A stretch of 64,000 bases of DNA, taken from IMG/VR virus record IMGVR_UViG_3300021226_000189; one strand, written 5' to 3'. Made by a program: the position numbers and the translations under genes. The notes beneath the pieces are model-generated. The model was not told the origin of the DNA, did not search any database, and was given only the letters and a program-made list of their open reading frames with translations. Source of the stretch: a virus. How positions within the stretch are numbered: position 1 is the stretch's first letter; every line of letters begins with the position of its first letter. This document shows, piece after piece, positions 1-64,000 of the stretch.

Positions 1-92
1 CGACAGAAACGAGTGCATCTGCAAGGAAGAATTGGCGGGAAGTTCCACAGTGGTAGCCCGATTCAATTAAAAAACTAGACTAAACTCAGGAC

Positions 93-302
93 ATGCCGAA
101 CACAATGAAATTCCAATCGTTCCTACTCACTACTGACCATGTCAATGGCATGGTGAAAGCATTGAAGCAAGCAGGTTTGCGCGTAGAGCGTAATTCTGGA
201 ACAGTCAAAGCTTTCCACAATGACAAGAGAATCTTTGCAGCCTTGCAGAAAGGTCGCAATCAGCCTTGGATTGTTCGCCATGTCGTGGGATTGTTCAATT
301 AA
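93..302 (+). CDS. Early small hypothetical protein (69 aa)
   Basis: ATG 6 nt after TAAACT; stop is the TAA of the next repeat. Confidence 0.8.
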   Translation: MPNTMKFQSFLLTTDHVNGMVKALKQAGLRVERNSGTVKAFHNDKRIFAALQKGRNQPWIVRHVVGLFN

Positions 303-324
303 AAAACTAGACTAAACTCAGGAC

Positions 325-555
325 ATGACCTTACAAATTAAAACATCTTACGTCTCTCCCACGAATACTAAAGGCGCGAAAATCAAAGCCACATTCAATG
401 GCAAGACCGTTTCGGTTCCTTTCAATTACGCTCTGAACTCAGAAGAACGTCATGAAGAAGCAGCGATTGCTTTTGCTGACAAGCATGGATTGAGCATGAA
501 GCTTGGTGCAATCCGCTCTCATGACAAGGGTTATTTTTTCAAAATTGTTTCATGA
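325..555 (+). CDS. Early small hypothetical protein (76 aa)
   Basis: ATG 6 nt after TAAACT; PTNTKGAKIKA motif typical of small phage early proteins. Confidence 0.8.
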   Translation: MTLQIKTSYVSPTNTKGAKIKATFNGKTVSVPFNYALNSEERHEEAAIAFADKHGLSMKLGAIRSHDKGYFFKIVS

Positions 556-570
556 TGGTATGGGAAAAGT

Positions 571-600
571 CCCCTCTCCTTGGTGGTGCTTGGAGAGGGG
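571..600 (+). terminator. Stem-loop upstream of cassette promoter
   Basis: CCCCTCTCC/GGAGAGGGG 9-bp stem; no U-tract. Confidence 0.6.
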
Positions 601-634
601 CAATCCAATTAAAAAACTAGAATAAACTTAGGAC

Positions 635-793
635 ATGCAACATCTTGTATTTATTATCCATGAAAAATTCGTCGCCTATCGGATGGGCAATCAGTATGGT
701 ACGCATCCAATCGGCGATGACACGGTGCAAAGCGTCATCGACTATCTCATGAAAGTCATCAATTTCAAGACAGTAGAAATCATTCACCATTAA
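635..793 (+). CDS. Early small hypothetical protein (52 aa, MQHLVFIIHEKF...), not in ORF track
   Basis: Translated by hand; ATG 6 nt after TAAACT; ends at the TAA of the next repeat. Confidence 0.75.
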   Translation: MQHLVFIIHEKFVAYRMGNQYGTHPIGDDTVQSVIDYLMKVINFKTVEIIHH

Positions 794-815
794 AAAACTA
801 GCGTAAGATTTCAAC

Positions 816-918
816 AGAGCGTCATCTAAGTGCATAGGATTCTGGAATTGGGAGATATTCGTCTAAATTAGGATACCCGACATCAGAGAATGAGAATTTG
901 CAACTCTCCGCTCTACCA
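816..918 (+). ncRNA. tRNA-shaped RNA with extended anticodon arm and 3' ACCA
   Basis: Starts where the ATG sits in other cassettes. AGAGCG(816-821)/CGCTCT(909-914) stem plus ACCA, with D-like, anticodon-like and T-like arms in cloverleaf order. Confidence 0.6.
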
Positions 919-944
919 TTAAAAAACTAGACTAAACTTAAAAC

Positions 945-1133
945 ATGACCAGACGATACACTAACCAACTGTTGGAACTCATTGATAACGGAGTGCTAAA
1001 TGCCGATGACGTTCTTCGCTCATGCCTGAATTACATGTCAGAAGCAGAAGTTGAAGACATGGCAATCAGTGAGGAATACATTGAGGAAGAAGAAGAAGAA
1101 GAAGAGGAGGAGGAGGAAGAAGAAGAGCAATAA
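945..1133 (+). CDS. Early small acidic protein with poly-Glu tail (62 aa)
   Basis: ATG 6 nt after TAAACT; GAA/GAG run; stop in next repeat. Confidence 0.8.
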   Translation: MTRRYTNQLLELIDNGVLNADDVLRSCLNYMSEAEVEDMAISEEYIEEEEEEEEEEEEEEEQ

Positions 1134-1155
1134 AAAACTAGAACAAAATACCGAC

Positions 1156-1263
1156 ATGCTTTTGATTTGTTTATTTTTTCTCACTCTAATTGTTATGGGT
1201 ACGCGCTCCCATCTTCTCGGTGCCATCATCGTTATGGCATGGACTGCATACTTCATGTGTTAA
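1156..1263 (+). CDS. Early small hydrophobic peptide (35 aa, MLLICLFFLTLIV...)
   Basis: ATG 6 nt after CAAAAT; this is the 3' half of track ORF 1051-1263. Confidence 0.65.
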   Translation: MLLICLFFLTLIVMGTRSHLLGAIIVMAWTAYFMC

Positions 1264-1288
1264 AAAACTAGAATAAAATTGGTTCATC

Positions 1289-1474
1289 ATGAAAACGACA
1301 CTACTTATCCTTGCCGCAATCCTTGCAATCCTTGCACCTTTCGGAGCTATCTTTGCAACCTTTCTATGTGAGGGGGAAATCGATTATTTTCAATTCATCT
1401 CTGGAATTGTAGCAATCATCGGTTCTCTCTGCTCTCTGATTCTGATTGTAGAAATTCAGAAGACAGTGAAATAA
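1289..1474 (+). CDS. Early small membrane protein, two TM segments (61 aa)
   Basis: Two hydrophobic stretches; follows repeat. Confidence 0.75.
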   Translation: MKTTLLILAAILAILAPFGAIFATFLCEGEIDYFQFISGIVAIIGSLCSLILIVEIQKTVK

Positions 1475-1496
1475 AAAACTAGCCTAAGATATTGAC

Positions 1497-1742
1497 ATGA
1501 CGAAAACCAAATTTCACAATCAAGATGGTACACTCACTGGTTACTCCTTTGGATGCGGATACGTGGAGCTTTACGGCGGCAAGGGGGAAGCAAGAGCAAC
1601 TCTTTCTCGTGAGCCTAACGACTTTCATGTCAAAGGATTTGACGAAAACGGGAAACATTTTTGGGAAGTCTTTAACCTTGTCAAAGATGCTCGCAAATTT
1701 GCTCGCAAAATGGCGGGGAAACTCACCAACGGTCCCCGATAA
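1497..1742 (+). CDS. Early small hypothetical protein (81 aa)
   Basis: ATG 6 nt after TAAGAT; stop in next repeat. Confidence 0.8.
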   Translation: MTKTKFHNQDGTLTGYSFGCGYVELYGGKGEARATLSREPNDFHVKGFDENGKHFWEVFNLVKDARKFARKMAGKLTNGPR

Positions 1743-1763
1743 AAACTAGCGTAAGATTGAGCC

Positions 1764-1838
1764 ATGCCTGACATTACTACCCTATCCGATAGCGACCTGC
1801 AAGACCTGATCGACTTCATGCAAGGTGTGACAAAATGA
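1764..1838 (+). CDS. Early peptide (24 aa, MPDITTLSDSDLQDLIDFMQGVTK)
   Basis: ATG 6 nt after TAAGAT; translated by hand. Confidence 0.55.
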   Translation: MPDITTLSDSDLQDLIDFMQGVTK

Positions 1839-1882
1839 CGCACCTTGCACCATTAAAAAACTAGCCTAAGATTATTACCGCA

Positions 1883-2056
1883 ATGAAATATTCCATCAAC
1901 TCCACTGTAGTCGTCTCCCCTATAAAAGGTGACGTTTTCTCTTACGAATTTCAAGGAACTGTCATCGACTTCATCAAAGAATCGAATACTTACATCGTTC
2001 AAGATCAAGACGATGACGTTTTTGAAGTCTATGAAGATCAAATCACCGCCTTGTAA
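1883..2056 (+). CDS. Early small hypothetical protein (57 aa, MKYSINSTVVV...)
   Basis: Translated by hand; ATG 10 nt after TAAGAT; stop in next repeat. Confidence 0.7.
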   Translation: MKYSINSTVVVSPIKGDVFSYEFQGTVIDFIKESNTYIVQDQDDDVFEVYEDQITAL

Positions 2057-2077
2057 AAACTAGCCTAAGATATTGAC

Positions 2078-2233
2078 ATGCCTAGATATTCTATCGAAAT
2101 CACGTATCCCTCTGGAATGATCGCTTTCATGTCCTACAATGGGAGAACAGAATGGTGCTATTCACAAGCACGTCATCACATGAAGACATGGGTGCATATC
2201 CATGGAATCAAACCACGCCTTGTAAAAAACTAG
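2078..2233 (+). CDS. Early small hypothetical protein (51 aa, MPRYSIEITYP...)
   Basis: ATG 6 nt after TAAGAT; ends on the TAG inside the next repeat. Confidence 0.7.
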   Translation: MPRYSIEITYPSGMIAFMSYNGRTEWCYSQARHHMKTWVHIHGIKPRLVKN

Positions 2234-2263
2234 AGTAAACTGATACCGTAACCAATACACACC

Positions 2264-2506
2264 ATGTCCAACAAAACTATCATCACCAAATTCGTAAACG
2301 GCGCAACCACTGGCAAAAATTCCACTCGCTCGCTTTTCATTGAGGGGGATACGATTTACTCGTATGGGTATCACTTCCCGCTTGCTCGTCGCAATGCTGA
2401 CGGCACTTTCTGGGTAAATCCTGACAAGTACAGTGTCACCACTAGCAAGCAGCAAGGCATGGTGCGTTGCGCCATTGCTCACTCTAACGGAAAATTTTCG
2501 GCGTAG
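2264..2506 (+). CDS. Early small hypothetical protein (80 aa)
   Basis: Follows repeat with a short leader; YSYGYHFPLA and YSVTTSKQQ motifs. Confidence 0.8.
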   Translation: MSNKTIITKFVNGATTGKNSTRSLFIEGDTIYSYGYHFPLARRNADGTFWVNPDKYSVTTSKQQGMVRCAIAHSNGKFSA

Positions 2507-2517
2507 TCATGGCAAGT

Positions 2518-2547
2518 CCCCCTCTCACTGTGGTAAGTGAGAGGGGG
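2518..2547 (+). terminator. Stem-loop upstream of cassette promoter (second copy)
   Basis: CCCCCTCTCAC/GTGAGAGGGGG 11-bp stem; same AAGT and CAATCC flanks as 571-600. Confidence 0.6.
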
Positions 2548-2581
2548 CAATCCTATTAAAAAACTAGCTTAAACTTGGGAC

Positions 2582-2857
2582 ATGACCGACTTGCAACAAG
2601 CTACTTACTGGTTAAAGACTCATTACAAGTTCCGCCATGATGGTTGGACTAAAAGACAATGCGCTTTGATGATAAGCCATATGCGCCCAGGTTTTTTAGA
2701 CTTCATGATGAAGGTAAATAAGCCTGGCGACTTCGACATAAAAGACGGTTTTTTCCACTTCGGACAAATTCAAACCAGAAAAGACTTGGTGAAGTTTTGG
2801 ATTCGTCAACTAAGACAGTTGAAAAATTCACCACAAAAGACAACAAAACGGAATTAA
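2582..2857 (+). CDS. Early small hypothetical protein (91 aa)
   Basis: ATG 6 nt after TAAACT; stop in next repeat. Confidence 0.8.
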   Translation: MTDLQQATYWLKTHYKFRHDGWTKRQCALMISHMRPGFLDFMMKVNKPGDFDIKDGFFHFGQIQTRKDLVKFWIRQLRQLKNSPQKTTKRN

Positions 2858-2882
2858 AAAACTAGCTTAAACTGATTGCACC

Positions 2883-3023
2883 ATGAAGCCATACGCTAAC
2901 ATCCGACTCACTCAACGCGAGCGTCAAATTCTCGCAACTCGTATCCGCCTGAATCGTAAGCACAACAAGCAACGATTCACCCGTAAAGATGCGCACGACC
3001 TTGCTTTCATCCTTTTCGCGTAA
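2883..3023 (+). CDS. Early small basic protein (46 aa, MKPYANIRLTQRER...)
   Basis: Translated by hand; ATG 9 nt after TAAACT. Confidence 0.7.
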   Translation: MKPYANIRLTQRERQILATRIRLNRKHNKQRFTRKDAHDLAFILFA

Positions 3024-3048
3024 TTAAAAACTAGCCTAAGATACTGAC

Positions 3049-3315
3049 ATGCCTACTACACTTATCACTGGTAACACTTATCCCGTTAAAGACCAAATCA
3101 AAGCTTTGGGGGGGCGATGGAACTCAGTCCGCAAGGGTTGGGAAGTCCCCACTGCTAACGCTGAAGAAGCGCAAGCACTGGTGGAAAGCGCACCACGTTC
3201 AAGCGGTCGCAACGGTCGCGTGTCGTTTGAAGTCCGCACAAGCGGTGGCACGTTCTATCGCAACTATAACGGTCGCTGCGAAGATGCACCGTGCTGCGGA
3301 TGCTGCACGTTCTAA
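3049..3315 (+). CDS. Early protein with C-terminal GRCEDAPCCGCC Cys cluster (88 aa)
   Basis: ATG 6 nt after TAAGAT; N-terminal TYPVKDQIKALGGRW motif. Confidence 0.8.
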   Translation: MPTTLITGNTYPVKDQIKALGGRWNSVRKGWEVPTANAEEAQALVESAPRSSGRNGRVSFEVRTSGGTFYRNYNGRCEDAPCCGCCTF

Positions 3316-3337
3316 AAAACTAGCGTAAGATACTGAC

Positions 3338-3448
3338 ATGTCAATCACTGCCATGCTCAAGCAAGTCCGCGCTTCTCTGAAGCAAGTCAAGTCCGCTATC
3401 CGCAAGGAAAAGCAGATTCAAAAGAAACTCATTAAAAAACTAGCCTAA
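3338..3448 (+). CDS. Early small basic helical peptide (36 aa, MSITAMLKQVRASLK...)
   Basis: ATG 6 nt after TAAGAT; reads through next repeat and stops on the TAA of its TAAGAT. Confidence 0.65.
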   Translation: MSITAMLKQVRASLKQVKSAIRKEKQIQKKLIKKLA

Positions 3449-3460
3449 GATAGCTGCACC

Positions 3461-3661
3461 ATGAAAATCGAACTCGGTAAACGCTACGTGATGAGAAACG
3501 GAAACATCACTCCACCACTCCGTGCCACTAAGTTGAAGGGTACCTTGTACCCGTTCATCGCGGATCTCCCTGATGTCATCGGGATCAGTGAATGGAGTGT
3601 TGAAGGTTTTCGATACTCTGAAAAATATGAATCGGAATATGATCTTATCGCAGAAGCCTGA
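3461..3661 (+). CDS. Early small hypothetical protein (66 aa)
   Basis: ATG 9 nt after TAAGAT. Confidence 0.75.
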   Translation: MKIELGKRYVMRNGNITPPLRATKLKGTLYPFIADLPDVIGISEWSVEGFRYSEKYESEYDLIAEA

Positions 3662-3690
3662 TTAAAAAACTAGCCTAAGATAGCTGCACC

Positions 3691-3873
3691 ATGATTTACA
3701 AAAATCACACAATCCTGATGGCTTGGAGCCTTGACAAAGGCAACAAGGGTTACGATGTCCTCACTAAAGATGGGAGAATCTGGTTTCTCACTCTGTTAGA
3801 GGCTAAAGCTTGGATTGACTCCAAGCAACTAGCGATTGCAAACCACCATAGCCCAATGAACGGGCTATGGTAA
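3691..3873 (+). CDS. Early small hypothetical protein (60 aa)
   Basis: ATG 9 nt after TAAGAT; stop in next repeat. Confidence 0.75.
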   Translation: MIYKNHTILMAWSLDKGNKGYDVLTKDGRIWFLTLLEAKAWIDSKQLAIANHHSPMNGLW

Positions 3874-3898
3874 AAAACTAGAATAAGATAGTGTCGTC

Positions 3899-4123
3899 AT
3901 GAAAATCATTCCACTTCCCACTAAGTTCCACGCTGGCATCGACAAGGGTAAACTTGTCGCTCATGAGTTTGTCTCATTCCTTGTGAATGAGTGCGGTGCT
4001 GTCAATACTACTGGCAAGCCGCTTTACAATACAGCGGTGAAAGACTTGCTGATTGAAGGACGTGCAATCACTCGCTGCGAGATTGACACGTTCAAGTATA
4101 AAGCACACTTCACCTTGGCTTAA
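3899..4123 (+). CDS. Early small hypothetical protein (74 aa)
   Basis: ATG 9 nt after TAAGAT; stop in next repeat. Confidence 0.75.
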   Translation: MKIIPLPTKFHAGIDKGKLVAHEFVSFLVNECGAVNTTGKPLYNTAVKDLLIEGRAITRCEIDTFKYKAHFTLA

Positions 4124-4147
4124 AAACTAGCCTAAGATAACTGCACC

Positions 4148-4432
4148 ATGAATAACATGAACACCACCACCATCACTGCCGCTCACGTCGAAGCTTTCCT
4201 TGCTTTCATGTCCCCTTCAGCGGGACAAGTGATTGAACTCCCGAATGATCGGGTGCTTCTCCACTTCACTGAAGACGGAACAAACCGTGTCGCATGGATA
4301 CCGCAAGGCGCGAGCATTCACCCGATGAACGTGCAAACGATGAAGCTCACGCATTTGAGTGCTGGGGAGCTTGCGATTGTCCTTGACAAATTCAAGAACC
4401 CAAGGACTGCGAAAGTCCTCGGGCATGTCTAA
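4148..4432 (+). CDS. Early small hypothetical protein (94 aa)
   Basis: ATG 9 nt after TAAGAT. Confidence 0.75.
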   Translation: MNNMNTTTITAAHVEAFLAFMSPSAGQVIELPNDRVLLHFTEDGTNRVAWIPQGASIHPMNVQTMKLTHLSAGELAIVLDKFKNPRTAKVLGHV

Positions 4433-4505
4433 CATCTAGCATCTAACGCCCTCGTGTCCTAACGGATGTGAGGGCAATTAAAAACTAAAGTAAGATAGTC
4501 CTGTC

Positions 4506-4763
4506 ATGATTACTGTCGATCAATACAATGCCATCAAGAAGGAACGTGCGCAAGCCGTTAAACTCAATGCTTCCTATCGCATGAGCGGACAAAAGCACAT
4601 GCAAGTCCCTCTCCCTGAGCTTCCCCCTAAGCCTAAAAAATGGGTATTAGAAGATCAAGAAGGTAACTATGAAGGCACCTTCTGGGACAAAGCAGAAGCA
4701 GAAGATTGCGCTGAATATAACGGTTTCAAAATCTTTGAAATGGATTTTGACAAGTTCATCTAA
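4506..4763 (+). CDS. Early small hypothetical protein (85 aa)
   Basis: ATG 9 nt after TAAGAT; last cassette. Confidence 0.75.
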   Translation: MITVDQYNAIKKERAQAVKLNASYRMSGQKHMQVPLPELPPKPKKWVLEDQEGNYEGTFWDKAEAEDCAEYNGFKIFEMDFDKFI

Positions 4764-4784
4764 CATCTAACATCTAACATCTAA
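4757..4784 (+). repeat. (CATCTAA)x4 tandem heptamer
   Basis: Read directly; related run at 4428-4446. Confidence 0.9.
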
Positions 4785-4821
4785 CGCCCTCGTGTCCTAA
4801 CGGATGCGGGGGCGTTTTTTT
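4785..4821 (+). terminator. Intrinsic terminator closing the early array
   Basis: 13-bp stem (with G-U pairs), TAAC loop, T7 tail. Confidence 0.85.
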
Positions 4822-4832
4822 ATGTACTCGCA

Positions 4833-4905
4833 TTCTAGTTTTTAAGAGGGTGTTTTTAAAAACTAGGGGGGGTTGTTAGGATTTGCTTCTAGTTTTTAAG
4901 AGGGT
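4833..4905 (-). repeat. 19-bp direct repeat TTCTAGTTTTTAAGAGGGT x2 (array motif in reverse orientation)
   Basis: 4833-4851 and 4887-4905; forward TAAAAACTAG between them at 4857-4866. Confidence 0.9.
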
Positions 4906-4970
4906 CGGGGGACGGGGGGTTGCCATGGCAAAATAATTTTTTATATAATTCTTGGAAATTCGACTATTGA

Positions 4971-5057
4971 AAAAAATTTTTTTATTATTTTTTCGGGATT
5001 TTTTCCATATTCGCGCCCTCCTCAAAAAATTTTTTTTATTATTTTTTCGGGATTTTT
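4971..5057. repeat. ~34-bp imperfect A/T-tract direct repeat x2
   Basis: AAAAAATTTTTTT(T)ATTATTTTTTCGGGATTTTT at 4971-5004 and 5024-5057. Confidence 0.85.
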
Positions 5058-5058
5058 C

Positions 5059-5190
5059 TTATAGGAATTTCAACCACCTAATGAGTTCTGCTATTTTCAC
5101 CATGCAGTCTCCTATGAGATTCACCCATGCTACCATTGTCCCTATTATCCAGAGGAAAGCAAAAATCTCATGTTTATCGTTTCTATCCAT
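5059..5190 (-). CDS. Small hydrophobic protein (43 aa, MDRNDKHEIFAFLW...)
   Basis: Translated by hand; start overlaps the end of 5183-5461. Confidence 0.45.
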   Translation of the reverse strand: MDRNDKHEIFAFLWIIGTMVAWVNLIGDCMVKIAELIRWLKFL

Positions 5191-5461
5191 TACTCAACAA
5201 TTTTTTCAATTTCTCTTCTGCGTCTTCCAATCGGGAATGAGTCCATCCTTTGGCTCCCCATTGTTCGTTACTTGGTGCATATTCAGCCGCTGCTACTTCG
5301 TTACCCATGATAGTTCTTCCATCATGACTTTGGATTTGGATTACTTCCCAATTCTCATGTTTATTTCCTTCTTGGGTTCCTTTGAAGATTGCGAAGTCTC
5401 CCTCTCTTTTGTATTGGTAGAAAGTGTATCCGTTCTTTTTATATTCTGTCAGGATTTTCAT
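5183..5461 (-). CDS. Hypothetical protein (92 aa)
   Basis: ORF with TTGACA-N16-TAAATT-N6-ATG promoter. Confidence 0.8.
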   Translation of the reverse strand: MKILTEYKKNGYTFYQYKREGDFAIFKGTQEGNKHENWEVIQIQSHDGRTIMGNEVAAAEYAPSNEQWGAKGWTHSRLEDAEEKLKKLLSNG

Positions 5462-5497
5462 TTACGTAATTTAGCATAGAGAATCCTTTTGTCAATA

Positions 5498-6355
5498 TCA
5501 CATAATGGAGATTGTTCCCATGTGTTTACCGATCATGATATTGAACATTTCATCTAAAGCATATTTGAATTGATTGAGATATTCCCAAGCTTCGTCTTCA
5601 TCTTCCAACCGATAATTACGTGCTGTGGATTTACCCCATGCTTGTCTGTTGGTGTCTTGGAGAAATTCTGGAGGATCATTGAATTCCAATTCTCCATCAT
5701 GTAGTAACCAATAAGCGAATGCTTCATGATAGAATTCTGCGGGTCTTACGAGTTTCCCCATTCTTGCACTACGGAATTTACCGATCTTTTGGAAGAAGTC
5801 TCTTATATAATAATCAGATGAATAACGTAAATCTCTGGAATTACTTGTGTTGATATTATAAGCTTGTTCGAAAAGATTTTTGAGGATGTTTGATATGTTT
5901 CTATTGATATAATTCAAATCGTTATATCTTTGTCTGAATGTCGCAGCGAAAGCATGTCCTATTCTATGAGCGATTGTCCATGGAGTCAGAGGGACTTTCT
6001 CGGCTGCGGCATTGTTGGTGAAGAAGATGGTGATTTGATCTCTTTCTGGTTGGGGGTAATCTCTACCAGCTTCCAGACCAAGATTTTCTTTTAGATATTC
6101 GGGTGTGACTAAACCTTTTTCTGCTTCTTTCCATGCGTTTGGTTTCTTTACGAAATACAAATTGAAATCCCAATTACCAATTCTATTGAAAGTGTTTTCG
6201 AGCTTTTTCAAACCAGCAGGAGATGACAAGATACCAATGGATGCTTTGTCATATCCGTGTCTGTTCTTTTTATCTTCCCACTTACCAATCTTTTGTAGAT
6301 TGGTCAGAGCCATTTCTTGGTAGATTTGTTGTAGGGAGATTTCGTCTTTGTTCAT
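5498..6355 (-). CDS. Late hypothetical protein (285 aa), possible internal head protein
   Basis: TAAATA-N5-ATG; N-terminus ...LQQIYQEM. Confidence 0.8.
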   Translation of the reverse strand: MNKDEISLQQIYQEMALTNLQKIGKWEDKKNRHGYDKASIGILSSPAGLKKLENTFNRIGNWDFNLYFVKKPNAWKEAEKGLVTPEYLKENLGLEAGRDYPQPERDQITIFFTNNAAAEKVPLTPWTIAHRIGHAFAATFRQRYNDLNYINRNISNILKNLFEQAYNINTSNSRDLRYSSDYYIRDFFQKIGKFRSARMGKLVRPAEFYHEAFAYWLLHDGELEFNDPPEFLQDTNRQAWGKSTARNYRLEDEDEAWEYLNQFKYALDEMFNIMIGKHMGTISIM

Positions 6356-6389
6356 TCTATTATTTAATCAATAAAGTCTCTATTTCATT

Positions 6390-7493
6390 TTAAGGGAATA
6401 GTTGTTCTTGGTGGAAAAAATAATAAATTGCTGCTTGGGAAATAATCAAAATCATGAATGCCGCGATTACCCATCCTGTGGGGATAAGAAAATCGGTATC
6501 CTGATACATCGTCCATTCATGAGGTTGGAAATCTTTACGAACAATTTGTTTTAATTCTGTTAAGATATCTCCATTTACTGGTTCCGTCAAGAAAAGGGTT
6601 TGGATATTTTGTTTCACTAATTCACTCTTCGACCATCCAAAAACATAACACCAATCTGAGGGTGCGTTTTTAACACCTCCATGGCAGATCACCAGATCAT
6701 TCTTTTTACCGTTTTGCCAATAAGCCTGAATGTATTTCGCCTTTTCAATACTATCAGTCTTTACTAGGATCAGGTTGACATGTTTCTGTGGTCCGAGCGC
6801 ACTGTTCATCTTATCCCAATTCCAAATATTGATTGCCACATCACCAATAATTCTCGATGATCCAAATGTGGAGTTCTTGGGGTATTCAGGTAATCCCATC
6901 TTTTGCGCTTCTTCTTTGGATATTTTTTGATAATTATGCAATGTTTTACTATTTTTCAAAGGATTGGACCATGTTCTGGTTTCCGTCAAGGGGTAATCAC
7001 AAAATTCAGGATCATCATTCACCCAAGAAATATAATCATTTCGATCACCGCTATCGTAATTGGGTCGATAACCCTTTATTACAGACACACCGTGCTTTTT
7101 GGAAATCTGATCAAAGAACCAAGGCTCAATGTTGAATTCTCCAAGAGTCGTTTCCACATACCATTTAGGATAATGTGTTTCATGTCTCGTGACCAATCGA
7201 GTATGAGTCTGACTTCTTCCATTACTATCGGTCGTGGTATATGTTTCCAATTCCTGCCATTCTGCTTCCCACTTGGGAATGTGAACTGCTTTTTCAACTT
7301 TACCTGAATAAGTCTCTGTATCTCTTTGACTGGAACACTTCGACAAACCCAAGATCATCGAAATTGTCAGCAGAGCAGCGGCGATTCCCACACCGCTCTC
7401 TCTGATATCAATTGTATGGAATTTAATCCATGCGAAAATCCCTGCCGCAACAGGGATAATCATCAACAAGAATAACCAATATCCAAATGTCAT
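6390..7493 (-). CDS. Membrane protein (367 aa; N- and C-terminal TMs)
   Basis: Hydrophobic ends and large soluble middle; directly adjacent to the LemA-like gene. Confidence 0.8.
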   Translation of the reverse strand: MTFGYWLFLLMIIPVAAGIFAWIKFHTIDIRESGVGIAAALLTISMILGLSKCSSQRDTETYSGKVEKAVHIPKWEAEWQELETYTTTDSNGRSQTHTRLVTRHETHYPKWYVETTLGEFNIEPWFFDQISKKHGVSVIKGYRPNYDSGDRNDYISWVNDDPEFCDYPLTETRTWSNPLKNSKTLHNYQKISKEEAQKMGLPEYPKNSTFGSSRIIGDVAINIWNWDKMNSALGPQKHVNLILVKTDSIEKAKYIQAYWQNGKKNDLVICHGGVKNAPSDWCYVFGWSKSELVKQNIQTLFLTEPVNGDILTELKQIVRKDFQPHEWTMYQDTDFLIPTGWVIAAFMILIISQAAIYYFFHQEQLFP

Positions 7494-8053
7494 TACTTGA
7501 TCCAGCTTGAGTTATCTTCGCCTGTTCGGAAATTCTCTTTGGTTTCCGCACTTGTCACAATCACCACTTGAATCTCTTGTTTACCAAACATTTTAAGAAT
7601 CATTCCTGATGGGAACTGAGTGATCATATCGTCTCCTTGTCTCTTGATTTCCAAAAGACGGGTTTGAGAGAATTGCCAATCCTTTCTACCAGCGACCAGA
7701 ATGTTCTGTAGATTCGCCAAAGTCTTAACTTCGGTAATTGTCGGCACTGCTTCACGAACCATACCAACAGTCACCAATTGACCATCTCCTGCGGTGTTGC
7801 CACCTCTTGCCTGAGCATAACCCGTGATGATATTCGTCAGAGCTTCTACTTCCTTATCGGAAACCGCTGCTGCTTCTCGAATCGCTTTTCGTGTATTATC
7901 CAATACGTTTTTATTATCTTCTTGTGTAGCTTTCGCCAGATTCTCCAATTTCGTGTAGCTATTGAAGCTACCGATAGCGGAGAACAAGAAGATAAGACCA
8001 AGGAAGATAAAGCTTCCAACAACAACCAATGATGTAATTAATGTTTTATTCAT
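7493..8053 (-). CDS. LemA-like membrane-anchored protein
   Basis: N-terminal TM, FNSYTKLEN..., helical body, C-terminal FPSGMIL pattern as in LemA. Confidence 0.55.
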   Translation of the reverse strand: MNKTLITSLVVVGSFIFLGLIFLFSAIGSFNSYTKLENLAKATQEDNKNVLDNTRKAIREAAAVSDKEVEALTNIITGYAQARGGNTAGDGQLVTVGMVREAVPTITEVKTLANLQNILVAGRKDWQFSQTRLLEIKRQGDDMITQFPSGMILKMFGKQEIQVVIVTSAETKENFRTGEDNSSWIK

Positions 8054-8062
8054 TTCGCAAGT

Positions 8063-8123
8063 ATCTTACTCTATTTTTTATGGAAGTCAATAGACTTGAC
8101 AATTATAAAAACTAAGGTATATT
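8063..8123. promoter_or_regulatory. Divergent sigma70-like promoters carrying the array motif in their spacers
   Basis: Plus strand: TTGACA(8096)-N16-TATATT-N6-ATG with AAAAACTAA. Minus strand: TTGACT(8090)-N16-TAAGAT-N9-ATG with AAAAAATAG. Confidence 0.75.
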
Positions 8124-8129
8124 CCAATC

Positions 8130-8342
8130 ATGAACGCAAACGAAGACAATTATTTATTATTCATGGGAGCATTTTATTATCCACAGAGAGCATGGGATGA
8201 TTATGTAAATTCTTATCCCGATCTGGAGTCTGCACGAGAAATAGCCAAATCGAAATTAGAACCATTCGAATTTGATTGGTATCAGATCGTGGATATTCGA
8301 ACCCGATTGATTGTGGAGGAAGGACAAGTTGATAAAAACTAG
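8130..8342 (+). CDS. Hypothetical protein (70 aa)
   Basis: ORF ends on the TAG of an array-type motif. Confidence 0.75.
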   Translation: MNANEDNYLLFMGAFYYPQRAWDDYVNSYPDLESAREIAKSKLEPFEFDWYQIVDIRTRLIVEEGQVDKN

Positions 8343-8356
8343 AATATAATACTGAC

Positions 8357-8722
8357 ATGATCACGATACAAACAATTATTTCAATACTATTTTTTCATTG
8401 GTTTTTTGATTTTTTTCTTCAAACAAGAGAGATGGCAAATAATAAAAGTAAATCCAATTTTTATTTGGGGCAGCATGTGGGACTATATTCCTTCGGCTTG
8501 TTATTAGTGGCAAGCTTTATATTCCCAAATAATGTTATTGAATGTCTATGTTGGATTGGGATCAACGGTGTTGCGCATTTCCTCACAGATTATGTGACGA
8601 GTCGCGCATCATCCGCTCTCTATAAAGAAGAAAGATTTCATGAGTTCTTCTGTATAATTGGGCTTGACCAGCTTATTCACTATGTTACATTATTTGGAAC
8701 TTACGTTTGGTTGAAAAATTAA
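8357..8722 (+). CDS. DUF3307-like membrane protein
   Basis: HWFFDFFLQ, HFLTDY and GLDQLIH motifs; AAAAACTAG-AA-TATAAT-N6-ATG promoter. Confidence 0.75.
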   Translation: MITIQTIISILFFHWFFDFFLQTREMANNKSKSNFYLGQHVGLYSFGLLLVASFIFPNNVIECLCWIGINGVAHFLTDYVTSRASSALYKEERFHEFFCIIGLDQLIHYVTLFGTYVWLKN

Positions 8723-8735
8723 AAAATATGAAATT

Positions 8736-9083
8736 ATGGGAATTAAATTATTCAGTAGTGGGTCATCAACACCACAAACACCTTCTTATTCAGTGGTGAA
8801 TGTTTTTGAAAAAGAAAAATATGTCTCCCCAAATCCAAATCCTTTTAAATTCAAAGTTCTGAAAGAGGAAAGGTTAGACAGGGGGATGATTCTTTTGGTG
8901 AATTATGAAGGTTGCACAACATTCAATGGAAATAAATTACTTTTACTTCGTTGTAAAATCGACCTGAAATATTTTGGAAAACTTGATCCACATATTTTGG
9001 GGGATGATCATATCGTTTGCGCTCGTTTTGAACCTACGGAGCAAGGATGGGAAATGGCGAGAATGGCTGCGAATTGTCTTTAA
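8736..9083 (+). CDS. Hypothetical protein (115 aa)
   Basis: ORF; DPHI...ARFEPTEQGW motif. Confidence 0.75.
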   Translation: MGIKLFSSGSSTPQTPSYSVVNVFEKEKYVSPNPNPFKFKVLKEERLDRGMILLVNYEGCTTFNGNKLLLLRCKIDLKYFGKLDPHILGDDHIVCARFEPTEQGWEMARMAANCL

Positions 9084-9105
9084 AAAACTAGAATACAATA
9101 CTGAC

Positions 9106-9309
9106 ATGAAAGACAGATATACATTATATACAGAACTTAATGGAGATCAATGGATTTCCGCTCCCATGAATGGAGGAGACGTTGGTGATCTTTCTGATAT
9201 CGTGGAAGAACTTAACGCGCTTTATGATAAAAATAAAGCATATAAAAAAATAATTGAATCATATGAAAAAAGACTTGGACTTGACAAGCGGGTCGAATAC
9301 TCCCGATGA
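9106..9309 (+). CDS. Hypothetical protein (67 aa; start corrected from track 8974)
   Basis: AAAAAACTAG-AA-TACAAT-N6-ATG at 9082-9108. Confidence 0.7.
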   Translation: MKDRYTLYTELNGDQWISAPMNGGDVGDLSDIVEELNALYDKNKAYKKIIESYEKRLGLDKRVEYSR

Positions 9310-9373
9310 ACTTCACAATTTCATCATTGCTCACACTTTGTAAGAAATGACTCGACAAATAAAATTTTTATGA

Positions 9374-10108
9374 TTAATTTTTTTTCCAATAACCTCTTGG
9401 TGGTTTATTACCACCAATTTTAAGAACTCTCTTTTCAATTGCTTTATCACTGACTCCTAATTCTTTAGATATTTGAGATGTCGGTTTTTCCCAGACCATT
9501 TTCATCAATTCTTCATTTGTCGGCCAAGTTATTTTATTCTTTTTTTCAACACTGTTGAGATTTTTTATAAAACAAGATTTACATTTTGTAGATTTTTTAT
9601 TGATAATATCACCACAATCCTCGCAACGATTACCATACTTATCACTCTTTCTCTCGTTCGATGTTTTAATACGATGACAATTAGGACAAATAAATTGTAA
9701 ATTTTCTAACCGATTATCATGTGGATTAGAATTAACGTGATCAATATCTAATGTAATCGGGTTATCGTTCCACACCGACAAACCACATATATTGCAGCAG
9801 TATTCAACGCCATGATAAATCATATAATCTTTTAATTTTGCAGATTTTAATCTGTTACCGTTCGGTAAAGGTTTATCATACGATAAGATTTGATAGCTTC
9901 GCAACTGTTCACCTTTTATTTTATATCTTTCTTCATCAGTTAAAAAATGATCTGTTGAAATTCCATATTCCTTTATAAGATTTTTAATCCATGGATAAGA
10001 CCCACCGTTTAATTTGACTCCCAAATTAAGAAATATTTCCGAATACATTCTTGAATTTTTAACAGCGATTTCTATTTCTTCTTTTGTATATTTACGATTC
10101 TTTTTCAT
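9374..10108 (-). CDS. HNH homing endonuclease
   Basis: CNICG...LDIDHVNSNPHDNRLENLQFICPNCH; extra Zn finger and HTH-like tail. Confidence 0.9.
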   Translation of the reverse strand: MKKNRKYTKEEIEIAVKNSRMYSEIFLNLGVKLNGGSYPWIKNLIKEYGISTDHFLTDEERYKIKGEQLRSYQILSYDKPLPNGNRLKSAKLKDYMIYHGVEYCCNICGLSVWNDNPITLDIDHVNSNPHDNRLENLQFICPNCHRIKTSNERKSDKYGNRCEDCGDIINKKSTKCKSCFIKNLNSVEKKNKITWPTNEELMKMVWEKPTSQISKELGVSDKAIEKRVLKIGGNKPPRGYWKKN

Positions 10109-10187
10109 AATTATAATTATTTAGTATGTGGGTTCGATTTATCAATACTTGACAAATCAGAATCTTATGATTAAATACTTACTCAGT

Positions 10188-10263
10188 CGCGAGGCAATCA
10201 GTAGTGGTACTGAAATAGTCTCATAAGCTAGGCTTCGGTGTGGATTAAACCCCACCGCAACCA
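10188..10263 (+). tRNA. Atypical tRNA-Met(CAT), initiator-like
   Basis: CTCATAA loop, D arm CAGT/ACTG, 5' CGCG and 3' CCGCAACCA as in fMet; poor acceptor pairing and non-canonical T loop. Confidence 0.55.
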
Positions 10264-10266
10264 AAA

Positions 10267-10341
10267 GCGTCTATGATGTAATCGTTAGCATCCGATCCTT
10301 CCAAGTTCGGTGTGTGGGTTAGAGTCCCACTGGACGCTCCA
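10267..10341 (+). tRNA. tRNA-Gly(TCC)
   Basis: GCGTCTA/TGGACGC acceptor, CTTCCAA loop, CCA. Confidence 0.9.
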
Positions 10342-10350
10342 TTTCATCAG

Positions 10351-10458
10351 ATGAAATTTAAAAAATTACGAAAGAAATTTAAAACGGATTACTCAACTTG
10401 CAAATGGTTGAAATGGTTTAAATGGAAAAAAACTTGTAGAGATAAAGATTATGATTAG
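10351..10458 (+). CDS. Lys/Trp-rich peptide (35 aa)
   Basis: Translated by hand: MKFKKLRKKFKTDYSTCKWLKWFKWKKTCRDKDYD; end overlaps the next start. Confidence 0.45.
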   Translation: MKFKKLRKKFKTDYSTCKWLKWFKWKKTCRDKDYD

Positions 10459-10768
10459 AATTAAAATAATAGCGGACGCTTCATCATTCGGTGCTAGAAT
10501 CGCACTATTCAAAGATGATGATAAAGTAACATCTTTAAATTATGAACTTTTAGATGATCTTACGTTCCTATCTTCAAAGGATACACTATTCAAAGGACCA
10601 GAATTATCATTGAAAGATGCAGTGTTTGAATTGGCTATAATGTTGAAGAACGATAGTCCAGAAAAATTGAATGATGTTTCAATTGATGAAATTGTGGAAG
10701 CGTTTGAAGCTTTAATTGAAAAATATAAAATCAAAAGATGGGATGGGGGATACCTACCCTTTCAATAA
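10451..10768 (+). CDS. Hypothetical protein (105 aa)
   Basis: ORF track. Confidence 0.7.
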   Translation: MIRIKIIADASSFGARIALFKDDDKVTSLNYELLDDLTFLSSKDTLFKGPELSLKDAVFELAIMLKNDSPEKLNDVSIDEIVEAFEALIEKYKIKRWDGGYLPFQ

Positions 10769-10773
10769 TACAT

Positions 10774-11010
10774 ATGAATAAAGTAGAAATCAAAATGGAG
10801 AAAATTGAGATCAAATCTCACCCCCGTAAATTAAAAGGGGATTGGAAAATTGAAATTGATCCTGAACCAATCTGTTTGTATTATCATCCACCGATATGGG
10901 AAAGAGTATGGGATAAGATTCTGAATTTATTTGGTAAAAGAAAAAATCATATTTATGATGAAATCACAAAAGAATTTGAAAATAAAAAAAAATTGAAGAA
11001 AAAGACTTGA
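10774..11010 (+). CDS. Hypothetical protein (78 aa)
   Basis: In-frame ATG after the upstream stop. Confidence 0.6.
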   Translation: MNKVEIKMEKIEIKSHPRKLKGDWKIEIDPEPICLYYHPPIWERVWDKILNLFGKRKNHIYDEITKEFENKKKLKKKT

Positions 11011-11045
11011 AAAAGTTACGAGGAATGCTAAATACTAATAACAAC

Positions 11046-11108
11046 ATGAAATACGAACAATATAATCAAAACAAGCCAGCGACACCGAATGGGTGGCGGC
11101 GTGAATGA
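11046..11108 (+). CDS. Putative leader peptide MKYEQYNQNKPATPNGWRRE
   Basis: Lies between TTGAAA-N16-TAAATA promoter and terminator hairpin. Confidence 0.55.
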   Translation: MKYEQYNQNKPATPNGWRRE

Positions 11109-11140
11109 TTGTGTTTTAGTAAGACATATTGGATTTCGCG

Positions 11141-11166
11141 CCTCATCTGAAAAGATGGGGTTTTTT
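11141..11166 (+). terminator. Intrinsic terminator upstream of tRNA cluster (attenuator-like)
   Basis: CCTCATCT-GAAA-AGATGGGG-TTTTTT. Confidence 0.8.
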
Positions 11167-11245
11167 ATTTTAGAGGTGAACGAAGCGACCTGAACTGCTA
11201 GAGAGTGGTGAAAGACTAATAGAGAATGTTGAAATATATTTTTAT

Positions 11246-11320
11246 GGGATCATAATTCAATGGTAGAATAACTCCCTTTTAAGGAGTAAGCTGAAGGTTC
11301 GAGTCCTTCTGATCCCACCA
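11246..11320 (+). tRNA. tRNA-Lys(TTT)
   Basis: Cloverleaf, CTTTTAA loop, CCA. Confidence 0.95.
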
Positions 11321-11322
11321 AT

Positions 11323-11398
11323 TCCCAAGTAGCTCAGTTGGTAGAGCAAGCGGCTGTTAACCGCTGGGTCGTAGGTTCGAACCCTACCTTGGGAGCCA
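11323..11398 (+). tRNA. tRNA-Asn(GTT)
   Basis: Cloverleaf, CTGTTAA loop, CCA. Confidence 0.95.
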
Positions 11399-11403
11399 TT
11401 AAT

Positions 11404-11479
11404 GCTTCTATCGTCTAAAGGTCAGGACAAAGGATTTTCAATCCTTAGATCGCGGGTTCAAGTCCCCGTAGAAGTACCA
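11404..11479 (+). tRNA. tRNA-Glu(TTC)
   Basis: Cloverleaf, TTTTCAA loop, CCA. Confidence 0.9.
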
Positions 11480-11482
11480 TAT

Positions 11483-11556
11483 GCCTCCATAGTTCAATGG
11501 TAGAACTCCCGATTTGTAATCGGGTGATGCAGATTCGAATTCTGCTGGAGGCTCCA
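11483..11556 (+). tRNA. tRNA-Thr(TGT)
   Basis: Cloverleaf, TTTGTAA loop, CCA. Confidence 0.95.
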
Positions 11557-11565
11557 TTTTTTAAT

Positions 11566-11652
11566 GCGTTAGCGGCGAAGTAGGAGAGTCGCGGCGGTCT
11601 GTAAAACCGCAGCCTTCGGGCTTAGTAGATTCGAATTCTACCTAACGCACCA
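11566..11652 (+). tRNA. tRNA-Tyr(GTA)
   Basis: Cloverleaf with long variable arm, CTGTAAA loop, CCA. Confidence 0.95.
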
Positions 11653-11662
11653 TTTTTAACAT

Positions 11663-11740
11663 CTAGTCGTGGTGGAGAGGTCTAACACACCTGCTTTGGA
11701 AGCAGGAACAACGTTCGTTCGAATCGAACCGACTAGACCA
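11663..11740 (+). tRNA. tRNA-Pro(TGG)
   Basis: CTAGTCG/CGACTAG acceptor, TTTGGAA loop, ACCA. Confidence 0.9.
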
Positions 11741-11750
11741 TTTTTTCAAC

Positions 11751-11827
11751 GGGTCATTAGTTCAGTTGGTAGAACGTCTGCCTTGCAAGCAGAATGTCGT
11801 GGGTTCGAGTCCCACATGTATCCACCA
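11751..11827 (+). tRNA. tRNA-Ala(TGC)
   Basis: CTTGCAA loop, G3-U70, one bulged base in acceptor stem, CCA. Confidence 0.9.
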
Positions 11828-11836
11828 TTTTTTAAT

Positions 11837-11912
11837 TGGGCGTTGGTGTAATCGGCTAGCACCGCAGATTTTGATTCTGTTAGTAGGGGTTCGAGTCCTC
11901 TACGCCCTACCA
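11837..11912 (+). tRNA. tRNA-Gln(TTG)
   Basis: TTTTGAT loop, 1-72 mismatch, CCA. Confidence 0.9.
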
Positions 11913-12079
11913 CTCATATTATCTATCCATGGAACACGTGGAGGATTGTCCATCACTCTATCAACAGATTGTCTAAATTCCCAATCCCAAGTGTAACGAT
12001 CCATGATTTCCTCATCAATTTCGTTTAATATCAATTGAACACATTTATCAACAACATTCTCATCATTCCATTCTTTCAT
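11900..12079 (-). CDS. Hypothetical protein (59 aa, MKEWNDENVVDK...)
   Basis: Translated by hand; last 13 nt overlap tRNA-Gln; downstream of TTGACA-N16-TATATT at 12178-12151. Confidence 0.5.
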   Translation of the reverse strand: MKEWNDENVVDKCVQLILNEIDEEIMDRYTWDWEFRQSVDRVMDNPPRVPWIDNMSGRA

Positions 12080-12194
12080 AATATTACCACCATTGCGCTA
12101 ATTTCATACACATCCTCACCTATGATAACTCTTTTGTTTTTCACAATCTCAATATAACCCATTTCCTTCCTCTGTCAATAGATTAAATAATACC

Positions 12195-12668
12195 ATGCGA
12201 ACATTTCTAGAATCATTCTACGATATCCAAGAGCTATCCCCAAATACTACACTCCAAGATATCATGAATACTCACTATCTTAAAGTTTATCGCTCATCGG
12301 CTCGACCTGAAAAAAATGATTATCAATCAGGTTCTCACGCAGGAACTTGGCAACAAGCCATGATTCGTGCTGATTACATGATCAACGATGAAGGTAAATT
12401 TGACAAGTATTATCTTTACGAATTGATTATCCGAATTGAGAATGTGTATCCCGAATTATTACCTGATGATGGAACAGATCATGGATATGATTACTCTAAG
12501 AAATTGGGGAATTATGATATCGCGTTCTATAAGAATACAGGAGAAGGTGATATCAGAAATGAAAATCTTTCCGTTATTATCAACAATCCTGATAGCGTGG
12601 TTGAATCTAAGATGGTTAGGGAGATTGATGGAGAGTATTTAACTTCCATTCAGAAAGAATTGTATTAA
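12195..12668 (+). CDS. Putative ADP-ribosyltransferase-like protein (ART-PolyVal-like)
   Basis: KVYRS...GSHAGT..QA...YDIAFYKNTGEG...SVIINNP pattern; TAAATA-N5-ATG. Confidence 0.45.
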   Translation: MRTFLESFYDIQELSPNTTLQDIMNTHYLKVYRSSARPEKNDYQSGSHAGTWQQAMIRADYMINDEGKFDKYYLYELIIRIENVYPELLPDDGTDHGYDYSKKLGNYDIAFYKNTGEGDIRNENLSVIINNPDSVVESKMVREIDGEYLTSIQKELY

Positions 12669-12676
12669 ATAAAATA

Positions 12677-14197
12677 ATGAAAAATTTCCATAAATTGTAT
12701 CACAAACTCATGCGTGAGTATGTGGAAGATTTTGACCAGAAATGGGATAAAGCTGTTTCCGAATCCGAAGAACTTCAAGTTGCTTTGGATTTGATGAAGA
12801 ATATCAAAGCGAAATTGAAAGGTGAAATCTATATCGTCGGTGGTGTTCCTCGTGACTTGCTCATGGGTAACGCAATTGATGATGTGGATTTGGCTACCAA
12901 TATTCCCGTGGAACAATTGAAGAAACATTTTGAATTGAGAAATATTTCCAAGAACGATTCCCAACCAGTATATGCTATCCTCTGGAAAGGATATGTTTAT
13001 GATTTGGCAAAATTCAGAACTGATTCTGGCGACATTGGTAGACAAGCCAATGTCTCAACCGAGACTGATTCATTCCAAGCGGATACGGAACGTAGAGACC
13101 TAACAATCAATTCTTTCGGATTGGATGAGAATGGTAAGATCGTAGATTATCAAGGTGGTCTGGAGGATTTGAAAAACAAAATCGTCCGTGCTGTAGGAGA
13201 TGCCAAGAAGAGATTCATGGAAGATGCTACAAGGATTCTTCGTGTTTTCCGATTCGCCGCCAAGATGGATTTCGAAATCGAGGAAAATACTAAGAAAGCG
13301 GCTATCGAATTAAAGCATTTGCTTCAAGATCCAAAAGCGATTTCCAAAGAAAGTATTTCAAAAGAATTTTATAAGTCTGCCAAGACTGGTAGAACGCTTG
13401 CAAATTTCTTGAAGAAATTACAAGATACAAAAATCCTACATGATATTCTTCCTGAATTCACGCAGATGGAAGGTTTTGATCATGATCCACAACATCACCC
13501 TGAAGGAGAATCTCAAGTATTAGGACACATCTATGAGTGTCTGAACGCTTCTCCTTACAAAGACCCTGTGATTAATTTAGCTGTATTGTTCCATGACTTT
13601 GGAAAAGCTACGACTAGAGGTAAAAAAGACAATGGATTCAGTAGTTATCATGGTCATGAAGCTGCTGGTGTTCCTATTGTTGAAGGGATTTTCGAGAGAC
13701 TAAGATTCAATGAACTGTCTCAGCAAGACAAAAAAAATATCTTAGCAGCGGTGGATAAGCACATGCTCATCCACAATCTCGATAAATTAAATATTAAAAC
13801 ACTCACAAAATTGATTCAAAACCCTGCATGGGAAACAATCAAAGCAGTTGGTTATTGTGATGAAGCATCAAGAGGTTCTGGTCTCTTTAATGAACAAGAA
13901 TTTTGGGATAAAGTTAAAAGAGCCGAAGAAAAAGTGTCTAAGATTGGAGGCTCAGAGGATGAAACTAGAAAACGTCTGAAACAATATTTCAGCGGAAATA
14001 AATTGATGGAATGGTTCCCGATTCTTATTAAGGATAAATCAAAGTTCAGGGATATCACATCCGCATTACAAGAATATACTCTAGAAGAATTGAATGCTGG
14101 TAGAGAACCAAAAGAAGACGAAATGAAAACGATTGCCGCAGGTATTCTGAAAAACAATCAGTTTAATGAGTGGTTTGATTATTTCAAAAGAAATTAA
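12677..14197 (+). CDS. cca: CCA-adding tRNA nucleotidyltransferase with HD domain
   Basis: VGGVPRDLL, DDVDLAT, RRDLTINS, EDATRILRVFRF, HHPEG, LFHDFGK. Confidence 0.95.
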   Translation: MKNFHKLYHKLMREYVEDFDQKWDKAVSESEELQVALDLMKNIKAKLKGEIYIVGGVPRDLLMGNAIDDVDLATNIPVEQLKKHFELRNISKNDSQPVYAILWKGYVYDLAKFRTDSGDIGRQANVSTETDSFQADTERRDLTINSFGLDENGKIVDYQGGLEDLKNKIVRAVGDAKKRFMEDATRILRVFRFAAKMDFEIEENTKKAAIELKHLLQDPKAISKESISKEFYKSAKTGRTLANFLKKLQDTKILHDILPEFTQMEGFDHDPQHHPEGESQVLGHIYECLNASPYKDPVINLAVLFHDFGKATTRGKKDNGFSSYHGHEAAGVPIVEGIFERLRFNELSQQDKKNILAAVDKHMLIHNLDKLNIKTLTKLIQNPAWETIKAVGYCDEASRGSGLFNEQEFWDKVKRAEEKVSKIGGSEDETRKRLKQYFSGNKLMEWFPILIKDKSKFRDITSALQEYTLEELNAGREPKEDEMKTIAAGILKNNQFNEWFDYFKRN

Positions 14198-15132
14198 TCT
14201 TTATGCCACTTTTCCATTTTGGAATAATATTATTTAAGTTCGTGTAACAATGGATCTTTAGATGTGATGCGATGTTTTTTCCCTTCATCGTCCAAATAAA
14301 TTACAGGATCTACCACAAAGATATTCCCATTCTCATCCATTAAGACATTTTCATCGTGCATATCTTCTACACGAATTCCTTTTTCTCGATTGATGTAATC
14401 GTGATCTGTTCCTTGAATTTTCGAATAACCTAATTTATTCATCAGTCGCTCAACATCTACGGGAGATGCTCCTTTGGTGGCTCTAACATGAGGTTGTGAA
14501 ATAACTGGTTGTAATTCCCCGTCATTGATTACAAACCCCTCTAAAGCATATGGAGCTTCAGGAAAAGATGCGTTGTGTAGCGCAAGTCTATAGAAGAATT
14601 CTAAATATGTGGTGTGATATGACAAATTGTTCCTCTTAAACCATCTTTGGGACTCCTCATCGAAATAAACGTTGTTTTCCGCTTCTCCCTTTTTACCTTG
14701 TTCATACCATTTACGGTCGAATTCGTCATTGTCCATAATCAGACCAACTTGTTCAGCCCAACGGGTCAACCATTTCTCTTCTACTGGTTTAACCCGCTTT
14801 GCCATTAGATTCCTACCAATGACTTTTTTCTTGTATTCTTTTTCCGTTGTGAACTCTGGGATCGAATCATCTCGTATTGATTCATGGCTTCTGTAAGCGA
14901 CAGTGGTGGCAGCTTTGAGTTTTTTTCCACCTCTTCCAGTATAGCCTTGTTCCGCTCCAGATGGGATTCTGTCAGGAGTGTATCGTGTTTGTTTTTCATA
15001 AATTATTTTGATAAAATTTTCAAAATTGATTAAATTTTTCTGTGGGATGGTTCTCATCATATTTATTTATCCATTCTTCCGCATCTATACGATGTTAATC
15101 TTTATGCCACTTTTCCATTTTGGAATAATATT
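14194..15132. repeat. 38-bp perfect direct repeat flanking the kinase gene
   Basis: TTAATCTTTATGCCACTTTTCCATTTTGGAATAATATT at 14194-14231 and 15095-15132. Confidence 0.95.
14230..15060 (-). CDS. Ser/Thr kinase-like protein (Kinase-PolyVal-like)
   Basis: GEAENNVY, WFKRN, LHNASFPE, PVISQP, DMHDENVL, VVDPVI. Confidence 0.75.
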   Translation of the reverse strand: MMRTIPQKNLINFENFIKIIYEKQTRYTPDRIPSGAEQGYTGRGGKKLKAATTVAYRSHESIRDDSIPEFTTEKEYKKKVIGRNLMAKRVKPVEEKWLTRWAEQVGLIMDNDEFDRKWYEQGKKGEAENNVYFDEESQRWFKRNNLSYHTTYLEFFYRLALHNASFPEAPYALEGFVINDGELQPVISQPHVRATKGASPVDVERLMNKLGYSKIQGTDHDYINREKGIRVEDMHDENVLMDENGNIFVVDPVIYLDDEGKKHRITSKDPLLHELK

Positions 15133-15319
15133 GTGGATCTTCTTCAACATGTTGTTTAGCAATCGTTTTCGATAATTTCTTACCTAAAGTAGTCCTTCTT
15201 TTAGAAGGATTGACATGTTCTTGTTCTACTTTCTCACCTTTGGAAACTTCTGTTTTTGGAAGATTTTTCTTCTTAACTTTCTTGAAGTATTCATCAAAGA
15301 AATCTTGGAACTTTTTCAT
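15095..15319 (-). CDS. DUF5661-like small protein
   Basis: GEKVEQEH...IAKQHVEEDPQYYSKM. Confidence 0.6.
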   Translation of the reverse strand: MKKFQDFFDEYFKKVKKKNLPKTEVSKGEKVEQEHVNPSKRRTTLGKKLSKTIAKQHVEEDPQYYSKMEKWHKD

Positions 15320-15990
15320 TTTAAATTATCGACGATTTTTTGAATTTCTTTCAATAAGATATGTTGACTTCTCTTACCATTTATGGTTTTGGGTTCTTCG
15401 ACTTCTTCGAAGGCGAATTCACGCCCTTTAACTTTTGTTAAGAATGGTCCAGAATGTTGTCCGAATATACCTTTACCAACTACTTGTTTGACACCTAAAC
15501 CAGGGTAAGCACCTTCGCTACCTGAAGTACCCCATAAATAAGCACCTTCTCCACCTGCTGGTATGATTAACACTGAGTCTTGATTAAACGCTTTACCCAA
15601 TTTATATAAATCTTTAGCTAATTGACCACCATCATCACCCACAATTTTATCATTAACAACGAAGAAAGAACGTTCATTAACGTCTTTCGGGGTTTTATTA
15701 TAATATTCACCGCCAGCTCTTCTAGCTAAAATTTCTTCTTTTTTATCATCATCTTCAAAATTTTCAATAAATGTTCCCAACACGGAAGTTATCGAATAAC
15801 CTTTTGATTGTAGATATGCAAGTATTTTCTTATTATTCAATAGATTTTGTTTGTAAGGGATATCACCTCTAAAAGCCGTGATAATACCACCTGAGTGATT
15901 TTTTATTTTATTCAAAACCCTACTCAGACTACTTTCATTCAATAAATCTGAATAAATTTCCCCGATCTGATTTATATCTGTACTTTTCAT
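15316..15990 (-). CDS. Conserved large-phage hypothetical protein
   Basis: ESSLSRV...ITAFR...LGKAFNQDSVL; ATG at 15990. Confidence 0.8.
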   Translation of the reverse strand: MKSTDINQIGEIYSDLLNESSLSRVLNKIKNHSGGIITAFRGDIPYKQNLLNNKKILAYLQSKGYSITSVLGTFIENFEDDDKKEEILARRAGGEYYNKTPKDVNERSFFVVNDKIVGDDGGQLAKDLYKLGKAFNQDSVLIIPAGGEGAYLWGTSGSEGAYPGLGVKQVVGKGIFGQHSGPFLTKVKGREFAFEEVEEPKTINGKRSQHILLKEIQKIVDNLK

Positions 15991-16277
15991 TGCCAATTTT
16001 CCTCCATTTTTTTCAAATTATTTATCAACATTTCTAGGTTTCTAGAATGGAAATTACAATCGATTTTTGTAATCGCGACATGCTGATTTTTATCAGCATC
16101 AAAGCATAACGAATAATTAAATTTAGAAACGCCTTCCATATGTTCAACCATCAATATAAATGTTTCAAACATACCAGAAGGTGCCACATCAAATTTATCA
16201 TCTGTTTTTACAAACTCCACACCATCAAGCTTTGATGGGCAATTTTTTTCATATTTTTTTGGATAAATTACTATCAT
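15987..16277 (-). CDS. Hypothetical protein (96 aa)
   Basis: ORF, overlapping neighbours by 4 nt. Confidence 0.7.
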   Translation of the reverse strand: MIVIYPKKYEKNCPSKLDGVEFVKTDDKFDVAPSGMFETFILMVEHMEGVSKFNYSLCFDADKNQHVAITKIDCNFHSRNLEMLINNLKKMEENWQ

Positions 16278-16864
16278 CTTGCCAATTTCATGTAAACAAC
16301 CACTGTCTCGGCATTCCTGTCAATATTACCATTTTCATCAACATAATAAGAAATACCGTTAAACACTGGATAAGGCATTGTATCATCATTTTTATCAGTG
16401 TCAATAACAAAACCATTTCTACTATAAAGTTTAAATAATCCAACATTTTTAATACCACCTTCACCATCTTGTTTTGCAAAACAGTCTAAACGTCTAACAC
16501 CGTTCTTGATAGCACTTTGGACGATGGCATCGCCTGATGATTTCATATAAGAAAAAACAGAAACCAATTCGTCACCATCTTTGATACAATATCCACTGGT
16601 GTTGTTTGGACCAATGAAACATTTCATTTTAGCATATTCCTCTGGTTTATAAAGAGTGATGTTATCTCTAATACCTTTTGGAGCAGAGTTACTATCATCT
16701 GATCTCATATAACCATTGATAATTTTGTAAAAATTTCTCCAATCAACAGGTTTGAATTTTTCAGAGTCATCAGAGTTCAATTTGTAACCCTTTTTCAGTA
16801 TTTCAGGGGATATTTTTCCAATATCCGAAAATGCTTCCCAAAAGAATTGATAAAATGTTTTCAT
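16274..16864 (-). CDS. Putative GNAT-fold protein
   Basis: LVSVFS..SGDAIVQSAIKNGVRRLDCF...LFKLYSRNGF; start set by TAAATA-N5-ATG. Confidence 0.5.
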   Translation of the reverse strand: MKTFYQFFWEAFSDIGKISPEILKKGYKLNSDDSEKFKPVDWRNFYKIINGYMRSDDSNSAPKGIRDNITLYKPEEYAKMKCFIGPNNTSGYCIKDGDELVSVFSYMKSSGDAIVQSAIKNGVRRLDCFAKQDGEGGIKNVGLFKLYSRNGFVIDTDKNDDTMPYPVFNGISYYVDENGNIDRNAETVVVYMKLAR

Positions 16865-16872
16865 TATATTAT

Positions 16873-17118
16873 TTAACAATATTTATCATTAGGATGATCG
16901 ATATCGAATTTTTTCAACAATTCTCTAGCATATTCAGCATCTATACGATGATGTATTACTTCTTGTTCCAATAGTCCAATATAAATAAAACGTTTATACG
17001 ACATTTTACTCGAATAATGTCTCTCATAAATGTTCCTACGACATCGTTCTTGAAATTTAGCTCTCTCTAATGCTTCCAACCAATCTTTTGATAATTCAGG
17101 TAAATTATAATCTTTCAT
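16873..17118 (-). CDS. Hypothetical protein
   Basis: In-frame ATG downstream of mazG stop. Confidence 0.6.
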   Translation of the reverse strand: MKDYNLPELSKDWLEALERAKFQERCRRNIYERHYSSKMSYKRFIYIGLLEQEVIHHRIDAEYARELLKKFDIDHPNDKYC

Positions 17119-17128
17119 ATTTTCTACA

Positions 17129-17455
17129 TTATCGATTATCACCTGAACCAGAAATAACACCACGCTCTTGCCTTGATCTTAATTTTTGTAAATTAATTTC
17201 AGCGATTTGTTCTAAGGTATATCCAATATCTCTCGCCAATGTAGCACAATACCAAAGAACATCAGAAATCTCTTTCGCGATTTCTAATTTTTGTTCATCA
17301 GTAAACACACCTGCATTATCACGCAGAACTTTCTTAACTTTTTCAGCGACCTCTCCAGCCTCTCCAGTTAGTCCTAGAGTTGGATAGATGATTTTCTGTC
17401 CTTCACCGTAGACCGCAGTTTTGATTGCTTCTTCTTGGTATTCGTTTATTTCCAT
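17129..17455 (-). CDS. mazG: MazG-like nucleotide pyrophosphohydrolase
   Basis: LGLTGEAGEVAEKVKK...EISDVLWY. Confidence 0.9.
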   Translation of the reverse strand: MEINEYQEEAIKTAVYGEGQKIIYPTLGLTGEAGEVAEKVKKVLRDNAGVFTDEQKLEIAKEISDVLWYCATLARDIGYTLEQIAEINLQKLRSRQERGVISGSGDNR

Positions 17456-17745
17456 GGGTCAATATTACCATTATTCAAATATTTGTCAATCACCATGGTC
17501 AAGTAATCAGCAAACCAACAAATGGATGAAGAATAGAACCCCCAAAGAGGGATTAAGAATGGTGTGCCTGACCAGAACATTCCGAAGAAACATCCGACCC
17601 AAAATCCAAGACACATACAACATTTAAATAATTTTTCAAATAATTTCATTTTAGTCAAACGATCTCGAATAGGATTCAAGATTGATCCGTATTTCAGGAT
17701 CAAACACGCACCGATTAATACAAAAGATTGGAACCAAAGACTCAT
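17446..17745 (-). CDS. DUF1360-like membrane protein
   Basis: Hydrophobic; CCMCLGFWVG. Confidence 0.6.
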   Translation of the reverse strand: MSLWFQSFVLIGACLILKYGSILNPIRDRLTKMKLFEKLFKCCMCLGFWVGCFFGMFWSGTPFLIPLWGFYSSSICWFADYLTMVIDKYLNNGNIDPWK

Positions 17746-17939
17746 CCAAGAATAAGCTTCTGATTATCAATAGTTTTCACACCATCGGAAATTAGAAGAG
17801 CTTCTTCTTTTTTAACAACGATCTTATTACCATCGTCATCTGTAATTTCCACCATACCATCTGCAAGTTCTTTAACTACAGGGCATCCGCGACCTTTACA
17901 ACATAATTTAACGCTATTGTTTGATAATACTTTAATCAT
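17742..17939 (-). CDS. Hypothetical protein (65 aa)
   Basis: LCCKGRGCPVV motif. Confidence 0.7.
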   Translation of the reverse strand: MIKVLSNNSVKLCCKGRGCPVVKELADGMVEITDDDGNKIVVKKEEALLISDGVKTIDNQKLILG

Positions 17940-17949
17940 ACTAAATTAT

Positions 17950-18333
17950 TTAACTGAAGATCTGAGAAAGCAATGATTTTTTCTCTTTCAAATTATAAAT
18001 AAAAACTCTCAATCTTTTATTTTTAGAATAATCGATCATATGCTTAGTGCCTTTCGATTCACCATCCCACACAGCAATTAAAGCATCGGCATAATCACCC
18101 ATCTGCTCATTTCTACGATGACCAGCAGATTTACCAAATTTTTTCCAATCGGCGGGAAATTCTTTGATTGAAATATTATTTTCGATTGCCCATTGTTCTC
18201 CAAGTGTATCAACACCACGAGCTTTACCTGCAACGACTTCTGTGATTTCAGAAGACCACGGACACTCTCGTATTGCTGTAAGAACATCTTGATATTCGAT
18301 ATTATTACGGCTTCCCGCTATTATGGTTTTCAT
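17950..18333 (-). CDS. SLOG family (YspA/DUF2493-like) protein
   Basis: IIAGSR, GKARGVDTLGEQWA, AGHRRNEQM, WDGESKGTKHMI. Confidence 0.9.
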   Translation of the reverse strand: MKTIIAGSRNNIEYQDVLTAIRECPWSSEITEVVAGKARGVDTLGEQWAIENNISIKEFPADWKKFGKSAGHRRNEQMGDYADALIAVWDGESKGTKHMIDYSKNKRLRVFIYNLKEKKSLLSQIFS

Positions 18334-18336
18334 ATT

Positions 18337-19416
18337 TTAATGTAAATTATAATAAGGTTCGATATATTCCAATTCAAAATCAAAAACATTATTTCTATCA
18401 AAAATATTTTTAAAAAGATAGAGAGCATATCCACCATGTCCACTACCGCAATATTTTTTAGCTATGGCGTTTGGTATGTTTGGTAATTCATCCATACCTT
18501 CCTCTAATTGTGTTTCGTATGTTAAATTGATAGCTTTCGCTAATAAAGAAATATCACTGGAATATACAGCTTCTTTGGCAATCACACTGGCTTGTGCTAT
18601 CTTATCGTAATTTCTTTGTATATCTACTAAATTTTTAGTATCGTGATATTTACCAGTCCAATATAAACCCATTTTCCCATTTAAGAAATCTCCAGATTTT
18701 TTGATTTCTAATCTTGGTGTGTCACCAGAATTCCAAACGCAAACACCAGTTTCTTTTATAATAGCAGGATCTTGCCATCCTGCACCCATTTTTAACTCTT
18801 TTTCGAAGCTATCTTCCCCATTAAGAATTGCCCAAGCAGCGGAACCGCCCAAACCAGAACGTATGGGATAACGCCATTTTCTCAAAGAGACGAATGGGCG
18901 AATTGCGCAATTCACGATAAAAGAATCATTTTTAGAATTTTTCGGAACATCTAACCATCCACCAGCAAAATCAACTCTTAAAGGTAATTTCGAAGGTGCT
19001 TTAATTCTATTAATAATTGTAGTGGTGGAAACAGGATCAAATTTTGGCGGTGTCTTTGGTAATACTACATAAGATACTCCTGTCTCTTCACACAATTTTT
19101 TCTTAGATTCGGAATATAAATCATCTTCCGTGACTGCTAAAATGTCTGGTTTTGTTCTTAAAAAGTGTTGTTTGAAATCCAATCCCAAAACATAATGTTC
19201 ACCTTTAACCACTTCATCAACACATTTTAAATTTTTCAAAATTTCTTCTTTATGATCATCTGGTAAAGAAGATTTTCTGTCTTTATGATTCTCCAATACC
19301 TTACTAGATGCAAAGCACACGATCAAATAGTCACCAAGAGCTTTAGCATCTTGAAAAAATTTAATATGTCCAGCATGGATAATATCGTAACAACCACTGA
19401 CAAATACTTTTTTCAT
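18337..19416 (-). CDS. Cytidylyltransferase fused to GHMP-kinase-like domain
   Basis: GCYDIIHAGH (HxGH); PLRVDFAGGWLD, SGLGGS, GAGWQD, KYCGSGHGGY. Confidence 0.85.
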   Translation of the reverse strand: MKKVFVSGCYDIIHAGHIKFFQDAKALGDYLIVCFASSKVLENHKDRKSSLPDDHKEEILKNLKCVDEVVKGEHYVLGLDFKQHFLRTKPDILAVTEDDLYSESKKKLCEETGVSYVVLPKTPPKFDPVSTTTIINRIKAPSKLPLRVDFAGGWLDVPKNSKNDSFIVNCAIRPFVSLRKWRYPIRSGLGGSAAWAILNGEDSFEKELKMGAGWQDPAIIKETGVCVWNSGDTPRLEIKKSGDFLNGKMGLYWTGKYHDTKNLVDIQRNYDKIAQASVIAKEAVYSSDISLLAKAINLTYETQLEEGMDELPNIPNAIAKKYCGSGHGGYALYLFKNIFDRNNVFDFELEYIEPYYNLH

Positions 19417-19417
19417 A

Positions 19418-20104
19418 TTAATAACCCCAAGCTTTTAGCGTGTGTTCGAAAGGATTTCCATCAATATTTCTCACAAGCTGTAGCATTTCATCAGCGATTT
19501 CACGAATTTCTTTTTGCGCGTGTTCGCTGCGGCGAAGCTTGAGAAAGTTTGCAAAAGATCGCATATTGAACATAACATCTCCCTCAATTTGACTATTGTA
19601 AGTCTTAAAGAAGCGAGCGGATTCTTTTGCACGTTTACGTCCAAGAACAGGCTCAAGGTCTTTAAGACAAGCATGGTAAAGCTTATTACCTAATTCAGTA
19701 TATCCCTCAAGAATTTGTCGCCATGTTTCATAGCCACCGATAAATTCTTCCACATCATTAGATTGAGGACGAGAAGCGTTGATCCCGATCCAATCTTCAG
19801 GAAGATAAAACTTATCTTCTTTCAACTCCTTGTATCGAGCAGACTCAGCATTAACAGAAGCAATTCTATGCTTGATCACATGGATATGACTAGCGATTTC
19901 AGTATCGACTAGGAAGTGGACTGTTCCCTTTTCGAAAGGTGTCTCATGACCATTACTCCATAGCATGTCAATCAATTTTGGAATGCGAGATTTCTTATCT
20001 TCTGTTAAATCGCGACTTGTGGATGTCCATGCACTACAAGCGATAATTTCGTCGCTCCCGTAATATCCTAATAGGGTTACTTTGTTTTTGTTACTCATAT
20101 TCAA
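19418..20104 (-). CDS. thyX: FAD-dependent thymidylate synthase ThyX
   Basis: GHETPFE, KHRIASVNAESARY, NMRSFANFLKLR, HAQKEIR; alternative ATG at 20098. Confidence 0.95.
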   Translation of the reverse strand: MNMSNKNKVTLLGYYGSDEIIACSAWTSTSRDLTEDKKSRIPKLIDMLWSNGHETPFEKGTVHFLVDTEIASHIHVIKHRIASVNAESARYKELKEDKFYLPEDWIGINASRPQSNDVEEFIGGYETWRQILEGYTELGNKLYHACLKDLEPVLGRKRAKESARFFKTYNSQIEGDVMFNMRSFANFLKLRRSEHAQKEIREIADEMLQLVRNIDGNPFEHTLKAWGY

Positions 20105-20161
20105 ATTTCCTTCAACTTATCAGCGTTTTTTCATTTGTCAAGTTTTTGGTTAAATAATAAT

Positions 20162-20566
20162 GTGAGTGCGATAAATAAAAAAGTTTTTCCTGATAAAGTT
20201 CGTTTGGAAGATTTAGGGATGGTGAATGGAACGAGAAAATTTCGTCTTTTGAAAAATTTCCGTTGTTACTATAAAGGTAAATTAATAACAGTCCCCAAAG
20301 GATTTATCACAGACGGTGTTTCCGCTCCGAAATTTGCGTGGCCTATCGTTGGACCATTTGGTTCAGCGTTCACCGCTGCTTTGGTTCATGATTGGTGTTT
20401 CTCACCATTTAATGATGAATATACATGGAGAGAATCTAACTGGATGTTTTTAGAATTGATGAAAGAATCTGGCGTTGGTTTCGCGAGTAGATGGGCTATT
20501 TATAGTGCAGTTGTCGCGGGGTCATATCCAATCTGGAGAAAAAGATTCGAAAACTACGGTGTATAA
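20162..20566 (+). CDS. DUF1353 family protein
   Basis: VPKGFITDGVSAP, AALVHDW; GTG start set by TAAATA-N5. Confidence 0.85.
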   Translation: MSAINKKVFPDKVRLEDLGMVNGTRKFRLLKNFRCYYKGKLITVPKGFITDGVSAPKFAWPIVGPFGSAFTAALVHDWCFSPFNDEYTWRESNWMFLELMKESGVGFASRWAIYSAVVAGSYPIWRKRFENYGV

Positions 20567-20571
20567 ATAAT

Positions 20572-21306
20572 ATGAATTTCGAAGGTAAGCGTGATATTGT
20601 TAAGAGTGTCCAACAACACTTAAATTTGGTTGTTGATGGTTTCGCTGGTATTAAAACATGGAGCACGATAGAAACTCACCTAACTGGTAAGACGAATGTT
20701 AAAGGTGGCGTAAATGAAAAAATTAGAAATGTTCAGAAATTTTTACGTTTAAAACCTGATGCAGTGGACGGTCCAGTTACTTGGAACGGTATTGTAAATG
20801 CTTTGCATATTGTAAAAGCGAAACCGAATACTGATAATAATTGGCCTAAACAAAATTATTCAGAATTGGTAGAATTCTACGGTAAAGTTGGGACCAATCA
20901 AACAACCTTAGAATTACCTTATGAAATGAGATTAGCATGGGATTTGAAATCTAAAGTTACAAAAATAACATGCCACGAGAAAGTCAAAGATTCATTAGAG
21001 AGAATTTTTAAAAAAACTTTAGAACATTACGGTATTGAAAAGATTCGAGAACTGCGTTTGGATTTATTCGGCGGTTGTCTTAATGTTCGCAAAATGCGTG
21101 GTGGTAATTCTTATTCTATGCATTCGTGGGGAATTGCAGTAGATATAGATCCTGACAGGAACCAACTCAAATGGGGTAGAAACAGAGCAACTCTGGCAAG
21201 ACCAGAGTATGATGCTTTCTGGAAAATAGTGGAGAATGAAGGCGGTGTTTCTTTGGGAAGAGAAAGAAACATGGATTGGATGCATTTCCAATTTGCACAT
21301 TTTTAA
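20572..21306 (+). CDS. Endolysin: PG-binding repeats plus M15 peptidase
   Basis: VDGFAGIKTW/VDGPVTW; SMHSWGIAVDID, DWMHFQ. Confidence 0.9.
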   Translation: MNFEGKRDIVKSVQQHLNLVVDGFAGIKTWSTIETHLTGKTNVKGGVNEKIRNVQKFLRLKPDAVDGPVTWNGIVNALHIVKAKPNTDNNWPKQNYSELVEFYGKVGTNQTTLELPYEMRLAWDLKSKVTKITCHEKVKDSLERIFKKTLEHYGIEKIRELRLDLFGGCLNVRKMRGGNSYSMHSWGIAVDIDPDRNQLKWGRNRATLARPEYDAFWKIVENEGGVSLGRERNMDWMHFQFAHF

Positions 21307-21372
21307 AAAACACCCGCCAAAGTGCGCTTACAAGTAGAGGCGTGGCGGGTCTGTTAAAATTATTATTAATTT

Positions 21373-21534
21373 TTATTTGTCATTGAGAACTGCTGGTGCT
21401 TTCGATTTATAACCAAAAAATATTGAACCGTCAGCATTTCTACCAAATGAACTATTACGAATTTCTATTTTAAAAGGAATTCCGCAAGAATTTAAAATAA
21501 ATATTGTGATTATCGAAATTAATATTTTTTTCAT
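21373..21534 (-). CDS. Small lipoprotein (53 aa), not in ORF track
   Basis: MKKILISIITIFILNSC: basic N-terminus, hydrophobic core, lipobox Cys17. Confidence 0.65.
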   Translation of the reverse strand: MKKILISIITIFILNSCGIPFKIEIRNSSFGRNADGSIFFGYKSKAPAVLNDK

Positions 21535-21542
21535 AATATTAA

Positions 21543-21854
21543 TTATTTGTTTAATTTTTCTTTTAATTTGCTGAAAGCTAATCTTACAGCATTATTAATC
21601 TGATCGGAATCTCCCATACATTCATCTTCAACTTCTTGAACAATTTTCAAAATTCCTGTTGGTTCTTCTTCCTGTTCTCCGTAAACATTAGACGTAACCA
21701 TTGGCGGTGCAACACCTATGGTTTGTTTATTGTAAGATAACTTCGTCCCTGCTTCTTGGGGGACTTCTTGTTTAGCGACTCTTTGTGGAGGATTGAACCC
21801 ACTTTGGTATTCTAGAATCAAATCAGCGTAAATGTTTTGTAAATTTTTATCCAC
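21543..21854 (-). CDS. Late hypothetical protein
   Basis: GTG start set by TAAATA-N5. Confidence 0.65.
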   Translation of the reverse strand: MDKNLQNIYADLILEYQSGFNPPQRVAKQEVPQEAGTKLSYNKQTIGVAPPMVTSNVYGEQEEEPTGILKIVQEVEDECMGDSDQINNAVRLAFSKLKEKLNK

Positions 21855-21902
21855 GATATTATTTAATTTGATAAGAAGATTTTCCATGTTAAATAATAAT
21901 AT

Positions 21903-22550
21903 ATGAAAAAATGGCGTTATCGGAGTGAAGATGAAAAAATGGATGATGATGCTTTACTAAAAAGTTTGGTCATTAAATCTTTGGATAATAGTGATACAGA
22001 TGGTGATACTGTTATTCAAGGTATTAGAATAATTAATAATAAAGTTTTATTTTATGCTGATGTTGATGAGGGTAGTATTTTAGAATTGAATAGAGTCCTT
22101 CTTCAATTAGATGCAAAATTACAGACTATTAAATGTCTGGATGAAAATTACGATCCGATAATTCATTTGCATGTTAATACATACGGTGGTAGCATCTTCG
22201 CTGCTTTTGCAGCAATTGACACGATTCGTCGTTTGAAATCTAAAATTTACACCTACGTCGATGGTAGCGTAGCGTCTGCTGGAACATTACTAATCGCAGT
22301 TGGACATAGAAGATTTATCGGTCAATATTCCCACCTATTAATCCATCAATTAAGTTCTGGTGTGTATGGTAAATTTGCAGAAATTGAAGATGAATTTTTC
22401 AATTGTAGTAATTTGATGAAAATCTCAAAAGATTTTTATAAAAAATACACCAAAATGCCCATGAAAAAATTGGAAGAAATATTAAAAAGGGATATTTGGT
22501 TAAATGCTCAAGAATGTCTTGAGTATGGAATCGTTGATGAGATTCTCTAA
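21903..22550 (+). CDS. clpP: ClpP-like protease
   Basis: INTYGGS-like VNTYGGS, VASAGT, LIHQ, RDIWLNAQECLEYGIVDEI. Confidence 0.9.
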   Translation: MKKWRYRSEDEKMDDDALLKSLVIKSLDNSDTDGDTVIQGIRIINNKVLFYADVDEGSILELNRVLLQLDAKLQTIKCLDENYDPIIHLHVNTYGGSIFAAFAAIDTIRRLKSKIYTYVDGSVASAGTLLIAVGHRRFIGQYSHLLIHQLSSGVYGKFAEIEDEFFNCSNLMKISKDFYKKYTKMPMKKLEEILKRDIWLNAQECLEYGIVDEIL

Positions 22551-22655
22551 AAAAAGTGGTTGACTTTTTTTTGTTACGTGGCACTATTTAGTGCGACGAA
22601 TGATAAAAAATTAAGAGAGGAATGAAGGGAGATAGAGAATAAATAATAGACGATT

Positions 22656-23630
22656 ATGAGCATTTTTGAAGAACAAATTAGTAGGAAACCGAACAAATAT
22701 CCATGGACAACACAATTTATTGAGGCTATGCATCAAGGCTTTTGGACTGATAAAGAATTCAGTTTCAAAGCAGATTATCATCAATTCAAAACAGTTTTGA
22801 ATGATGAAGAAAGAGAAATTATTGTTAGAACTTTGTCAGCAATTGGTCAAATTGAAGTTGCTGTTAAAACTTTTTGGTCAAAGCTTGGTGAGAATCTACC
22901 TCACCCATCACTTTCCGATCTCGGCTTCGTAATGGCGAACGTAGAAGTAATTCATAATAATGCATACGAAAGACTCTTGGATGAATTAGACATGGAAGAT
23001 ATTTTCGAAGAGAACCTGAAACTTGAATGGATTCAGGGTCGTGTGAAGTATCTTAAAAAATATACACACCGCTTTTATAAAGATTCTAAAAAACAATATC
23101 TCTATGCGCTGATTCTTTTCACATTATTCGTGGAAAATGTTTCTTTGTTTAGCCAATTTTATGTTATCAATTGGTTTGCTAAAAATAAAAATGTTTTGAA
23201 AGACACTGATCAACAAGTGCGCTACACTCGTAATGAGGAAGCGATTCATGCCATGGTCGGTATGAAGATTATCAATACGATCCGTGAAGAACATCCAGAA
23301 TTATTTGACAAAGAGCTAGAAGAACGTATACTACACGAAGCGGAACAAGCTTTCATTGCTGAAAGTAAAATCATCGATTGGATGGTTAATGGTATTGATG
23401 AGAAAGGTTTATCTGCACCAATTTTGAAAGAATTTATTAAAAACAGAATTAATGACTCTTTGGTTGGTATTGGATTTCCTAAAGTTTTCGAAATTGATAC
23501 TAATCTTTTAGATGAAACATTCTGGTTCGATGAACAATTGCTAGCTCCTAATATGACCGACTTTTTCCACTCAAGACCCGTGGAATACGCTAAAAATTCA
23601 CAATCTTACGACGAAGACGATTTATTTTAA
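22656..23630 (+). CDS. nrdB: Ribonucleotide reductase class I beta subunit
   Basis: EVIHNNAY, VENVSLFSQF, RNEEAIH, TDFF. Confidence 0.95.
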   Translation: MSIFEEQISRKPNKYPWTTQFIEAMHQGFWTDKEFSFKADYHQFKTVLNDEEREIIVRTLSAIGQIEVAVKTFWSKLGENLPHPSLSDLGFVMANVEVIHNNAYERLLDELDMEDIFEENLKLEWIQGRVKYLKKYTHRFYKDSKKQYLYALILFTLFVENVSLFSQFYVINWFAKNKNVLKDTDQQVRYTRNEEAIHAMVGMKIINTIREEHPELFDKELEERILHEAEQAFIAESKIIDWMVNGIDEKGLSAPILKEFIKNRINDSLVGIGFPKVFEIDTNLLDETFWFDEQLLAPNMTDFFHSRPVEYAKNSQSYDEDDLF

Positions 23631-23633
23631 TAT

Positions 23634-25286
23634 ATGACAAGAGAAAAATACTACTGGTTAAATGAAGATTCTATCAAATTTTTGGAACAAGGATATCTCC
23701 GCGAGGGGCAATCTCCATTTGAAAGAATTGAAGAAATTGCTAATAATGCACAGAAAATACTCGGTATTGACGGGTTTGCTGATAAATTCGTTGATTATAT
23801 GTCTCGTGGCTTTTATAGCCTATCCACTCCCGTGTGGATGAATTTTGGTAATGAGAGGGGTAATCCTATTTCTTGTTTTAATTCCCATATTGGTGATAGT
23901 GTTGAAGATTTCCTAATCAAGCAAGCTGAAGTTGGGATGATGACTAAAGTTGGTGGGGGGACTTCTGGATACTTTGGCGATATCCGCCCAAGAGGTTCTA
24001 AAATCTCTACTGGTGGTGTTGCGGAAGGGGCTGTTCGTTGTATGGAATTGTTTGACAACGTGGCAAAAATCATTAGCCAAGGAAGCGCACGTAGAGGCAG
24101 CTTTGCAGCGTATCTACCGATTGATCATGGTGACTTCGATGAATTCATGAAGATTCTTTCTGAGGGTCATTCTATTCAAGAGATGTCTATCGGTGTTACA
24201 GTTCCTGAAGGATGGATGCAATCAATGATTGATGGTGACAAAGAGAAAAGACGCAGATGGGCAGCAGTGATTAAGAAGCGTTCTGAGACTGGTTATCCAT
24301 ATGTATTCTTCACGGATAACGCCAATAACCAAGCACCTAAAGTTTACAAAGATAAAGGCTATAGAATCAATGCGAGTAACCTTTGCTCTGAGATTTTTCT
24401 ACCATCAACTAAAGACGAGTCGTTTGTTTGTTGCTTGTCTTCTTTGAATTTGCTTTGGTGGGATGAGATTGAAAAGACTGATGCTGTTGAAACAATGGTG
24501 ATGTTCTTGGATGCTGTTATGACAGAATTTATCGAGAAGACTAAAGGTGATCGTTTGATGGAAGCTGCTCATAATTTTGCCAAGAATCATCGAGCATTAG
24601 GTATGGGTGTTCTTGGATATCACAACTACCTGCAATCAAAAATGATTGCATGGGAAAGCATGGACGCGCATTTTGAGAATATCTCAATTTTTTCAGAAAT
24701 CAGAAAACGTGCTGACAATACATCAGAAAAACTCGCAGCAATGTTTGGTGAACCAGAAGTATTGAAAGGTTATGGTCGTCGCAATACTACAACTATCGCT
24801 ATTGCACCCACTACGAGTTCCAGCTTTATTCTTGGTCAGGTGAGTCCTAGCATTGAGCCTCTTAACAGCAACTACTTCGTTAAGAATCTTGCCAAAGGTC
24901 AATTTACTTACCGCAATCCAAAACTTGAAGAAGTTCTGAAATCCAAAGGTAAAGATGATAAAGAAACTTGGAAGAGTATTCTACTCCACGGTGGTAGTGT
25001 TCAACATCTCGATTTTCTCACAGAACATGAGAAAGATGTTTTCAAAACATTTGCAGAAATTTCTCAAAAAGAAGTTGTAATCCATGCTGCTCAACGACAA
25101 CCATATATTGATCAGGGGCAATCTCTCAATCTCATGATTCCTGCTGGCACAAAACCAAAAGAAATCAATGAGTTGATGATCTTTGCATGGGAGCAAGGTA
25201 TTAAGTCTTTGTATTACCAGCGTTCATCCAACCCTAGTCAAGATTTGTCAAGATCTATTATGACATGTAAATCATGTGAGGGTTAA
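23634..25286 (+). CDS. nrdA: Ribonucleotide reductase class I alpha subunit (no ATP cone)
   Basis: PISCF, GGGTS, SNLCSEI, CCLSSLN, IAPTTSSS, DQGQSLN, KSLYY, C-terminal CKSC. Confidence 0.95.
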   Translation: MTREKYYWLNEDSIKFLEQGYLREGQSPFERIEEIANNAQKILGIDGFADKFVDYMSRGFYSLSTPVWMNFGNERGNPISCFNSHIGDSVEDFLIKQAEVGMMTKVGGGTSGYFGDIRPRGSKISTGGVAEGAVRCMELFDNVAKIISQGSARRGSFAAYLPIDHGDFDEFMKILSEGHSIQEMSIGVTVPEGWMQSMIDGDKEKRRRWAAVIKKRSETGYPYVFFTDNANNQAPKVYKDKGYRINASNLCSEIFLPSTKDESFVCCLSSLNLLWWDEIEKTDAVETMVMFLDAVMTEFIEKTKGDRLMEAAHNFAKNHRALGMGVLGYHNYLQSKMIAWESMDAHFENISIFSEIRKRADNTSEKLAAMFGEPEVLKGYGRRNTTTIAIAPTTSSSFILGQVSPSIEPLNSNYFVKNLAKGQFTYRNPKLEEVLKSKGKDDKETWKSILLHGGSVQHLDFLTEHEKDVFKTFAEISQKEVVIHAAQRQPYIDQGQSLNLMIPAGTKPKEINELMIFAWEQGIKSLYYQRSSNPSQDLSRSIMTCKSCEG

Positions 25287-27046
25287 TTAACCACTCTCGG
25301 ATATTTCTTCTCATGAACTTGTGGGAAAGAAGGTGCAATAGAATCGTGTTTATTAATACCATTCACATGCGCTTCCTTTCTCACATCTTTATTTGATGCC
25401 ATGAGATTCAATGGTAAATTATTAAAATGGTGACTATGTGGATAGATAGTTATTAAATTATCCAAAGGTTCAGCGAAAACAGGGCATAGACCTATTCCAG
25501 GAACAACAGCGGTTCCAATTCTTAATGTGAGCGGTAAACTGGTTGAAAACTTACCTTGAACTACGGTATTTTCAGTTTGTTGAACTTCCAATGGTGCTGT
25601 TACATGTTGGAGATATGTTTCACCTTCGACAGATAAACCACCACCAACAATCAAATTATTTTTAACACCTAAAGACGATTCGACATATACTTGTCTAGCT
25701 GTTCTAAGAGTGATAGTCTTTAAGGATTGTATCTCAACACCATTCTCTGAACCTATATGAATACCATGAGATGAATTCAGAATTATCTGTTTGAATCCGC
25801 CTCTTAAAATAGTGCCACCCATTTCATATGTTCCAGAAGTCTTCATTGAGATACCACCTGAACCAACATTTCTTTTATACGAATTACCTATAATTTTCGT
25901 ATCATTCCCACATGGGAAATTAGAAGAATTATCAACCTCTTCTAAAATTGGTATTGCGTCATGATTTTTATATGTTCCAGTATCAGATACGAGCATTTCA
26001 AATGGCTGACTTCTACCCTTTTCATCAATCTTAACAGATGGGTAATCATTGAACACTGCACCGACAGTTTCAAATTTATTACGCTTTGTAATCAGATGTT
26101 CGTCACCACCGTCACCCATTCTTCCTTCAATTTCAGTCAATATGGATTGTGCTTCCAACACTTGTTCTTCCATATTAAGAACATCAGCATTTTCAATCCA
26201 TTTACCGTTTTCAGTGGAGGCAGATTTTTCAGCACCGAATTCTAACACACCTGGAGCTTTAGAGCCGCTATTTCCAGCACTTTTCGCAATATCTTCTTTT
26301 TTGATAGTCTTTATTGATGGTGGTGTACCTACTCTATTTTTAATTGGTTTGTAAGTGGCTACTTCATCGATATTACTGGTAACAGTTGGAATGCTTTGAT
26401 ATCCTGCGAATAAATTCTCCACTACGAAAACTTGTGATCCGATTACAGGGTTGTTGGAGCGTTCACCATCCATCTCGGTTGGTTGTCCATTTGGTAATGA
26501 ATATCCACCTCTTTTTATTTTGAACTTGGAATTATTATCAGCGATTTTTTTGAAAACATCTTTCCATTCATCGTGCGCTCTTATCTCCGTCTCATCTTTA
26601 TATCCTTTATAAATGTAAGATGTTCCACCGACTCTTAAATTGTAATCACCTCCGATAAACTCAACACTATCATTTTTGACAGTTTCAAATTTATCATTTT
26701 GAACCATTATTTGTTTATTATTGGTTGCAAGTTCAGTGTTTACATTATTGTTGATATTAAAATTACTACCAGATCTATGAGAAATATGAACACTCTCGTC
26801 GTCCGTTGTGTTGTTGATAACAATAGATCCACCTCTTTGATTTATAGCAAACCTATTTCTATATATTTTATTAATTACGGAATTTCCAGTATCAATAGCT
26901 GATAATGCTGATTGAGATGGTGTTGTGGTAGAATTCGATAGTAGATTATCAGGACATGATAATGATATTTGTTTAGGAATTACACAATCAGTTGTAAAAC
27001 CTTTTTTATTTTTATTCGTATTAATATTATATTTTTTAGTGGCCAT
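25283..27046 (-). CDS. Baseplate spike gp5/VgrG-like C-terminal part
   Basis: GGSIVINNTTDDESVHISHRSGS, beta-helix-like repeats, terminal PHSHHF. Confidence 0.65.
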   Translation of the reverse strand: MATKKYNINTNKNKKGFTTDCVIPKQISLSCPDNLLSNSTTTPSQSALSAIDTGNSVINKIYRNRFAINQRGGSIVINNTTDDESVHISHRSGSNFNINNNVNTELATNNKQIMVQNDKFETVKNDSVEFIGGDYNLRVGGTSYIYKGYKDETEIRAHDEWKDVFKKIADNNSKFKIKRGGYSLPNGQPTEMDGERSNNPVIGSQVFVVENLFAGYQSIPTVTSNIDEVATYKPIKNRVGTPPSIKTIKKEDIAKSAGNSGSKAPGVLEFGAEKSASTENGKWIENADVLNMEEQVLEAQSILTEIEGRMGDGGDEHLITKRNKFETVGAVFNDYPSVKIDEKGRSQPFEMLVSDTGTYKNHDAIPILEEVDNSSNFPCGNDTKIIGNSYKRNVGSGGISMKTSGTYEMGGTILRGGFKQIILNSSHGIHIGSENGVEIQSLKTITLRTARQVYVESSLGVKNNLIVGGGLSVEGETYLQHVTAPLEVQQTENTVVQGKFSTSLPLTLRIGTAVVPGIGLCPVFAEPLDNLITIYPHSHHFNNLPLNLMASNKDVRKEAHVNGINKHDSIAPSFPQVHEKKYPRVVN

Positions 27047-27048
27047 AT

Positions 27049-28230
27049 TTACGTGTTTTCAAAATCGTTTGGATAATAAGGAGACATTCCCATCAAATTA
27101 TCGGTTTTATTAACTGTCGCTAATCCTTTGAAATCTTGGGTCACGCCAAAATAAACAGGAAAATTTAGATCTCCTAAATAATGGAATATCCAAACTTTAG
27201 ATCCGACTTCTGGAATACCGATAGCACCTTTCGGCTGATTCGTCATATTTTGAGGTGCGTATCCAAATGAATAACTATTACATTTCATAGACGATGATTC
27301 TAAAGGATTGGAGAATGGATCATTAACCATAGTAGCTCTGTTTTCGTAAAGACGTGCTGGTGCGCCAGAAACAGTATCAACTGGTTCTATTGGATCTGGT
27401 TTATTTGAATCATTTAATGGTGGTAGTAAAGATGGTGGTTCATCATCACCAGTGTCAATATTATCAAATTGATTGTCGGTATTTTCAGATGCTTCCAATT
27501 TTTCCAAAGAAAATATTTTACCACCCCATGAATTATTTCCACCAGTTCTTCTGTAAATATCAATTGTTTCTGGTAGAGGACCAGTTCTTTTATCATAAGA
27601 TGGAACAGTATCACCATATTGTAATTCGAAAACACCTCTAGATGTTTTCACTCTGAACCAATCATTGTGTTGTAAACCTAATCTATCAGCCAAACTTTTT
27701 GTAACCGCTGCTGATTTACCATCTATCAATCGATTATTTTTATGTCCGATTCCATTAGCACTGTAACTATCTGGTGTGCTATCATCAGCATAGCCGTAAT
27801 TTGATAATTTTATCGGTGGTGAAAATTCGACAACATTCCCCACTGTGTTAAATTCTGTTGGATATTGACCATCTTCGAAACCTTCGGCATAATTACCATC
27901 AGAGATAGTAGAATCTGTTCCACTTCCACTATTATACGATCTAGATCCTCCTGATTCACCCATCAAAGGGTAACACGGTTCAGCCCAAGGAATATTTTCA
28001 ATCATTTCATTGAACAATGAACTATCTGACCAACTATCTCTACCTGGCGTTTTAACTTTAATATCATCTAATTTTTCAAACCATTCTTCGAATGGTTGAT
28101 TAGATAATTCGGGAACATATACTTTAACTCTGTTTAATTTCAGAGGGTCGTCATTTTTTACAACAATTCCCCTATAAAAAGACTCATCTTGTTGTTGCCC
28201 TTGAATACCAGAACTGTTCTTAATAAACAT
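27049..28230 (-). CDS. Baseplate gp5-like OB-fold protein with inserted domain
   Basis: YRGIVVKNDDPLKLNRVKVYVP, PWAEP, IPEVGSKVWIF..GD.NFPVYFG. Confidence 0.8.
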   Translation of the reverse strand: MFIKNSSGIQGQQQDESFYRGIVVKNDDPLKLNRVKVYVPELSNQPFEEWFEKLDDIKVKTPGRDSWSDSSLFNEMIENIPWAEPCYPLMGESGGSRSYNSGSGTDSTISDGNYAEGFEDGQYPTEFNTVGNVVEFSPPIKLSNYGYADDSTPDSYSANGIGHKNNRLIDGKSAAVTKSLADRLGLQHNDWFRVKTSRGVFELQYGDTVPSYDKRTGPLPETIDIYRRTGGNNSWGGKIFSLEKLEASENTDNQFDNIDTGDDEPPSLLPPLNDSNKPDPIEPVDTVSGAPARLYENRATMVNDPFSNPLESSSMKCNSYSFGYAPQNMTNQPKGAIGIPEVGSKVWIFHYLGDLNFPVYFGVTQDFKGLATVNKTDNLMGMSPYYPNDFENT

Positions 28231-28246
28231 AATATTATTTAAGAAA

Positions 28247-28273
28247 AAAGCACACGAATCAACCGTGTGCTTT
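28247..28273 (-). terminator. Intrinsic terminator
   Basis: AAAGCACACG/CGTGTGCTTT stem; T-tract on minus strand. Confidence 0.75.
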
Positions 28274-28303
28274 CTATATAAAAATATTAAAATGGTTTAT
28301 TTA

Positions 28304-28756
28304 TCAATAACCAAGCAATCTCTTTCTACGAGTATCTGGTGTGGAAACTGAGAAGGTTGCAGATAATGCTGAAACTGGGACAGTTGTAACATTACTCAAG
28401 AATGGGAATACTGTATATGAATTATCAGTGTTTACAATCGCCATGTTAGTATTGTGCAACGATGCAGGAATATTAAACACAGAACCAAGCACATTCACTG
28501 TGACATTCGGAAAATTTGAAATGTTGAATGTTGATACAGTATTAACAGTAGTGCCGACTGAAATTTGAATAGAGGTGAATGTCAGACCTGCGTCATCACT
28601 CGACAGAGAAACAACACCCAATTGTCGTGAACCAACGACAACATTGTCACCTGATAGATAGGTCACACCTGTCGCAGAGAGTCTCGTGTCGGTAAGATTT
28701 GGACTGCCAGTTTTTTCAGCGGAAAGAAGATTTTGTTGGAACGTATAAATGCTCAT
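28304..28756 (-). CDS. Late Ser/Thr/Val-rich virion protein
   Basis: TAAATA-N5-ATG; next to major capsid gene. Confidence 0.7.
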   Translation of the reverse strand: MSIYTFQQNLLSAEKTGSPNLTDTRLSATGVTYLSGDNVVVGSRQLGVVSLSSDDAGLTFTSIQISVGTTVNTVSTFNISNFPNVTVNVLGSVFNIPASLHNTNMAIVNTDNSYTVFPFLSNVTTVPVSALSATFSVSTPDTRRKRLLGY

Positions 28757-28846
28757 GTTATTATTTAGCAAATTTGATCAAATTTTAGGAATAGACTCCA
28801 CTCCTGATTCTGTTTGTATTTATCCTGCTAACTACTAAATACTAAT

Positions 28847-29650
28847 ATGGATACTGTTATTAGAGAAAAAAGGTTATACATCGTAAGAAATTTAATCAAC
28901 GGTAAAGTTTATGGTGGTAAGCATTACTGGCAACCCAACACGAAATATATGGGTTCTGGATATGCTCTCAAAAAAGCTTTTTTAAAATATGGTAAAGAAA
29001 ATTTCAGCATTCGTTGGTTAAAATTGAAAATAAAATCTTCAGAGCATTTAGATCAATTGGAAATACGGATGATTCGTTTGTTGAAATATATATTTGGTAA
29101 TAAATGTTATAATATTCAAAAAGGTGGTTGCGGTGGATATTTCACTTATTATATGAACGATGAACAAAAACAAGAAGTGTTTAAAAAAATTAGCGAGGGT
29201 AAAAGGAGACAATATGCAAATGGTTTATCCGAAGAACAATTACTGGGACACAAGAAAGCAAATGAGAGTAAAAAATATAGAATGGATAATGACCCGAATT
29301 ATTACGATAAAGTTTATATTGAAGGTAATCGAAAAAGAATAGAGTCCCTAAAAAAGCGTAGAAAGTTACAAGGTCCAACCCAAAAAGAAATAGATCGAAA
29401 TAAAGATTTGATAAAATATAGTCAAAAAATAACTACTTATAAAATACTATTTCCAGATGGTAATGAAATTGTCGAAACGAAAACAATTACAGAATTTATG
29501 GATGTGTATAAAACAGAATATAATATATTTATAGATGCCAGAAGAAATGGTAAGTTCGTCTTCAAACGAAGAACATCAATGACTAAACACCCCTTTCCAC
29601 CAAATACCGAATTGTATATCATAAATGAGATTCGCGGTTGTGATGTGTAA
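28847..29650 (+). CDS. GIY-YIG (Seg-like) homing endonuclease
   Basis: LYIVRNLINGKVYGGKH, YMGSG, KYGKENF. Confidence 0.9.
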   Translation: MDTVIREKRLYIVRNLINGKVYGGKHYWQPNTKYMGSGYALKKAFLKYGKENFSIRWLKLKIKSSEHLDQLEIRMIRLLKYIFGNKCYNIQKGGCGGYFTYYMNDEQKQEVFKKISEGKRRQYANGLSEEQLLGHKKANESKKYRMDNDPNYYDKVYIEGNRKRIESLKKRRKLQGPTQKEIDRNKDLIKYSQKITTYKILFPDGNEIVETKTITEFMDVYKTEYNIFIDARRNGKFVFKRRTSMTKHPFPPNTELYIINEIRGCDV

Positions 29651-29655
29651 ACGAG

Positions 29656-29687
29656 AAAACCGCGAGTTCTTCGGCACTCGCGGTTTT
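29656..29687. terminator. Bidirectional terminator between endonuclease and capsid genes
   Basis: AAAACCGCGAGT/ACTCGCGGTTTT 12-bp stem. Confidence 0.85.
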
Positions 29688-29736
29688 AAAAGATTGTTTG
29701 GTTGTAACTACTTGAGTTTCAACGATTTATAATAAA

Positions 29737-31218
29737 TTATAAATATGTCGAAATTGAACCAGGAGTAAACGCAGTACCAAGACCTTTGACAATGATCAGG
29801 TGATAATAAAGATTAGCACCGAAGATATTGTTTACGATACCATAACGGGTCATGAGTCCAACGCGAGGAGCGAAATCATTCGGTCCAATTGTGCGTTGCA
29901 CCATAATCGGGATGTATGGGCAGTAAATAATACCTGTGTCATAGTATTCAGAACCTTTGTAGCCCAAGAGAGCGTATTCAACACCGTTTGGATTGTTAGA
30001 AGAGTAACCTCTATTTCCATACAATGAAGAGTTCTGAACTTCAGTCCGAGTATCACGATAAACCGTCCAGCGGCTACCAACAGTACCAACTTTAGCAATA
30101 CCTACACCAGCCGTGGAAACAGTTCCATTGATTTCAAAAACTTTGAAGTCAGGAAGCATTTCAAGGATGCTGCAAACACGAGGAGTTGCGATAACAAAGT
30201 TAGCAGCACCTCTACGGTTACGAGCAGCCATACGACCACTTTCGATAAGCAAGCGTTGATAGAAGGTAATATTTCTTTCAGCAGTCCAACGACCATCCGC
30301 ACTAACAGGACTCCAGATGGAGAAACCTGCTCCAGGCCCAGCATTGAAGGCGGTTTGGATCATACGCATTACAACTTCACGGTCGATTTCAGCTTGGATC
30401 TCATACGACATAGCATTCGTAAGTTCACCATCGATATCAATACCGTTCATGTTTTTAATGTCTTGTTCCAACTCGACCGACCAACGTGTAGCCAATCTAC
30501 GTGTACCAGCTTCAACAGCGGTCTTGTCAAACTTGAGTTCGATTTGAGGGATTTTACCCGTCAACTCGTAATTATTCAAGAGTTCAGCAATACCACGGTC
30601 TTGATCTGCAAATGTCCACTCGGCATGACCAGAGAGGAAAGCAGCAGATGTGCCAGTAAAACGTGTGTCCAGAAGTTGAAAACCAAGTTCGTCGGAGTTA
30701 TCAGAGCCAATTGCTCCGAGGCCATCAGTACCAGTGTAAGCAGCTTTAAGCTGATTACCAAAGCTGGAACCTGCGCCACCGCCAGTAGGTTTACCGTCGA
30801 TACTACCATCGCTCAGAGTATCACCTTGGTAGGCATAACGAAGAGCGAAAGCAAGACCAACAGGTCCGCCCATAGGCTGAACACCAACAATTTCGTTGGA
30901 AATCAATTCAGGGAAAGTGCGTCTAATCATAGGAATAAGAATCTTTGGCAGACGTGCGTCACCGCTAGCATAGGAGTCGCTGTTAGCGATACCGTTGCCA
31001 AGGGAAGCAGCCGCGCCAAACACACCACCGCTAGATGCTGTGTTAGATTCTTGAAAGCACCACTGTTCTTGGTTCTCAAGCAACATAGCAGTCGTTTTGT
31101 AAACGTGTTCGTTCTGGATAGCAGGAATCGAGTTCGAGCTATAGTCCAGCACTTTACGCCATTTAGCAACAGCTTTTTGCATTTTTGAGCCTTGGATGTC
31201 AGTTTGTGGGATATTCAT
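29737..31218 (-). CDS. gp23: T4-like major capsid protein
   Basis: VGVQPMGGPVGLAFALR, KTAVEAGTRRLATRWSVELEQD, EIQAEIDRE, YCPYIP, PRVGLMTRYG. Confidence 0.97.
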   Translation of the reverse strand: MNIPQTDIQGSKMQKAVAKWRKVLDYSSNSIPAIQNEHVYKTTAMLLENQEQWCFQESNTASSGGVFGAAASLGNGIANSDSYASGDARLPKILIPMIRRTFPELISNEIVGVQPMGGPVGLAFALRYAYQGDTLSDGSIDGKPTGGGAGSSFGNQLKAAYTGTDGLGAIGSDNSDELGFQLLDTRFTGTSAAFLSGHAEWTFADQDRGIAELLNNYELTGKIPQIELKFDKTAVEAGTRRLATRWSVELEQDIKNMNGIDIDGELTNAMSYEIQAEIDREVVMRMIQTAFNAGPGAGFSIWSPVSADGRWTAERNITFYQRLLIESGRMAARNRRGAANFVIATPRVCSILEMLPDFKVFEINGTVSTAGVGIAKVGTVGSRWTVYRDTRTEVQNSSLYGNRGYSSNNPNGVEYALLGYKGSEYYDTGIIYCPYIPIMVQRTIGPNDFAPRVGLMTRYGIVNNIFGANLYYHLIIVKGLGTAFTPGSISTYL

Positions 31219-31280
31219 ATATATTTGACTTTCTATTCACATTTGTTCAGGAATTACTTCCTCATAGTGCGGGGTGGAAA

Positions 31281-32165
31281 TTATCGTTTGAACTCCATCG
31301 ATTGAAGGACGCTCAAATAAGGATTATTTTCCTCTACATCATTATTTACCTTTTCCGTGATAACTTTTTGATTTTTCACGAAATCTGGTTTATGTTTACG
31401 ACTTTGTAGAGCCTCTTCTTTGATTACTTCAAGTTGTTTCTTCTCTTGTTTTTCGAAAAGACGAACGGTGTAATCAAAATTTTCTTTGATGAACGACAAC
31501 GATTTGTCGCCAAGAGCTTTTTTCAAGAAGTTCTTTTTAGCTTCTGGATATTTAGAAGTTTTACCTTCAAGGAAAAGTTTAACTTCAGCTTGTTCTTTTC
31601 CTTCGGTGAGGAATTTAAGATTCTTTTTCAACTCAACGTTTTCGCTACGAAGCTTGTCAATCTCTTGTTTACCTTCCATAATAGGACCAGCAACAGATTC
31701 TTTCATAACAGCAAGGTCGATACCCAATACTCTACGAAGATTTTCGAGAACATTAATAGCAGTTTTATTTTTAACTGCTTGTTCGATATCTTTAGCAGGA
31801 ACTGATTCATTCAGGAATTCATCCAGATAAGCACTAACAGATTCGGTCAATTGTTTTTTGAATTTGACGAGATCACCTTGTTGTTCTCTTTCATATTTCT
31901 TAACAACTTTAACCAATTTAGCAGTCTTGTCTCTATCAAAAGCTTCCATCAATTTTTTCATTTTAATAGTGCGGTCTTTATCAACCGACTCCATCAAAGA
32001 TTTTAATTTATTAGCGTAGACTTCATCTTGTTGTTCGAGAGCAGCTTCAACAGCAAGATCAATTTTAGCTTCTAAAGCTTCTTGAATAGCTACAACTGAC
32101 TCGTCGGTAAGACCAAGACTTTTTTGAACATCTTCAGAGAAAAGTTTCTGTTTGTTTTTCTTCAT
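31281..32165 (-). CDS. gp22: Prohead core/scaffold protein
   Basis: Coiled-coil protein directly upstream of gp23. Confidence 0.85.
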   Translation of the reverse strand: MKKNKQKLFSEDVQKSLGLTDESVVAIQEALEAKIDLAVEAALEQQDEVYANKLKSLMESVDKDRTIKMKKLMEAFDRDKTAKLVKVVKKYEREQQGDLVKFKKQLTESVSAYLDEFLNESVPAKDIEQAVKNKTAINVLENLRRVLGIDLAVMKESVAGPIMEGKQEIDKLRSENVELKKNLKFLTEGKEQAEVKLFLEGKTSKYPEAKKNFLKKALGDKSLSFIKENFDYTVRLFEKQEKKQLEVIKEEALQSRKHKPDFVKNQKVITEKVNNDVEENNPYLSVLQSMEFKR

Positions 32166-32202
32166 AATATTATTTAGAGATTTGATATATTTTTTTTATG
32201 AT

Positions 32203-32736
32203 TTAGAACAAAGGTTTTTCAATTTCTTGGGAAATTTTTTGTTGAAGCTTCTGATTAATAACATCTTTAAGATGTTTGTGAGCTTCGGCGTGATTTTCAG
32301 CCATGATAGCTTCGACAAATTTGAGAATTGAAACGGACTCTTTGACACAATTATTGACCATCTTATCGCCTTTCTTTTTCATACCCTTTTTCTCGTAGCC
32401 TTTCCAACAAGCTTTTTTCTCTTCATCTTCTTCTACAGGTTTTTTACGTTCGTAAGAACCTTTACCTTTTTTCGGTTTTTCAACTTTAGTTGGTGGGGCG
32501 AAATGCCTACGTTCTTTCACTTTAGGTCCTTCAAAAACAGCTTTACCACCTCCCTGTTTCATTTTTTTAGTCACGGATTGTTCGTCTTCTTCTTCGGTCT
32601 TGAGAAATTTTTTAATTTCTTTTTTCGGCATTTCTTTGGCTACTTTTTTAGCTTCACCAGAAACACCTTTCTGACCTTTCTTGGCTCCCATTACTGCACC
32701 GAAGAATTTTTTTTGTTTTTCTGTTTTAGATGGCAT
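32203..32736 (-). CDS. Prohead-associated basic protein (gp67/68 position)
   Basis: Between gp21 and gp22; CWKGYEKKGMKKKG..VNNCVKES motif. Confidence 0.7.
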   Translation of the reverse strand: MPSKTEKQKKFFGAVMGAKKGQKGVSGEAKKVAKEMPKKEIKKFLKTEEEDEQSVTKKMKQGGGKAVFEGPKVKERRHFAPPTKVEKPKKGKGSYERKKPVEEDEEKKACWKGYEKKGMKKKGDKMVNNCVKESVSILKFVEAIMAENHAEAHKHLKDVINQKLQQKISQEIEKPLF

Positions 32737-32744
32737 ATTATTAT

Positions 32745-33410
32745 TTAGATACTATTGATAAATTTTATGATTTGTTGACGAAGATAAGATTCAACATCAT
32801 GTTTCGGAAGAGTTTTAATCGTCTTTTCAAAATTCTCATAAACTTCTTCGAATGAACCGTCTTGTTCTACGACATAAGTTTTACTTTCTAAAATACCATT
32901 GACAAAAGCTTTTGGATAAGATGGATCGGCAACAGCGTCGATAGCCACTAAATGCATATTTTGAACCAAATTATAATCACGGTTTTCCATCAATTGACCA
33001 AGCGCACGGGTGGACATACCAACCTTAACACCATCATTAATGAGCGCACGGAGGATCTGCCCAGTAGGAGTTGATAAAACTTTAGCTTTCCCTACGAAAT
33101 AATCATCGACTTCATGTAATTCTGTGACCAAGTGACACGCTCTTTCGAGATTCACATCAGCACTTGTGGGGTGATTCAATTCGCCCATCGCTCTACCTGG
33201 AAGCACCATCTCATTAATGTATCTTTGAACTTCTGATCTGGTATCATCAAGTCGATACATTCTTTTATTTTTATTAACAGTATTACATCCGATAAAAGGA
33301 CCTTTAACATAAAGGTTGGATGAACTGTTTCGATTAGATTGCTCTTCAATAACTTCAAAGTTATCAAACACGTCAGGATTCTCTGCGATTAATTTAAGTT
33401 TCAACGCCAT
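32745..33410 (-). CDS. gp21: Prohead protease
   Basis: NKNKRMY, GELNHP, GMSTRALG, DAVADPS..AFVNGILE. Confidence 0.95.
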   Translation of the reverse strand: MALKLKLIAENPDVFDNFEVIEEQSNRNSSSNLYVKGPFIGCNTVNKNKRMYRLDDTRSEVQRYINEMVLPGRAMGELNHPTSADVNLERACHLVTELHEVDDYFVGKAKVLSTPTGQILRALINDGVKVGMSTRALGQLMENRDYNLVQNMHLVAIDAVADPSYPKAFVNGILESKTYVVEQDGSFEEVYENFEKTIKTLPKHDVESYLRQQIIKFINSI

Positions 33411-33443
33411 GATATTATTTATGTTTAATGGATAGTATTTCTA

Positions 33444-33908
33444 TCAATTTAATTCTTTTTCCGTGATAATTATGAATTCCATTTCATATTTCTTTGCGAA
33501 TTCTTTAGCAAATTTCCATTTATCACAATTATTTCTCCAAGCCACTTGTTCGTATAGTAAATTAGATTTTTTCTTACCTTTCGTAGCTTTTGGTTCTTGG
33601 GTTTGTTTCCATGGTTTAACTTCTATGAGATATTTTTTAATTTTGTCACCTTCTTTTATTTTTACATAAGCATCAATAAAATATTTTCTATTTTTCTTTT
33701 GAACGGTGTCAAAATATGGAATCGAAACTTCCTCACTATTCCATTCGAGAACATTAGGATTATTATCAGCCCATCGAAACAATTTTAATTCTAAACCAGA
33801 ACGATATATAATATTATCCAATTTACCAATATACTTTTGAGGATTTTTGGGAGAATAAAATCCTTGATAAAATTTACTATTACGTTTTGATAAACCTAGA
33901 TTGCCCAT
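33444..33908 (-). CDS. gp4: Head completion nuclease
   Basis: PKNPQKYIG, IIYRSGLE, EWNSEE, IEVKP, FIIITEKEL. Confidence 0.93.
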   Translation of the reverse strand: MGNLGLSKRNSKFYQGFYSPKNPQKYIGKLDNIIYRSGLELKLFRWADNNPNVLEWNSEEVSIPYFDTVQKKNRKYFIDAYVKIKEGDKIKKYLIEVKPWKQTQEPKATKGKKKSNLLYEQVAWRNNCDKWKFAKEFAKKYEMEFIIITEKELN

Positions 33909-34282
33909 TAAGCTATATCATCATCAGGTTCTTCAACAATCACTTCAGGCTCAGGCTCTACTACAACCGATGGATCAGAATAGCTAAATGTTCGAGCATC
34001 GCTGTCATATGAATAACCTTCTGGCATAGTTACATATACTCGGTCAGCTAGACCTGCTGCACTTGCTCGATCATTCAAAACAATTCCTAGCATGGTATTG
34101 CTATGAAATCTTTCAAGAGCAAGATCAACATCTTCATTGAGACTATCAACGATCAATTGTGGTTCACGATTCCAAAAATCACGATATGCTTCATTCATTG
34201 TTAGCATAAGGTGACGTACTGCTTTGAGTACTTTAAGTGAGTACTCTCTATTTTGTTCTTTATAGGTTAGTGGTTCTATCAT
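33908..34282 (-). CDS. Hypothetical protein, possible fibre chaperone
   Basis: Follows fibre gene; in-frame ATG at 34282. Confidence 0.6.
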   Translation of the reverse strand: MIEPLTYKEQNREYSLKVLKAVRHLMLTMNEAYRDFWNREPQLIVDSLNEDVDLALERFHSNTMLGIVLNDRASAAGLADRVYVTMPEGYSYDSDARTFSYSDPSVVVEPEPEVIVEEPDDDIA

Positions 34283-34293
34283 AAGGTTATATA

Positions 34294-35700
34294 TTATCGT
34301 TGAATTTCTTGGCGAATTGCGACCCAATCAACATAACACGTTTTAGACACAGCTTCCAATGTTAGAATGCCAACATAAGGCGTTGTTGAGCTCCATCCAA
34401 GTGCAGAATATGCGGTGTGTGTAAATACTTGATTTACCAATGTTGTCCATGTAGAGCTATTCCACGGGGAGCTAGAAAAATAAACCTCAGTTTGAGTTGT
34501 TGAGAGTGGCCTGAAAAATAATCTATAACGTGTTCCGGATGCAAAATTCCCAGTTGAAAAAGTTAGTCCAGACACCAAAACTATAGCAGATTGACCGTTC
34601 CTTAAAAGTTCGATAGATCCATTTGAAAAATTAACTCTTAAATCTAAATTTGTCCCACCACCAGCAAATGACATATAATAGATAGCCTGACTTGTGCTAT
34701 CAACACAAAAGCAGGACTGAATACTCATTCCATAGGGTGACGCTGTTTGGCCGTTGTATGTGGATAAGCGTAATAAGTTCACAGCATTGATTGTATTTGC
34801 TGTTGTATTACTAATTACTCCCCATGCTCTATAGCTTGCAGAATCACTTGAAGCAGTATATACAGAGTTTGTAGCTCCAGTACCAGCAGTTCGTTCAAAT
34901 GTCCACCCATGAGTTCCGATAGTTGCAGTAGCGCCAAGATTTCCAAATGTAGGGAAGTCTTCAAAGATCTCAGCAAATGGGACTAATCCATCTTTATATA
35001 CAAAGCGGTTGCTCATGCTATTTAGCAATGCTTCTCTTGCTCCAGCTCCATAAGTGTAATTTGTGGCATTTAATGTAAGTGATGTAGCAATAGTTGGACT
35101 TGTGATAGTAGGCGATGTTCCAAATACTAAACTACCACTACCAGTTTCATCGCTAACAGCAGCAGCAAGAGTCGCACTCGTAAAGCTCGCAGGATGACTG
35201 CTAAACACGTCACCCCAGCTTGTGCCATTGTAAAAGCTCAACTCAAATGCATCAGAAGAATAAACTACTAAACCAGCAGCAGGTGATGCTATAGCATTTC
35301 GTTGAGCGATTGTCATTACTGGAGGTAAAAACCCTAGAGTTGTGCTATTAATTTGAAAAATAGCACTAGCATTACGTGTTGTTCCTCCGATTGTTACACC
35401 ACCACCACTTGGTTGTAAATCAACATTGCTCGTAGTTCTTGTGGCATTTGACGTTCCTTGAATAGTAATACTACCATTTGAAGATGTACTACCGTTAACT
35501 GTAGCAATTGTTGGTGTAGTTAGTGTAGGTGATGTAGCAAACACCAAACTTCCACTACCAGTTTCATCTGCAATAGTAGTAGCTAAATTTGCACTCGTTG
35601 CACTGCTTAGAAATGTCTGCATTGAACTCGTCACATTCAGCTTTGCTGGTGCGATAGTGTTGTTAGCAATTACATTGTTTTTTACTTGTGTGACTGGCAT
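34294..35700 (-). CDS. Fibre-like virion protein (468 aa)
   Basis: T/S/G-rich, DETGSGSLVF repeats, beta-rich C-terminal domain; late promoter. Confidence 0.8.
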   Translation of the reverse strand: MPVTQVKNNVIANNTIAPAKLNVTSSMQTFLSSATSANLATTIADETGSGSLVFATSPTLTTPTIATVNGSTSSNGSITIQGTSNATRTTSNVDLQPSGGGVTIGGTTRNASAIFQINSTTLGFLPPVMTIAQRNAIASPAAGLVVYSSDAFELSFYNGTSWGDVFSSHPASFTSATLAAAVSDETGSGSLVFGTSPTITSPTIATSLTLNATNYTYGAGAREALLNSMSNRFVYKDGLVPFAEIFEDFPTFGNLGATATIGTHGWTFERTAGTGATNSVYTASSDSASYRAWGVISNTTANTINAVNLLRLSTYNGQTASPYGMSIQSCFCVDSTSQAIYYMSFAGGGTNLDLRVNFSNGSIELLRNGQSAIVLVSGLTFSTGNFASGTRYRLFFRPLSTTQTEVYFSSSPWNSSTWTTLVNQVFTHTAYSALGWSSTTPYVGILTLEAVSKTCYVDWVAIRQEIQR

Positions 35701-35742
35701 AAAATTATTTAAGTTGGTATAATTTGTTGTAGTAGGGACATA

Positions 35743-37029
35743 TTAGTCTAAGATTGTGTTTTCCATGTACGCTCCCTTTAAAAGTGTCACTGTGCTCGTT
35801 GAAGTATTGGTTGCATTGTTAATAAATAATCTCAATACACCGCTCGTTGAAGGCTTTATGATTCCTATGTATTCGGCTGTCTGAGTTGATGTTCCAGTTG
35901 AATTAAATACACCAAAACTCTGATATGGAGAAGATTGCAATACAAAACTTTCTGTTTCAAACCCGGGCCTTTTGTAAAGCATTGATGAATCTGCCGCCGT
36001 TAAATTAAATGTTCCTAGTAATTGCCCACCGTGAGTAGATCCCGTGGTTCCAGTTATCTTAAACAAGCAATACAATCTATTTATTTTTCCTCCGACAACT
36101 GGTATTTCAAATCCTGTTGGGTTGAGTGATGCGCTACCAGTAGTAGTTGCATCAGATGTCAATACTGCACGCCAAAATGAATTTTCAACTAAAACTTGTC
36201 CTGTTCTTGTAACACCGTTATTTGAAACTGATGTTGTTCCTGTGATTGTTGGACTAGTCAAAGTCGCGTCATTGATCGTTGGCGTAGTTAAAGTAACACT
36301 AGTAGCAATCTTAGCACTCGTTACACTACCATCACTAGGCACAACCTGTCCCGCCACTAAAGCATTACTGGGACTAATCACAACAGCTTTAGCACCACTA
36401 GCAAGCGGATCTGTAAAAGTAATAGTTCCATTATTAACACTATAGTCAACAACAGGTTCTTGTAATACACCATCAATAGCAACAATCAATGCACTTGGGT
36501 TAATAAGATTTGTTGCTCCACTAATTGAGAAAGCACTTAATACACCATTACCTGTTAAAGTCGTACGAACAGGATCAACAACCGTTGCCGCCGATAGCCC
36601 ATTAATTGTTACTGATCCTGTGACAGCGAGTGTACCAGTAACATTAGCACCTTGAAAAGTTGGATTTGTATTAAACACCAAAGTACCACTACCAGTTTCA
36701 TCAGTTATTGCAGCTAATAAATTTGCTGAAGTTGGCGTTGCTAAAAAGGTTGCTACGTTTGTACCTAAACCTGAGACACCTGTTGATATTGGCAAACCAA
36801 CACAGTTTGTTAGTGTGCCGCTTGTTGGTGTGCCTAAAGCTGGGGTTGTAAAAGATGGTGATGTACTAAAAACAAGATTGCCAGATCCAGTTGTTCCAGC
36901 TACGGCTGATGCTAAATTTGCAGAGGTTGCATTGCCAAGAAATGTCTTCATACTCGATGCGACATTTAATTTAGCTGGAGCAATTGTATTGTCCAAAACT
37001 ACATCATTTGATATTTGGGTAATTGCCAT
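35743..37029 (-). CDS. Fibre-like virion protein (428 aa)
   Basis: Shares N-terminus with 34294-35700 and a ~92-aa module with 37048-40497. Confidence 0.8.
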   Translation of the reverse strand: MAITQISNDVVLDNTIAPAKLNVASSMKTFLGNATSANLASAVAGTTGSGNLVFSTSPSFTTPALGTPTSGTLTNCVGLPISTGVSGLGTNVATFLATPTSANLLAAITDETGSGTLVFNTNPTFQGANVTGTLAVTGSVTINGLSAATVVDPVRTTLTGNGVLSAFSISGATNLINPSALIVAIDGVLQEPVVDYSVNNGTITFTDPLASGAKAVVISPSNALVAGQVVPSDGSVTSAKIATSVTLTTPTINDATLTSPTITGTTSVSNNGVTRTGQVLVENSFWRAVLTSDATTTGSASLNPTGFEIPVVGGKINRLYCLFKITGTTGSTHGGQLLGTFNLTAADSSMLYKRPGFETESFVLQSSPYQSFGVFNSTGTSTQTAEYIGIIKPSTSGVLRLFINNATNTSTSTVTLLKGAYMENTILD

Positions 37030-37047
37030 TATTAGTATTTATTTTGT

Positions 37048-40000
37048 TTAACGTTGAAATGTTGAATTCTCAAAAGAAACCCAATCAAACCATAGAGATC
37101 TAATTGCAGCAGTTCTACTTATTACGCGAGCATGAAAGCTATGTCTTAAAGCACTCCAATAATTTGGTGAATTTACTATTTCAGAAACAACTGTTATCCA
37201 ATTATTATTATTCCAATCTGCTTCTTGTATTACAAGATTAACGTTATTAGAATTAATACAAGTGAAATCAACAATATATCTTTTACCACTATTAAAATTT
37301 CCAGATTGAGGGGTATATTGTGTACTAAGAGTAGTATATGTACCACTATCGACAGTAGAACCATTTGCTCGAACGAATGTAAAGGCATTATTATCTTGTC
37401 CAGATCTATATGATAATCCAAAAACACCACTTGCTGCCCATCCTAATCCAATAATAATATCACTACTAATTGTATTATCTATCGCAAAACAAGCTCTAAA
37501 CCTACTACCTATAATAGACATTCCTCCAGCAGCCCTATGCCATAATGATCTCACATCTCCATTTGCCCCGGCAGTAGAAATCCTTTGAATGCCATAACAG
37601 AGAGGTGCCGCAGAACTATCATCAAGTAAACCAGTCCCGTTACCGCCAACACTTAATCCAGCAACCGAACCATCAAAATCGTTAAAGTATGCGACAACTG
37701 GGCGAGTACTAGCATTTCGAGAATTAACTTGTGCAACAAATTGTTCATTATTGAGCGAAAATGCTGTATTATTAATAGTACTACTTAAAGTACCATTATT
37801 AATGATTGGATTAGTTAAAACTGGCTCGCTAATACTAACACCACCTGCAATCTTAGCACTTGTTACACTACCATCACTTGGTACAACTTGACCTGCAATT
37901 AGTGAATTGCTCGGGCTAATAACAACTGCTTTTCTACCATTTGGTAATGGACTTGTAAAAGTGATTGTACCGTTATTAACAAGATAGTCAACACTTGGTT
38001 CCTGCAACACACCATCAATAGCAACAATCAACGCACTAGGATTAATTAAATTTGCTGCACCGTTAATTGCAAAGCTGCTTAACACTCCATTACCTGTTAA
38101 TGTTGTGCGAACAGGGTCAACTGGAGTCGCGACTGGCAATCCATTTGTAAAGATATTACCAGCGGAAATATTCTGCGAACTTACACTACCATTGATAGTA
38201 ACATTACCAGTTACATTAAAACCTGATAGTTCGTATTGCTTGATATCTACAACAGTAATGTTTGCAGAAAGAGCGTCGAGTTGAGTTGTATAGATGCGAT
38301 CTGCTGATAAAGCACTTAGTGTTAGTGTATTGGAATTTTCCCAGACACCCGCAGCACCATTATACTTCAAGACATCATTAGCAGATACGCTCGTGATTCT
38401 AACATTATGAAGTTCATCTATCTCATACCCATTATCAACCTTGACGAAAATTTTACCTTGGTTTGAATGAGCATAAACAACAAAGCCAACTACAACGGTA
38501 TGATTTGGTGCTTGTGGTTTAACCTTTGTTAATACACCCGGTGTTGTAGGTGATAGATAAAGTACATCACCATCCAGCCATGTCTCACCTTGAAGTGATC
38601 CAGTTGTGTTGATACCTCTAACTAACCCACTTGTTGTAACAAATCCTTCTTGATTGAGTGTAATATTCTCTGTTACAAGACCGATAGTATCAACGCTATT
38701 CGGGTCATTATTTGCTTGTGCTAATACAATAGCGAGACGTTGACCTTGAGCACCACCTTCCGCTGTAGAACGAATACGCACAACACGATACTGGGATTCA
38801 AGAAGATTAGCACCTGTTTTATTAACAACACGCGCTACTGTCTCTTGACCGATTTGGAGAGTTACATTGCCACCTTTGAGACCAAGATCGAGAGTTCCAT
38901 CTTGATCATTCCATGTTAGCTGACCTACTCCTGCTGTTAACCCTGCACCTGTATTGAAACCAATTCTATTCGCTGAAAGCAATCCAGTTACAGATACATC
39001 ACCTGTAACAGTTCCGCCAGAAAGTGGTAGATAATTAAGAGGGGGTAAACCGATATATTCATTAGCAGAAATAGTTCCCTTAACGATGAGATCACCATTT
39101 ATTGTCCCACCATCCTGATATTGCGTAGCGTTAGTTCCACCACCAGAAGCATAAACAGCTACATATTTTCTTAAATCTGTTTTATAATTTTCGAATTTGT
39201 CATGGATTTTTTTATTCCATTCTTTTTCGATGGAGTCCCAATCTTTAACGATTGGTTCGCCTTTTTTAGATTCCAAGATATACTCTACAGGTTTTTCATT
39301 TTTAATTTTACGAATTTCAGTGAGTAAATTTTCCCTACTTTCTTGTATCAAATTTTGAAAATAGCTACGAGCCTCATCAGTAATATCCAATGTTTCTTCT
39401 TTTATTAAAGATAATTTTTCATCGAAATACTGTGTTATTTCCTGCTCCGTGTCGGCGATTTTCTTTTCAAATTCTTCAGAAATTTTTTCAAATTCTCCAG
39501 AAATCTCTACGATTTTTTTATCAACATTCCCGACACGAGAAAGTGCTTTCTGAACTCCTTTATTCAAAGAATTATTGAGTTCGATATTAGCATCACGAAT
39601 CGCATCAATTTCCTTGTTGACATCTTCCAACAAGGAAGCGTCAGCTTTTTTATTCAGCTTATTATTTAAGTTTTTATCAATTTCTGAAACTTTCTCTACA
39701 ATCTCAAGAGCGATATCATTGAGTTCTTTATCCACTCTAGGGTTGATATTAGTTTCATATAATTCTTTGACTAATTTTTTTACTGATTTATCAATCAGTT
39801 TGGAAGAATTTTCGAAATTATTTTCAAGAGATTCTTTTAGATTATCAGCAATATCTTGAATTTTTAAATCTACGCTTTCACGGATTTCTTCAAATTTGTA
39901 ATCATTATCCGATATTAATTCTTTTCTAATTTTATTAGAAATGTTAGTAAATTCATTTACAAGTTTTTCTCTTGCAGATTCCAAATACTCTTTGAGAGCT

Positions 40001-40497
40001 TTTTCCTTCTTATTACTCTCATTTTTAATTTCCCGTATTTTTTTTAATTTATTATTTTCGAGAATTTTCAGAGAATTTTCAGTCGCTTCTCTTTTTATTT
40101 TATTGATTTCTTTGATGATCTGTTCTTTTTTATCATCTATAATTTCAACATTAGAACATTCTTCGATGATATTTTGAATCACTTCATCTTCCTGCTCATC
40201 CGCATTTTCAATTTTAGATTCAAAAATTTCGACTGGTTCGCTTTCAGAGTTGAAATAAATTTCTTGTTTTCCTTTCAGAAGTAAGAAAGGATACTGCGCT
40301 TTCGCGTCTCCATCTTCCACCAGAATAGAAACAATCGGATTTCCATTTTCTTCGGAAATCTTTTCAACTACATATTTATTTTCGTTTATCTGCACCTCAA
40401 AAACACCGAAAAAGACTTCTGAAAAATCTTTAACTTGTAAGATGTTTAGAGGAGAGTTAGACGAGGTGATTTTCACCTCTTCGCTAAACAGTCTCAT
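37048..40497 (-). CDS. Coiled-coil plus fibre-like virion protein (1149 aa)
   Basis: ~450-aa charged coiled coil, ASGGG hinge, then T/S/G-rich fibre modules. Confidence 0.8.
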   Translation of the reverse strand: MRLFSEEVKITSSNSPLNILQVKDFSEVFFGVFEVQINENKYVVEKISEENGNPIVSILVEDGDAKAQYPFLLLKGKQEIYFNSESEPVEIFESKIENADEQEDEVIQNIIEECSNVEIIDDKKEQIIKEINKIKREATENSLKILENNKLKKIREIKNESNKKEKALKEYLESAREKLVNEFTNISNKIRKELISDNDYKFEEIRESVDLKIQDIADNLKESLENNFENSSKLIDKSVKKLVKELYETNINPRVDKELNDIALEIVEKVSEIDKNLNNKLNKKADASLLEDVNKEIDAIRDANIELNNSLNKGVQKALSRVGNVDKKIVEISGEFEKISEEFEKKIADTEQEITQYFDEKLSLIKEETLDITDEARSYFQNLIQESRENLLTEIRKIKNEKPVEYILESKKGEPIVKDWDSIEKEWNKKIHDKFENYKTDLRKYVAVYASGGGTNATQYQDGGTINGDLIVKGTISANEYIGLPPLNYLPLSGGTVTGDVSVTGLLSANRIGFNTGAGLTAGVGQLTWNDQDGTLDLGLKGGNVTLQIGQETVARVVNKTGANLLESQYRVVRIRSTAEGGAQGQRLAIVLAQANNDPNSVDTIGLVTENITLNQEGFVTTSGLVRGINTTGSLQGETWLDGDVLYLSPTTPGVLTKVKPQAPNHTVVVGFVVYAHSNQGKIFVKVDNGYEIDELHNVRITSVSANDVLKYNGAAGVWENSNTLTLSALSADRIYTTQLDALSANITVVDIKQYELSGFNVTGNVTINGSVSSQNISAGNIFTNGLPVATPVDPVRTTLTGNGVLSSFAINGAANLINPSALIVAIDGVLQEPSVDYLVNNGTITFTSPLPNGRKAVVISPSNSLIAGQVVPSDGSVTSAKIAGGVSISEPVLTNPIINNGTLSSTINNTAFSLNNEQFVAQVNSRNASTRPVVAYFNDFDGSVAGLSVGGNGTGLLDDSSAAPLCYGIQRISTAGANGDVRSLWHRAAGGMSIIGSRFRACFAIDNTISSDIIIGLGWAASGVFGLSYRSGQDNNAFTFVRANGSTVDSGTYTTLSTQYTPQSGNFNSGKRYIVDFTCINSNNVNLVIQEADWNNNNWITVVSEIVNSPNYWSALRHSFHARVISRTAAIRSLWFDWVSFENSTFQR

Positions 40498-40540
40498 CTT
40501 TATTATTTAGTGGGATAGTTAATATGTCAATTAGCAATGA

Positions 40541-41683
40541 TTAAAAAACAGACATAAGTGGCATATCGTAATCACCGTAACCACCATCGAATAACAATTC
40601 TTCTAGTTCTTTTTTCTCAGTTATACCTTCTTGTAGAACCGTAGAACCATCCATGCTTCCACCACCTGGTAGAGTGACTCCTGTGATTTTCGTTAAAACT
40701 CTACCCCACATTATTTTACAAATCGCGGTCGAGTATTCCAAGACCCATTTTTCTTTTATCAAATCTCTCAAAGGTCTTTCAACGTAACACGTTAACAAAC
40801 CATAGAAACGAGTATTTCTCGGTTGAGGGATCAAACGTAAATACTGAGTTCTTGGATCGAAATAAATATCCCTTCTCGTGGCAAATACTTTTTCTCGGGT
40901 GTCGATCCAATCTTTCACGGTATGCCAAGAAAGGATATCGAATCCATAGTTACCCAAACTATAAGCATGAAAGCTCTGTTGTGCCATGGTTTGTTCAACA
41001 GAAAATAAGGTATTGACACCAGTTGTCGAACCCTCTTCGAAAGAAATAACATCAACCACTTTGCGATAATCCATAACATCATAATCAAACATATTATTGA
41101 TAGTTTTCACATCATCTTGTGGTTCACATTGGATGGTGAAAGGTTTTTGATACGATTCTTTGAATAAAGATGTCAGTGTTTGGTCAAATGAAGTAATTAA
41201 ATCGTATGTAGCTTTATCAATAATTTGCATACTTTGAATACCCTCTTCAGGGATAACAGCACTTAAAGATGATGACGAATTGAAATATGTTTTAGGAATC
41301 GTTGAAAGTGATACAAATAATGAGTCAGGAAATTTAATTTCTGAATCTGGTTGTGGTCCTGTTCTTTTATTTTGAAGTTTTTCAGATGGAGTGTAACCAG
41401 AATTAGCGACAGTAAAAAGAGTATCCAGACGCACACCTTTATTTTTATCGTATATATCACTATTAAAAATCAAATATTCTTTCGTATAACCAGCATATTT
41501 TGTATAGAAATCAATAGCCATTGAAATAGCTTCATGTAATTGATCATAATGTAATTCCACGTTGATCATTGGATGACCCAATGTTCTCAAAATCCTTTCA
41601 CCTAAACGCTGATAGCACTCAATTTTAGAATTGAGATTTGTTGACATGAAAGCTGAAATTGGTTCGATTTGGCAAAGACTCAT
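40541..41683 (-). CDS. gp13: Neck protein
   Basis: RTLGHPMINVEL, LIKEKWVLEY, WGRVLTKITGVTLPGGGSMDG. Confidence 0.9.
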   Translation of the reverse strand: MSLCQIEPISAFMSTNLNSKIECYQRLGERILRTLGHPMINVELHYDQLHEAISMAIDFYTKYAGYTKEYLIFNSDIYDKNKGVRLDTLFTVANSGYTPSEKLQNKRTGPQPDSEIKFPDSLFVSLSTIPKTYFNSSSSLSAVIPEEGIQSMQIIDKATYDLITSFDQTLTSLFKESYQKPFTIQCEPQDDVKTINNMFDYDVMDYRKVVDVISFEEGSTTGVNTLFSVEQTMAQQSFHAYSLGNYGFDILSWHTVKDWIDTREKVFATRRDIYFDPRTQYLRLIPQPRNTRFYGLLTCYVERPLRDLIKEKWVLEYSTAICKIMWGRVLTKITGVTLPGGGSMDGSTVLQEGITEKKELEELLFDGGYGDYDMPLMSVF

Positions 41684-41710
41684 AATACTATTTAATCGCT
41701 AAATAATAAT

Positions 41711-42007
41711 ATGTCATTTGAGTCTAATAACGGCACAGTCTATTACAAATTATCTTGCGGTGTTCCCACTGTTTCAGATTGGAATCCCAATAGTAATAAC
41801 GGTTCTAGATATTATTATCTTTCCGCAAATGATTTCATCCTTTGGGGGCAAAGCACTATATTTATTCAACCATCAGCCAATAATGGGACTCAATATTATT
41901 TCCCTGTTTGTGAAAAACCAACTGATACTGGGTGGTCTGCTTTGTCAAATAATGGAACTAAATTTTATTATAACTCTGCATTAAATTGTGTTAGCTTCTG
42001 TGAATAA
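41711..42007 (+). CDS. Small late protein with four NNG(T/S)x(Y/F)Y repeats
   Basis: Repeats read in translation; TAAATA-N5-ATG. Confidence 0.75.
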   Translation: MSFESNNGTVYYKLSCGVPTVSDWNPNSNNGSRYYYLSANDFILWGQSTIFIQPSANNGTQYYFPVCEKPTDTGWSALSNNGTKFYYNSALNCVSFCE

Positions 42008-42015
42008 ATAATACT

Positions 42016-42690
42016 ATGAATTTATGGGATTTTATCACACAAAATGCGCAAGCCCTTACTCTAGTTTTTAGCGTTTTAGGTAGCGTTCTATTGTCTATAA
42101 AACGTGTTAGAACGTGGTTGACCGACAAATATAAAAAACATCAGGAATACAACAAATCAAAACACTTGATACCCAGCACTTTACAAGAAATTAAAGAGTG
42201 TGTAATGAATTTAGATGATAGAGTGAAGCGAGTCGAATATGAGATTTCCCCAAATGGTGGTGGTTCCATGAAAGATTCGCTGAATATAGTAAAAGCTGAA
42301 ATTGAAGCTTTGTTTTGGTTGAACCCTAAACCATCCTTTAGAACAACGTCTAAAGGTTTGAATATTCAAGTTAATGAATCTTATTGTCATTTATGTGGAA
42401 CTTCCTCAGAAGAACTACTTAAACAAAATTGGAAAAATTTCATTGAAGATGGAGAACAATTGGACGATTTTATGAGAAGATGGGAATACTCATCAGATAC
42501 AATGTCGCAATATTCTGGAAAATTAAAATTCAAAAATTCTAGAGATGAAAGTTTGGGTGAGTGGGTAATAAAAGTTAGACCATTAGGACCGATAAAAGGT
42601 GGACAGGACTACCTGTGGCATGGATCTATTTTACCATCCGATCAAAAAGCAAGAGATTGTGCTAAAAGCTACAATATTCCCTTAAATTAA
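42016..42690 (+). CDS. Membrane-anchored PAS-domain protein
   Basis: N-terminal TM, PNGGGSMKD, then ..QVNESYCHLCG.S.EEL..QNW.NFI PAS pattern. Confidence 0.7.
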   Translation: MNLWDFITQNAQALTLVFSVLGSVLLSIKRVRTWLTDKYKKHQEYNKSKHLIPSTLQEIKECVMNLDDRVKRVEYEISPNGGGSMKDSLNIVKAEIEALFWLNPKPSFRTTSKGLNIQVNESYCHLCGTSSEELLKQNWKNFIEDGEQLDDFMRRWEYSSDTMSQYSGKLKFKNSRDESLGEWVIKVRPLGPIKGGQDYLWHGSILPSDQKARDCAKSYNIPLN

Positions 42691-43100
42691 GAATATTTTT
42701 TAACTAAATATTCAGCATATCTCTGGATTTCATCTTCATCCAAATAACAGTCAAACGGACCATCATCTTTTAATAATTTGATTAATTTTTTTCGAGTGAT
42801 TTCGTAAGGTTTGAGATAATCAATTCCAAAATCATAAGCTATTTGTTTATTACTTCGCAAACCTTTAGTGTCAAAATATCTACCTGATGGATGTTCAACT
42901 GCTACGTGTGTGTATTCGATTTTATCACCATCTAAGGGATACCCTTCTGGATTTGATAATATAAAAATTTTCCACCCTGTTAAATCGTGTAATTTAAGAG
43001 CTAGAGAAGCACAATTACCTTGTAAATAATCATCGTGGGTGTTATCATCATACACACTTTCATACAATAAAGCTAAATTTTTATAATCTAGATTTTTCAT
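42687..43100 (-). CDS. Hypothetical protein (MKNLDYKNLALLYES...)
   Basis: ATG immediately after portal stop; GNCASLA..LH motif. Confidence 0.7.
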   Translation of the reverse strand: MKNLDYKNLALLYESVYDDNTHDDYLQGNCASLALKLHDLTGWKIFILSNPEGYPLDGDKIEYTHVAVEHPSGRYFDTKGLRSNKQIAYDFGIDYLKPYEITRKKLIKLLKDDGPFDCYLDEDEIQRYAEYLVKKYS

Positions 43101-43101
43101 A

Positions 43102-44946
43102 TTAAACTTCTGCTTCAGGAGTTTCTGGTGCTTCTGCTGGTGGAGCTTCTTCACCAGCACCTAAATCTGCTTCCTCACCACCACCGATTGTTGCGCCTGC
43201 ACCACCGAAGTCTGGAGGCATACCGCCACCACCGCCACCACCTAAGCCACCCATATCACCACCTAAGCCACCCATATCACCACCTAAGCCACCCATATCA
43301 CCTTCAGCTTGTTGTGCTGCGAGTTCTTTCCAGTTAGGTCCATTGGCTTTAATTTGTTCAATTTCGAACAAGAATTCTGCTTCATTTCTCAAGAAATGAC
43401 GATTTGCTAAAATATCTGAATCTTTCCATTCCAAATATTTTTTCATTGCGAAAGTAGTGGATACGAATTCATTGGAAACAATATTATTAAATGTTTCGAT
43501 TTTGAGATTGAGTTTTTGACTCTCTCTCATGTCGTAGAAATTCGTCGGAACATTGAATTCTATTCGAATATTATCTTCAAAAAGATCATATTCTTCAAAC
43601 ATTCCTTTGAATTTGAGATGCGTGATGAATGCTCGTTTGATACCTTGTGCAAATCTTTGTTGCTGACGAATGATCATTTTCGCGAACTTGAGTTCTTCGC
43701 GAAGCATTTCCGTTCCATCATTATAACCCGTCTCATCATTCAGACGAGAAGTGGGAGTTTTCAAAGAACGATAAAGTTTCTTAATAAACCAATCTAGAAC
43801 ATCGAGATTACCATCCGATGGTTGACCACCGAAAGTTTCCACGGTAGTTGCTTCTTGACCATGTCTTTTAGCGAACCAGAAAGAATCCAAAGTGGATTGG
43901 GGAGCATATTTTTTAACAATATCACCTTGGTCGATATCGAAAGTTTTTGTAGACCAATATTGACTTTGTAATTTTCTCAGATACGCTTCCGCTTGTGGAA
44001 CTGGTAATCTACCAACATCCACGTTGAAAAGAAATCGGAGAGGAGCGTGAACCATTCTGTGAATGACCACAGAATCTTCAATCATCGAAAGCTGTCTATA
44101 AGCTCTACGGCAATTCTCGATGAAAGGAATAATGAAATCTTTGGTTTCATTGTATTGTCCGCTGTTTACATAGAGAACTTGATTCTTTTCAAATGGGATA
44201 TATTCGTAGCGTTCGACTTTTTTGTTATCAACACTAGAAAAAATAGGCTTTTTGTAAATAAAAGCTTTGACCAACATTGTTTGAATATTGTCATAGACAG
44301 GATCAAATTGATCAGCAGGGAGATTTTTAATAGCAACAACACCTTGTCTGATGTAGTCTTCTTTCAGAATCAATTCGAAAAACAGTTCACCTTCGATAAG
44401 AAATTGTCGAAAATAATGCCATCCGTTGTCATCTAATTCCATCATGGAGACAAATTTGGAAAATTCTTTTTGTAAATCTTCTTTTTTTTCCGATTCCAAA
44501 TCTGTATTACGGAAAGATAGAGTCACAATTTCACCATTTTCATCAACATTGATCGTCTCATCACAAATTTCATCTAAAGCGTCTGCCACTTCAGAGAATG
44601 ATGCGATCATGCGATAGTCTCTGAGACGACCTGGTTTTTCCTCCGAAGCTTGAGAATACATCAAATCCGTGAAGGATTTGTCTTGATAGATAGCAGAAAA
44701 CGCTGTATTATTCCAGTCGTTATTAAGTGCTACAGAGTTCTTTGCAATCGCTTCTGGTCTACGAAGACCAATTTTTTGGAAATATTTATATTTGGTGTTC
44801 TTCGCTTCGTCAGGAGTTTGTTCAATAAAGTTCCCACGATTCTTCAAATAGGATTGCATATTCCTATCAAAAGTGGAGCCTTTACCATCGCTCCCTTGAT
44901 ATTGTTTGTTTGAAGATGGTGTTGTTGAACTGCCGATACCCGCCAT
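43102..44946 (-). CDS. gp20: Portal protein
   Basis: EVADALDEICDE, QLSMIEDSVVIHR..APLR..FNVDVG.LP, DSFWFAKR, RLNDE..ELKF. Confidence 0.95.
   Translation of the reverse strand: MAGIGSSTTPSSNKQYQGSDGKGSTFDRNMQSYLKNRGNFIEQTPDEAKNTKYKYFQKIGLRRPEAIAKNSVALNNDWNNTAFSAIYQDKSFTDLMYSQASEEKPGRLRDYRMIASFSEVADALDEICDETINVDENGEIVTLSFRNTDLESEKKEDLQKEFSKFVSMMELDDNGWHYFRQFLIEGELFFELILKEDYIRQGVVAIKNLPADQFDPVYDNIQTMLVKAFIYKKPIFSSVDNKKVERYEYIPFEKNQVLYVNSGQYNETKDFIIPFIENCRRAYRQLSMIEDSVVIHRMVHAPLRFLFNVDVGRLPVPQAEAYLRKLQSQYWSTKTFDIDQGDIVKKYAPQSTLDSFWFAKRHGQEATTVETFGGQPSDGNLDVLDWFIKKLYRSLKTPTSRLNDETGYNDGTEMLREELKFAKMIIRQQQRFAQGIKRAFITHLKFKGMFEEYDLFEDNIRIEFNVPTNFYDMRESQKLNLKIETFNNIVSNEFVSTTFAMKKYLEWKDSDILANRHFLRNEAEFLFEIEQIKANGPNWKELAAQQAEGDMGGLGGDMGGLGGDMGGLGGGGGGGMPPDFGGAGATIGGGEEADLGAGEEAPPAEAPETPEAEV
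43236..43302 (-). repeat. 21-bp tandem repeat x3 (DMGGLGG) in portal tail
   Basis: CACCACCTAAGCCACCCATAT x3. Confidence 0.9.
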
Positions 44947-45022
44947 ACTTATTATTTAAGGAGATTTGTCAATTATTCAATTAAATATCGTTCGGATAAT
45001 ATTATTTATCTCAAAATGTTTT

Positions 45023-46963
45023 TTATGGTTTAGTGAATCCCGATAAATCAATTTCTGTTAATTGATAACCGCCACCAAGAGTTGTCATCATTTCATTCAA
45101 CTTAACTTTTTGATTTCCTATGGAAGTTCCAGAACCAGCACCACCGAAAGTCCAAACAGTGAGAATAACGGGTTCATTGTTGATAATAATGATTGCTGGA
45201 TTACCAGAATCTCCCGCTATTTTAGCTTCATAAAATTCCAATCTCTTGGAATCTATTGGAGCAGAAAATCCTGAATATGTATTTTCCGATGTCCAGTCTG
45301 TGACTAGAGCTTTTTCCTCTTGGTCTAAAGTCAATGCTGGTATTCTAGGGGAGAATGATGTGATGTATTCAGCCCAATTATTTGGTAAAACTTTCGCAAA
45401 TGATATTTCAGAAGGAACATCCGAATCCAATAATCCAACAGTCAAATCTGGATAATATGGTGTGTAATCAGGATGAGTAATTTTACTAATCATCGTTCTG
45501 GTGATTACATTATTATTAACATCGACAAATCTTATTTGAGCATTGGTAGGAATTTGATAATGAGCAGCAAAAATAATGTGTCTAGGACTAATAAGAGTCC
45601 CAGCATAATTATTAACACCAGAGCTATTCCATGGGCTTATACATGTCAGAACTTTCGGCAAATCAGCACACCAAGCACTAAGATTTCTAGTGTAAATACC
45701 TGATGTGTGATTTCTGACTGTATATAAACTCAAAGCAGATGTTGGACTTTTATTTACAAGTCTGGTATCGACACCTGAAATAACTTGTTCATTCAAATAT
45801 ATTGGAGTTGGTAGAGGTGGTGGTGTCGTGCTTACTGGTGGTGTCGTGCTTACAATTGGTGTGAAATTTTGATTATCAATTACTGACAAATTGATACTTT
45901 CAGTCCAAGCAACTTTGTTTGCCGTTATGAACTTAAATTCACCGCTCAAATTTTCAAAATAATTGAATGGGAAAGTTATAGTTGCAATATTATCGCTAAA
46001 GATTGTCACTAAATCATTCGGTATTCTATAAGCAAAAATCGCAGGAGATTTAGAAGTTTCGACTTTTTCTAAAATAAGTTTTGAAATATTACCACCACTG
46101 AGATACCAAGAATTGTCGTAATTGAATCTTTTTCCGTAAAAAGTGAATGTTTTTTCATTTAGATTTTCAAGACTAATAGCTGTATGTGGATTACCGTTAA
46201 CGAAATAATTAGTGAATTCTGGATAAGCACTAATTGAAACGGTTTCACTTTGAACACCATCTAATTTTATTTTATCATAATCATTTACATCACAGAAACG
46301 ATTCGATACGGGAAGAGCATGGAAATTTGATTCTATGACATAAATTGGTTTTTGTGTCTGTTCGTGATCCTTGAACAACCATCCTTTGACAGTGAATGAA
46401 GTAGATGCAGAAATTCTCCATTTCACATCTGGCGATAAGTCTTTAGGATTGTCGTAAGAAATATCACCCGACCATTGTATTTCGCTTCTGATTTCGTCGA
46501 TAAAAGGCATATCAAATTTCTCTGGAATTTTCCAAGAAACGATGATATATGGGTTACAATTAACTACAAAATTCTGAATAATTTGATCCAGATCCTCCTT
46601 AAAATAACAGATGATATTTACATCCAGAGTAAGATTGACAGGAATTGGTGTTGGGATTTTGGATAATCTATTCGTAGCATCTAATTGCTTTCTATATAAA
46701 AATTGATCTTTGTTTTGAATTCTCGATGAATCACGGGATAAGCCAGTTTGCTCGATAGTGACAACGGGCAAAGTCAAAGACTTCGCCTTATCACTCAAGT
46801 CGAATAGAACACGATGTTTTGGTCCATTCACATAACGAACTTCAATTTTTTCCTTTGCTTGTCTTGTTTTTGTATCATAACGATACACGAAAGCATCATC
46901 AAATGCTGCTACAAACAGATTGAGGAGGTTGGAATTTTCGAAAAAGTAACTATAATCCTTCAC
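45023..46963 (-). CDS. gp15: Tail terminator/sheath stabiliser gp15 fused to trypsin-like protease domain
   Basis: N-terminal IEVRYVNGPK, LTLPVVTIE, FTVKGWLF; C-terminal AAHY, DLTVG, GDSGNP. Confidence 0.8.
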   Translation of the reverse strand: MKDYSYFFENSNLLNLFVAAFDDAFVYRYDTKTRQAKEKIEVRYVNGPKHRVLFDLSDKAKSLTLPVVTIEQTGLSRDSSRIQNKDQFLYRKQLDATNRLSKIPTPIPVNLTLDVNIICYFKEDLDQIIQNFVVNCNPYIIVSWKIPEKFDMPFIDEIRSEIQWSGDISYDNPKDLSPDVKWRISASTSFTVKGWLFKDHEQTQKPIYVIESNFHALPVSNRFCDVNDYDKIKLDGVQSETVSISAYPEFTNYFVNGNPHTAISLENLNEKTFTFYGKRFNYDNSWYLSGGNISKLILEKVETSKSPAIFAYRIPNDLVTIFSDNIATITFPFNYFENLSGEFKFITANKVAWTESINLSVIDNQNFTPIVSTTPPVSTTPPPLPTPIYLNEQVISGVDTRLVNKSPTSALSLYTVRNHTSGIYTRNLSAWCADLPKVLTCISPWNSSGVNNYAGTLISPRHIIFAAHYQIPTNAQIRFVDVNNNVITRTMISKITHPDYTPYYPDLTVGLLDSDVPSEISFAKVLPNNWAEYITSFSPRIPALTLDQEEKALVTDWTSENTYSGFSAPIDSKRLEFYEAKIAGDSGNPAIIIINNEPVILTVWTFGGAGSGTSIGNQKVKLNEMMTTLGGGYQLTEIDLSGFTKP

Positions 46964-46976
46964 TCATATTACTTAA

Positions 46977-48119
46977 TCAAAAATTTCCAAATCCAATTGC
47001 TCTTTCTTGCTTCTTCAGAGGTGAATCGAATTCTTCAACGTTGAAGATGTCACACAATGCCGTTTCTTCTTCAAAAGTATGATTGATACCGCAATGTTTT
47101 GCCAATCTATTGGCGAATTTTGCGGAGAGTTTGCCAAAATTATGTGATAAATGTAATCTACCCTTACGCAATAGAGCAGTATCAATTGATTTGATATCAG
47201 CATTCATAGTGGCAATGACTTTAATTTTCAACGCATCTTTCAAAAATCCGTCAGTCAAATTCAATAAATTCGTTGTAGCAGAGCTTCTCTCATTACACAA
47301 AATCTGTTCAGCATCTTCGACAATCAAAGTGCATCCTTGATTTTGTAACATGAAGGATACAAAACTCGGCTCTGCGATAATATTAACCATAGATGGTGGA
47401 ACATAAATAACATCATTTTCAAATTTTGTTATCATGTTTTTGATAAAGTTGGTCTTCCCACACCCAGGGGGTCCGTAAAATACCATCAGATTATTCGATT
47501 TCTCATCGGAAAATTTAATAATTTTTTCATATGGGAAATCATCACCATAATACAAAGAATACTCACCATCTTTAATTTCAATATTATTGAATGTGGTTTT
47601 TTGTTTATACAATCCTTGAGCATTCTGAGCAATCATGTAGAAATTCTTTTCCGAATCAGGGATAAATAAAACATTCATTTCCACCAACTCGTCTATGAAT
47701 TTGTGAATATTATCACGATTTTCAATCAAAGGGCAGAATGATATGGATATTACACCGCTTTCCAAACCAACGAAGCCATCTTCCTCATCATTCTCTTTAT
47801 CAACTTTATTCTCTGGTAGTCCAAAATTACAGCGAACCATCAAATATAAAGAATCATTGAAATAATAACCAGATTTAAAATCGTTGATTTTATATTGCTG
47901 TGTCACATCAAAATTCCATTTTCTGAAAAAATCTTGAATATCATTCAGTCTTCTAGCATCTATCAGGTAATCATCTAGGACAATAGTATTGAGGGAGATG
48001 TTCCCAAATTTCTGTTCAAATTCTTGGGGATAATCGGAAAAATTTTTAAACGATCCTACGGAATTTACCCAATAAGTTTTTTCTAGTGCTTTTTTAATTG
48101 TCTCTTTTAATTTGCTCAT
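46977..48119 (-). CDS. AAA+ ATPase
   Basis: GPPGCGKT, LIVEDAE, LLNLTDG, ALLRKGRL. Confidence 0.92.
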   Translation of the reverse strand: MSKLKETIKKALEKTYWVNSVGSFKNFSDYPQEFEQKFGNISLNTIVLDDYLIDARRLNDIQDFFRKWNFDVTQQYKINDFKSGYYFNDSLYLMVRCNFGLPENKVDKENDEEDGFVGLESGVISISFCPLIENRDNIHKFIDELVEMNVLFIPDSEKNFYMIAQNAQGLYKQKTTFNNIEIKDGEYSLYYGDDFPYEKIIKFSDEKSNNLMVFYGPPGCGKTNFIKNMITKFENDVIYVPPSMVNIIAEPSFVSFMLQNQGCTLIVEDAEQILCNERSSATTNLLNLTDGFLKDALKIKVIATMNADIKSIDTALLRKGRLHLSHNFGKLSAKFANRLAKHCGINHTFEEETALCDIFNVEEFDSPLKKQERAIGFGNF

Positions 48120-48120
48120 A

Positions 48121-49746
48121 TTAATTAAATCTGTCTAGGAAGAACTTCGGAAGCTTCTTCTTGTTTCTATTAATAGCATCAAAAATGCTCCCGTCAAGTA
48201 TGTAAGTTTCACACCAGTCATCATGGGCGCGAACACTGCGACCGCAAGCCTGAAGCAGAGTCTTCAACATCGCATTCCCATACCATTCTTTATCAATTTT
48301 CATCAGCTTCTCCACCCGAACATCTTTTGTTGGTAGCCAAGGTGCTTTAAGAATAATCTGGAAACGAGATAAATCACCTTTCAAATCCACACCATAAGTC
48401 ATGGAAGGGGACACTAGAATCGTGGGTTCTTTGGATGCTTCATGAATTTCAAGAAGCTGCTCATTGTTCACTCCCGCTTCTCTACAGAGCAATCGAGGAG
48501 AATTAATATTTTCCCGAATGTAATCTGCGAGATATTGAGTGTGGGTATGGATAATACCTTTTTCATCAGCATGGTGTTCCATGATTCCTTTAATTTGTTT
48601 AATCAAAGTTGGAAGCATTGATTTCAAATTTTGAAAATTTAATTTCTGTTTCGCCATGATATGAATCGGAGATTTTTCAGGATCAAAATCCGTTCCAATG
48701 TGAATATATTCATAGTCCTTAATACCGAGAGAATCACAATAAGCATTCGGATCAATAATCGTAGCAGAGAGGATGACTACTTTTTCAGCATATTGAAAAA
48801 GATATTTCGAAAGAACATCGACTTTCAATGGGATGAATCGGATACCATTCTCCAATCTCTCCACAATATAATCACTATCATAGAAAGTATCAATCAACAA
48901 TTCCAAAGAATTTTGAAGATTTGTAAGCTTAGTATATTCCTGTTTCTTTTTATTGAAAGTGATGATGTCTTTTTTATTACTATTATCAGCGAACCAATTT
49001 TTATATTCTTCAACTGAATTCTTCACACTTTCTGCTACTTTACTCACCCATGCCAACACTTTAGTCTTATTCTTATCATCGTTTGGAAATGGCGTGACCA
49101 GCGTTTGAGTCTTCATAAGAAATGGAATGTCCACTTCACATGTGAATTGACCGACCAATTGCTCTTCTAATTCCGAGCCTTCGTCGCAAACAATAATTTG
49201 TCTTTTCTTGAGATGATTGGGTAGAGAGAAGAACATACTGTAATTCAAAGCAGAAAATTTTGAAGTGAGCATGTTATTACGAGAGTTGTAATAAGGACAA
49301 CGATTTGCTTTCCAACATTCATTTTTCTGGTTTGCGACATAGATGCAAGGTGCGACATCGACTGACAGTGTATCATCAACATCACATTGGTAATTACTCT
49401 TACCCTTCAAGACTCCCGTTTCATTGAAAGTATTTTGATATTGATCTTGAAGAGACTTGGTAATCGTTAAAGAGTAACAACCAAACGGTTCGAAATCGGC
49501 AACCAATTCCGCACCGTTTTCAGCAAAAACGCTGTAATTTTTAACGATTCGTTCAAATTCTACAGGCACATCTCTAGATACATTACCAAGAGTTTTAGCC
49601 AAGTGTGTCTTACCGACACCAGTATCAGCATGAACAATTACAAATTTTTTACCATTCTCAAATGCTTTTTCAATAGCATTAAGAGCTTTAGCTTGTTTAT
49701 CACGAGGGTTGAATCCCTCTGGAAAGTTTAGTATTAGATTACGCAT
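48121..49746 (-). CDS. DinG/Rad3-like SF2 helicase
   Basis: ADTGVGKT, TKSLQDQY, VCDEG, LSATI, GVDLKGDL, QACGRSVR; Cys cluster. Confidence 0.9.
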   Translation of the reverse strand: MRNLILNFPEGFNPRDKQAKALNAIEKAFENGKKFVIVHADTGVGKTHLAKTLGNVSRDVPVEFERIVKNYSVFAENGAELVADFEPFGCYSLTITKSLQDQYQNTFNETGVLKGKSNYQCDVDDTLSVDVAPCIYVANQKNECWKANRCPYYNSRNNMLTSKFSALNYSMFFSLPNHLKKRQIIVCDEGSELEEQLVGQFTCEVDIPFLMKTQTLVTPFPNDDKNKTKVLAWVSKVAESVKNSVEEYKNWFADNSNKKDIITFNKKKQEYTKLTNLQNSLELLIDTFYDSDYIVERLENGIRFIPLKVDVLSKYLFQYAEKVVILSATIIDPNAYCDSLGIKDYEYIHIGTDFDPEKSPIHIMAKQKLNFQNLKSMLPTLIKQIKGIMEHHADEKGIIHTHTQYLADYIRENINSPRLLCREAGVNNEQLLEIHEASKEPTILVSPSMTYGVDLKGDLSRFQIILKAPWLPTKDVRVEKLMKIDKEWYGNAMLKTLLQACGRSVRAHDDWCETYILDGSIFDAINRNKKKLPKFFLDRFN

Positions 49747-49808
49747 TTTTTAAGATTCCAAATTCAATATCAAAAAAATATTTGATATGGAAATCTTACC
49801 ACGTAATT

Positions 49809-50138
49809 TTAGGATGTCAATACATAAAGGTAATTATCAAAAAATTTGGATGAATCTGACTTATTAATCGCTTTCATTTTCCAATATACTTCCTCGGTTC
49901 TTGGACAGAACGCACTCAAAGAATAATCGAAAATATATCCATTTTGAGTTTTTTTAATATCATATGGGTATGATATCTCCCATTCTTTTATTTGAGATTC
50001 TTCATCAATTTTGAATCGAATAAAATTTTGTTTGGTATTAAACATCTGGATTTTTCCAGATTTTATATTTTTATTATTCAAAACAAATTTCACATCGGTG
50101 AATATGATTCTTTTTAAAAATTTTTCTATTTTATCCAT
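49809..50138 (-). CDS. Hypothetical protein (109 aa)
   Basis: ORF track. Confidence 0.7.
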   Translation of the reverse strand: MDKIEKFLKRIIFTDVKFVLNNKNIKSGKIQMFNTKQNFIRFKIDEESQIKEWEISYPYDIKKTQNGYIFDYSLSAFCPRTEEVYWKMKAINKSDSSKFFDNYLYVLTS

Positions 50139-50542
50139 GTTTCCAATGTTAAATCTAAATCCATATAGCGCATTTTTTCTTGGGGGCTAAGAGTCATAAT
50201 ATTTTCGTTGAAATATTCCCAAAAATTATCATCTGCTGGTATTTTCTGCATCAGATAACATTCATCCATATTCACGTTTCTATAATCCTGCATCATGATA
50301 TCCCAAGTAACAACAAGATTATGTTTGCGCTCATCAACTTTTTTCGGGACAAAAGACCCGCTATAATTGAGAACCCTTAGACCATTCTCTGAGCGTAAAA
50401 TATCCATGCTATTAGTGCATAACATTTGTCTCAGAAGAGGTCTTCCAAATGCGCGTTCAGGTCTTCTACGAACTATTAGAATGTCACATACGTGACGATT
50501 CAACATTCGTTGCAACCCCAATTTAGTTATCTTTTGAAGCAT
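50126..50542 (-). CDS. Hypothetical protein (138 aa)
   Basis: RQMLCT...LVVTWDIMMQDYR pattern. Confidence 0.75.
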   Translation of the reverse strand: MLQKITKLGLQRMLNRHVCDILIVRRRPERAFGRPLLRQMLCTNSMDILRSENGLRVLNYSGSFVPKKVDERKHNLVVTWDIMMQDYRNVNMDECYLMQKIPADDNFWEYFNENIMTLSPQEKMRYMDLDLTLETWIK

Positions 50543-50942
50543 TTACTTCACAAACGCCAAACATGCGCTGCTCATTCAAGAACAATCCGTTCTTCACTTT
50601 TCCATGCCCAGTAACTTCCAAGTTGGTAATCGGAATCCCCATATTATTCGGGAATACCACGATATCACCAACTTCAGTATATCGAACATTCGGTCCTTTC
50701 AAGATAACTTTACCTTTTCGCCATGCGTTATGGACTTGGGCTACTGGGATAGCAATCCCACCACGTAAAATATAGTCACCAGTTTCTTCACCTGAAACAA
50801 GATCACAATATTCGAGAAGCATCACATCGTCGAACAATTTAGACAACTTATAATCATCCAAGCCGAAGTCACTAGGGAGCGAGCTATCAGCCAAGTCGAT
50901 ATGTGATTTTTGAGGAGCTAATACATCAATAGATACAGACAT
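50523..50942 (-). CDS. GroES-like co-chaperone
   Basis: DDVMLLE, GGIAIP, GKVILKGPNV..VGDIVVF; late promoter. Confidence 0.7.
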   Translation of the reverse strand: MSVSIDVLAPQKSHIDLADSSLPSDFGLDDYKLSKLFDDVMLLEYCDLVSGEETGDYILRGGIAIPVAQVHNAWRKGKVILKGPNVRYTEVGDIVVFPNNMGIPITNLEVTGHGKVKNGLFLNEQRMFGVCEVNASKDN

Positions 50943-50963
50943 GTAAATATTTACTATGATATT

Positions 50964-51725
50964 TTAATTGTCAATAATCAATTCAGCATCTCCCACATGT
51001 TTAATATTGAAAGGTCTTTCTATCTCTTTATAATACTTGACCATTTCTATCATCATTCTATATTTTTTAAAATCTGGTTCTATCCAATATTCTTTTTTAA
51101 GAAGATCCAATTTGACTAATTGATTGTAAGCTACTTTTTCAATGTGTTCCATTTTTTGCCCAGATGATAGGTGATAATTAACACCACTGAAATTGTAAAT
51201 AAAATCTATTTCATTATTATCTTCTAATAATAAATTATTGGTGGATGATATTTTATTATGGAGAACACTATCATCACTACCATCTGAAAGACTTGGATAT
51301 CCTCCAACATTAGTCCACGTTTCTTTCAAAAAAGAAATACAGTTAGGTGGTGAATTATCGATTACAAATTTATTATTATATGTGACGTAAGCTATTCTAT
51401 TTCTATAAGCTTGAACACCGTTACCAATTTTAAAAATATTATTAGATATCCTATTTGGTAAAAAAAGATCGTCATCATCGAAAGGAAAAATTACATCAGA
51501 GTCGTTTTTAGCGACAATTCCAATATTTCTTTTTTCACCCACTGTTATTCTTTTACAAACATTTATGGTGGTGACATTATTATGCTTACATCTTAAAGTA
51601 ATATTAGGATCATCGTTTATAATCACCAGATGTTTATCTGCATGATTTTGGATCAAAAATGATGCCAACATTCGACCCAAATATGGTATTCTACCGTAAG
51701 TAGGGCAAACGACTAAAGCTTTCAT
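50964..51725 (-). CDS. Glycosyltransferase family 2-like
   Basis: VCPTYGR, GEKRNIG, FDDDD. Confidence 0.85.
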   Translation of the reverse strand: MKALVVCPTYGRIPYLGRMLASFLIQNHADKHLVIINDDPNITLRCKHNNVTTINVCKRITVGEKRNIGIVAKNDSDVIFPFDDDDLFLPNRISNNIFKIGNGVQAYRNRIAYVTYNNKFVIDNSPPNCISFLKETWTNVGGYPSLSDGSDDSVLHNKISSTNNLLLEDNNEIDFIYNFSGVNYHLSSGQKMEHIEKVAYNQLVKLDLLKKEYWIEPDFKKYRMMIEMVKYYKEIERPFNIKHVGDAELIIDN

Positions 51726-51982
51726 ACTTTTTTCTTTTTGGAAAGATAATCTATTTTTTTACGTTTCAATTTTGGTATAACATTCTCAAAAAATCTGAAT
51801 CTTTCTTCATCTGTCTCGAATATTTGAGAATATTTGTTCAATGTTTCATTGGTATACTTCAGCAGATTTTTATCGTAAAAACTTAAATATCTGCTAACCA
51901 TAAAAGGTGAAAATTCTTCCAATAATTCATTGGTCATTTCACTTTTTTTATCGAAAAGTAGGTGATTGATAGCGTTATACAT
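51722..51982 (-). CDS. Clamp-loader small subunit-like (T4 gp62-like)
   Basis: AINHL..KK, FSPFMVSRYLS, FFENVIPK.KR. Confidence 0.6.
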   Translation of the reverse strand: MYNAINHLLFDKKSEMTNELLEEFSPFMVSRYLSFYDKNLLKYTNETLNKYSQIFETDEERFRFFENVIPKLKRKKIDYLSKKKKV

Positions 51983-52745
51983 TATTAATATAGTGGATGT
52001 TCATATCTTCCCTGTAGATATCTTTGTAATAATTATGCGGTAGATCAGCAAACCACACGGAGGGAAAATAACATTCCTTATTCCCAATCAAAGATGCCCA
52101 CCAAGAAAAAGTGGAATTACTCCCAACGATAATATCACACTTACTCATTCTTGTCAACTCTTCAATATCTGTTTTCAATTTTATGATTTGAAAATCATAA
52201 CCATCAAATTCTTGTTGAACTTTTTGTTTACTATCGGTGAACACTTTAATATCACAACCTTTGTATTTTTCAAAAAAATATCTAAAATAATCAGTGTTGC
52301 ATACATGTAATCTTTTAGAAAAATTTAGATAGTCTCCTCTTCTTATATGTATACCAATCTCTGTGTTGCCTTCTTTCTTATCAGAAGTCTCGACTAATGG
52401 TAAATTCAAAAGTGAAATAAATTCATCTTTATCATTTTCAAAATATTTTAATGTTTGAAAATATCCATTCAGAGCAACACTTTCTTCAAAATATGGTATA
52501 GGATCATATCCAAAATTTTTCTCCGAATACATTTCTGAATTATAATCAGTGAAACCGTATTTGAAATTTTTGAATAAAGTATCCCTATAAAATAACGAAT
52601 TATTACCTTGTGTAGCGTGCCAATTTGAAGGATTTAATACTAAATCTTTATCATACTTTTTAGCATAGGAATATCCAGCAGCTACTTGAAATATCTGATT
52701 AGCAACACCACCCATTAAATCTATGTAACATTTACTCATACCCAA
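51975..52745 (-). CDS. GT11 alpha-1,2-fucosyltransferase-like
   Basis: GGVANQIFQ, GYFQ, IHIRRGDY, NSTFSWW. Confidence 0.9.
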   Translation of the reverse strand: MGMSKCYIDLMGGVANQIFQVAAGYSYAKKYDKDLVLNPSNWHATQGNNSLFYRDTLFKNFKYGFTDYNSEMYSEKNFGYDPIPYFEESVALNGYFQTLKYFENDKDEFISLLNLPLVETSDKKEGNTEIGIHIRRGDYLNFSKRLHVCNTDYFRYFFEKYKGCDIKVFTDSKQKVQQEFDGYDFQIIKLKTDIEELTRMSKCDIIVGSNSTFSWWASLIGNKECYFPSVWFADLPHNYYKDIYREDMNIHYINNV

Positions 52746-53515
52746 GAACCGTTCAAATATTGATAAAGATTATTAACATGACCACGGTATAATGCGAGCC
52801 ACACTCCAACATTTCCACTATGAGTAACAACTGAACCAGTTTGACTCATGAATAATAAACTAGCCAAAAAATCGCAAGAAAATTCGAACTTTTCTTTACT
52901 GAACATAGGAATAACATGTTGCATTGCCACACTCATATTTCTTTTAATTAAAGGAATTTTATTATTTATAAAAGTGTTTGGATATTTTTTGGTAAAGAAA
53001 TCAGCAAATTCTATCTCATCCGTTTGAAGATAAAAAAGTGGATTTTCATATTTTTGAACGATATTTTCCAATGGTTTGATAAAAGTGCTGTAGGGTGCTA
53101 CCATAGTCTCAGTAACCTTGTCATTACCTCTATAACAAACGCTGATAATATTTTCAGGATTTTGACCCACGTCTTTTTTCAATTGTTCCAGTCTATCTAA
53201 TATCAAATTTGAAGGACTGAAGTAAGAATTTACCAAAGGCGTTAAAGCTGTGAAATCTAATTTTCTATATGGTGTGAATTGAGTCAACCAATCGAAATTA
53301 ATAATTTTACTATCAACTATTGGTTTCTCCTTTTCAGAGAAAATTATAGAAGATAGGTCTTGATTTTGAAATTCTTTATACCAATAAAATTGTTCTGACC
53401 TGTCTACTATAGGGAAATGAGAACGATTATTATAATAGTTACAAATGTCTTGTAATGCGACAGAGCAACAAGAAAAAAAACCAGAATTATGTGTTATTTT
53501 CAAATCAGAAATCAT
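52736..53515 (-). CDS. O-fucosyltransferase/NodZ-like protein
   Basis: SGFFS, VCYRGNDK, YLQTDE, HSGNVG. Confidence 0.65.
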   Translation of the reverse strand: MISDLKITHNSGFFSCCSVALQDICNYYNNRSHFPIVDRSEQFYWYKEFQNQDLSSIIFSEKEKPIVDSKIINFDWLTQFTPYRKLDFTALTPLVNSYFSPSNLILDRLEQLKKDVGQNPENIISVCYRGNDKVTETMVAPYSTFIKPLENIVQKYENPLFYLQTDEIEFADFFTKKYPNTFINNKIPLIKRNMSVAMQHVIPMFSKEKFEFSCDFLASLLFMSQTGSVVTHSGNVGVWLALYRGHVNNLYQYLNGSWV

Positions 53516-54272
53516 TAATTAATACCATTTTATGATGATAAATATCAGTTGCTTCTCTACCATCAGCAAACCACTTAGATGGAAAATATGCTTCGGTATT
53601 TCCAATCAAAGATGCCCACCAAGAAAAAGTAGAATTACTCCCCACGATAATATCACACTTTGACATTAAAGCAAGTTCTTTAATATCAGATTGCGATTTC
53701 ATTATAGTGAATTCTTTACCTTTAAATTCCTCCAAAACAATTTCAGGTGAATCTGTGAATCCCCAAATTTTAGCACCCTTTACAACTTCGGGTGTGAAGA
53801 TATCAAACATTTTATTAAAATATTCAGTTTTACATACGTGATGTATCGGTGCATGATTGAGATAATCACCTCTTCTTATATGAAAAGCGATATTGACAAC
53901 ACCTAAATGTGTGGGGATATCAACTTCTGGTAAATTTAATAATGATATAAATTCATCTTTATATTCCTCGAAATATTTCAAAGATTGGAAGTATCCGTTC
54001 AATGACACTGTTCCTTCATAAAAGGGTAATTCATCATAATTAAATCGTTTTTCGTGGATGCCGATCACATCTCTAGTGAGACACTTACCATATTCAAAAT
54101 TCTTGAAAATCGTATCCTTATACACTAAAGGATTGGTTCCTTGACCAGCAAACCAATTATAAGGATTGATGATCAATTTCTTACCATGTTTTTTGGCATA
54201 AGCATAACCAGCAGCTATTTGGAATAACTGATTACCGACACCGCCAATAACATTCACGTAACAATTAGACAT
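53505..54272 (-). CDS. GT11 alpha-1,2-fucosyltransferase-like
   Basis: GGVGNQLFQ, GYFQ, HIRRGDY, NSTFSWW. Confidence 0.9.
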   Translation of the reverse strand: MSNCYVNVIGGVGNQLFQIAAGYAYAKKHGKKLIINPYNWFAGQGTNPLVYKDTIFKNFEYGKCLTRDVIGIHEKRFNYDELPFYEGTVSLNGYFQSLKYFEEYKDEFISLLNLPEVDIPTHLGVVNIAFHIRRGDYLNHAPIHHVCKTEYFNKMFDIFTPEVVKGAKIWGFTDSPEIVLEEFKGKEFTIMKSQSDIKELALMSKCDIIVGSNSTFSWWASLIGNTEAYFPSKWFADGREATDIYHHKMVLINDF

Positions 54273-54274
54273 AT

Positions 54275-54871
54275 TTAAAATTGAAACAATATAATTTTGT
54301 TATCGTAGTATGTTCCAAAATCAAAATATGAAAATTCTGCCTTTGGAGTTTTTTTCAATATGTTGAGTAATCCGTTTGGATCATAACCAACATCTTCTAT
54401 TATAATAACACCTCCCTTTTCTATTTTATCAGAATATAATTCCAACAATTTAACATGAGAATCTGGAGAATGAGGGCCATCATCGATAAGAATCGTTATA
54501 TTTTCAAATTTATTCGCTATTTCCTCGGTATATGCGTCTCCTACTATATACTCAACATTTTTTCCAGAAATCCATTCATTATTTATTGGTACAGAATGTT
54601 CATTTTTATCATATAGATTATCTAAACCATATATTTTACTATCTTCTGAAAAGTATTCTCTCCATAATTTTAAAGATGCTCCACTTCTAACCCCAATTTC
54701 GACTATAGTGTTATTATTGTCTCTAAATTTTTTAAAGAAATCTTCATAAAATTTATCTATATAAGATTTTGGATGACCTTTATCTGTCCCGTAATTGGGA
54801 TTAACTCTCATATTTTCTTCATCGAAAATATTCAGTTTATATTCATTTAAAATTTGTTTCAATGTTTTCAT
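54275..54871 (-). CDS. Class I SAM methyltransferase
   Basis: GTDK, VEIGVRSGAS, IDDGPH, IIEDV. Confidence 0.85.
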   Translation of the reverse strand: MKTLKQILNEYKLNIFDEENMRVNPNYGTDKGHPKSYIDKFYEDFFKKFRDNNNTIVEIGVRSGASLKLWREYFSEDSKIYGLDNLYDKNEHSVPINNEWISGKNVEYIVGDAYTEEIANKFENITILIDDGPHSPDSHVKLLELYSDKIEKGGVIIIEDVGYDPNGLLNILKKTPKAEFSYFDFGTYYDNKIILFQF

Positions 54872-55683
54872 AGTAATTTATTTATAATTTCATATATATT
54901 ATTCTCCGTATGGAATCCCATATCATTTATTTTCGATGTATCTAAATACATCGACTCAACTTGTACAATTTTATGGAAATCTGATGCTTCCATACTTCCT
55001 ATTTCGCTAGAAGAATTTATTGCTCGATGTGCATAATCTATAATATCTCTGAATAAGATTGGTTTCCCACTCGATAAATTATATGTTTCACCACTTTTTC
55101 CTTCAGACATTAAAAATTCAATACCAGAAACAACATCATCTATATGGATATAATCTCTATAAAAATAACCATTGTTATAGAGATTAATCGGGTTGTTTTC
55201 CTTCATCTCATTTATCAAATATTGAAGAGCGTTTTTCTTTTTTGAAATTTTAGAATCAGTATTTCCAACCACATTACCTAATCTTATTATTTTATAATTA
55301 ATATTGAATGTTTTACAGTAAGAATGGATTAACAATTCAGCCGCATATTTAGTTATCGAATAAAATCCTCTTGGATTGCAAATCGAATCCTCTCTAGCTG
55401 GAAGGGTGGTGTCCCCATATACAAACCAAGAACTTATAAAGGTAAATTCCATACCTTTTATTTTTCTACATTCATCCAATACGTTCATAAGATGAATGAG
55501 ATTTGTATTTATATCTAACTTAGAATCTGTTAAAACGTTGTAATTATCAACGGTGCTTATCAAGTATAAAACTTTATCACTAAGAGGAGTGAAAGAGTTT
55601 CTATCTATGATTACGACATCGGACTTCTTTTTATCACAAAAAGCCTGTCCTATAAAACCACTACCACCAAATACAGATATCAT
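54868..55683 (-). CDS. NAD-dependent epimerase/dehydratase
   Basis: GGSGFIG, YSITK, RDYIHIDD. Confidence 0.9.
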   Translation of the reverse strand: MISVFGGSGFIGQAFCDKKKSDVVIIDRNSFTPLSDKVLYLISTVDNYNVLTDSKLDINTNLIHLMNVLDECRKIKGMEFTFISSWFVYGDTTLPAREDSICNPRGFYSITKYAAELLIHSYCKTFNINYKIIRLGNVVGNTDSKISKKKNALQYLINEMKENNPINLYNNGYFYRDYIHIDDVVSGIEFLMSEGKSGETYNLSSGKPILFRDIIDYAHRAINSSSEIGSMEASDFHKIVQVESMYLDTSKINDMGFHTENNIYEIINKLL

Positions 55684-56966
55684 TGGAATTTTGAAATTAC
55701 GTCTTCAATATAATCAAATACTGGCTGCGTGTAATGCGGTGCAGCCCCAACAAAAAATACAGAATTCAACACTTTGTTAGCTTCGGGATATTTTTTATAG
55801 TCATCCAAGTTTTTATACCCAGGATGTAAGAGAATATTTCCAGCAAAATAATTTCTCGTTTGAATTTTATTATCTTCTAAATGCTTAACGATTCTATGCT
55901 TAACGCCAATATCTTCACAGATAAATGGTGTGCCGAACCAACAAGGATCTGCTTTTTCTAAAACTTTCGGGCTTCTAATATTAGAGATATGTTTATTGAA
56001 AATTTCTGATATTTTACGATTAGAATTTCTTCTATTGGATTCCATTTCATCCAATTTTTCAAGCTGAACCAAACCGATAGCACCTTGTAAATCTAAAGGT
56101 TTTAAATTATACCCCATTTCAGAAAAAACATATTTATGATCTATAACACCGTCAAAATTCTCCAACCAATTATCAAATCTATTACCACATGTTCCACAAG
56201 GAAGCAAATTTGCAGCCCCCACACAGTAACAATCTCTACCCCACCAACTCAAACTAACAAACAATTTTTTAAGTTCGATATCGTTTGAACATACCATACC
56301 ACCCTCTCCAGTTGAGATATGGTGAGCAGGATAAAAAGAATTAGAATACGCTACGTAGTATTCATTGAGATATTTTCCATCCCACTTACTCCCCAAACTA
56401 TCGCAATTATCACCTACCAAAAGAATTCCATGTTTTTCACTGATAGCAATCAATCTATCCATATCAGGAGGATTTCCCAATACTGGAGAGACAAAAATAG
56501 CTTTTGTTTTATTTGTTATTTTGGATTCGATTTGTTCTAAATCGAAGTTTAAAGTATCCCATTCAATATCAACAAATACAGGAGTTAATTTATTTTGATA
56601 GATAACAGAAACGGTAGTAGCGAACCCAACAGGAGATACAATCACTTCATCTCCGTCTTGCCAATTAAATCTTCGTTTTAATGCTGAAATTAAAACAAGA
56701 TTCGCGGAACTTCCAGAGTTCACCATATGTCCATATTTGGTATTAAACCTTTTAGAAAATTGACTTTCAAATTTATGAACCTTTTCTCCAGCAGTGATCC
56801 ACTTACCATTTAAAAATGAATCTAATGCTGCTTCAGTCTCTCGATTATCCCAGTATGGACCAGAATAATAAATCGGTGTTTTACCAGCTTTAAATTCTTT
56901 AGCATTGTAGATATAAGGCGATACATGATTGCCTACCAGTGTTTTGATATCTTCTTTTAAGATCAT
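55680..56966 (-). CDS. rfbH: RfbH-like PLP/PMP-dependent sugar 3-dehydratase (DegT family)
   Basis: NSGSSANL, DNCDSLG, SFYPAHHISTGEGG (His in place of Lys), WGRDCYC, YDHKY-like IDHKY. Confidence 0.9.
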   Translation of the reverse strand: MILKEDIKTLVGNHVSPYIYNAKEFKAGKTPIYYSGPYWDNRETEAALDSFLNGKWITAGEKVHKFESQFSKRFNTKYGHMVNSGSSANLVLISALKRRFNWQDGDEVIVSPVGFATTVSVIYQNKLTPVFVDIEWDTLNFDLEQIESKITNKTKAIFVSPVLGNPPDMDRLIAISEKHGILLVGDNCDSLGSKWDGKYLNEYYVAYSNSFYPAHHISTGEGGMVCSNDIELKKLFVSLSWWGRDCYCVGAANLLPCGTCGNRFDNWLENFDGVIDHKYVFSEMGYNLKPLDLQGAIGLVQLEKLDEMESNRRNSNRKISEIFNKHISNIRSPKVLEKADPCWFGTPFICEDIGVKHRIVKHLEDNKIQTRNYFAGNILLHPGYKNLDDYKKYPEANKVLNSVFFVGAAPHYTQPVFDYIEDVISKFQ

Positions 56967-57046
56967 AATTATTTTATGGTTGAATTAAAAATATAGGGGT
57001 TCGAATCTCTCGATTACATAATGAGCGTCTTCCACATTTTCCAAGA

Positions 57047-57074
57047 ATTCTAATACCTTCTTGTAAAAAGTCAA
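57047..57074 (-). promoter_or_regulatory. Sigma70-like promoter for the sugar-pathway genes
   Basis: TTGACT-N16-TAGAAT. Confidence 0.7.
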
Positions 57075-57118
57075 GGGTCTTAATTTTATTTGATTCTTGG
57101 AAATTCCAAAATTCCATA

Positions 57119-57763
57119 TTAATCAAATAATCCTTTTTTCCCATGGAAAGCAAATGGTTTAATTCCTATGGTTTCTGGTAATTGGGTTTCATGTGAAAAA
57201 TATTTAGCAACATCAATATCCGCAAATTTCATCCCATGCTCTTTGTATACGTGACGATAATTGACGCATATAAACCCATCTTCATTACTAAATCCATGGA
57301 AAGATTTCCATTCCAATTTTAATTCTGAAGCTAGATCTGTCAATTTTTTACTTCTTAAAGAAACACTATTGCCGACTCGTATTAATTCACCATTTATATC
57401 TCTGTAAGAAAAATTATCATTGGGAAGCGGCCATGGTGCGCCAATGTAATCGTATTTTAAAAATTCATCTCTCCACATTTCAGGATTAATTATAAACCCA
57501 TCATCATGAATCAAAATTAAAAATTCTGTATCAACGTGTTTCCCTAATTTATAAATTATATCATGATTCCACTCGTCTATATTTGACATTTTTTCAGTGA
57601 ATTCGTGAGTGATTTGATCAGGAAGATTTTCGGGTGTAACGTCAGAAACAATTTTAACAGCCCCAAAATTTATACCACGCATACTATACTGCAAAGCTTT
57701 TATAGTCTGTGGAATTTTCACAGATGTCATCGCAATTAATGTAACATTTGGAAGATCGATCAT
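57119..57763 (-). CDS. DUF5672-like glycosyltransferase-related protein
   Basis: IHDDGFIIN, YDYIGAPW, VGNSVSLRS, NEDGFIC. Confidence 0.75.
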   Translation of the reverse strand: MIDLPNVTLIAMTSVKIPQTIKALQYSMRGINFGAVKIVSDVTPENLPDQITHEFTEKMSNIDEWNHDIIYKLGKHVDTEFLILIHDDGFIINPEMWRDEFLKYDYIGAPWPLPNDNFSYRDINGELIRVGNSVSLRSKKLTDLASELKLEWKSFHGFSNEDGFICVNYRHVYKEHGMKFADIDVAKYFSHETQLPETIGIKPFAFHGKKGLFD

Positions 57764-57766
57764 ATT

Positions 57767-58633
57767 TTATTGTTTAATCATGTGGTGATATTTTTCAATA
57801 TTATTCAACAAATATTTTGGATAAGATTCATCTACTGGAACTAATTCAAGTTTACTTCTTGAAAACGGATCGATATTATTCTCAATATTGAAATTAATTT
57901 TGTCGAGAATATCTTGATTGTTGAGTTCTTGGTGGGAATAAGCCTTTATTTTATTTTTAACGTGATTTTGATCACCCATAAAACTAAAGTGCCACCCTCC
58001 ATTTGATAACTCACAATTTTTTTGCGCTCGTAGTTCATTGAATGAATAGTGTTTAATATTTTTAAATCTACTGATCCGAGAACCTTTCCAATTGTATTCT
58101 TTCAATAAATTTATATAGTAATAATAAGTGGTTTGTTGGAGGGTAAAGAACGGCTCCATATCAATAAACTTATCAACTTTTGATAAAATTTCAGGGTTTG
58201 GGATTTCATCACAATCAGACAATATGATTATATCATCATCTGAACAATCCACTAATCCCCTTCTCACAGATTCTTTTTGAAAGAAATCCCGCCCATAATG
58301 GGGATGTATTTCGGGGATAAATAATTTCGTGTCATTTATAAATTTGTATATATCTTTCAGACATTCCTCATCGAATGATTTGGGAGTATCTATGGTTGGT
58401 AGATTCGTGAAATCTGTTGGAATATCGTTAATTTTAATATGAATTATTTTATGGAGAAATTTGGAAAATCTCTCTTTATTATCTTCGAAAATATAAGATT
58501 TCGGAAGACCACTATGGGTAACATCCGCTTCACACAACACGAAATAATCGACATATTCATCTAGTATATTGAAGCGGAGTTCTAATAAATCTAATTCATT
58601 AAAAAATATAAAACAGTCGTAAATTTTTCTCAT
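57767..58633 (-). CDS. GT17-like GlcNAc transferase
   Basis: YDCFIFFNELDLLELR, SDCDEIP, GGWHFSFMG. Confidence 0.9.
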   Translation of the reverse strand: MRKIYDCFIFFNELDLLELRFNILDEYVDYFVLCEADVTHSGLPKSYIFEDNKERFSKFLHKIIHIKINDIPTDFTNLPTIDTPKSFDEECLKDIYKFINDTKLFIPEIHPHYGRDFFQKESVRRGLVDCSDDDIIILSDCDEIPNPEILSKVDKFIDMEPFFTLQQTTYYYYINLLKEYNWKGSRISRFKNIKHYSFNELRAQKNCELSNGGWHFSFMGDQNHVKNKIKAYSHQELNNQDILDKINFNIENNIDPFSRSKLELVPVDESYPKYLLNNIEKYHHMIKQ

Positions 58634-59541
58634 AATATATTGTGTTGTTTGTAAAATTGTTGCGCTTCTTCTTTACACTCATCGTAATTGAACATATTCC
58701 CATCACGATCAATATATTTGAAAAATCTAGAATATACATCCCCTGTCGCCCAATATCCATTGCTCACATTGTGTCTAGCCCAATATTTTGGAGCTATGAT
58801 TTCTTTACATTTTGTATTCAACCAAGCTGCCCACCATCCAAAAGACGAATTGGATATGATCAGCCACTTAGCTTGATTCACTACATAAAAATCAAATCCA
58901 ACATCAACATGAATAGTTGGAATATCAAACGGCATGAATGTTTTACTAAGATTCACATCATCAGTAATAACCAAGAATTTCATATTTGAATTGTTTTTCA
59001 ACATATGATTTATTGAATCCCTCCAATATTCTTTCCTCAATAAAACATTATATAATCCTGTATATTCACCACCTCTAAAATTAATCACACATAAATCGTC
59101 ATTTAAGGAAATACCCATCTCTGATAATTGATCATCATATTTTTTCTTATAGTCATCATTAATAGAAAACCATTCTAATACGTCAGATCTCCTATCTATA
59201 ATATAATCCTCTGATTGAAATAATCCACCAAATGCACCATTATCACCCAACATTATGGTATTATCTTCAATATGGTAAAGACGTTTATCCAAGACGGTAA
59301 CATTAACTTGATCAACGTGATAGATACTTATCCACCTTTCATGAAACTCTTTGGTTATACCTTCAACTGGTTTACCAAAATCAACATTCATAAATTTCAT
59401 CTGGTTATCCCCGTTGAAATAATCATGAGTAGGGGAAGACGTAATCCCCCACTCGTAACCTTTATATTCAGCTATAATTCTACACACAGCATATTGCCAC
59501 ATATGATTCCCTAAATTCCCCGTCAAATTTGTTGTGATCAT
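58630..59541 (-). CDS. GT11-like fucosyltransferase
   Basis: GNLGNHMWQ, NFRGGEY, NSSFGWW. Confidence 0.85.
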   Translation of the reverse strand: MITTNLTGNLGNHMWQYAVCRIIAEYKGYEWGITSSPTHDYFNGDNQMKFMNVDFGKPVEGITKEFHERWISIYHVDQVNVTVLDKRLYHIEDNTIMLGDNGAFGGLFQSEDYIIDRRSDVLEWFSINDDYKKKYDDQLSEMGISLNDDLCVINFRGGEYTGLYNVLLRKEYWRDSINHMLKNNSNMKFLVITDDVNLSKTFMPFDIPTIHVDVGFDFYVVNQAKWLIISNSSFGWWAAWLNTKCKEIIAPKYWARHNVSNGYWATGDVYSRFFKYIDRDGNMFNYDECKEEAQQFYKQHNIL

Positions 59542-60243
59542 TTATTTTTCGTATTTGGATTTAATATAAAAATGTTCATTGTCAATCATGTGGCTGGTGG
59601 TTGCTTGGGTTGTTTGTCCAGACCAAGTTCTCACCACTCCCAACGGAATATTACTCTGTAAAATAGTCGGTTGTCCATATTTCATAATCATTCTATGATA
59701 GAATTCTGTGTCCATCATATATGAAAGTTTCTCATCGAAGAAATTATCATCGTTGATAAAATATATTACACTCGGTGGTCCTAATGTATTAATACCATTA
59801 ATGAAATTATCGTTACTATATGGAGTTCTCTGATTATAATATGCATTGGTATCACCGTTCAAATGTGTGTATTCATGAGCATACCAAGTATCTTCTAAGT
59901 TATTCAGAACATGTTTTAATGATTTTGAATTATAAAAAAAATCATCTTGGAACAATGGTTTGATGTATTTACCAGAGCTATTTTTAATACAGTTATTTAA
60001 ATTTGCCGACATCGATCCACGCCCATGAGAATTTTTAAAATATTTGATATTTAAATCTTTAAAATTATCACAACACTTTTCAATTTCATTATCAAGAGAA
60101 TGGTCAGAAACGATAATTTCGACATTCGATAGATCACATTCCTGCGCTCTTATAATTGATAAAGATTCACTCAAATACTTCACCCCAACACCACTCATTT
60201 CGTAGCAAGGAACACATAATGATAATAGTGGTTTATCTATCAT
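59542..60243 (-). CDS. Glycosyltransferase family 2
   Basis: IIVSDHS, PLFQDDFF, MDTEFY. Confidence 0.85.
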   Translation of the reverse strand: MIDKPLLSLCVPCYEMSGVGVKYLSESLSIIRAQECDLSNVEIIVSDHSLDNEIEKCCDNFKDLNIKYFKNSHGRGSMSANLNNCIKNSSGKYIKPLFQDDFFYNSKSLKHVLNNLEDTWYAHEYTHLNGDTNAYYNQRTPYSNDNFINGINTLGPPSVIYFINDDNFFDEKLSYMMDTEFYHRMIMKYGQPTILQSNIPLGVVRTWSGQTTQATTSHMIDNEHFYIKSKYEK

Positions 60244-60244
60244 A

Positions 60245-60862
60245 TCACTTCAACCATGTGTAATCACATTTACATTCATCCACATCACTATAATCATCAC
60301 CCTGCCACACTACAGACTTTTCACCGTTTTTCAAAACATAAGATGGAAATGCTCTATGGAAAGCTGCGTAGTAAACATCTACGGGTGCATTTGCTTCAGC
60401 AATCAGGTGTAGTATTTTAGGTATAATATCACATTTGATGGCATATGCATGTGTTGTTAAAGATGACACCATTCTAAATACATTATTTTTAACATGTGTT
60501 AAACCATTCAAATGATTACCACCCAAGTATAAAAATTTCCAATCATCAGGAACATCTATCAAGTTATTCTCAAAAAAAGAATTCAAGCCCTCATCGAATG
60601 ATACGTCATCTTCAAATACTAATATTTTCTCATACCCTTCTTTAAGAGCTTTATTTAAAATATTCCAATGACTAGATAAGCAAGCTAGAGGTCCATTAGC
60701 TATTTTAGATTCATTTTTGATATTATTTTTATCAATAGCAGAAAATCTATCGACAATTATACCATCTCTTTCAAAGAGATTGGAACATTTTTCCCATCTA
60801 TCTGGTCGTCTATCCAGATTTATACAATAAATTTTATCGAAATATTCGTTCAATTTTTTCAT
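60245..60862 (-). CDS. Glycosyltransferase family 25
   Basis: INLDRRPDR, ACLSSH, VFEDD, THAY. Confidence 0.9.
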   Translation of the reverse strand: MKKLNEYFDKIYCINLDRRPDRWEKCSNLFERDGIIVDRFSAIDKNNIKNESKIANGPLACLSSHWNILNKALKEGYEKILVFEDDVSFDEGLNSFFENNLIDVPDDWKFLYLGGNHLNGLTHVKNNVFRMVSSLTTHAYAIKCDIIPKILHLIAEANAPVDVYYAAFHRAFPSYVLKNGEKSVVWQGDDYSDVDECKCDYTWLK

Positions 60863-61548
60863 AAATTAGCAACATCTTTATTATATTGTTCAATGACTTG
60901 TAACCCCAAATTAAAAAGATGGATATTATCATGAGTTCCTCCGATATCAATATCGGTATCTCCATTGCTGGGGTTATATTTCTGAACTCTCCAAGACATG
61001 CCTTCGTAATGTTTGAAGTATTTATTTTCCATTTTAGCGTTTGCAACTGTTAATTCTGCTTTGATAACATCTTCAAACATTGTAGATCCGATATCATAAA
61101 TTCTTTCAGATTTTATTTCTTTAGTTCTATAATGATCGTAGAATCTAATATTATTCGTTTTCAACTGTTCTAAATCTATAAAGCAAAACCAAGGATTCAC
61201 TCTCGGATATAATGATTTTCCGCCACGATCACCAACAACTTCTCCCATTAGAGCAAATCCATCTTCTTTAAAGGTTTCATATGGTTTTGTTATATCTTGT
61301 AAGAACAAGACATCGGAATCGACGAGTAACATGTATCTAGTTTCCACAAGATCGAAAGCAGCATTGACAGCATTTCCATGTGAGGTGTTCAACATTTTAA
61401 TATTTTGAACTCCCATCATAGATGATTTTCCAGTATCTATCACCATTATTTTAGGCAATACTGTGCAATTTTTTTCTATAGATTTTTTAAGATTCGCGAT
61501 AAGGTCTGGAGTATCGCAATTACACGTTACAATCGTCAAATCATCCAT
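60859..61548 (-). CDS. GT-A fold glycosyltransferase
   Basis: VIDTG, HGNAVN, LVDSD. Confidence 0.7.
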   Translation of the reverse strand: MDDLTIVTCNCDTPDLIANLKKSIEKNCTVLPKIMVIDTGKSSMMGVQNIKMLNTSHGNAVNAAFDLVETRYMLLVDSDVLFLQDITKPYETFKEDGFALMGEVVGDRGGKSLYPRVNPWFCFIDLEQLKTNNIRFYDHYRTKEIKSERIYDIGSTMFEDVIKAELTVANAKMENKYFKHYEGMSWRVQKYNPSNGDTDIDIGGTHDNIHLFNLGLQVIEQYNKDVANL

Positions 61549-62384
61549 TTTTTCTTAATTTCTTTTAAAGATTTTCCGAATTCATCCATTTCAGCTAAAG
61601 GTGTCTGTGCTGGCAAATGTCCGTGTTTTTCGAAAAACACTTTATCAGCATTTTCGACATTTTTCACAAACGATGGACTGGAACAAATGGAAGATGTTTC
61701 CATTGACCACCCATCATCACCAATATATTCCCAAGAATTTTCAATATCAGCAAACCACCAAAAAGGAGGATGATATCCTTTTTTAATAATCTCATATGTG
61801 TGGTCAACGTGTTCACAAGCATTATAATATCTATCATCCATCAGACCGACATCACTTAAACATTTCCTAGAATAATATGAAAATGAACCAACGCAGTGTT
61901 GGTAAAACGATATTCCAATATCATCATACTTCACGGTTATTTTTGGATTAGGGGTGATATTACCCATATCATCTCTCACTTTATTAGCAAATCCATGTTG
62001 TGAAAAATTGAAGTGTTGGATACCACTTTTCTTAGAGGCGTTAATATATGCTCGAAATACATCAGGTTTTTTGATAAACATATCATCTTCAATCAAGAAG
62101 ATATGCTCACACCCAACGTCAATTAAAAATGATAATGCTCTATTTTTAGAAGCACCCACTCCTATATTTTTTTGGAGTGTTTCTATACGTGTTTGTTTGT
62201 TTCGCCAAACAAAAGATCCTTCGACATATCCACCGTCACCGTAAGATCGTTCATTTTTTGTGTCCTCGAAAACATACAAGACATCAATGTGAGCATCACA
62301 TTGCCGAAGCGATTCTTCTAATTTTTTATACATGTCGGGTCTTCCGCATGTGATGATACCAACTCCTATTTTATCAATCCTCAT
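61536..62384 (-). CDS. Glycosyltransferase family 2-like
   Basis: GVGASKNRAL, FLIEDD, VGLMDD. Confidence 0.85.
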   Translation of the reverse strand: MRIDKIGVGIITCGRPDMYKKLEESLRQCDAHIDVLYVFEDTKNERSYGDGGYVEGSFVWRNKQTRIETLQKNIGVGASKNRALSFLIDVGCEHIFLIEDDMFIKKPDVFRAYINASKKSGIQHFNFSQHGFANKVRDDMGNITPNPKITVKYDDIGISFYQHCVGSFSYYSRKCLSDVGLMDDRYYNACEHVDHTYEIIKKGYHPPFWWFADIENSWEYIGDDGWSMETSSICSSPSFVKNVENADKVFFEKHGHLPAQTPLAEMDEFGKSLKEIKKKWMI

Positions 62385-63118
62385 ACTTTAAAATTCTTAA
62401 TTTGTTTAGTCAAATTCTTAAATTCGTTATCTTTTTCTTTCCACTGACCTTGTTCTTTCAACATTTGTTCCATCATCTCTAAATTTTTAGGATCGAGAAC
62501 ACTGCTTTCCGTTTCAATTAAATCACCTTTTGTATTGATAAATTCACCAACCCAAGCAATTCTATCATCAAGATTTGGGATATTTTCAATGGGAATGATT
62601 GCAGGGCAGTCCTCTGAAATAAAGAAAGGTGTATCCTCTAAGTGATCAGAATACTGTTCGTAAAGTCCTGTGAAGATATCATCAATTTCTTTAACATATT
62701 CTAGATTTGTGTCTCTCAATCCATCAGCAACTACTTTAATAGAGGGGTCGTATTTAATCCAGAAAATAATATCAAGATTCTTCAAAGAACGACGAACTAC
62801 ATCAACAGTAATACCAAGAACATCTTCCGATACCAAATCTCTTTCAGTGGCATGGAGAGTGTATACCAAGTTGTCTAAAGGGCAACGATCATACACCACA
62901 TATTTTTCATTTTTATTTATCTCCAAAGATTGTGTCATCCAATCTAAAATAAGTAATTGTGTCTCCGCTGTGGTATTTGACGAATGCTTTAGATCATTCT
63001 CCTTGATAATATCTCTATATGTTTTAAGTGGGGTTTTATACATCGGCCATTTTTGTAAAAATGACTTAATCAATGTCGATTTTCCAGTATTATGCGCTCC
63101 AGCAAATGCGATTTTCAT
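62381..63118 (-). CDS. P-loop nucleotide kinase (AAA_28/dNMP kinase-like)
   Basis: GAHNTGKST, YDRCPLD. Confidence 0.75.
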   Translation of the reverse strand: MKIAFAGAHNTGKSTLIKSFLQKWPMYKTPLKTYRDIIKENDLKHSSNTTAETQLLILDWMTQSLEINKNEKYVVYDRCPLDNLVYTLHATERDLVSEDVLGITVDVVRRSLKNLDIIFWIKYDPSIKVVADGLRDTNLEYVKEIDDIFTGLYEQYSDHLEDTPFFISEDCPAIIPIENIPNLDDRIAWVGEFINTKGDLIETESSVLDPKNLEMMEQMLKEQGQWKEKDNEFKNLTKQIKNFKV

Positions 63119-63180
63119 ATCAATAAATTTACCAAGAGATTGATAAAAATCAAGTGTCTTTCTGTTAAATAATAATACAT

Positions 63181-63918
63181 ATGTCAGTTAAAAAGACACC
63201 TCGCAAGAGGAAAGAACGGGATGTGACAGAAGAATTTACTGAACACATCAAAAAGGGATTTGATTTAGCAAATTTGTATTTGAAAAACAATTACCCAATG
63301 ACTGATAATCAACAGACATTTTATTATATGTCTCAAAGTCCGAGAAATAATATGGTGTTTGTGAATGGACCAGCGGGGAGCGCGAAAACGCATTTAGCGG
63401 TATTTTCTGCGTTGGAGCTTCTGAAAAATGGACATGTTGATAAAATAATCTACATTCGTTCTGTGGTGGAAAGTTCTTCTCGTTCTATCGGATACTTGAA
63501 AGGGGATGAGAATGAAAAGTTCTTACCTTATATCATGCCGATGCTTGATAAATTAAATGAAATTTTATCTAAGCCTGATATTACTCATTTGATGGAAAAT
63601 GAATACATTAAAGCAATACCAGTAAACTTTGTTAGGGGTCTTACATTTCATCGCTGTGCCGTGATCATTGATGAAGCTCAGAACATGACAAGAGGAGAGT
63701 TGACTACCATTCTAACTAGATTCGGTAAACACTCACGATACTTCGTATTGGGAGATGCTGCACAAGCAGATATCAAAGACTCTGGTTTCACTTCCGTGTA
63801 TGAAGCATTTGACACTGATTACTCAAGAAAAAATGAGATTCAATGTGTCAAATTTGATACGGGAGATATTGTGAGATCACAAATACTGAAGCACATCACG
63901 CAAGTCTTGAAAGTCTAA
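63181..63918 (+). CDS. phoH: PhoH-like ATPase
   Basis: GPAGSAKT, RGLTF, IDEAQN, GDAAQAD, DIVRS. Confidence 0.93.
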   Translation: MSVKKTPRKRKERDVTEEFTEHIKKGFDLANLYLKNNYPMTDNQQTFYYMSQSPRNNMVFVNGPAGSAKTHLAVFSALELLKNGHVDKIIYIRSVVESSSRSIGYLKGDENEKFLPYIMPMLDKLNEILSKPDITHLMENEYIKAIPVNFVRGLTFHRCAVIIDEAQNMTRGELTTILTRFGKHSRYFVLGDAAQADIKDSGFTSVYEAFDTDYSRKNEIQCVKFDTGDIVRSQILKHITQVLKV

Positions 63919-64000
63919 ATTGACTGAACTTTATTGTGGGGTATCTTGAATTTTTTCATCATCTACAACGATCTTGAAAAATTCATCTTCATGTACTAAA

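Follow-up and report, generated by a model that had tools for sequence, protein, structure and literature searches.

An uncultured T4-like phage carries dozens of tiny genes arranged head to tail, each behind the same predicted promoter of about 25 bp, placed so that the RNA should begin at the start codon, and related phages have gained, lost and reordered these gene-plus-promoter units at the repeats. To analyze this arrangement, the repeats, their spacing to the downstream genes and their distribution in relatives were examined starting from a 64,000-nucleotide stretch of IMG/VR record IMGVR_UViG_3300021226_000189, referred to below as the window.

An initial annotation, made from the sequence alone, had described 21 one-gene cassettes, each preceded by an A-tract/CTAG motif and a TAnnnT hexamer. 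This observation was confirmed exactly. The core AAAAACTAG occurred 20 times without mismatch, plus one AAAAACTAA, on the + strand between 70 and 4488, giving 21 units of T-A5-6-CTAG-NN-TAnnnT. The hexamer two bases downstream of the core was TAnnnT in 20 of the 21 units, and the ATG followed it by 6 nt in 11 units, 9 nt in 7, 10 and 22 nt in one each, and was absent in one. The 6th/7th base after the hexamer was pyrimidine/purine in 20 of 21 units, and no Shine-Dalgarno sequence is possible in leaders of 0-3 nt. Three further exact copies of the core lay at the boundary at 4835-4897, and only three others were found in the remaining 59 kb (8334, 9083 and 42061-). With one mismatch allowed, the window contained 58 matches against 33 +/- 5 in shuffles. 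The features are listed in the table.

Features of the early-region end and its flank in the window. Spacing is the distance in nt from hexamer to ATG; G001, G002 and G004 are relatives and X1, X2 and X4 are metagenomes.
Positions	Strand	Feature	ATG (spacing)	Product	Remarks
68..302	+	Cassette 1	93	69 aa (ORF 93-302)	A-tract/CTAG 68-78, hexamer TAAACT 81-86; predicted +1 = ATG
300..555	+	Cassette 2	325 (6)	76 aa (ORF 325-555)	Promoter 300-318; matches phrog_3199, unknown function
569..601	+	Hairpin without a T-tail			Directly upstream of promoter 3, PeSL-like stem-loop; -21.4 kcal/mol
610..793	+	Cassette 3	635 (6)	52 aa	75% identical homolog in G001
791..921	+	Cassette 4	none		Full promoter; predicted RNA 816-918, 5' AGAGCG pairs with 3' CGCTCT, followed by ACCA; fold energy no better than shuffles (z = -0.01)
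920..1133	+	Cassette 5	945	62 aa	Poly-Glu C-terminal tail; homologs in G001 and G002
1131..1263	+	Cassette 6	1156	35-aa hydrophobic peptide	Hexamer CAAAAT, the only non-TAnnnT unit
1261..1474	+	Cassette 7	1289 (9)	61-aa hydrophobic protein	Predicted 3-nt leader AUC
1472..1742	+	Cassette 8	1497 (6)	81 aa	
1739..1838	+	Cassette 9	1764	24 aa	88% identical in G001 and G002
1854..2056	+	Cassette 10	1883 (10)	57 aa	Missing precisely in a contig of X1 (joint 1855->2055, 17 shared letters)
2053..2233	+	Cassette 11	2078	51 aa	Stop codon is the TAG of the next CTAG
2223..2506	+	Cassette 12	2264 (22)	80 aa	About a 15-nt leader without Shine-Dalgarno, long leader conserved in G001 and G002; matches phrog_7247, unknown function
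2516..2548	+	Hairpin without a T-tail			Upstream of promoter 13; -26.8 kcal/mol, z = -4.3
2557..2857	+	Cassette 13	2582	91 aa	
2855..3023	+	Cassette 14	2883 (9)	46-aa basic protein	Leader ACC
3024..3315	+	Cassette 15	3049	88 aa	Cys-rich C-terminus; matches phrog_5664/2656; 86% identical in G001
3313..3448	+	Cassette 16	3338	36 aa	Stop codon is the TAA of the next hexamer; order relative to cassette 17 swapped in X2 and X4
3433..3661	+	Cassette 17	3461 (9)	66 aa	
3663..3873	+	Cassette 18	3691 (9)	60 aa	
3871..4123	+	Cassette 19	3899 (9)	74 aa	Leader GUC
4120..4432	+	Cassette 20	4148 (9)	94 aa	
4448..4475	+	Hairpin without a T-tail			Upstream of promoter 21, preceded by CATCTAA repeats; -18.7 kcal/mol, z = -4.6
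4478..4763	+	Cassette 21	4506 (9)	85 aa	Variant core AAAAACTAA
4783..4823	+	Intrinsic terminator			The only canonical one, 15-bp stem plus T7; marks the end of the early region; -27.8 kcal/mol, z = -6.8
4826..4905	.	Boundary with three core copies			4835-, 4858+ and 4889-, without -10 hexamer, arranged as inverted repeats; arrangement conserved in G001 and G004
8051..8092	-	Early-type promoter			TTGACT at a 16-nt spacer, core AAAAAATAG, hexamer TAAGAT; drives the LemA-like operon 8053->5498
8094..8132	+	Divergent early-type promoter	8130		TTGACA at a 16-nt spacer, core AAAACTAA, hexamer TATATT
8333..8359	+	Early-type promoter outside the array	8357		Hexamer TATAAT
9082..9108	+	Early-type promoter outside the array	9106		Hexamer TACAAT

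Position 1 of the window lies inside an open reading frame, indicating that the end of the window cuts the array and that the figure of 21 units is a window artefact. The motif was found 74+1, 94+1, 28+1, 73+1, 57+4, 18 and 65 times in seven IMG/VR records, against 0-2 for controls. In three of them gp23 is 91-92% identical, these relatives carrying 28-94 copies, and a complete 207-kb genome has 66 copies between 7.6 and 67 kb. The array is therefore not a 21-gene module but the GC-richer terminal sub-array of a much larger, one-directional early region with 60-95 promoters. The open reading frames behave as coding sequences, since differences between 45 ortholog pairs fell 378/253/734 by codon position. 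Of the 20 proteins, 17 matched no family and the other three matched only families of unknown function; the immediate-early timing and host-takeover role proposed in the initial annotation remain hypotheses.

The interpretation given in that annotation was partly supported. Each unit carries a promoter-like element placed so that +1 falls on or 3 nt before the ATG, and the repeats are the junctions at which cassettes differ between relatives. However, AAAAACTAG, which had been proposed to replace the -35 element, does not sit at -35 but occupies about -24 to -15, the spacer and extended -10 zone. About 9 of 193 copies also carry a real TTGACw box at exactly a 16-nt spacer upstream of the hexamer, which places the hexamer as a true -10 box, and the core stands in for a missing -35 box rather than occupying its position.

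A position matrix over 207 copies in three genomes gave T 92%, A 96%, n, A 80%, A/C 98% and T 98% in the hexamer, which varies like a sigma70 -10 box. Position 6 after the hexamer was a pyrimidine in 97% and position 7 a purine in 97%, and there was no conservation at -35. In more distant relatives the hexamer is mostly TATAAT. The ATG followed the hexamer by 6 nt in 115 of 199 units and by 9 nt in 45 of 199, and in the unit listings the 9-nt class keeps the pyrimidine-purine step at the same place. It is possible, though very unlikely, that transcription starts further upstream, TAAAAAA being a T4-late-like or other -10 element and the start lying near the TAnnnT hexamer, which would give 12-15-nt leaders without Shine-Dalgarno. 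The late element of the phage, TAAATA, is A/T-rich and superficially similar, and tRNA cassettes would tolerate a longer leader. On the other hand, this view gives no reason for the T-A-n-A-M-T pattern, for the conserved pyrimidine-purine step, for TTGACw lying 16 nt from the hexamer rather than from the A-tract, and is at odds with the consensus TATAAT in distant relatives.

The motif also precedes tRNA genes that start 0-5 nt after the predicted +1 and, in the window, the ATG-less RNA of cassette 4, whose 5' end at the predicted +1 pairs with its 3' end, indicating that it is a transcription signal and not a ribosome site. An alternative is that the array is transcribed as a few long polycistronic RNAs, in which the repeat would act as a three-frame stop plus an A-rich, unstructured restart or standby site, or as a nuclease processing site generating monocistronic mRNAs. 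In favor of this view, the repeat holds stop codons in all three frames and upstream genes end in it, there are few terminators inside the array, and the phage uses stop/start coupling elsewhere. We consider it improbable, since besides the RNA genes it is opposed by the -10-like pattern of variable and invariant positions with a pyrimidine-purine step at the canonical distance, by the TTGACw boxes, and by the stop-start distances of coupled genes elsewhere in the phage, which are -25 to +12 nt and not the roughly 25-30 nt seen here.

Leaderless translation is suggested by the rest of the genome. TAAATA-N5-ATG occurred 15 times, with a sharp peak at N5, and since T4 late promoters span -13 to -6 (PMC1524935) a second promoter class also puts +1 on the ATG. 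Only 3 of 90 crude gene calls had a Shine-Dalgarno-like 4-mer, and 32 genes without a promoter motif started within -25 to +12 nt of the upstream stop codon. A search for RNA runs found none holding the stretch; the start site rests on spacing rules taken from E. coli and T4, and efficient leaderless translation in the host is assumed.

When sites were chosen only by their downstream half, the 9-mer was exact in 93, AAAAACTAA was found in 17, and other forms were at background level. The near-invariance of A5CTAR, far tighter than that of the hexamer, is unusual for a contact made by sigma70 holoenzyme alone, and the conserved core copies without a -10 box at 4835-4897 suggest that the core has a role of its own, such as a factor site or a hairpin. 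These results leave room for a tentative alternative, less likely than the main reading, in which A5CTAR is the binding site of a phage-encoded or virion-injected activator recruiting host RNA polymerase to -35-less promoters, as MotA/AsiA do at T4 middle promoters. This alternative keeps the promoter and leaderless anatomy and changes who reads the core: the units would not be immediate-early, and only the few TTGACw-bearing copies would fire on unmodified polymerase, a minority of such copies being expected for a two-tier programme. Against it, no MotA-like domain and no candidate factor were found, although the MotA search had no positive control. The same motif serves every non-late gene seen, including the first genes of the region, so no separate promoter class is visible for making the factor unless it is injected, and the TTGACw copies also carry the core. 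No T7-type RNA polymerase (again searched without a positive control) and no full-length sigma70 were found in the relatives, only a weak gp55-like region-2 hit.

Cassette content was then compared between relatives, identical content having been named beforehand as an outcome that would refute the cassette reading; it was not observed. The window shares only 6 of 20 cassettes with G001, although the flank is 86% identical, and G001 and G002 share 44 of 74. Of 27 homology-block starts, 18 fell within -10 to +5 of a motif, against 5% at random. However, homology blocks would end at the repeats even if crossovers happened elsewhere, because the repeat is the only sequence shared by unrelated cassettes. 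Metagenome contigs delete or swap cassettes exactly at the repeats: besides the loss of cassette 10, cassettes 10-11 are deleted together, and cassettes 16 and 17 are swapped in two studies.

The closest known system is the PeSL (promoter-early stem-loop) cassette of T4-type phages (Arbiol et al. 2010, PMC2839356; Comeau et al. 2014, PMC4122927). Both are repeated early-promoter elements between small ORFs of unknown function in hyperplastic regions of T4-like myoviruses, with insertions, deletions and reorderings between close relatives lying at the elements and the promoter travelling with its gene. PeSLs consist of a stem-loop, a sigma70 -35 box, N17, a -10 box, a Shine-Dalgarno sequence and the ATG. 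Here there is no -35 box in about 95% of units and no Shine-Dalgarno sequence, the ATG lies at or 3 nt after the predicted +1, an invariant A5CTAR core is present, a strong upstream hairpin occurs in only about 10-25% of units, and the density is far higher, with one promoter per 224 bp in the window and 60-95 per genome.

The Thermus phages phiYS40 and Lalka27a (bioRxiv 10.64898/2026.04.20.719267; Sevostyanova et al. 2007) are large phages in which most transcripts reportedly begin with the A or G of the start codon, from -35-less promoters read by host polymerase. They infect Deinococcus-Thermus hosts, where leaderless expression is the norm (PMC12340547), are not T4-like, and no arrays of repeated one-gene cassettes are described for them; their transcript ends were mapped experimentally, whereas here the ends are only predicted. 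In the T4 family (Nolan et al. 2006, PMC1524935) early promoters also precede novel small ORFs and tRNA genes, the late element TAAATA matches TATAAATA at -13 to -6, and middle promoters likewise replace the -35 box with another element while keeping a sigma70 -10 box. However, T4 early promoters have a -35 box (GTTTAC) and UP-like elements, their genes have Shine-Dalgarno-led 5' UTRs, and the MotA box lies at -30, 11-13 bp from the -10 box and not 2 bp from it. Extended -10 (TGn) promoters also have an element immediately upstream of the hexamer that makes the -35 box dispensable, but the sequence here is CTAG-A-n, with G at -15 rather than T(-15)G(-14), extends into an A-tract reaching to -24, and is much more invariant than TGn. 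The SPO1 host-takeover module is likewise a cluster of small early genes with multiple strong promoters; it has about 24 genes in the terminal redundancy, with conventional -35/-10 promoters and ribosome-binding sites, and is not known to have repeat-bounded cassettes.

Taken together, the best explanation, to which we give a probability of roughly 0.72, is that window 1-4823 is the 3' end of the early region of an uncultured T4-like myovirus, in which every small gene, and a few small RNA genes, carries its own compact promoter: T-A5-6-CTAR at about -25 to -15, two bases, a sigma70-type -10 hexamer TAnAMT at -12 to -7, a 6-nt discriminator ending in a pyrimidine, and a purine at +1. In this view that purine is the A of the ATG in about 60% of units and lies 3 nt before it in about 25%, so the primary transcripts are predicted to be leaderless, or to have 3-nt leaders, and to be translated from the 5'-terminal AUG without a Shine-Dalgarno sequence. 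The anatomy, its conservation across the lineage, the coding status of the ORFs and the cassette polymorphism with junctions at the repeats come directly from the sequence comparisons, whereas the transcription start position, leaderless translation, early timing, the recombination mechanism and the roles of the proteins are inferred.

The promoter is short enough to overlap the stop codon of the preceding gene; a -35 box would fall inside the coding sequence of that gene and is dispensed with, the nearly invariant A5CTAR element, which may be contacted by the host holoenzyme or by a small phage (possibly injected) factor, taking its place. Transcripts probably read through several cassettes, stopping at occasional hairpins and at the terminator, and the protein output of a cassette should therefore depend mainly on its own promoter. 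However, with promoters 120-300 bp apart, read-through could occlude downstream promoters. Because the same roughly 20-bp sequence flanks every gene, promoter-plus-gene units would be deleted, inserted and reordered by recombination at the repeats, which in this view makes the region a fast-turnover store of small accessory genes.

The first 5400 nucleotides of the window showed a head-to-tail row of short + strand ORFs, each preceded by (T)TAAAAAACTAG, two bases and a hexamer. The core AAAAACTAG was found exactly 20 times between 70 and 4130 and once more as AAAAACTAA at 4480. Three further exact copies lie at 4835-4897, whereas only three exact copies occur in the other 59 kb. The hexamer is TAnnnT in 20 of 21 units and is separated from the ATG by 6 nt in 11 units, 9 nt in 7, 10 nt in 1 and 22 nt in 1, and one unit has no ATG. 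These distances are exactly those given in the initial annotation, and its observation is confirmed. The base before the predicted start is a pyrimidine and the start base a purine in 20 of 21 units. Position 1 of the window lies inside an ORF, so the array is cut by the window edge.

The rest of the window encodes a T4-type major capsid protein (gp23), a portal protein (gp20), a gp15-like protein, a baseplate-hub OB domain, the large subunit of ribonucleotide reductase, a CCA-adding enzyme and nine tRNAs, indicating a T4-like myovirus. The capsid protein is only about 32% identical to its best matches among cultured phages, which are cyanomyoviruses. A blastn search of 50,697 phage records found no relative, only a 43-bp chance hit in mycobacteriophages, and no cultured phage shares the array DNA. 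The array is 42-45% G+C, against 30-38% for the rest of the window. As an attempt at host inference, the DegT-like gene was compared with databases, but its best hits (59-64% identity) are spread over filamentous cyanobacteria, Bacteroidia, Fibrobacteria and a Methanobacterium MAG and are uninformative. A Bacteroidetes host seems unlikely, because the TTGACw/TAnnnT boxes are not the -33/-7 motifs of that phylum.

Features of the window and of related IMG/VR records (G001, G002 and G004) discussed in the text
Record	Position	Strand	Feature
Window	569-601		Strong hairpin directly upstream of a unit
Window	816-918		ATG-less cassette RNA, from the predicted +1
Window	945-1133, 1156-1263, 1289-1474		62-aa protein ending in about 19 consecutive Glu residues, conserved in G001 and G002, followed by two small, very hydrophobic peptides
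Window	2516-2548		Strong hairpin directly upstream of a unit
Window	4430-4446 and 4761-4785		Runs of the heptamer CATCTAA, placing stop codons in all three frames, before two copies of the same hairpin, of which only the second has a T-tail
Window	4448-4475		Strong hairpin directly upstream of a unit
Window	4783-4823		Canonical terminator closing the array
Window and locus L029	4826-4905 (window), about 1729-1790 (L029)		Three core copies without a -10 box, in inverted arrangement and followed by G-runs
Window	4930-5060		Two A/T-tract repeats of about 34 bp between the array boundary and the first minus-strand gene
Window	8051-8132	both	Divergent pair of early-type promoters, 8078(-)/8108(+), both with TTGACw at a 16-nt spacer in addition to the core; the minus-strand promoter is predicted to drive a LemA-like three-gene operon
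Window	6366-50953	both	15 sites with TAAATA exactly 5 nt before the ATG
Window	29737-31218	-	T4-type major capsid protein (gp23)
Window	1-4800		Terminal sub-array
G001	18-25 kb		Terminal sub-array
G002	51-57 kb		Terminal sub-array
G004	57-67 kb		Terminal sub-array
G001	7521-16064		Members of a 12-member paralog family of cassette proteins
G002	29559-47185		Members of the same paralog family
G002	52067-52142 (1381-1456 of locus L045)		tRNA with an abnormal anticodon loop ('tt')
G002	near 56900		Run similar to the CATCTAA runs
G004	7.6-67.1 kb	one strand	Extent of the motif
G004	67.6 kb		Homolog of the window's boundary region

To determine the real size of the feature, a pattern scan of IMG/VR was carried out and found two records with many copies of the motif. 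Whole-record searches with AAAACTAR-NN-TAnnnT then gave the counts listed below, with 0-2 hits for reversed-pattern controls. A stricter pattern that includes CATG hit more than 25 IMG/VR records.

Copies of AAAACTAR-NN-TAnnnT in related IMG/VR records
Record	Size	Forward	Reverse
G001 (fragment)	59 kb	74	1
G002 (89% complete)	184 kb	94	1
G003	177 kb	28	1
G004 (complete)	207 kb	73	1
G005	72 kb	57	4
G006	37 kb	18	0
G007	116 kb	65	0

The gp23 proteins of G002-G004 share 91-92% identity with that of the window. In G004 the motif runs on one strand and is followed by the homolog of the window's boundary region. The 21 units of the window are therefore the right-hand end of a predicted early region that takes up roughly a quarter of the genome, which corrects the array size of 21 cassettes in the initial annotation. 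We considered the possibility that the boundary at 4826-5060 is a physical genome end, but this was rejected since its homolog is internal in the complete G004 record, although the terminal repeat of that record may only reflect circular assembly. In G002 the same motif heads larger non-structural genes encoding a denV-like glycosylase, a KaiC/DnaB-type ATPase and a histidine phosphatase, which fits an early class of genes.

A position matrix was built from 207 copies of the motif. The hexamer reads T 92%, A 96%, n, A 80%, A/C 98%, T 98%, which is the degeneracy pattern of a sigma70 -10 box. Five variable bases follow, then a pyrimidine in 97% of copies and a purine in 97% (A in 86%), and nothing is conserved at the -35 position. 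On the other hand, about 9 of 193 copies carry TTGACw exactly 16 nt upstream of the hexamer, including the divergent pair in the window and the tRNA-Met cassettes, and this fixes the hexamer as a -10 box in a sigma70 frame. In agreement with this, the hexamer of the more distant relatives is mostly the consensus TATAAT. The -10-like degeneracy also argues against promoters of a phage-encoded T7-type RNA polymerase; PF00940 was not found in G002-G004, in a search without a positive control.

The motif also precedes tRNA genes, before which a ribosome-binding or restart signal would not be expected. In G001 and G002 a tRNA-Met starts 4-5 nt after the predicted +1, and in G002 the tRNA with an abnormal anticodon loop called by ARAGORN starts exactly at the predicted +1 of an early cassette promoter. 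In the window, the predicted RNA of the ATG-less unit begins at the predicted +1 with AGAGCG, which pairs with CGCUCU at its 3' end, followed by ACCA. However, this RNA does not fold better than shuffled sequences (z = -0.01) and is not called by ARAGORN or Rfam, and a tRNA-like identity is not established. An Rfam search of 1-5200 returned only two sub-threshold hits (L17DE and NsiR1; E = 0.3-0.4), which were treated as chance.

With the hexamer at -12 to -7, the purine 7 nt downstream is the canonical +1. This purine is the A of the ATG in 115 of 199 units and lies 3 nt before the ATG in 45 of 199. A -10 box (TANNNT) 6-7 nt upstream of the start codon without a Shine-Dalgarno sequence is the pattern of leaderless genes described for Deinococcus-Thermus (PMC12340547). 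The late genes of the same phage give independent support, since TAAATA was found exactly 5 nt before the ATG 15 times, with a sharp peak at that spacing. The T4 late promoter TATAAATA spans -13 to -6 (PMC1524935), and a second, unrelated promoter class therefore also places the predicted +1 on the ATG, so that late mRNAs are predicted to be leaderless too. In a crude gene call of the whole window, only 3 of 90 starts have a Shine-Dalgarno-like 4-mer at -16 to -5, 19 have the early motif and 21 the late motif. A further 32 genes, without a promoter motif, start within -25 to +12 nt of the upstream stop codon (TAATATG, TAAATG, ATGA overlaps), which indicates coupling. The phage therefore seems to use only two start contexts, a 5'-terminal AUG and stop/start re-initiation, but no RNA data set was found to contain the sequence and this is prediction only.

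To analyze the core independently, sites were chosen only by their downstream half (TAnnnT-N5-YRTG). On that basis the upstream 9-mer is AAAAACTAG in 93 sites, AAAAACTAA in 17 and otherwise no better than the opposite-strand control, which is much tighter than the -10 box itself. The core lies at about -24 to -15, and not at the position of the -35 element, which the initial annotation had it replace. The three core copies without a hexamer lie just after the terminator in an arrangement conserved in G001 and G004, and could be a factor-binding site, a bidirectional hairpin or a relic of recombination. In the relatives, no full sigma70 and no T7-type polymerase were found, only a weak gp55-like region-2 match. 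T4 middle promoters carry a MotA box (TGCTT) about 12 bp upstream of the -10 box and go with motA and asiA genes in the phage; here there is no TGCTT-type box, the core is 2 bp from the hexamer, and the MotA_activ domain was not found in three relatives, in a search in which the control genomes gave no hits either. Our reading is that host holoenzyme reads the hexamer, whereas the core may be read by the polymerase itself, in the manner of an extended -10 element, or by a small phage factor.

In more than half of the units the upstream gene ends inside the repeat, using the TAA in front of the A-tract, the TAG of CTAG or the TAA of the hexamer as stop codon. A conventional -35 box would lie in the coding sequence of the upstream gene, which may explain why a compact element close to the -10 box is used instead. 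Hairpins with dG <= -15 kcal/mol were found upstream of 5 of 21 units in the window, 9 of 77 in G001 and 9 of 96 in G002 (9-24% of units), against a background of 3.7%, indicating that the feature is enriched but present only in a minority. Since the only canonical terminator is the one that closes the array, nested read-through transcripts are likely.

Differences between 45 ortholog pairs fall 378/253/734 by codon position, indicating purifying selection on the cassette proteins; this and the scarcity of Shine-Dalgarno sequences across the phage give only indirect support to translation from the predicted 5'-terminal AUG. The 183 cassette proteins from the three genomes form 127 families, of which 85 are singletons. 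The window shares 6 of 20 cassettes with G001 and 4 of 20 with G002, yet the DNA just downstream of the array is 86% identical to G001. G001 and G002 share 44 of 74 cassettes in largely the same order, with unique cassettes interspersed. The paralog family of 105-147-aa proteins (N-terminus MTIAQQL...), for which alignment offsets suggest internal repeats of about 63 nt, is scattered through the AT-rich part of the arrays and is absent from the window.

For homology blocks of at least 85% identity, 18 of 27 starts lie within -10 to +5 of a motif (random expectation 5%) and 15 of 27 ends lie at +5 to +35 (random 10%). Logan contigs from four metagenomes (X1-X4) were also aligned to the window. 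Cassette 10 is deleted in X1 with a joint 1855->2055 and 17 shared letters (the promoter), cassettes 10-11 are deleted in X2 and X4 with a joint 1853->2223 and 11 shared letters, and cassettes 16 and 17 are in reversed order in X2 and X4, which come from different studies, with joints at the repeats. The shared repeat is shorter than the assembler's word length of 31 letters, so these joints should be spanned by reads rather than created by repeat collapse. Cassette-level polymorphism with junctions at the repeats is therefore shown, and that the crossovers occur within the repeats is the natural inference.

The last 6-10 kb of the array, the part held by the window, differs from the rest in G001, G002 and G004. 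In this terminal sub-array the G+C content is 44-50%, against about 37%, the hexamer is TAA(A/G)(A/C)T (TAAGAT/TAAACT), against TA(C/T)A(A/C)T, and the 9-nt spacing, which gives a predicted 3-nt leader ACC or GUC, predominates. Promoter subtype and gene composition vary together, suggesting either a separate exchange pool or a separate strength or timing class.

Of the 20 proteins in the window (24-94 aa), one has a weak match to Pfam DUF5710 and three match PHROGs of unknown function, and 17 are without any family. Among them are two hydrophobic peptides, the protein with a poly-Glu tail and several basic peptides. Roles in host takeover or anti-defence are plausible only by analogy with T4 early ORFs; no function could be assigned, so the host takeover proposed in the initial annotation remains a label. 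Its interpretation is partly supported: the anatomy and the cassette polymorphism with junctions at the repeats rest on the sequences, whereas the start sites, leaderless translation, the timing of expression, the recombination mechanism and the functions of the proteins are inferred.

The nearest described system is the PeSL cassette of T4-type phages (PMC2839356, PMC4122927). Like PeSLs, the elements lie between small ORFs of unknown function in a variable region of a T4-like myovirus, and insertions, deletions, replacements and reorderings between close relatives coincide with them. On the other hand, PeSLs have a sigma70-type early promoter with both -35 and -10 boxes at N17, a stem-loop immediately upstream, and a Shine-Dalgarno sequence and start codon at the 3' end. 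Here the -10 box and the start codon are present, but the -35 box is restricted to the few TTGACw copies, the predicted leader of 0-3 nt leaves no room for a Shine-Dalgarno sequence, and a stem-loop occurs only in a minority of units. For these reasons we regard the elements as related to PeSLs but distinct from them. Nor do they correspond to integron gene cassettes, which have an imperfect inverted-repeat attC site at the 3' end of each cassette and one shared promoter at the array head, since here the repeat is a short direct repeat that is itself a predicted promoter and every cassette has its own copy. Mostly leaderless programmes are documented for Thermus phages phiYS40 (the subject of PMC1885378) and Lalka27a, which are not T4-like and for which no such arrays are described. 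In the literature searched, no paper describes AAAACTAG promoters or leaderless T4-like phages.

A more far-reaching possibility, which we consider unlikely although it is not excluded, is that this lineage has put its whole proteome outside canonical initiation. Every promoter-proximal gene, early and late, would be leaderless and every other gene stop/start coupled. Since both routes use 70S ribosomes, the phage could then shut down 30S/IF3-type initiation on host mRNAs and still translate its own. In this view the invariant A5CTAR core would be read by a dedicated, possibly virion-injected, factor, defining a previously undescribed class of -35-independent promoter in T4-like phages.

The element of roughly 25 bp, predicted to need no -35 box, no 5' UTR and no ribosome-binding site, is a natural design for the smallest portable expression unit, with a nearly invariant core that is unexplained. 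The arrays hold 60-95 units, about a quarter of the genome, and differ between close relatives at the repeats; they offer a denser and cleaner case of modular gene shuffling than the PeSL systems and a large pool of small, predicted early proteins among which host-takeover or anti-defence activities could be sought. If the start sites are as predicted, this is a T4-like lineage that expresses both early and late genes as leaderless mRNAs, a programme documented in the literature searched only for Thermus phages, and it would imply either a host with efficient leaderless translation or translational takeover by the phage.

Follow-up and report, generated by a model that had tools for sequence, protein, structure and literature searches.

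A promoter-like repeat with embedded stop codons joins one-gene cassettes in the early region of a T4-like lake phage

RESULTS

Repeat copies in the window

The window analysed here, a stretch of 64,000 nucleotides (IMG/VR record IMGVR_UViG_3300021226_000189), comes from an uncultured, T4-like lake phage, in which the small early genes are each preceded by a short promoter-like repeat. The repeat follows the pattern (T)TAAAAAACTAG-NN-TAnnnT, and 21 copies, all on the same strand, were found between 68 and 4496. When TAAAAAACTAGNNTAA was searched with at most two mismatches, 27 matches were obtained across the window compared to 2.3 expected from shuffles, and 21 of these 27 were on the plus strand from 68 to 4496. 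Positions within the repeat are numbered with the C of CTAG as 0, and the position counts for the relatives were taken from 396 repeat copies in 10 related sequences.

The A-run has six A in 16 of the 21 array copies, namely copies 1 (68..86), 2 (300..318), 3 (610..628), 4 (791..809), 5 (920..938), 6 (1131..1149), 7 (1261..1279), 8 (1472..1490), 10 (1854..1872), 12 (2223..2241), 13 (2557..2575), 14 (2855..2873), 16 (3313..3331), 17 (3433..3451), 18 (3663..3681), and 19 (3871..3889). Copy 1 carries the TAA-type hexamer TAAACT and an ATG at +18, the ATG of copies 7 and 12 lies at +21 and +34, respectively, copy 4 has no ATG after it, and copy 18 is identical to copy 17 over 33 nt. Five A were found in the other five copies, 9 (1740..1757), 11 (2054..2071), 15 (3025..3042), 20 (4121..4138), and 21 (4479..4496, with CTAA in place of CTAG), whose C of CTAG lies at 1746, 2060, 3031, 4127, and 4485, respectively. 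Beyond the array, three extra copies are located on the plus strand within 8106..9099 (C of CTAG at 8112, 8339, and 9088), with the hexamers TATATT, TATAAT, and TACAAT. TTGACA stands 16 nt ahead of the hexamer in the copy at 8112, and the ORF at 8130-8342 stops on the TAG of the next repeat copy.

Cassettes of the array

The array holds 20 ORFs, all on the plus strand and all starting with ATG. The sequence-only reading had eleven of them ending on the 5' TAA of the following repeat copy, and our analysis confirmed all eleven. They are ORF1 (69 aa, 93..302), which has homologues in five related arrays; ORF3 (52 aa, 635..793); ORF4 (62 aa, 945..1133), which has an acidic tail and whose homologue in L209 likewise stops on the motif TAA of the L209 lineage; the hydrophobic ORF5 (35 aa, 1156..1263) and ORF6 (61 aa, 1289..1474); ORF7 (81 aa, 1497..1742, closed by a five-A copy); ORF9 (57 aa, 1883..2056); ORF12 (91 aa, 2582..2857); ORF14 (88 aa, 3049..3315); ORF17 (60 aa, 3691..3873); and ORF18 (74 aa, 3899..4123, closed by a five-A copy). 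The same reading placed the end of ORF10 (51 aa, 2078..2233) on the motif TAG (..LVKN*) and the end of the Lys/Gln-rich ORF15 (36 aa, 3338..3448) on the TAA of the -10-like hexamer (..KKLA*), and both ends were found as described. The homologue of ORF10 in L209 (P0001, 80% identical) finishes with ..LVKI* on its own TAA. ORF15 had no match among 1.84 billion representatives.

The remaining seven ORFs have stops of their own. ORF2 (76 aa, 325..555; phrog_3199) ends on a TGA, followed by stem-loop 1 (553..612; -22.8 kcal/mol, z -2.3), a composite resembling the promoter-early stem-loop (PeSL) elements, directly upstream of copy 3. ORF8 (24 aa, 1764..1838) ends on a TGA, and ORF11 (80 aa, 2264..2506; phrog_7247), the cassette shared most widely, ends on a TAG with stem-loop 2 (2504..2560; -26.8 kcal/mol, z -4.2) directly upstream of copy 13. 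ORF13 (46 aa, 2883..3023) and ORF16 (66 aa, 3461..3661) end one base ahead of the motif, on a TAA and a TGA, respectively. ORF19 (94 aa, 4148..4432) ends on a TAA and has a 65% homologue in L216/L217 behind a different junction motif; heptad-spaced TAA/TAG/TAA, closing all three frames, and then stem-loop 3 come after it (4430..4482). ORF20 (85 aa, 4506..4763), the last cassette, also ends on a TAA, and the array is terminated by a (CATCTAA)x3 heptad stop run with an intrinsic terminator of a 15-bp stem and T7 (4761..4826). Heptad three-frame stop runs stand ahead of two hairpins. At the array end, two inverted half-motifs and one direct half-motif, TTAAAAACTAG without the -10 hexamer, are found within 4835..4899.

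One plus-strand cassette (816..918) is non-coding and ends in ACCA immediately before the next copy. Its predicted RNA start, +18, is the place of the A of ATG in the other cassettes, and its fold was no better than those of shuffles. In the equivalent G001 cassette, an odd tRNA was called by aragorn at +18.

Promoter-like anatomy of the repeat

The repeat starts with a T, five or six A, and CTA(G/A), which together form a lineage-specific upstream element. Next to it are two bases that vary, and at +6..+11 lies a -10 hexamer of the sigma70 type, T/C-A-n-A-A/C-T, with a 6-nt discriminator behind it. The predicted start is the C/A at +17 and +18, and the ATG begins 6-9 nt after the hexamer; most copies have their ATG right at the A of +18, and in the others it follows 3 nt later. 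Among the 396 copies of the 10 sequences, the conserved positions were T/C+6, A+7 (0.97), T+11 (0.98), C+17 (0.80), and A+18 (0.86), and the ATG was at +18 in 225 copies, at +21 in 90, and at +20 in 11. The C/A at +17/+18 was retained even when the ATG was at +21. No -35 was conserved in these 396 copies, and TTGACA or TTGACT occasionally occurs 16 nt upstream of the hexamer. Lacking a -35, the motif was passed over by a generic sigma70 scan. The motif is strongly strand-biased in the relatives (89:3 in G001 and 70:1 in G002).

No Shine-Dalgarno sequence was found ahead of any ORF in the window, and the motif RNA was without structure on folding and without a match to an Rfam family. Since both a -35 and a Shine-Dalgarno are lacking, the early mRNAs are probably leaderless. 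The repeat itself probably has promoter activity. The tRNA-shaped RNAs, which begin at +18, have the same starting point. Nevertheless, three G002 tRNA genes begin at +12, right after the hexamer, and would be truncated by an RNA start at +18, which counts against this start. An overlapping TAGnnT at +1..+6 could act as an alternative -10, and the leader would then be 6-9 nt.

Stop codons embedded in the repeat

The repeat had been described as carrying stops at offsets 0, 8, and 13, that is, in frames 0, 2, and 1. This arrangement holds for the 16 six-A copies but not for the five-A copies, in which the offsets are 0, 7, and 12 and therefore only two frames are closed, as in copy 9. Moreover, the six-A copy at 1131 (copy 6), with the hexamer CAAAAT, has CAA where the third stop would be. 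Three-frame closure within -8..+11 was observed in 15 of the 21 copies (71%), compared to 4% of letter-shuffled copies.

The motif stop codons are used as the stop of the upstream gene. The ORF ends on TAA, TAG, and hexamer numbered 11/2/1 in the window, 27/15/1 in G001, and 28/12/0 in G002. Approximately 45% of the early ORFs in the window and two relatives terminate inside the repeat, which upholds its description as a stop/promoter-like/start junction, and for half of the ORFs the stop lies well before the motif. The frame use was 38:17:2 in the window and one relative, a significant departure from 1:1:1. Homologous proteins use different motif stops in different contexts; for example, a paralogue of ORF12 occupies another array position in L211 and stops on the hexamer TAA. 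In the relatives L210 and L211, three more ORFs are closed by the hexamer TAA and one by the TAG, and in the close lineage of the window the hexamer stop serves four different genes (ORF15, two L210 ORFs, and one L211 ORF). This four-gene use and the heptad stop runs leave some room for selection on multi-frame closure.

Since the genome is packed, upstream genes run into the promoter at its A/T-rich 5' edge. The steep gradient from TAA to TAG to hexamer is expected if a deeper overlap forces more motif-encoded C-terminal residues, of which there are none for the TAA, three for the TAG, and 4-5 for the hexamer.

Three-frame closure among relatives

As a designed or conserved property, three-frame closure was not borne out, because it depends on the lineage and is low or absent in homologous arrays. 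The proportion of closed copies was 71% in the window, 36% in G001, 21% in G002, and 0-6% in G006, L202, L203, and L206. It was likewise 0-6% in homologous arrays with an A-run of five, and only one or two frames were closed in the nearest homologous arrays. In G006, whose capsid protein is 89% identical, most copies have CTAC or CTTC and CAAAAT, and the 5' TAA is mostly the sole stop. The TAG is missing from other lineages, which have different upstream elements and the same -10-to-ATG layout.

Closure depends on a six-A run together with a TAA/TAG-type -10 hexamer. The A-run is polymorphic (5, 6, or 7) even among contigs 98-99% identical, the TAA-type hexamer is found also in distal arrays without closing a third frame there, and no association between six-A runs and stop-type hexamers was detected in G001 (Fisher p = 0.25). 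The six-A run and the hexamer type vary between lineages for causes unrelated to closure, and closure in the window would be a by-product of two sequence states that are independent of each other, an accident local to this lineage.

Cassette turnover

The expected turnover of cassettes among relatives was strongly supported, in the form of gain, loss, replacement, and reordering. L210 and L211 match the window at 90-99% identity, but cassettes are missing, replaced, or reordered in them. ORF9 and ORF10 are missing from L210, an unrelated 41-aa ORF stands there in place of ORF6, two other ORFs replace ORF17 in L211, and ORF12 is replaced as well. ORF15 (97-99% identity in both) is placed after ORF16, the inverse of the order in the window. 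Each of four L210/L211 junctions is an exact chimera that combines two repeat copies of the window, and the breakpoints lie inside the repeat. At the L210 junction between ORF8 and ORF11 (junction A), the left half is that of copy 10 and the right half that of copy 12. Homologues in any fetched relative were found for only 9 of the 20 array ORFs.

DISCUSSION

We consider it probable that the repeat is the compact early promoter of this phage clade and, at the same time, the seam between one-gene cassettes, with three-frame closure as a by-product and homologous recombination as the means of exchange. Host RNA polymerase would initiate at +18 and give a leaderless or nearly leaderless mRNA without a Shine-Dalgarno, and we propose that every gene carries its own repeat copy because of this start. 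The stop of the upstream gene is most often the embedded TAA; the TAG is used less frequently, and a -10 hexamer of the TAA/TAG type seldom. Identical repeat copies of 20-35 bp would be the substrates of homologous recombination, by which cassettes may be deleted, inserted, replaced, or transposed; the breakpoints are seen in the sequences, and the machinery behind this exchange is our inference.

The sequence-only reading went further and took the repeat as a plug-and-play junction, which would make closure a selected design: whatever DNA is captured between two copies turns into a closed, expressed gene, a route for capture or de novo birth. The excess of closed copies over shuffles, the use of all three stops within the window, and the further hexamer and TAG ends in L210/L211 agree with such a design, as do the context-dependent stops of the ORF12 family and of ORF10, the heptad runs ahead of two hairpins, and the restriction of ORF15 to the close lineage. 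We nevertheless judge it improbable, since closure is 0-6% in five-A homologous arrays and in G006, where the 5' TAA is mostly the only stop, the TAG is lacking in other lineages, the A-run differs even between nearly identical contigs, and the hexamer TAA of distal arrays brings no third frame. Furthermore, the observed frame use is not the 1:1:1 of randomly captured DNA. De novo gene birth found no support. The ORFs remain open over much greater lengths than expected by chance, and homologues of several of them occur in lineages whose junction motif is a different one. The reading is therefore partly borne out, in its junction and its turnover but not in designed closure or gene birth. Site-specific recombination in an integron-like array, suggested by the same-strand single-gene cassettes with a repeat between them, is effectively refuted: a tyrosine recombinase was found neither in the complete relative G002 nor in G001, folding gave no attC-like hairpin, every cassette has a promoter-like motif, and the crossover points vary inside the shared motif, as homologous exchange predicts.

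It is also conceivable, though quite unlikely, that the motif acts mainly on RNA, as a processing site or a termination-reinitiation signal in long polycistronic early transcripts, where the embedded stops would bring ribosomes to termination about 25 nt ahead of the following ATG. This stop-to-ATG spacing is indeed fixed, no -35 is present, read-through transcripts must exist since intrinsic terminators are absent inside the array, and the G002 tRNAs start at +12, which would fit a motif that is cleaved off as a leader. Against this, conservation falls on a -10 hexamer and a C/A start dinucleotide at canonical spacing, some copies have a canonical TTGACA at 16 nt, the motif RNA is unstructured and without an Rfam match, and half of the ORFs terminate well upstream. 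As a tentative refinement of the promoter and seam explanation, TTAAAAAACTAG may bind a putative lineage-specific phage protein, injected or made very early, which recruits host polymerase without a -35. The upstream element that differs by lineage over a constant -10-to-ATG layout, the unconserved -35, and the inverted pairs of half-motifs at the array end, which lack a -10 hexamer and are kept in G001, speak for it. On the other hand, no candidate factor was identified, neither sigma70 region 2 nor a T7-type polymerase was matched in the complete relative G002 (the latter in a search without an informative control), and different hosts could equally account for the lineage differences.

In promoters of leaderless mRNAs, the -10 hexamer lies about 7 nt before the 5' AUG; lambda cI from PRM, many genes of Actinobacteria and Deinococcus-Thermus, and middle/late genes of the Thermus phages phiYS40 and P23-45 are examples. 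The lake-phage array is similar in that 6 nt separate the end of TAnnnT from the A of ATG, a ribosome-binding site is absent, and ATG is the sole start codon; it differs in that one unit is repeated approximately 100 times per genome, and this in a T4-like phage. The T4-type late promoter core seems to share the layout, as TAAATA-N5-ATG. Integron cassettes, which have attC sites and the IntI integrase, are likewise small, single-gene, on one strand, and of high turnover. The lake-phage array has neither integrase nor attC hairpin, carries one promoter per cassette instead of one per array, and shows homologous rather than site-specific exchange. Engineered three-frame stop cassettes are used in cloning vectors and gene traps. 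The lake-phage stops similarly cover frames 0, 1, and 2 within about 16 nt, but they are parts of a promoter element and are not kept together in relatives.

The general idea has already been published for T4-type phages as PeSL cassettes (PMC2839356), known from RB49/phi1, T4/PST, and KVP40/nt-1 (Arbiol et al. 2010, PMC2839356; Comeau et al. 2014, PMC4122927). Each PeSL element opens, within an A/T-rich stretch, with the stop codon of the upstream gene and runs as far as the next start codon (PMC2839356). Indels, replacements, and reordering occur among close relatives with breakpoints in the elements, one of them between the -10 and the ATG (PMC2839356; PMC4122927). The lake-phage repeat shares the stop-to-start span, the repetition of early-promoter elements in variable, ORFan-rich regions of a T4-type genome, and, in one window-relative chimera (junction C), a break between the -10 and the ATG. 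It differs in its length (about 30 nt from stop to ATG versus about 100), in having no conserved -35 and no Shine-Dalgarno, in its ATG at the predicted transcription start, in a stem-loop at only 3 of the 21 junctions, and in stops placed within the conserved core, those of the PeSL elements lying in a flank that is loosely A/T-rich.

The array ORFs look like circulating genes and not newborn ones. At a new seam, whichever motif stop is in frame would close the upstream ORF, and this buffering effect of the embedded stops is real yet secondary. The repeat of this lake phage would be a leaderless, stem-loop-poor variant of the T4 PeSL shuffling cassettes.

Cassette array of an uncultured T4-like phage

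Pfam matches to the gp23 capsid protein, the gp20 portal and gp15 in the window pointed to an uncultured T4-like phage. The best cultured capsid matches were cyanophage gp23 proteins at approximately 32% identity, and the array DNA had only chance 40-nt matches to cultured phages, namely mycobacteriophages; neither search therefore pointed to a cultured relative or a host. The cassette array occupied positions 1-4830 and comprised 20 small ORFs (ORF1-ORF20, 24-94 aa) and one non-coding cassette, all on the same strand. Each cassette was preceded by the repeat (T)TAAAAAACTAG-NN-TAnnnT. When up to two mismatches were allowed, the repeat pattern occurred 27 times in the window versus 2.3 times expected; 21 motif copies were located in the array and three further copies at 8106-9099. 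None of the 20 small ORFs matched a Pfam family above its cut-off, apart from which one weak sub-cut-off match to DUF5710 was seen, and few had PHROG matches.

The G+C content of the window was 35.5%. It was approximately 44% in the distal array (1-4800) versus approximately 35% elsewhere in the genome, and the same jump occurred in the related phages G001 (52-60 kb) and G002 (56-68 kb), alongside the TAA subclass of the -10-like hexamer in the repeat. Downstream of the array terminator (4835-5060), two inverted half-motifs and one direct half-motif, TTAAAAACTAG without the hexamer, were followed by G-runs and then by two A/T-rich direct repeats of approximately 35 nt. This layout was conserved in G001 (58170-58400), and the region could be a factor-binding or boundary region.

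Predicted promoter organization of the repeat

The base composition of the repeat was tabulated over 396 motif copies, taken from the window and from nine sequences related to it, with the C of CTAG numbered 0. As judged from these copies, the upstream part consisted of T at -7/-6, A from -5 to -1, C at 0, T at +1, A at +2 and G or A at +3. In the following hexamer, +6 was T or C, +7 was A (0.97), +9 was a purine, +10 was A or C and +11 was T (0.98); further downstream, +17 was mostly C (0.80) and +18 mostly A (0.86). Of the copies, 225 had the ATG at +18, 90 had it at +21 and 11 at +20, and the C/A pair at +17/+18 was retained even when the ATG lay 3 nt downstream. The layout is that of a predicted sigma70-type -10 hexamer (+6 to +11) followed by a discriminator of 6 nt and a start dinucleotide of pyrimidine and purine. 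No conservation was seen at -28 to -34 relative to the predicted start, and TTGACA or TTGACT was present 16 nt upstream of the hexamer in a minority of copies only; a generic sigma70 -35/-10 scan misses the motif because it has no -35 element. The copies on the coding strand outnumbered those on the opposite strand 89 to 3 in G001 and 70 to 1 in G002.

No Shine-Dalgarno sequence preceded any ORF of the window, and the ATG followed 6-9 nt past the hexamer without a purine-rich box. A leaderless layout, in which the -10 hexamer ends 6-7 nt before the A of the ATG without a Shine-Dalgarno sequence, was thus present. We infer that the repeat is the predicted early promoter of this clade, giving mRNAs that are leaderless or have a 3-nt leader; such a promoter would explain why every gene has its own copy. 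The T4 late-promoter core in the form TAAATA-N4-6-ATG was found 23 times in the window versus 6.3 expected, at late genes and in the same position as the early motif, e.g., at 28228-28241(-), 32163-32176(-), 33408-33421(-) and 42005-42018(+). With TAAATA 4-6 nt before the ATG at these sites and no Shine-Dalgarno sequence at any large ORF, the late mRNAs also look leaderless.

Other readings of the repeat were considered. An extended -10 (TGn) was rejected, since the conserved bases are T-17, A-16 and G-15 and the positions -14/-13 are variable, leaving no TG at -15/-14. The overlapping TAGnnT at +1 to +6 could be taken as the -10 instead, with a start at +12/13, and it fits three tRNA genes of G002 (57791, 59643 and 59738), each of which begins at +12, directly past the -10-like hexamer. 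These tRNAs do not fit a start at +18 and are the weak spot of the promoter reading; their motif copies may be recombination scars only, or TAGnnT may act as the -10 there. TAGnnT was nevertheless ranked lower than the +6 to +11 hexamer, because many copies have C at +6, the -35 sequences of a few copies suit the second hexamer, and the C/A pair at +17/+18 is conserved. Unlike the G002 tRNAs, the tRNA-shaped RNAs of the window and of G001 have a +18 start. The RNA of the ATG-less cassette at 816-918 would have its 5' end at +18 and its 3' end, ACCA, right before the next copy, and its fold was not better than those of shuffles; in G001, aragorn reported an odd tRNA at the same offset (52067-52142). 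An integron was also rejected. The IntI-type tyrosine recombinase family PF00589 had no match in the complete G002 or in G001, while the control genomes all matched, and no attC-like hairpin was found: the predicted fold of the motif (-2.2 kcal/mol, z 0.12) was not more stable than those of shuffled sequences. Rfam gave only sub-threshold matches to the motif (L17DE, NsiR1), which were taken as chance. The RefSeq record of T4 contains no promoter features and hence yielded no empirical null of T4 early promoters.

Stop codons in the repeat

A sequence-only reading had reported that the repeat carries stop codons in all three frames, at offsets 0, 8 and 13, and that all three are used. The usage was reproduced as counted: eleven array ORFs end on the 5' TAA, ORF 2078-2233 on the TAG and ORF 3338-3448 on the hexamer TAA, and seven array ORFs have stops of their own. 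The offsets hold for the 16 copies with six A; in the five copies with five A, the stops fall at 0, 7 and 12 and close two frames only. In one six-A copy, CAA replaces the third stop. All three frames were closed in 15 of the 21 copies versus 4% of letter-shuffled motifs, so the observation is real and non-random within this window.

ORFs ended inside the motif in 14 of the 22 window ORFs with a following copy and in approximately 45% of those in G001 and G002. The ends on the 5' TAA, the TAG and the hexamer TAA numbered 11, 2 and 1 in the window, 27, 15 and 1 in G001, and 28, 12 and 0 in G002. When the two six-A genomes, the window and G001, were pooled (38, 17 and 2), at most two hexamer ends would be expected with a probability of 4e-8 if all frames were used equally. 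This gradient fits simple compaction: the 5' TAA as stop comes at no cost, the TAG forces ..(L)-K-N and the hexamer ..K-K-L-x at the C-terminus. New seams are buffered by the embedded stops. ORF10 ends as ..LVKN* on the motif TAG in the window, and its 80% identical homologue on contig L209 has a TAA of its own as stop (..LVKI*). For ORF12 the stop is the 5' TAA, and for its paralogue on contig L211 it is the hexamer TAA; on contig L210, two ORFs absent from the window stop at the hexamer TAA and one at the TAG.

AAAAAAC is a classical -1 slippery heptamer, and it is present in the six-A copies. After a -1 slip in the TAG frame, the hexamer TAA would simply take over termination from the TAG.

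Three-frame closure among relatives

Closure in three frames did not hold as a property of the element. It was found in 71% of the copies in the window, 36% in G001, 21% in G002, and 0-6% in the related phage G006 and the contigs L202, L203 and L206, where it was at the level of shuffles. G001 (184 kb) has approximately 100 copies with a hexamer that is mostly TACAAT, TACACT or TATACT; its TAA- and TAG-type hexamers occur in clusters, and TAA-type hexamers mark the distal array that is homologous to that of the window. In the complete G002 (207 kb, capsid protein 88% identical), 95 of 97 copies have five A, and the 5' TAA and the hexamer TAA are in one frame. The distal array of G006 (capsid protein 89% identical) has mostly CTAC/CTTC (TAAAAACTAC or CTTC) with CAAAAT, and the 5' TAA is its only stop. 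The upstream element of L209 is ATAAAAACCAG or CCAA and therefore has no TAG. The junction is TAATTAAAACCGAAC-TAnAAT-N6-ATG in the related phage G004 (capsid protein 73% identical) and TGATACACACTAAGATATACT-N9-ATG in contig L217, and the conserved upstream element of L216/L217 is TGATACACACTAAGA. Six-A runs and stop-type hexamers were not associated in G001 (p = 0.25), and the A-run was 5, 6 or 7 long even among contigs 98-99% identical to the window.

Across the related lineages, the layout from the -10 to the ATG was constant and the upstream elements differed (TAATTAAAACCGAAC, ATAAAAACCAG, TGATACACACTAAGA and TAAAAACTAC/CTTC), each opening with a stop triplet used by the upstream ORFs. The features that hold generally are fewer: the 5' edge supplies a stop triplet, a -10 hexamer follows, and the ATG coincides with the predicted start or adjoins it. 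Closure appears and disappears with a one-base change of the A-run and the subclass of the -10 hexamer, which corrects the idea that the element is built to close all frames.

Tandem heptads of CATCTAA (once CATCTAG) were observed directly past the stops of ORF19 and ORF20 (4430-4446 and 4761-4784). They place TAA or TAG in all three frames right before a hairpin, and their reverse complement contains three heptad-spaced TAGs. The heptad element was also present at both equivalent places of G001 (L109, 16893-16916 and 18092-18122), and with two repeats only in contigs L212 and L213.

The lineage thus has two independent devices with three-frame stops confined to 17-22 nt, namely TAA, TAG and TAA of the promoter junction and the pre-hairpin (CATCTAA)n. 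We consider it unlikely that multi-frame closure itself is selected in this leaderless lineage. If it were, ribosomes on read-through transcripts or on newly recombined seams would leave the mRNA shortly ahead of the next start or terminator whatever their frame, and the frame-agnostic seam would favour the capture of foreign ORFs.

Cassette turnover and the source of the array genes

Turnover of cassettes among relatives was found as loss, replacement and reordering. Only 9 of the 20 array ORFs had a homologue in any of the relatives compared, and the shared cassettes were partly reordered. The decisive cases were two contigs with 90-99% identity to the window, L210 (2.4 kb) and L211 (1.1 kb). 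L210 lacks ORF9 and ORF10, unrelated ORFs stand in place of ORF6, ORF12 and ORF17 in L210/L211, and the order there is ORF14-ORF16-ORF15 versus 14-15-16 in the window. An apparent ORF13-ORF14 fusion in L210 was an artefact from a run of N. Four L210/L211 junctions were exact chimeras of two window copies; their crossovers lay within TAAAAAACTAG(C), at the border of hexamer and discriminator, or immediately past ATGAAA.

De novo gene birth, which had been proposed for DNA captured between two copies, was not borne out: the ORFs stay open far longer than shuffled interiors (P ~0.003-0.05 for most), the proteins are ordinary in appearance, and lineages with a different junction motif contain homologues of several ORFs, among them ORF19, ORF10 and ORF14. 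Together, these features point to a circulating pool of real genes as the probable source of the array. Only ORF15, with 36 aa, is a candidate young gene; an exhaustive search of 1.84 billion representatives gave no match for it, with little search power at that length. Of the original interpretation, the junction and the turnover are supported, and designed three-frame closure and de novo birth are not.

Comparison with PeSL cassettes

The promoter-early stem-loop (PeSL) elements of T4-type phages combine an upstream stop codon, a promoter and the next ATG, and they recombine (PMC2839356; PMC4122927). The present array likewise consists of small ORFans in a variable part of a T4-type genome; the upstream stop is at the 5' edge of the element, which is rich in A/T, and the breakpoints of indels, replacements and reorderings between close relatives fall in the elements here too. 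However, PeSL elements have a sigma70-like -35 and -10 pair, whereas a conserved -10-like hexamer without a conserved -35 is found here, and they end in a Shine-Dalgarno sequence and start codon, whereas the ATG here has no Shine-Dalgarno sequence. As for the adjacent stem-loop, which in PeSL elements acts as a terminator or attenuator, stable hairpins precede 3 of the 21 junctions, one true terminator ends the array, and the other 17 junctions have none. The element is a PeSL cassette variant that is predicted to be leaderless, without a -35 and mostly without a stem-loop. The literature search turned up neither phage promoters described as carrying stops in three frames nor T4-like phages described as leaderless.

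The array is a clean natural example of promoter-mediated gene shuffling with exact chimeric junctions in an uncultured lake phage clade, and it shows how tightly promoter, stop codon and start codon can be packed together, in a single recombining seam of approximately 30 nt. If 5' ends confirm the prediction, approximately 100 leaderless genes per T4-like genome would be surprising to specialists.

Follow-up and report, generated by a model that had tools for sequence, protein, structure and literature searches.

Phage early arrays are read almost entirely as collections of small proteins, and a unit that carries the shared early promoter and no start codon raises the question of what, if anything, it encodes. 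We examined such a unit, cassette 4, in a 64,000-nt stretch of viral DNA (IMG/VR record IMGVR_UViG_3300021226_000189; hereafter the window). An earlier note, made from the letters alone, had proposed that positions 816-918 of this stretch, which we call the element, specify a tRNA-shaped RNA with a giant anticodon arm and an ACCA end.

The phage and its early cassette array

The source of the window is an uncultured T4-like phage. Pfam searches identified a T4 portal protein (Gp20), the Gp23 capsid protein, the gp15 tail-sheath stabiliser and a ribonucleotide reductase, as well as a class II CCA-adding enzyme with an HD domain at window 12677-14197 (+). The capsid protein is at best ~32% identical to that of any cultured phage, and window positions 1-3000 gave no nucleotide match in the INPHARED phage database. 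The closest IMG/VR relatives by capsid are 88-89% identical and use the same promoter/junction repeat.

Roughly 21 one-gene cassettes lie between window positions 70 and 4763, each opened by the repeat AAAAACTAG-NN-TAARMT, which has 24 matches in the window against 0.14 expected. Array cassettes place their ATG 6 or 9 nt past the repeat hexamer, and in 11 window cassettes other than cassette 4 the distance is exactly 6 nt. The same repeat family reaches 68 copies in the complete 207-kb genome of a relative (G001), and scanning viral contigs with the promoter word alone returned single chance matches only. A consensus scan of the array found one strong + strand terminator-like site, at 4783-4816, and no stem-loops at the cassette junctions; with a single terminator at this place, nested read-through transcripts from some 20 promoters are to be expected. 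The hairpin at 4783-4816 has 15 pairs followed by T5, and it closes the whole 4.7-kb cassette array.

Further along the window, ARAGORN finds nine tRNAs at 10267-11912. Of four complete relatives, three also encode the CCA-adding enzyme, at 62-90% identity to the window copy; it is a core gene of this phage group. Two other genes stand out next to the tRNA cluster: a polyvalent-protein-type kinase (PF18762, window 14230-15060, -) and an S-adenosylmethionine lyase-like protein (PF23780, window 15316-15996, -), which is grouped with the kinase and the CCA-adding enzyme. Together the three look like a counter-defence and tRNA-maintenance block.

Cassette 4 carries a full promoter and no apparent protein

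Cassette 4 occupies 793-921. As the earlier note had described, its promoter is complete and AGAGCG stands at 816 where the ATG would be; the spacer between them is TTCAAC. Its parts are as follows.

793-809 (+): promoter/junction repeat AAAAACTAGCGTAAGAT, that is AAAAACTAG-CG-TAAGAT, located by pattern scan
810-815 (+): 6-nt spacer TTCAAC between the hexamer and the predicted transcription start, unchanged in every homolog
816-918 (+): predicted ~103-nt non-coding RNA (the element), based on the missing start ATG, stops in all frames and homologs
816-821 (+): terminal acceptor-like stem, 5′ strand, partner 909-914; six Watson-Crick pairs, invariant in all copies
824-840 (+): first hairpin, with an invariant 4-bp stem (824-827/837-840) and a loop of 8-9 nt; weakly defined
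841-887 (+): long arm, with outer helix 841-845/883-887, middle helix 849-852/876-879 and an apical hairpin
within 841-887 (+): apical hairpin, formed by 856-860/871-875 in the window and by 861-864/871-874 in the consensus fold
888-891 (+): 4-nt unpaired linker, variable (G888C, A890G)
892-908 (+): third hairpin, whose 4-bp stem (892-895/905-908) closes the 9-nt loop AUUUGCAAC; the same in every copy and lacking a T-loop consensus
909-914 (+): terminal stem, 3′ strand, from the sequence
915-918 (+): tail A-CC-A, which reads A-CC-T in the other three haplotypes; the next junction repeat follows at once
919-938 (+): junction/promoter repeat of cassette 5 (ORF 945-1133)

The sequence of cassette 4 supports its being non-coding. 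Stops interrupt all six frames of the element in every haplotype, and the haplotypes differ by single-base indels. A search by tblastx across the window and the arrays of relatives found no translated similarity between the element and any other array cassette. The idea of a pseudogene or a coding ancestor was dropped on the same ground, as tblastx links the element to no other cassette in the arrays compared. Covariance model R1, built for the element, has a single match in the window, which is the element itself.

The fold and its rarity among cassettes

All six helices listed in the earlier note do pair (816-821/909-914, 824-827/837-840, 841-845/883-887, 848-852/876-880, 856-860/871-875 and 892-895/905-908), and the minimum-energy fold from RNAfold has the same layout except for a slightly different first hairpin. 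The fold energy is ordinary, no better than that of shuffled sequence, with a z against dinucleotide shuffles of -0.01 for the window and of 0.08 and -0.21 for two other haplotypes. The minimum-energy fold holds 2-6% of the ensemble, of which the terminal stem is the only well-defined part (pair probability 0.82-1.0). Pair probabilities of the inner helices run from 0.14 to 0.93 depending on the haplotype, those of the first and third hairpins being 0.14-0.26 and 0.52-0.81, respectively.

The layout itself is rare. We compared 126 cassettes from the window and relatives, each running from its start-equivalent base up to where the following repeat begins. A 6-bp Watson-Crick terminal stem at the start-equivalent position was present in this element alone (window and L240 copies); the next-best stem, of 5 bp, occurs once. 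A terminal stem closing exactly three arms was the minimum-energy fold in 7 of 2000 shuffles (0.35%), and none of 139 other cassettes folded in this way, also when their length was allowed to vary between 95 and 111 nt. A chance origin of the terminal-stem-closed fold with its ACC tail is unlikely. The CCA alone is weak evidence, since ACC[A/T] also stands before the junction at a few percent of protein cassettes, for example at 785-789 and 1850-1854.

We also noticed that both 9-nt loops contain the self-complementary UGCA (831-834 and 898-901), which would permit a 4-bp loop-loop contact; this falls to 3 bp in haplotypes that lack A834 and could be chance. Complementarity of the element to the rest of the window does not exceed 11 nt, which is the chance level, and the idea of an antisense target in the window was rejected for this reason. 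A role as a CsrA sponge was unconvincing, with four GGA motifs against an estimated ~1.5 expected and most of them within stems.

Homologs, haplotypes and the pairing

The element was found in 16 other contigs: two from IMG/VR, five JGI metagenome contigs, seven further assemblies and two Logan runs. Homologs were located by word scans followed by BLAST and the covariance model, and the seven assemblies were reached through neighbouring proteins. Metagenomes with the element include some from lakes and aquaculture ponds. Pattern scans of viral contigs for the element, including three words from its interior, returned only L209 and L211, and a scan of viral contigs with the hexamer and both ends fixed and the interior free gave no new copies. 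Five of the 22 matches in the metagenome pattern scan were real copies; genome-contig scans gave only two chance matches, which the covariance model rejected. No distant homolog or paralog was detected by BLAST and model R1 in 20-38 related IMG/VR records, four complete genomes among them, and the element is absent from the four complete relatives (BLAST and covariance model) and from one Logan strain.

All copies reduce to four haplotypes with nine variable sites, and the promoter hexamer and spacer are identical throughout. Two of the sites lie in the first loop (G830A and loss of A834), an A is inserted after 840 in one haplotype, and the others are T848C, T874C, G879A, G888C, A890G and A918T. 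The earlier note had made conservation of its pairings in homologs a test of the structure, and the outcome is divided: the terminal stem is invariant, but pairs 848-880 (through T848C) and 857-874 (through T874C) are broken in three of the four haplotypes. Nor did the compensatory changes it looked for appear, as there are none in the four haplotypes and nine variable sites. A variant from RNAalifold drops 848-880, shifts the apical hairpin to 861-864/871-874 and keeps all 27 of its pairs. Seven of the nine variable sites are unpaired in this consensus fold, and the two paired ones are compatible and one-sided, with G879A turning U-G into U-A and T874C turning G-U into G-C. The revised fold was chosen after seeing the variation, so the agreement is compatible with a structure and is not a test of one. 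We set aside one other helix, 837-843/853-860, which the extra A makes perfect in haplotype H2, because its probability falls to ~0 in the remaining haplotypes and the structure is therefore not common to them.

A predicted small early RNA

We tentatively read cassette 4 as the gene for a small early non-coding RNA of ~100 nt, predicted to combine an acceptor-like end with a functional body that is not that of a tRNA, and we hold this with somewhat less than even confidence. Transcription would start at A816 from the cassette's own promoter, judging by the ATG spacing in the other cassettes, where A816 corresponds to the A of the ATG in leaderless-type neighbours. Polymerases reading through from upstream cassettes would also transcribe the element, as is expected when a consensus scan finds no + strand terminator before 4783-4816. 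Bases 816-821 pair with 909-914 and leave an A-CC-A/U tail, an end that may share the geometry of a tRNA acceptor. In the absence of a terminator before 4783, the 3′ end would have to be made by processing, and host trimming of tRNA 3′ ends together with the phage CCA-adding enzyme (12677-14197) could both define and protect it. Co-occurrence gave no signal for the enzyme, which is also encoded in relatives that lack the element, and its presence there means that the distribution lends no specific support to this role.

The body of this predicted RNA, a long interrupted arm between two short hairpins, would be the working part and would most likely bind a host protein or RNA during early take-over or counter-defence. 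The RNA would be an accessory, exchangeable module, carried in one phage subclade and absent from others. A bolder version, to which we give only a small chance, is a class of immediate-early phage RNAs, not described before, that copies just the acceptor end of tRNA. Such an RNA would begin right at its mature 5′ end, would be trimmed and CCA-tagged by the phage enzyme, and would trap a host factor with its non-tRNA body, for instance a tRNA-directed defence nuclease or an enzyme of RNA processing. Taken with the unrelated, T-arm-bearing RNA that G001 has at the corresponding array position (described below), it would point to a family of exchangeable 'RNA morons' in take-over arrays of T4-like phages.

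Conservation in a mosaic array

Cassette 4 could instead be an inert passenger, a decayed or never-functional filler between promoter repeats that was recently spread by recombination and folds as it does by accident. We consider this possible but rather unlikely. Between the window lineage and the L240/L241 group the element is 95% identical, compared with 74-84% for seven shared coding cassettes (46-70% at third codon positions), 90-93% for an eighth, the 24-codon cassette 8, and 80-88% for true tRNA stretches. L240 and L241 have identical elements while its neighbours are 97% and 82% identical there, and in a Logan contig the element shows 0 changes over 129 bp against 7 and 6 changes in the flanking cassettes. 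The element is therefore more conserved than its immediate neighbours in three separate comparisons, which argues against a passenger. In L227 the order is reversed, with three changes in 107 nt (97.2%) against ~1% in neighbours that are 98.8-99.1% identical, as a passenger would allow.

These arrays are mosaics, with cassette identities of 78-100% between close relatives and a cassette order that is shuffled between lineages, and in T4-type phages such units are known to be shuffled by recombination at repeated early promoters (PMC2839356). In a mosaic, high identity may mean either selection or a recent hop of the cassette, and an identity above that of true tRNAs leans towards recent transfer. 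The 95% identity of the element would fit constraint or recent cassette exchange equally. Two Logan contigs compared over window 600-1150 give examples of such changes: in one, cassette 3 is joined straight to the cassette-5 promoter and the element is missing, and in another ~153 extra bases, one more unit, lie between the element and cassette 5. Strain-level gain and loss occur at the repeats.

A fold energy z of ~0, the lack of covariation, the exchange of PeSL-type units already documented (PMC2839356) and the four complete relatives and one strain without the element are all what a passenger would produce. On the other side, the terminal stem and the closed three-arm fold are rare by chance, promoter and spacer are perfect in every copy, tblastx found no coding ancestor, and the variable sites avoid or preserve the consensus pairs.

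The element might also act in cis, as a folded spacer in read-through transcripts (for cleavage, exonuclease block or insulation) or as a DNA site for a protein. Transcripts from upstream should cross it, given that the sole strong + strand terminator lies at 4783-4816; the stem brackets the cassette exactly, and near-total invariance that includes the loops would suit a recognition site. We nevertheless find a cis role quite unlikely. The cassette comes with a complete promoter, for which a mere spacer would have no use, and its neighbouring cassettes differ between lineages, so it serves no one particular neighbour. Inspection of the element by eye also found no internal repeats and no palindrome of the kind typical of an operator.

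Similarity to tRNA is confined to the terminus

The earlier note's central proposal was a tRNA mimic. In its full form this would be an L-shaped RNA that passes for a tRNA with synthetases, with the ribosome or with host defences that cleave or sense tRNAs. Some features recommend it: the four-way junction, the arm order and linker lengths close to those of a cloverleaf, the A-CC(A/U) end, the base inserted in one haplotype exactly at the equivalent of position 26, and a phage equipped with a tRNA set, a CCA-adding enzyme and genes of counter-defence type (the SAM lyase and polyvalent-protein kinase). The searches for a tRNA were silent on the + strand. ARAGORN at default settings called none at the element, though it found nine elsewhere in the window, and none on the + strand at 60-80% thresholds with introns allowed in three haplotypes. 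Its relaxed calls on the complementary strand (a tRNA-Glu with an intron and an mt-tRNA-Cys) were inconsistent and not common to the haplotypes, and were discarded. The Rfam tRNA model (RF00005) likewise matched neither at its gathering score nor, over 301 nt, at E<=10, and all 4227 Rfam families searched around the element at E<=10 gave only two chance snoRNA matches on the opposite strand.

The details of the fold likewise depart from a tRNA. The acceptor-like stem has 6 bp where a tRNA has 7, the seventh position being U822 opposite C908, and acceptor and T-like arm would stack to 10 bp and not 12. The third, T-like arm has 4 bp and the 9-nt loop AUUUGCAAC without UUCR/A, against a canonical 5 bp and 7-nt loop. 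The D-like loop reads AAGUGCAUA, or AAAUGCUA in other haplotypes, and lacks GG. The 5-bp outer helix 841-845/883-887 encloses 37 nt with further helices, and no 7-nt loop with U33 is present; the absence of an anticodon loop and of TTCG had been noted before and is borne out. What survives of the mimic is thus the stem-closed terminus with its ACC tail, and nothing beyond the terminus is recognised as tRNA by ARAGORN on the + strand or by Rfam at E<=10. The CCA end also stands only in part: the window reads A-CCA at 915-918, the only haplotype to do so, and the final A is T in the other three, to which the majority of copies belong. A CCT ending does not speak against an end of tRNA type, since a true tRNA-Met of G001 also has ACC followed by T.

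Two further readings of the layout were considered. The suggestion of an intron-like precursor finds no bulge-helix-bulge geometry and no anticodon loop, and on inspection the 3x3 internal loop beside a 4-bp helix is not the bulge-helix-bulge of an archaeal-type intron. The element does have a layout like that of a phage guide-RNA decoy (vsgRNA, bioRxiv 10.64898/2026.06.01.729453), with a 5′ single strand, a long interrupted hairpin and a 3′ hairpin; the likeness is superficial, no tracrRNA family in Rfam matched at E<=10, and the idea was set aside.

RNA genes as cassettes in relatives

The arrays of relatives hold true tRNAs as cassettes. In G001, tRNA-Met (L118:14644-14718) and tRNA-Arg (L118:14739-14815) directly follow the hexamer, L240 has a tRNA-Met at 785-857, 11 nt past the hexamer, and G002 a tRNA-Ile at L120:6868-6942, 5 nt past it. 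These tRNAs end in ACC(A) immediately before the next repeat, and the tRNA-Met of G001 reads ...GCGC-A-CC and then TTTAAAAACTAG. A tRNA that starts at the hexamer cannot be whole when transcribed from its own promoter, and must therefore derive from read-through transcripts.

G001 also carries an ATG-less cassette of ~168 nt at L118:17658-17835 (IMG/VR 3300042544_001590; G001:62657-62834), a candidate new tRNA-like phage RNA. It folds at -61.5 kcal/mol with a z of -3.4 and has a canonical T arm, GAGGG-UUCGAAA-CCUUC, beside an acceptor-like closing stem. ARAGORN did not call it, Rfam gave no match at E<=10, and no copies were found in 11 other relatives. Its place in the array is that of the element, immediately upstream of the cassette-5 homolog. 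Neither BLAST nor the covariance model matched the element to this RNA or to the tRNA cassettes. The slot before cassette 5 thus appears to hold a structured RNA in two lineages, and the two predicted RNAs are unrelated. That the arrays of relatives carry tRNAs and a structured RNA makes an RNA gene at the element's spot plausible.

True tRNA cassettes in the same arrays, one of them also ending in ACC+T, count in favour of a tRNA mimic as well, but a canonical T arm is present in T4 rnaC and in the G001 RNA and missing from the element, and in view of this and of the features above we regard a true mimic as very doubtful. Finally, a micro-protein gene is extremely improbable: the only ORF (ATG at 890, 10 codons, peptide MRICNSPLYH, 74-nt leader) stops on the junction-repeat TAA, as do 11 other array ORFs, and its codons 1-9 are invariant, but the stop is lost in three of four haplotypes, which alters and lengthens the C-terminus, two haplotypes have GTG in place of the ATG, a ribosome-binding context is lacking, a leader of this kind is found in none of the other cassettes, and the sequence upstream of the ATG is conserved as strongly as the ORF itself.

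Relation to known phage RNAs and cassettes

The element belongs to no described RNA family. Other non-tRNA RNAs with an acceptor-like end are familiar from eukaryotic systems, where the mascRNA of MALAT1 and the tRNA-like 3′ structures of plant viruses are recognised by tRNA-processing and CCA-adding enzymes. Those RNAs keep a recognisable T arm or a pseudoknotted acceptor; for the element a similar end is predicted, which such enzymes might recognise.

In kind, the predicted RNA resembles the small stable RNAs of phages with tRNA-like features, here apparently carried as a PeSL-like exchangeable cassette. RNAC (species 1) and RNAD (species 2) of T4 are tRNA-associated RNAs of ~120-140 nt with no established role (PMC3014915, PMC9697503); both map within the tRNA cluster and count as late RNAs (PMC9697503). 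The element would likewise be a small non-coding RNA of a T4-type phage. The differences are considerable. T4 rnaC has a canonical T arm, CCGGG-UUCGAAU-CCCGG (CCGGGUUCGAAUCCCGG), and a z of -4.6, whereas the element has no T arm and a z of ~0. The genes rnaC and rnaD abut tRNA-Arg, whereas the element lies at 816-918 in the early array and the tRNAs of the window at 10267-11912. The element has its own promoter and no sequence in common with RNAC or RNAD. It shares its arrangement with the RNA cassettes of G001, G002 and L240, which have the same repeat before them, the next repeat directly behind and ACC(A) or ACC+T ends; those, unlike the element, are recognised tRNAs or have a canonical T arm with a z of -3.4.

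PeSL (promoter-early stem-loop) cassettes of T4-type phages consist of a promoter and a terminator stem-loop with protein cargo (Arbiol et al. 2010, PMC2839356), and the early promoters repeated between their small accessory genes are the means by which units are gained, lost and reordered (PMC2839356). The array studied here shares the repeated early promoter that bounds exchangeable units, with 24 repeats, shifts in order and presence or absence of units. It differs in that the promoters have no terminator stem-loop each and in that the cargo of this cassette is non-coding.

One unit of this array, and others in the arrays of relatives, appear to be RNA genes with the same plug-in promoter as the proteins. 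If so, non-coding RNAs would be traded between phages as modules, in the manner of take-over and counter-defence proteins, and the element would be a compact candidate (~100 nt with its own promoter) for mimicry of the tRNA end as a means of stabilising or aiming small RNAs. A second, independent case could also help with T4 RNAC and RNAD, whose roles have been unknown for decades. Should the element prove only a passenger, it would be a cautionary example of mosaic exchange making junk look highly conserved.

Two smaller observations concern other parts of the window. The inner 7 nt of the third loop of the element, UUUGCAA (897-903), match the anticodon loop of a phage tRNA-Ala, CUUGCAA (11783-11789), at six of seven positions, which could be chance. 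The second most conserved cassette (1741-1855) has a 24-codon ORF, MPDITTLSDSDLQDLIDFMQGVTK, at window 1764-1838 that is 90-93% identical in nucleotides between lineages, with third positions 83% identical, followed by an untranslated tail that ends in GCACCA before the junction. ORFs with a similar MPD... start recur in the arrays of G001 and G002, and the ORF may be a widely kept micro-protein or something more.

Follow-up and report, generated by a model that had tools for sequence, protein, structure and literature searches.

A candidate leader-peptide attenuator with codons naming the tRNA genes behind it in an uncultured T4-like phage

A compact cluster of eight tRNA genes in an uncultured T4-like phage is preceded by what is probably a leader-peptide (ribosome-mediated) attenuator of transcription, one that responds to the supply of the same tRNAs whose genes it controls. 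The stretch of DNA that was analysed (the window) is 64,000 nucleotides long and derives from an IMG/VR virus record (IMGVR_UViG_3300021226_000189). The parts of the switch, their conservation, the match between leader codons and downstream anticodons, and the compensatory changes in the paired regions can be read directly from the DNA of the window and its relatives. Phage tRNA genes are usually viewed as a fixed supplement to codon usage or as decoys against tRNA-cleaving defences, and to our knowledge the control of their expression is largely unknown. If the reading proposed here is correct, the phage would obtain direct feedback on tRNA supply through the decoding of exactly the codons that its tRNAs serve, and leader-peptide attenuation would be extended from metabolic operons to the translation machinery. 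The mechanism as such is already known from amino-acid genes, and what is probably new is a cargo of tRNA genes that is named by the codons of the leader; full-text literature searches returned no description of leader-peptide attenuation of tRNA genes.

The unit spans 240 nt and is placed between a small gene ending at 11010 and the eight tightly packed tRNA genes, with all of its elements on the plus strand. A sigma-70-type promoter (11007-11034) is composed of a -35 box, TTGAAA (11007-11012), a 16-nt spacer, and an extended -10 box, TGnTAAATA (11026-11034), within which the TG falls at 11026-11027 and TAAATA at 11029-11034. Taken alone, the promoter match is within chance for the window (one match versus 0.53 expected); among 12 distinct relatives both boxes are invariant, and the sequence between them varies. 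The leader ORF (11046-11108) starts with an ATG at 11046, 11 nt downstream of the -10 box, and comprises 20 sense codons followed by a TGA at 11106-11108. An intrinsic terminator (11140-11166) separates it from the tRNA genes (11246-11912), which were detected with ARAGORN and Rfam RF00005 (45-75 bits) and specify, in order, Lys(UUU), Asn(GUU), Glu(UUC), Thr(UGU), Tyr(GUA), Pro(UGG), Ala(UGC), and Gln(UUG). A promoter of the form TTGAAA-N16-TAAATA, a 20-codon ORF, and a terminator ahead of eight tRNAs had been proposed in an earlier note on this DNA, and each of these elements is present as described.

Translation of the leader ORF is plausible, and as a prediction it is the weakest link of the argument for attenuation. 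Transcription would be expected to start near 11041, leaving a 5' UTR of 4-6 nt, and the ORF is not preceded by a Shine-Dalgarno sequence. This is ordinary for the phage, since a Shine-Dalgarno-like motif is found at two of the 50 long ORFs in the window. Many of the long ORFs have instead a TAAATA(ATA) box 5-6 nt before the ATG (e.g., at 28756, 28847, 37029, and 40497), which suggests that most messages are leaderless or nearly so and are transcribed from a T4-late-like promoter for each gene. The predicted 5' UTR of the leader is about 5 nt longer than the spacing at these apparently leaderless genes.

The proposed sensor consists of codons 2-15 of the leader (11049-11090), which encode two Lys, two Tyr, one Glu, two Gln, three Asn, two Pro, one Ala, and one Thr. 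This set coincides fully with the eight specificities of the downstream tRNAs, no amino acid being absent or superfluous; under strict wobble rules all 14 codons are readable by the matching anticodons, and all eight tRNAs are represented. The codon that follows the sensor, GGG, fits a tRNA-Gly(UCC) gene at 10267, and the only unmatched codons of the leader, one for Trp and two for Arg, all lie inside the G+C-rich arm of the antiterminator described below. The eight cognate residues make up 43.5% of the residues encoded by the phage, and a run of 14 cognate residues would be expected with a probability of 8.7e-6, falling to 1.2e-6 if all eight must occur in it. The harshest control is a shuffle of these 42 nt, because the segment is A-rich; a full match was obtained in 39 of 300,000 shuffles (1.3e-4), and a full match with all eight specificities present in 5 of 300,000. 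In the other five frames of the segment 3-7 of 14 codons are cognate, and the next longest cognate run among the 1204 other ATG frames in the window is six.

These controls bear on the possibility that the element acts as RNA alone, that is, as an ordinary terminator together with a 5' leader structure or a signal for processing of the tRNA precursor, in which the ORF is open by chance. The 135-nt leader is indeed strongly structured, being more stable than 200 of 200 shuffles (z = -4.4), and an A-rich composition by itself raises the share of Lys, Asn, Gln, and Thr codons (0.63 per codon). Nevertheless, we consider this explanation very unlikely, as it would not account for the rarity of the match among composition-matched shuffles, for the lower scores of the other frames, or for the manner in which the ORF has been maintained. 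Its start, stop, and frame are fixed in all 12 distinct relatives, the sole length change being a single 3-nt insertion, and many of the differences in the sensor part are synonymous third-position changes that stand alongside a conserved set of amino acids.

The relatives were retrieved from IMG/VR and public metagenomes with the neighbouring CCA-adding enzyme gene and with DNA patterns derived from the switch. In the metagenomes the switch pattern produced many false matches, the unit being present in 8 of 71 stretches, six of which were on contigs not already retrieved. Altogether the leader-terminator-tRNA unit is conserved in about 20 related contigs that carry 12 distinct sequences and nine different leader peptides, and no exact copy of the window's leader was found in the IMG/VR search. 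The order of the residues differs between the two main clades and the amino-acid set is kept, the pattern to be expected of selection on codon content and not on the structure of the peptide. The position of the unit is also constant, immediately 5' of the cluster, with an upstream neighbour that varies from a protein gene in the window to tRNA-Gly in several relatives (such as L001).

The leader also appears to follow its cargo. In the clade with seven specificities, which has no tRNA-Ala, the leaders are without an Ala codon, and the clade of the window has both tRNA-Ala and Ala codons. Two loci (L006 and L037) have gained a tRNA-Ile(GAU), and their leaders have ATT in the place of the AAT of the others; L037 has in addition gained a tRNA-Ser(UGA) along with a TCA codon in the leader, and its codons 2-16 are filled by ten amino acids that correspond to its ten tRNA specificities. 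The statistical weight of this covariation is modest, because it amounts to about three independent events among close relatives. There are also exceptions to the match: one clade has the Ser codons AGC and TCT without a tRNA-Ser, one Asp codon occurs, the leader of L006 has no Glu codon, and L037 has an ACT codon for Thr that its tRNA-Thr(UGU) would read by U-U wobble alone. At the same cluster position in two further loci, L101 (about 652-727) and L063, a tRNA-Thr body bears a UGA anticodon (Ser, UCA), and its variable region is longer by a 4-nt insertion; the leaders of both are unchanged, having kept the Thr codon and having no Ser codon, and the gene may represent either a recent anticodon switch or a gene in decay. 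The comparison of leader and cargo was made on a corrected tRNA inventory: ARAGORN undercounted the tRNAs of the relatives, and divergent tRNA-Gln(UUG) and tRNA-Asn(GUU) genes were added by Rfam or by eye (L015 8871-8941 and L021 3677-3747, both on the minus strand, L002 3863-3940, and L005 at about 4363-4436). Inventories of these phages made with a single tool are incomplete.

At the RNA level, the predicted pairings of the leader, a putative 1:2 hairpin included, would form the full 1:2 / 2:3 / 3:4 arrangement of classical attenuators. The terminator has a 9-bp stem (11140-11148 with 11153-11161), a GAAA loop, and a T-run (11161-11166); across the alignment of 12 sequences 100% of its cells are paired, and one pair occurs as C-G, U-A, and U-G. 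The antiterminator was noticed in the earlier note as a pairing of GGCGTGAA (11098-11105) with TTCGCGCC (11135-11142), which overlaps the 5' arm of the terminator. That pairing, which includes one G-U pair, is real, and folding adds six pairs to the helix (11091-11096 with 11143-11148; -23.9 kcal/mol), so that the whole 5' arm of the terminator, and not three bases of it, is sequestered. Region 3, the 3' arm of the antiterminator (11135-11148), thus includes the entire 5' arm of the terminator (11140-11148). Region 2 (11091-11115), which can pair with either region 1 or region 3, contributes the 5' arm of the antiterminator with its positions 11091-11105, and a small hairpin (11110-11128) that is enclosed by the antiterminator helix has an equivalent in the folds of the relatives. 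The 14 pairs of the antiterminator are formed in 96.4% of the cells of the 12-sequence alignment, compared with 43-62% for control helices slid by 1-3 columns, and three of the pairs have changed on both sides. One such compensated change converts the end of the leader from Arg-Arg-Glu to Arg-Cys-Lys with the helix intact, which implies that in the C-terminal part of the ORF selection acts on the RNA and not on the peptide.

Folding of the whole leader predicts a third helix, in which region 1 pairs with region 2 and the terminator remains intact. Region 1 (11059-11086), which lies inside the ORF, would form the 5' arm of this anti-antiterminator (1:2) hairpin, and positions 11106-11115 of region 2, from the stop codon onward, would close it. 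In the register of the window 74% of the cells of this helix are paired and covariation is weak; the hairpin is part of the minimum-energy fold in 11 of 12 variants.

The two exclusive states that the earlier note had posited, terminator and antiterminator, were each obtained when the RNA was folded, and their dependence on the ribosome was modelled in all 12 variants by making the bases under a ribosome unavailable for pairing. Without a ribosome, the 1:2 hairpin and the terminator formed in 11 of 12; a stall at codon 9 gave the antiterminator in 12 of 12, with loss from the terminator of at least the three basal G-C pairs beside the T-run; and with a ribosome at the stop codon, which lies inside region 2 (the mask extending to stop+14), the terminator alone formed in 12 of 12. 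Together with conservation and the compensatory changes, these folds favour the ribosome-mediated attenuation that had been suggested for this leader.

The steps that such a switch would follow can be outlined as below, with translation of the ORF, coupling of ribosome and polymerase, and a response to tRNA supply being presumed throughout. RNA polymerase would start at the conserved promoter, and a ribosome would translate the 20-codon leader close behind it. If Lys, Asn, Glu, Thr, Tyr, Pro, Ala, and Gln codons were all decoded quickly, the ribosome would reach the TGA at 11106 and cover region 2, the terminator would form, and the tRNA genes would stay untranscribed. If any of the sensor codons were slow, as the cognate tRNA was scarce, uncharged, or damaged, the ribosome would stall in region 1, region 2 would remain available to region 3, the terminator stem would lose its base to that pairing, and transcription would continue into the eight tRNA genes. 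Once made, these tRNAs would relieve the stall, which would make the loop one of negative feedback. Each amino acid is represented by just 1-3 sensor codons, and the early or late ones among them may fall outside the effective stall window.

The earlier note had envisaged the opposite relation between leader and cargo, in which the switch opens when translation of the leader fails or when the ribosome stalls at the Trp and Arg codons, and so reports host shut-off or the depletion of tRNAs that the phage does not carry. The antiterminator and the terminator on which that version depends are real; however, the codons assigned to the sensor (TGG, CGG, and CGT; 11094-11102) are themselves part of the antiterminator's 5' arm, where a stalled ribosome would mask the arm and favour termination, and they change along with the helix, as in the replacement of Arg-Arg-Glu by Arg-Cys-Lys. 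Moreover, they had been singled out as codons not supplied by the tRNAs of the window, whereas the codons that do fit a sensor, 2-15, are precisely those that the downstream tRNAs read, a 14-codon match that stalling at Trp or Arg would leave unexplained. As to read-through on ribosome failure, when the full transcript is folded with no ribosome on it the antiterminator arm would be sequestered by the 1:2 hairpin (11059-11086 with 11091-11115), which together with the terminator makes up the minimum-energy fold in 11 of the 12 variants. The two states are nevertheless close in energy. In transcripts ending just before the 3' arm of the terminator, folded without a ribosome, the 1:2 and 2:3 pairings lie within a few kcal/mol of each other; at equilibrium 7 of 12 variants adopt the antiterminator, and the 5' arm of the terminator is free in only 5 of 12. 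What happens on a leader that is not translated would therefore be decided by the order of folding, and such a leader could leak. On balance, a switch that answers to failed translation or to Trp and Arg codons is most improbable.

Sensing of tRNA supply through the matched codons still leaves room for more than one signal. One version would keep the same attenuator and have it respond to amino-acid starvation of the host, by way of uncharged tRNA, and not to the abundance or integrity of the tRNAs. Classical attenuators do respond to charging, and charging and abundance are inseparable from sequence, because the ribosome senses the supply of ternary complex only. Against starvation as the signal stands the nature of the list, which comprises eight to ten unrelated amino acids without a common biosynthetic pathway and with the tRNA genes behind the terminator as their common factor; extra tRNA, moreover, is no cure for a lack of amino acid. 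We therefore give starvation a very slim chance of being the signal. Another version, doubtful though deserving of mention, would make the leader a damage sensor, in which host anticodon nucleases or other tRNA-depleting defences that act on Lys, Asn, Tyr, Glu, or Gln tRNAs stall ribosomes on the leader and thereby induce the replacement tRNAs. The leader would then be a checklist of the tRNAs under attack, placed beside a CCA-adding/HD repair enzyme, and its role would go beyond compensation for codon usage.

The spacer between the terminator and the first tRNA gene (11167-11245, with a core at 11174-11228) is a second conserved feature of the alignment of relatives, and is more conserved than the leader itself. 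It exists among the relatives in two unrelated forms, and one contig combines a leader of the window's type with the other form; its fold is not significant (z = -1.1). A separate promoter for the tRNAs between 11170 and 11245, a point raised in the earlier note, was searched for, and the sole match in that interval (11229-11256) is not conserved and would place its -10 box within tRNA-Lys, leaving no promoter-like site able to serve the first tRNA. A promoter of an unrecognised type could be hidden in the spacer. A short stretch of the spacer (around GAAAGACTAAT) also occurs in a 125-nt insert in the interval between tRNA-Asn and tRNA-Glu of one relative (L002 3376-3500), and this insert may be a small stable RNA.

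The conservation of the spacer would be in keeping with a different view of the unit, namely that it is an independent gene for a small peptide, complete with promoter and terminator, which neighbours the tRNA genes by chance, the tRNAs being expressed through basal read-through or from an unrecognised promoter in the spacer. The ORF is after all conserved, and this phage has many very small genes that are each served by a promoter of their own. Against this view, it is the amino-acid set and the RNA pairing that are conserved and not the order of the residues or those at the C-terminus. Furthermore, the set of amino acids follows the tRNA cargo, the unit always stands immediately before the cluster whatever lies upstream of it, and the spacer offers no promoter match able to serve the first tRNA. 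A chance neighbour thus appears unlikely.

The proposed attenuator shares its design with the enterobacterial amino-acid leaders trpL, hisL, pheL, leuL, thrL, and ilvL, in which a short ORF with regulatory codons is combined with three overlapping helices (1:2, which is putative in the phage leader, 2:3 as antiterminator, and 3:4 as terminator). As in these leaders, the stop codon is so placed that a terminating ribosome would mask region 2, and a stall in region 1 would lead to read-through; and as in the multivalent thrL and ilvL, one leader would sense several amino acids. It differs from the leaders of amino-acid operons in that its cargo is tRNA genes and not enzymes, in that its regulatory codons name the downstream tRNAs, with 8-10 specificities represented by 1-3 codons each, and in that it is borne by a phage, is without a Shine-Dalgarno sequence, and has a very short predicted 5' UTR. 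In a cmscan search of 9500-12500 at E<=1, the Rfam leader families (Trp, His, Thr, Leu, Phe, and others) gave no match, and with regard to a T-box (specifier loop, T-box sequence, and stem I) the same search gave only tRNAs and chance matches. There is also a likeness to the pheST operon with its pheM leader and to the T-box leaders of synthetase genes, where the supply of tRNA sets the expression of a component of translation. The pheM leader, however, senses one amino acid and gates a synthetase, unlike the eight-tRNA leader described here, and T-box RNAs bind uncharged tRNA directly and without a ribosome, whereas the sensor here is a predicted translated ORF.

Among phages, T4 and its relatives offer a parallel in gene arrangement, having a compact tRNA cluster; the relatives of the window phage carry insertions of endonuclease size, and the neighbouring genes are of the RNA-repair type, the gene for the CCA-adding enzyme being the neighbour of the tRNA cluster in the window. 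The T4 tRNA cluster is described as being expressed from early and middle promoters with processing of the precursor, and we know of no translated leader or attenuator associated with it. In the Caulobacter phage phiCbK (JX100813, 47200-52800; L120) rho-independent terminators are annotated immediately before all three tRNA clusters. One of these clusters (Pro/Lys/Leu/Ser) is preceded on its 5' side by gp083, a protein of 45 residues in which 23 of 44 residues belong to those four amino acids but 15 are Ala or Thr; that gp083 might be a partly matching leader is suggestive only. The design is easy to search for, so that its spread across phages would be measurable. If the attenuator functions as proposed, its state would provide a simple readout of the tRNAs that limit a phage in its host, and the leader itself, a small natural sensor of tRNA availability, could find a second use as a reporter.

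Between the major head protein of the phage and cyanomyovirus gp23 the identity is about 32%, and head protein and CCA-adding enzyme alike are at most 32% identical to those of known phages; no cultured relative was found in a DNA search of 50,697 phage records, where tRNAs alone were matched. The related contigs reach 184-207 kb, some with terminal repeats. Within the related genomes, the other tRNA clusters (Leu/Ile/Met/Arg and Met/Gly) have neither a terminator nor a codon-matched leader ahead of them, and nothing comparable to the leader unit was found at a more distant locus (L010). Two distant units (L113 and L114) that share the spacer each consist of a promoter, an ORF of 18-19 codons, and a terminator. 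Each of the two ORFs contains 15 different amino acids (P = 0.004 and 0.01). Because the tRNA regions of these loci span so many specificities, a test for codon matching is without power there; in the equilibrium folds of the two units the terminator is retained even under a stalled ribosome.

Several further features of the tRNA regions came to light. In the related genomes each tRNA-Leu(UAA) gene is preceded, at a distance of 6-9 nt, by the end of a conserved 22-codon ORF (L032 1120-1195 and 2496-2571; L033, minus strand, with tRNA-Leu at 1035). This ORF was considered as another codon-matched leader and rejected, as its promoter is of the early-cassette type and it has neither a terminator nor a Leu codon. 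In a distant relative represented by a 206.6-kb contig that CheckV rates as 100% complete (L117; G006:C1:23941), a tRNA with the anticodon CUA, which would read the amber stop codon, has about 20 other tRNA genes around it, with small ORFs scattered between them. The window has an HNH endonuclease gene (9374-10108, minus strand) next to tRNA-Gly, at a place where the relatives have tRNA-Met and tRNA-Gly. The main cluster of the relatives is interrupted at different points by insertions of 600-730 nt (L001 2372-2992, L007 3072-3715, and L011 929-1656), and these coincide with missing tRNA-Ala or tRNA-Tyr genes. By analogy, the insertions and the HNH gene resemble the homing-endonuclease traffic of the T4 tRNA region.
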